Sequence record: DQ006822.1
Length of the DNA stretch: 624 nt
Strand: one strand, 5' to 3'
Source of the DNA: a phage
A program made the translations under genes and the position numbers. Below are positions 1-624 of the stretch, piece after piece; positions within the stretch are counted from its first letter, which is position 1, and the number at the start of each line of letters is the position of its first letter. The notes beneath the pieces were generated by a model. It had not been told where the DNA came from and made no database searches. It worked only from the letters and a program-made list of their open reading frames with translations.

Positions 1-21
1 TTACNCAGTATGAGAGGACAT
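1..21 (+). other. Partial 5' untranslated leader of an ssRNA phage genome (cDNA form) upstream of the maturation protein start
   Basis: Lies directly upstream of the A2-like start codon at 22-24 and resembles, by recollection, the end of the Qbeta 5' leader (...GAGGACAU-AUG). Contains an ambiguous base at position 5. No in-frame stop is visible upstream of the start within the window, so the UTR/CDS boundary relies on homology to the known A2 N-terminus (MPKL...). Confidence 0.6.
12..18 (+). promoter_or_regulatory. Shine-Dalgarno-like ribosome binding site (GAGAGGA) for the A2 start codon
   Basis: Purine-rich gagagga at 12-18, with the agga core ending 3 nt before the ATG at 22. Spacing is short but within functional range. 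The matching position in Qbeta is the known maturation gene initiation region. Confidence 0.5.
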
Positions 22-624
22 ATGCCTAAATTACCACGTGGTCTGCGTTTCGGAGCCGATAATGAAATTCTTAATGATTTTCAGGAGCTCTGGTTTCCAG
101 ATCTCTTTATCGAATCTTCTGACACGCATCCGTGGTACACACTGAAAGGTCGTGTGTTGAATGCCCATCTTGATGATCGCCTACCTAATGTAGGTGGTCG
201 TCAGGTTAGGCGTACTCCACATCGTGCTACTGTTCCGATTGCCTCTTCAGGCCTTCGTCCGGTAACAACCGTTCAGTATGATCCCACAGCACTATCGTTC
301 TTATTGAACGCTCGTGTTGATTGGGATTTCGGTAATGGCGACAGTGCGAACCTTGTCATTAATGACTTTTTGTTTCGTACTTTCGCACCTAAGGAGTTCG
401 ATTTCTCGAATTCCTTAGTTCCTCGTTATACTCAGGCCTTCTCCGCTTTTAATGCCAAGTATGGCACTATGATCGGTGAAGGGCTCGAGACTATAAAATA
501 TCTCGGGCTTTTACTGCGCAGACTGCGTGAGGGTTACCGCGCTGTTAAGCGTGGCGATTTACGTGCTCTTCGCAGGGTTATCCANTCCTACCATAAAGGN
601 AGNGGNAANCNGNTACTGCTGNNA
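22..624 (+). CDS. A2: Maturation (A2) protein of a Qbeta-like ssRNA phage, N-terminal ~200 codons, 3' partial; the frame over roughly the last 25 nt is unreliable because of N calls
   Basis: Uninterrupted ORF from ATG 22-24 to the window end. Translation: MPKLPRGLRFGADNEILNDFQELWFPDLFIESSDTHPWYTLKGRVLNAHLDDRLPNVGGRQVRRTPHRATVPIASSGLRPVTTVQYDPTALSFLLNARVDWDFGNGDSANLVINDFLFRTFAPKEFDFSNSLVPRYTQAFSAFNAKYGTMIGEGLETIKYLGLLLRRLREGYRAVKRGDLRALRRVI(Q/H)SYHKG..., which matches my recollection of Qbeta A2 almost residue for residue. Arg codons are 17 of 20 CGT/CGC, consistent with an E. coli-adapted coding frame. The full protein is ~420 aa, so the CDS continues past the window. Confidence 0.9.
   Translation, partial: MPKLPRGLRFGADNEILNDFQELWFPDLFIESSDTHPWYTLKGRVLNAHLDDRLPNVGGRQVRRTPHRATVPIASSGLRPVTTVQYDPTALSFLLNARVDWDFGNGDSANLVINDFLFRTFAPKEFDFSNSLVPRYTQAFSAFNAKYGTMIGEGLETIKYLGLLLRRLREGYRAVKRGDLRALRRVIXSYHKXXXXXXLLX

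Follow-up and report, generated by a model that had tools for sequence, protein, structure and literature searches.

Bacteriophage Qβ and its close relatives carry a single-copy maturation protein, A2, which binds both the genomic RNA and the F pilus (PMC10610835; PMC12856241). Attachment to the F pilus is attributed to the β-region, which is N-terminal and exposed, and the α-region holds the genomic RNA in the capsid (PMC10610835; PMC12856241). Qβ-type phages are without a separate lysis gene, and A2 also brings about lysis by inhibiting MurA, acting on the closed, UDP-GlcNAc-bound form (PMC10610835; PMC12856241). According to Cui et al. 2017, as cited in PMC12856241, A2 makes the majority of its MurA contacts through residues 30–120, and residues 1–180 are the shortest fragment that lyses cells. 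Expression of the maturation gene is subject to RNA-level control: a long-range RNA structure silencing the Qβ gene is stated in PMC2978339, and leviviruses as a rule translate their maturation gene from freshly synthesized strands (reviewed in PMC6071253). In the MS2-type phages of genogroup I long-range pairing likewise blocks the ribosome-binding site of the maturation gene, which becomes accessible on RNA that is new or has yet to fold (PMC6071253). The genogroup III field strain HL4-9, originally obtained from a hog lagoon, is commonly met in wastewater (PMC6963950).

The stretch analyzed here, referred to as the window, comprises the 624 nucleotides of sequence record DQ006822.1. An earlier note made from the letters alone had taken it to be a cDNA read of a Qβ-like RNA phage genome, covering the 5' leader and about the first 200 codons of the maturation gene. 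Below, this segment is compared with sequenced Qubevirus genomes, with the known structures of A2 and with the RNA-level control described for these phages.

Results

Searches of 50,697 phage records with megablast and blastn gave 37 matches, exclusively to Qubevirus genomes and each on the plus strand, in agreement with the proposed origin from a Qβ-like phage. Window positions 7–621 correspond to nt 46–661 of Qβ AB971354 in the genomic plus sense, ungapped except for one base dropped in the poor tail of the read, so that the near-identity to Qβ nt ~40–660 anticipated in the earlier note is borne out. The same positions match nt 47–662 of HL4-9 (FJ483841; megablast/blastn), with which the window is collinear from HL4-9 leader nt 47 onwards. 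Window position p corresponds to Qβ position p+39, and the whole window represents genome nt ~39–664 when two dropouts are allowed for. Past that point the genome plan is visible in the relatives only, with a coat gene, the read-through protein A1 and a replicase, no separate lysis gene and a length of ~4.2 kb.

Identities were computed over the reliable part of the read, window 7–583. Across this region ten Qβ-like genomes align without gaps at 93.4–98.3% identity, with HL4-9 the nearest at 98.3%, followed by TW18 (97.2%), FrSangria (96.5%), FrMerlot (95.2%), lab Qβ (95.0%), GIII_C (94.8%), BR12 (94.3%), VK (93.6%) and BZ1 (93.4%). M11 and MX1, the second genogroup III subgroup within Qubevirus durum, reach only ~62% with three gapped columns. 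HL4-9 was recovered as the sister of the window in 224 of 300 bootstraps of a neighbor-joining tree. The question of Qβ itself or a group III relative, which had been left to per-site identity, is thereby answered in favor of a Qβ-like field isolate. A single Qβ-like contig of 2,890 nt, present in both the IMG/VR and JGI metagenomes (IMGVR_UViG_3300019216_000421 = Ga0179939_1057709), is 93.6% identical in nucleotide sequence to the window and 97.2% identical to BR12 over the window-equivalent region, with a protein 92% identical. Neither the phage records nor these metagenomes contained a sequence identical to the window.

The quality of the read is uneven and confined in its defects to the two ends. 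At the start (1–6, plus strand, ~Qβ nt 39–45) the window has TTACNC where all Qβ-like genomes have TTCACTG, and in the alignment this amounts to one dropped base, one N and one mismatch. Ten N calls are present (positions 5, 585, 600, 603, 606, 609, 611, 613, 622 and 623), one among the first 5 bases and the other nine within the final 40; the earlier description of these calls as terminal stands, that of them as scattered does not. The low-quality tail (583–624, plus strand) contains nine of the ten Ns and has lost one base after 599, although its called bases agree with Qβ at 30–31 of 33. Owing to this dropout the A2 frame is lost after about codon 193, leaving ~187 reliable codons (22–582) and ~13 further codons of low quality. 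Between the two ends the read is essentially free of errors, and within 22–582 a single base, the synonymous T120, is private to the window. A good middle with poor ends bearing Ns and dropped bases is what an untrimmed single-pass read would give, as had been suggested.

HL4-9, as top match and sister in the tree, is a candidate for the source of the read itself, and the window could be FJ483841 with 10 differences in 577 nt attributable to read errors or quasispecies noise. Nine of the ten substitutions, however, are synonymous and at third codon positions, leaving I62V as the single amino-acid change in A2, and nine of the ten differing window bases also occur in other isolates, for example TW18 or FrMerlot. 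One hairpin accounts for four of the ten (180, 195, 205 and 207, inside it or at its edge), and there the window retains or gains pairing. A divergence of 1.7% with such a pattern corresponds to natural variation between isolates, and identity with HL4-9 is judged very unlikely. The window likely comes from a sibling isolate of HL4-9 obtained from a similar type of source.

Comparison with lab Qβ gave 29 substitutions over 7–583 and 28 over 22–582. Were the window lab Qβ itself, this difference of ~5% would have to be the error of a poor single-pass read, a view to which the Ns and the single base lost at either end lend some color, as does the difference of the A2 protein at only 2 of 187 residues. 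Yet 25 of the 28 differences within 22–582 are at third positions and 25 of the 27 changed codons are synonymous, whereas random errors would spread over codon positions; variant bases in this region were, with one exception, present in other field isolates, whereas errors would be private to the read; and HL4-9 is far nearer than lab Qβ. The codon-position pattern rules this explanation out, and the probability that we would still grant it is minute. The two amino-acid changes relative to lab Qβ, V69A and A89T, both fall within codons 30–120, and several further field isolates also have A69 and T89. The synonymous third-position pattern was the same for all nine Qβ-like comparators, with 80–90% of differences synonymous. 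Third-position synonymous variants shared with other isolates mark the window as a distinct natural isolate under purifying selection, and read errors in lab Qβ or in HL4-9 do not account for it.

Best matches to a bacterial or prophage DNA locus had been named beforehand as a finding that would contradict an RNA phage origin, and the rival view, with plasmids added, is that the window is a stretch of DNA with no more than a resemblance to an RNA phage gene. The letters are written with T and carry no RNA-derived mark, and a plasmid clone of Qβ cDNA would be DNA as well, although such a clone falls under the cDNA reading and is not a rival to it. No blastn match to the window was found in E. 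coli (20,395 records, 5,426 genomes) or in 72,556 plasmids, and no tblastn relative in GTDB, searched as one genome per species for 185,579 bacterial and archaeal species. Every match is to a single-stranded RNA phage genome and is collinear from the leader on. A scan of the window for promoters and terminators gave no promoter-like and one terminator-like site, both at chance, and open reading frames in the ORF listing, those of the minus strand included, do not exceed 45 aa since the A2 frame runs past the window end; promoters, terminators and minus-strand frames are thus as meaningless here as the earlier note had held. An origin in a DNA genome is exceedingly improbable. Membership of the M11/MX1 subgroup or of genogroup IV (SP/FI), phages that the earlier note had put forward for comparison and with which the Qβ-like phages share gene order and A2 family, is ruled out by identity, given ~62% to M11/MX1 over 7–583 and, in blastn with FI/BR8, detectable similarity in 120-nt patches only (71–72%), and can be given practically no weight at all.

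It is nearly certain from these comparisons that the window is an untrimmed single-pass cDNA or RT-PCR read whose template was genomic RNA, plus strand, from a field isolate in the Qβ-like cluster of genogroup III (Qubevirus durum). The RNA template is something the letters alone cannot show, and we infer it from the identity to RNA phage genomes without a known DNA stage. The lack of a DNA counterpart in the E. coli, plasmid and GTDB searches and the strong folding with covariation described below give it indirect support.

A weak tblastn match to A2 residues 56–118 (29% identity) was observed at 1001–1204 of a metagenome contig of 9,742 nt, SDBV01014924.1, with an E value of 4e-6 that refers solely to the candidate set. 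The contig exceeds the length of a levivirus genome, and the match is probably due to chance or to a very distant relative.

Three irregularities in public records were noted during these comparisons. RefSeq NC_001890.1 ('Escherichia phage Qbeta', 4215 nt) behaves in match coordinates, identity and length exactly as MX1 AF059242.1; both match the window at 78% over 188 nt only, compared with 94% over 99% for genuine Qβ records, and what RefSeq lists as 'Qβ' is apparently MX1. The A2 gene of NC_001890.1 is annotated as 'head maturation protease'. In LC710219.1 (Qβ GIII_C) the coat-gene coordinates 1335–1736 bear the gene name 'lys' and the remark 'lysis protein A2', and 'cp' is assigned to the read-through gene; since the A2 maturation gene occupies 52–1314, the label on the coat gene looks like a misannotation.

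The window begins in the last third of the 5' untranslated leader (1–21, plus strand, ~Qβ nt 39–60), and the 5'-terminal hairpin (genome nt 1 to ~27) and the first ~38 leader nucleotides fall outside it. The A2 AUG is at 22–24 on the plus strand, corresponding to annotated CDS starts at nt 61 (AB971354) and nt 62 (FJ483841), and translation from it begins MPKLPRGLRFGADNEILNDFQELWFPDLF and stays open to the window end. Leader and A2 are both present as previously claimed, but to the extent of 21 of 60 leader nucleotides and ~187 reliable codons rather than ~200. The A2 start of lab Qβ is the same as that of the window.

Codons 1–187 (22–582, plus strand) specify the N-terminal part of a protein that is 420 aa in full. 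The Pfam family PF03863 (Phage_mat-A) was matched with E 1e-34 and 120.6 bits against a cut-off of 25, residues 36–186 aligning with profile positions 20–201 of 446, and the N-terminal 45% of the protein is contained in the window. Residues 1–187 are identical at 185 of 187 positions to the Qβ A2 of PDB entries 5VLZ (chain EJ), 5VM7, 7LHD and 5MNT, of which 5VM7 is the complex with MurA. The expected similarity to levivirus maturation proteins is therefore present at the level of both family profile and solved structure. Counted from the ATG at 22, codons 30–120, in which most MurA contacts are located (PMC12856241 citing Cui et al. 2017), occupy 109–381, and codons 1–180, the shortest lytic fragment (PMC12856241 citing Cui et al. 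2017), occupy 22–561, both on the plus strand and the latter entirely within the window. The window thus encodes the whole lysis-competent part of A2, the activities themselves (MurA inhibition and lysis) being taken from the literature. V69A and A89T lie inside the MurA-contact stretch, yet are common among infectious field isolates.

The plus strand of 7–583 has a predicted folding energy of -233.6 kcal/mol, compared with -163.5 ± 6.1 kcal/mol for dinucleotide shuffles (z = -11.5); for the minus strand (complement) of the same region z is -8.5. To count covariation, the minimum free energy (MFE) structure of the window was projected onto an alignment of 13 genomes. Cells at paired positions were paired in 92.5% of cases, a percentage inflated by derivation of the structure from the window itself. 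Changes on both sides of a pair were seen in 30 of 212 pairs, against 8–11 when partners were slid by 1–3 columns and 11.3 ± 2.6 in shuffles, 0 of 500 of which reached the observed count; most of the double changes come from two divergent sequences only, M11 and MX1. These results support the view that RNA folding is meaningful in this segment, which had been put forward on first reading.

One predicted element is a long-distance helix that includes the A2 Shine-Dalgarno sequence. Its 5' arm (7–18, plus strand; AGUAUGAGAGGA) contains AGAGGA at 13–18 with the core GAGG at 14–17, and its 3' arm (420–432, plus strand; UCCUCGUUAUACU) lies in codons 133–137 (V-P-R-Y-T) and is predicted to sequester the Shine-Dalgarno sequence. 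In both the MFE structure and the ensemble, 7–13 pairs with 426–432 and 14–18 with 420–424, with pair probabilities of 0.75–1.0. When 5' fragments of Qβ and HL4-9 were folded, the helix was predicted at every length from 480 to 1400 nt (Qβ 46–57:459–471) with probability 1.0, so that lab Qβ has the same predicted pairing as the window, and was absent from fragments of 450 nt or less, where only short, shifting alternatives were found. Across the alignment 89.7% of cells in this window-derived helix are paired, and 3 of its 12 pairs are changed on both sides, in M11/MX1. At window 12, a polymorphic site close to the Shine-Dalgarno sequence, the window has G, as does HL4-9, converting an A-U pair of the predicted silencing helix to G-U.

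When the Shine-Dalgarno region was scanned against the downstream 900 nt with RNAduplex, the partner at ATG+397 ranked first in the window, HL4-9, Qβ, BR12, BZ1 and GIII_C. Other partners outranked it in this free scan for TW18, VK, FrSangria, FrMerlot, M11, MX1 and the group IV phages, and conservation of the helix beyond the Qβ-like cluster is therefore not claimed. FrSangria and FrMerlot carry T137N (ACU to AAC or AAU), aligned to 426–432, which breaks outer pairs of the Shine-Dalgarno helix; with this substitution the 3' arm is no longer the best duplex partner of the Shine-Dalgarno region in these two phages.

Two local hairpins are also predicted on the plus strand. The first, of 16 bp (169–205), consists of CUUGAUGAUCGCCUAC and GUAGGUGGUCGUCAGG around the loop CUAAU, and in four of its pairs both partners are changed, as in the replacement of CG by UA in four sequences. 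The window and HL4-9 exchange G-C and G-U at 179:195 and 180:194 of this hairpin, and C169:G205 is paired in the window whilst HL4-9 has C·A. The second is a perfect hairpin of 13 bp (389–418), formed by CUAAGGAGUUCGA and UCGAAUUCCUUAG around the loop UUUC and located directly 5' of the 3' arm of the long-distance helix. It is paired in 95.3% of cells, and 8 of its 13 pairs are invariant even in M11/MX1.

Between the Qβ-like phages and M11/MX1, 12 of the 16 codons in window 382–441 that are identical in amino acid are also identical in nucleotide sequence, although numbers are small; other 20-codon blocks are roughly 20–50% nucleotide-identical in most cases. This synonymous conservation suggests a constraint at the RNA level on the 389–418 hairpin and the Shine-Dalgarno-sequestering arm. 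M11 and MX1 retain most of the helices predicted in the window, several by way of compensatory changes, and share with it a strongly conserved block at ~382–500. They differ from the window in a leader shorter by 4–5 nt and in one extra codon at window ~300.

Rfam, searched at permissive thresholds, gave only two sub-threshold chance matches, and no curated RNA family covers the segment. The match to mir-2188 (24 bits, where the gathering score is 60) is caused by the 169–205 hairpin, and that to snoU13 (16 bits against 46) was likewise dismissed.

Discussion

The sequence is of an already known kind from a known virus: a near relative of a sequenced strain, encoding a protein of known structure under a known type of RNA-level control. 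The predicted Shine-Dalgarno helix agrees with the published long-range silencing of the Qβ maturation gene (PMC2978339) and with the nascent-strand rule (PMC6071253). In the proposed mechanism the RNA of the A2 segment would fold into a closed domain in which window 7–18 is paired to codons 133–137 (420–432). The A2 ribosome-binding site would be open until genome nt ~470 had been synthesized and paired, or transiently during refolding, and from the predicted sequestration it follows that ribosomes should find the site accessible chiefly on plus strands that are nascent or refolding. Sequestration of this kind would keep A2 output low and linked to replication. We consider it quite probable that in Qβ-type phages generally the A2 site is open only before nt ~470 pairs or during refolding and that this limits A2. 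The translational coupling that had also been invoked for this segment has no bearing on it, since RNA folding controls A2, which is the first cistron.

The arrangement predicted here differs in geometry from that of MS2, with which the window has no detectable sequence similarity. In the work of Groeneveld, Poot and van Duin the inhibitory partner in MS2 reportedly lies upstream, in the 5' UTR, whereas the partner predicted in the window is part of the A2 coding region, ~400 nt downstream.

The segment is the region used for subtyping genogroup III F-RNA coliphages in fecal source tracking. The span of the window, its single-pass quality and its kinship to HL4-9 would all fit sequencing of the 5' maturation gene from genogroup III field isolates for that purpose. 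The target region of Stewart et al. 2006 (AEM 72:1226) is said to have been the 5' maturation gene, in isolates from swine lagoons and surface water, and the partial genogroup III entries of that study would be a likely source of the window. For comparisons of this type the choice of reference matters, as one made against RefSeq only would wrongly point to a distant relative, NC_001890 behaving like MX1.

A more far-reaching proposal is that the isolate belongs to a distinct animal-waste-associated Qβ lineage of the HL4-9 type, in which substitutions in the MurA/pilus-binding face of A2 (A69, T89 and V62) together with G at window 12 measurably change how much A2 is made, when lysis occurs or how the pilus is bound. 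We regard this as speculative and very unlikely; if it were true, the 5' A2 segment would be a useful source-tracking marker with a functional basis.

Nothing in the window alters the known biology of Qβ. With the window known to be RNA-phage cDNA, signals of the DNA type can be ignored, and what is to be read in it is the structure of the RNA and the A2 frame.

Follow-up and report, generated by a model that had tools for sequence, protein, structure and literature searches.

The A2 protein of the RNA phage Qβ binds the F pilus and, via its N-terminal β-region, inhibits MurA, thereby causing lysis (PMC12856241). For A2 to bind, MurA must be in its closed form with UDP-GlcNAc bound (PMC10610835). 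In the part of PMC12856241 that cites Cui 2017, most of the MurA contacts are placed in A2 residues 30-120, and the shortest N-terminal fragment that is still lytic is given as residues 1-180. Lysis by the full-length protein is lost upon C-terminal deletions and with some C-terminal substitutions, and the infectivity of the virion is blocked by MurA (PMC12856241), an indication that the sites for the pilus and for MurA lie close together. A2 is also subject to control at the level of its RNA: the maturation gene is silenced through long-range RNA structure (PMC2978339), and MurA resistance can be overcome by changes of a single base through which A2 is produced at a higher rate (PMC10614894, from the Young laboratory).

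Here we describe a window of 624 nucleotides of phage DNA (the whole stretch analysed), for which a sequence-only reading had proposed that positions 22-582 encode the N-terminal half of a dual-function, A2-type protein. From the ATG at 22, a frame of 201 codons remains open as far as base 624, the last of the window, and in the remaining frames of both strands the longest ORF reaches at most 45 aa. The sequence is clean up to 582; the first N falls at 584 and nine Ns lie within 584-624, where the readable bases still track the A2 of relatives. Since the first N falls at 584, coordinate 582 is merely a technical end, i.e., the last complete codon (187) before an N and no biological boundary. 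Across codons 1-187 we found neither a stop nor a frameshift. As relatives have an A2 of 420 codons, the clean part covers 187/420 of the gene (44.5%), making "N-terminal half" a fair wording. A full-length A2 also has a C-terminal α-region, which is required for incorporation into the capsid and, in the setting of the whole protein, for lysis. At the other end, bases 1-6 correspond to genome nt ~41-46; the window thus lacks the initial ~40 nt of the genome and with them the 5' terminal hairpin. The Ns and miscalls at 1-6 and 584-624 are typical of an unedited Sanger read.

A megablast comparison with phage genomes matched 31 records, all of them Qβ-type alloleviviruses and always at the A2 cistron. 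The best nucleotide match was Qβ strain HL4-9 (FJ483841.1, 98.1% identity), and 18 other Qβ-clade genomes showed 93-97% identity, with laboratory Qβ at 93-94%. Window position 7 corresponds to nt 47 of HL4-9 and position 22 to nt 62, the start of a CDS annotated as "assembly/maturation protein" (62-1324); this start register agrees in ten Qβ-clade records, including AB971354 (CDS 61-1323). At the protein level, residues 1-187 are 98.9% identical (E ~1e-124) to the Qβ A2 chain of PDB entries 5VLZ/5VM7/7LHD and 5MNT (described in PMC10610835 as virion and A2-MurA structures, 5VM7 being the A2-MurA complex) and 99.5% identical to the A2 of HL4-9. In addition, residues 36-186 matched profile positions 20-201 of 446 of Pfam family PF03863 (Phage_mat-A; E = 1e-34, 120.6 bits against a cut-off of 25), and the database records name the orthologues "A2 maturation protein" or "maturation-lysis protein A2". 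All ten nearest relatives are without a separate lysis gene and all carry the coat read-through protein A1, i.e., they have the allolevivirus architecture.

These comparisons bear out the proposed identity: both the identity to the characterised Qβ A2 and the PF03863 match assign the region to the N-terminal half of A2, and in the alignment to reference A2 that the sequence-only reading had called for, 185 of the 187 residues are identical, so the product is an A2 homologue. We are nearly certain that one sequencing read, taken at the 5' genome end of a naturally occurring Qβ-type allolevivirus, makes up the window, which encodes A2 residues 1-187 in an RNA predicted to pair with itself; as part of the same overall explanation, the source is assigned by its sequence to Qubevirus durum, HL4-9 lineage. 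The feature is already known, and the window holds no departure from the Qβ paradigm. Its value lies mostly in correct annotation: it represents a wild strain of the Qβ lineage that, in the N-terminal region of A2, is essentially the same as laboratory Qβ. The coordinates of the features discussed here and below are collected in the table.

Table. Features of the 624-nt window, with the basis of each assignment
Feature	Coordinates	Strand	Basis
Read-start noise in the 5' UTR	1-6	+	TTACNC, against TCACTG in the ten relatives (TW18: TCACTA)
5' UTR, last 15 nt, with the A2 ribosome-binding site	7-21	+	Sequence and alignment, ten Qβ-clade genomes
A2 maturation/lysis protein, codons 1-187	22-582	+	ORF, alignment, Pfam, PDB chain match
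Published minimal lytic fragment, residues 1-180	22-561	+	Limits from the part of PMC12856241 that cites Cui 2017
35-codon ORF, best read as a chance by-product	38-145	+ (+1 frame relative to A2)	Internal AUG at 62, GGAG at 52-55 (GGAG-N6-AUG, 52-64)
Codons 30-120, reported main MurA-contact part of the β-region	109-381	+	Limits from the part of PMC12856241 that cites Cui 2017
V62	205-207	+	Alignment to laboratory Qβ and HL4-9
A69	226-228	+	Alignment to laboratory Qβ and HL4-9
T89	286-288	+	Alignment to laboratory Qβ and HL4-9
Predicted partner of the start-codon region (19-26); codons 104-106	331-337	+	ViennaRNA folding
Predicted 3' arm UCCUCGUUAUACU, pairing with the Shine-Dalgarno region (7-18); codons 133-137	420-432	+	Folding
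A2 codons 188-201, degraded (9 Ns), in frame and colinear with relatives	583-624	+	Read-end decay

Laboratory Qβ carries the same gene in the same place, as the first cistron after a UTR of ~60 nt and with the same start codon. Its nucleotide sequence differs from the window at 28 of 561 positions, 26 of them synonymous, and at UTR position -10, where it has A and the window G. Few residues change: over residues 1-187 the protein differs from that of laboratory Qβ only by V69A and A89T. HL4-9, a natural isolate from the USA, is the nearest relative that we found (186/187 residues identical), and has A69, T89 and the UTR G in common with the window. The only protein difference between the two is I62V, accompanied by nine synonymous differences, and these together indicate a distinct strain of the HL4-9 lineage and a different record. 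Neither A69 nor T89 is peculiar to this pair, the former being common to HL4-9, FrMerlot, FrBurgundy, BZ1 and BR12, and the latter to HL4-9, FrSangria, FrMerlot, GIII_C, FrBurgundy and BZ1. Both are common alleles in natural isolates, and both are conservative. The sole clean base found in the window alone is a synonymous T at 120.

The same pattern holds across the clade. Compared with ten Qβ-clade genomes, the window shows 10-37 nucleotide differences, most of them synonymous, and dN/dS values against these isolates range from 0.02 to 0.18, which shows purifying selection. Among the 11 Qβ-clade sequences, third codon positions account for 73 of the 96 variable sites. Together with the Pfam and PDB matches, these values lift the coding signal far above what chance would give. 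The alignments identify the source of the window as a separate wild strain within the HL4-9 lineage, and its A2 as an ordinary one.

Given the 98.9% identity to Qβ A2 and the literature on that protein, we infer that the A2 of this strain binds the pilus, inhibits MurA and brings about MurA-dependent lysis. A2, present in one copy per virion, would bind closed, UDP-GlcNAc-bound MurA; this binding would arrest peptidoglycan synthesis at its first committed step and thereby lead to lysis. Both the contact segment (30-120) and the minimal lytic fragment (1-180), with limits taken from the Cui 2017 citations in PMC12856241, are complete and uninterrupted in the clean sequence, so that one read makes available the entire published form of each. 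The sequence-only reading had further regarded this region as the relevant place to look for variants that modulate lysis. That view is supported, as the contacts and the lytic fragment, as so cited, do lie inside the region, with the caveat that C-terminal deletions and substitutions abolish lysis as well, so the N-terminal half, though necessary, is not the sole relevant region.

A further point of that reading was that the por mutations, which overcome MurA resistance, lie in the N-terminal part of A2 and thereby mark it as relevant to lysis. Suppression of the por type is reported to act through A2 dosage, i.e., through expression, rather than through the A2-MurA interface, since the single-base changes described increase A2 production; the framing of these mutations is corrected accordingly. 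We take the por changes to be L28P, D52N and E125G. At these presumed sites, the window has the wild-type residues L28, D52 and E125. When these changes were folded within Qβ nt 1-540, each fell in a local stem and weakened the predicted ensemble by 0.9-5.0 kcal/mol, and the energy for opening the ribosome-binding site at equilibrium stayed at 12.93 kcal/mol. As this energy is unchanged, any effect of the por changes on folding would be kinetic. Codon 125 (394-396) is itself polymorphic in nature, encoding E in the window, laboratory Qβ, HL4-9, TW18, FrSangria and BZ1, and D in FrMerlot, FrBurgundy, GIII_C, VK and BR12; the position of this natural D/E polymorphism is presumably a por site.

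Expression of A2 begins at a ribosome-binding site whose Shine-Dalgarno sequence, GAGG, occupies 14-17, four nt upstream of the AUG, and is preceded at G12 (UTR position -10) by a natural A/G polymorphism, as seen in the alignment of ten Qβ-clade genomes. Qβ was folded as nt 1-620, 1-900 and 1-1340 using ViennaRNA. Nt 46-57, which include the Shine-Dalgarno sequence, paired with 459-471 at a probability of 0.85-1.0 (~1.0 for most pairs), and nt 58-65, which include the AUG, paired with 370-376 at a probability of 0.84-0.98. The window shares with laboratory Qβ both the ribosome-binding site and the predicted long-distance pairing. In 16 of 16 independent MFE folds (the window and 15 allolevivirus genomes), the ribosome-binding site paired with the segment AUG+390..+417. 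The arms of this pairing differ in sequence among the Qβ clade, M11/MX1 and SP/NL95/FI, yet the pairing is kept. The start-codon helix is the same in the window and ten Qβ-clade genomes, analogous in M11/MX1 and shifted in SP/NL95/FI.

When the 16 sequences were aligned in a fixed register, 82.9% of the cells of the two helices were paired, versus 35-55% when the partner was slid, and five pairs were altered on both sides; for the start-codon helix the paired fraction was 89%. The slid controls were highest at +3 and -3, in keeping with a register that shifts by 3-4 nt between clades. These data, a thermodynamic prediction supported by covariation, place the Shine-Dalgarno sequence and the AUG in predicted pairing with distant segments of the coding region. 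This predicted pairing is probably the known translational repression of A2 (Beekwilder 1996, in the form in which PMC2978339 cites it). An Rfam scan of the window at a permissive threshold returned no curated RNA family; mir-2188 (24 bits against a gathering threshold of 60) and snoU13 (16 against 46) were discarded as sub-threshold chance matches.

By homology and from the literature, the pairing would act as a translational repressor: the RNA of codons 104-106 and 133-137 would pair with the start codon and Shine-Dalgarno sequence of A2 and keep its translation low, and A2 dosage would in turn set the timing of lysis. Variants in this region may therefore change lysis via A2 dosage as well as via the protein surface. 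As the region holds the complement of A2's own ribosome-binding site, an alignment of the protein only misses part of what it encodes, and variants here are to be judged by their effects on the RNA as well as on the protein.

The distribution of synonymous variation also bears on this point. Third positions vary in 8 of the 40 codons 1-40 (22-141) versus 65 of the 147 elsewhere (Fisher p = 0.006, a post hoc comparison), and such low variability suggests an RNA-level constraint on parts of the coding sequence. Along the rest of the gene, third-position variability in the 11 Qβ-clade sequences was 2/20 in 472-531 and 10/10 in 202-231, with 232-291 also singled out, all post hoc. We lean slightly towards a reading in which the lysis-modulating potential of the region resides mainly in its RNA, such that variants, including those of the por type, alter the folding of the ribosome-binding site and hence A2 dosage. 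It draws on the depressed variability of codons 1-40, on the predicted pairing of the ribosome-binding site with codons 133-137 and 104-106 (p ~0.85-1.0), and on two published observations, the silencing of the maturation gene by long-range structure (PMC2978339) and the escape from MurA resistance through raised A2 production (PMC10614894). Against giving the RNA the main role, the protein interface, as delimited in the cited part of PMC12856241 (residues 30-120), lies in this same region, and the two mechanisms can coexist.

A more specific possibility is that the alleles of this strain, i.e., A69, T89, V62 and the G at UTR position -10, measurably alter MurA affinity or A2 translation, making it a lysis-timing variant. 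Residues 62, 69 and 89 do all fall inside the contact segment given in the Cui 2017 citation of PMC12856241, and G12 converts an A-U pair into G-U in the pairing of the ribosome-binding site. We nonetheless consider this improbable, given that each of the four alleles is also present in several other strains that were isolated independently and form plaques, and that the substitutions are conservative (V/A, A/T, I/V).

The low synonymous variation near the start of A2 could conceivably have another source, namely a small embedded gene in the +1 frame relative to A2, represented by the 35-codon ORF listed in the table. This ORF is open in 11 of 11 Qβ-clade sequences and coincides with the stretch (22-141) in which A2 synonymous variation is depressed; if genuine, it would mean that the best-studied RNA phage harbours an embedded gene of recent origin that is restricted to its clade. 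We give this idea hardly any credence. Stops interrupt the frame in M11, MX1, NL95 and FI, and within the Qβ clade it shows no sign of purifying selection, with 7 of its 35 residues varying, often radically (C/Y, I/T, R/K, L/P, R/H). Moreover, its product has no membrane-spanning stretch, unlike most single-gene lysis proteins of RNA phages, and RNA structure is the simpler account of the conservation. Because it is interrupted in those four phages and its residues vary freely, the ORF is most likely a by-product of nucleotide conservation, open by chance. Other overlapping frames were rejected as genes: the plus-strand ORF at 194-265 does not stay open in Qβ itself, BZ1 or VK, the plus-strand ORF at 314-418 varies freely, and minus-strand ORFs (at most 45 aa) are irrelevant in a plus-strand RNA phage.

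Beyond the Qβ clade, homologous A proteins (PF03863) are found in M11/MX1 (group III; 59-63% identical over residues 1-187) and in SP/NL95/FI (group IV, Qubevirus faecium; 45-48% identical over the same residues), and the annotation of those in M11, NL95 and FI reads "involved in particle maturation and bacterial lysis". In both groups an analogous pairing joins the ribosome-binding site to a stretch ~400 nt further downstream, with different arms and a register shifted by ~3-4 nt. Some of the records carry labels that call for care. NC_001890.1 bears a Qβ title and MX1 locus tags; its A protein (56-1321), annotated as a "head maturation protease", has only 59% identity with Qβ A2 across residues 1-187. 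In LC710219.1, the coat cistron (1335-1736) is labelled "lys: lysis protein A2", an annotation oddity.

The A protein of MS2-type phages has the same fold class, with a β-region outside the capsid and an α-region inside it, and it too is present in a single copy per virion and binds the F pilus. Unlike Qβ A2, the MS2 A protein is non-lytic, MS2 having a separate L gene. In MS2-type phages, translation is kept in check because the Shine-Dalgarno sequence pairs with a distant complement, as predicted for the window, and this control runs through a 5' UTR cloverleaf. The two types differ in where the inhibitory complement lies: in MS2 it is located upstream, in the UTR, whereas in Qβ-type phages it is located ~400 nt downstream, in the coding region.
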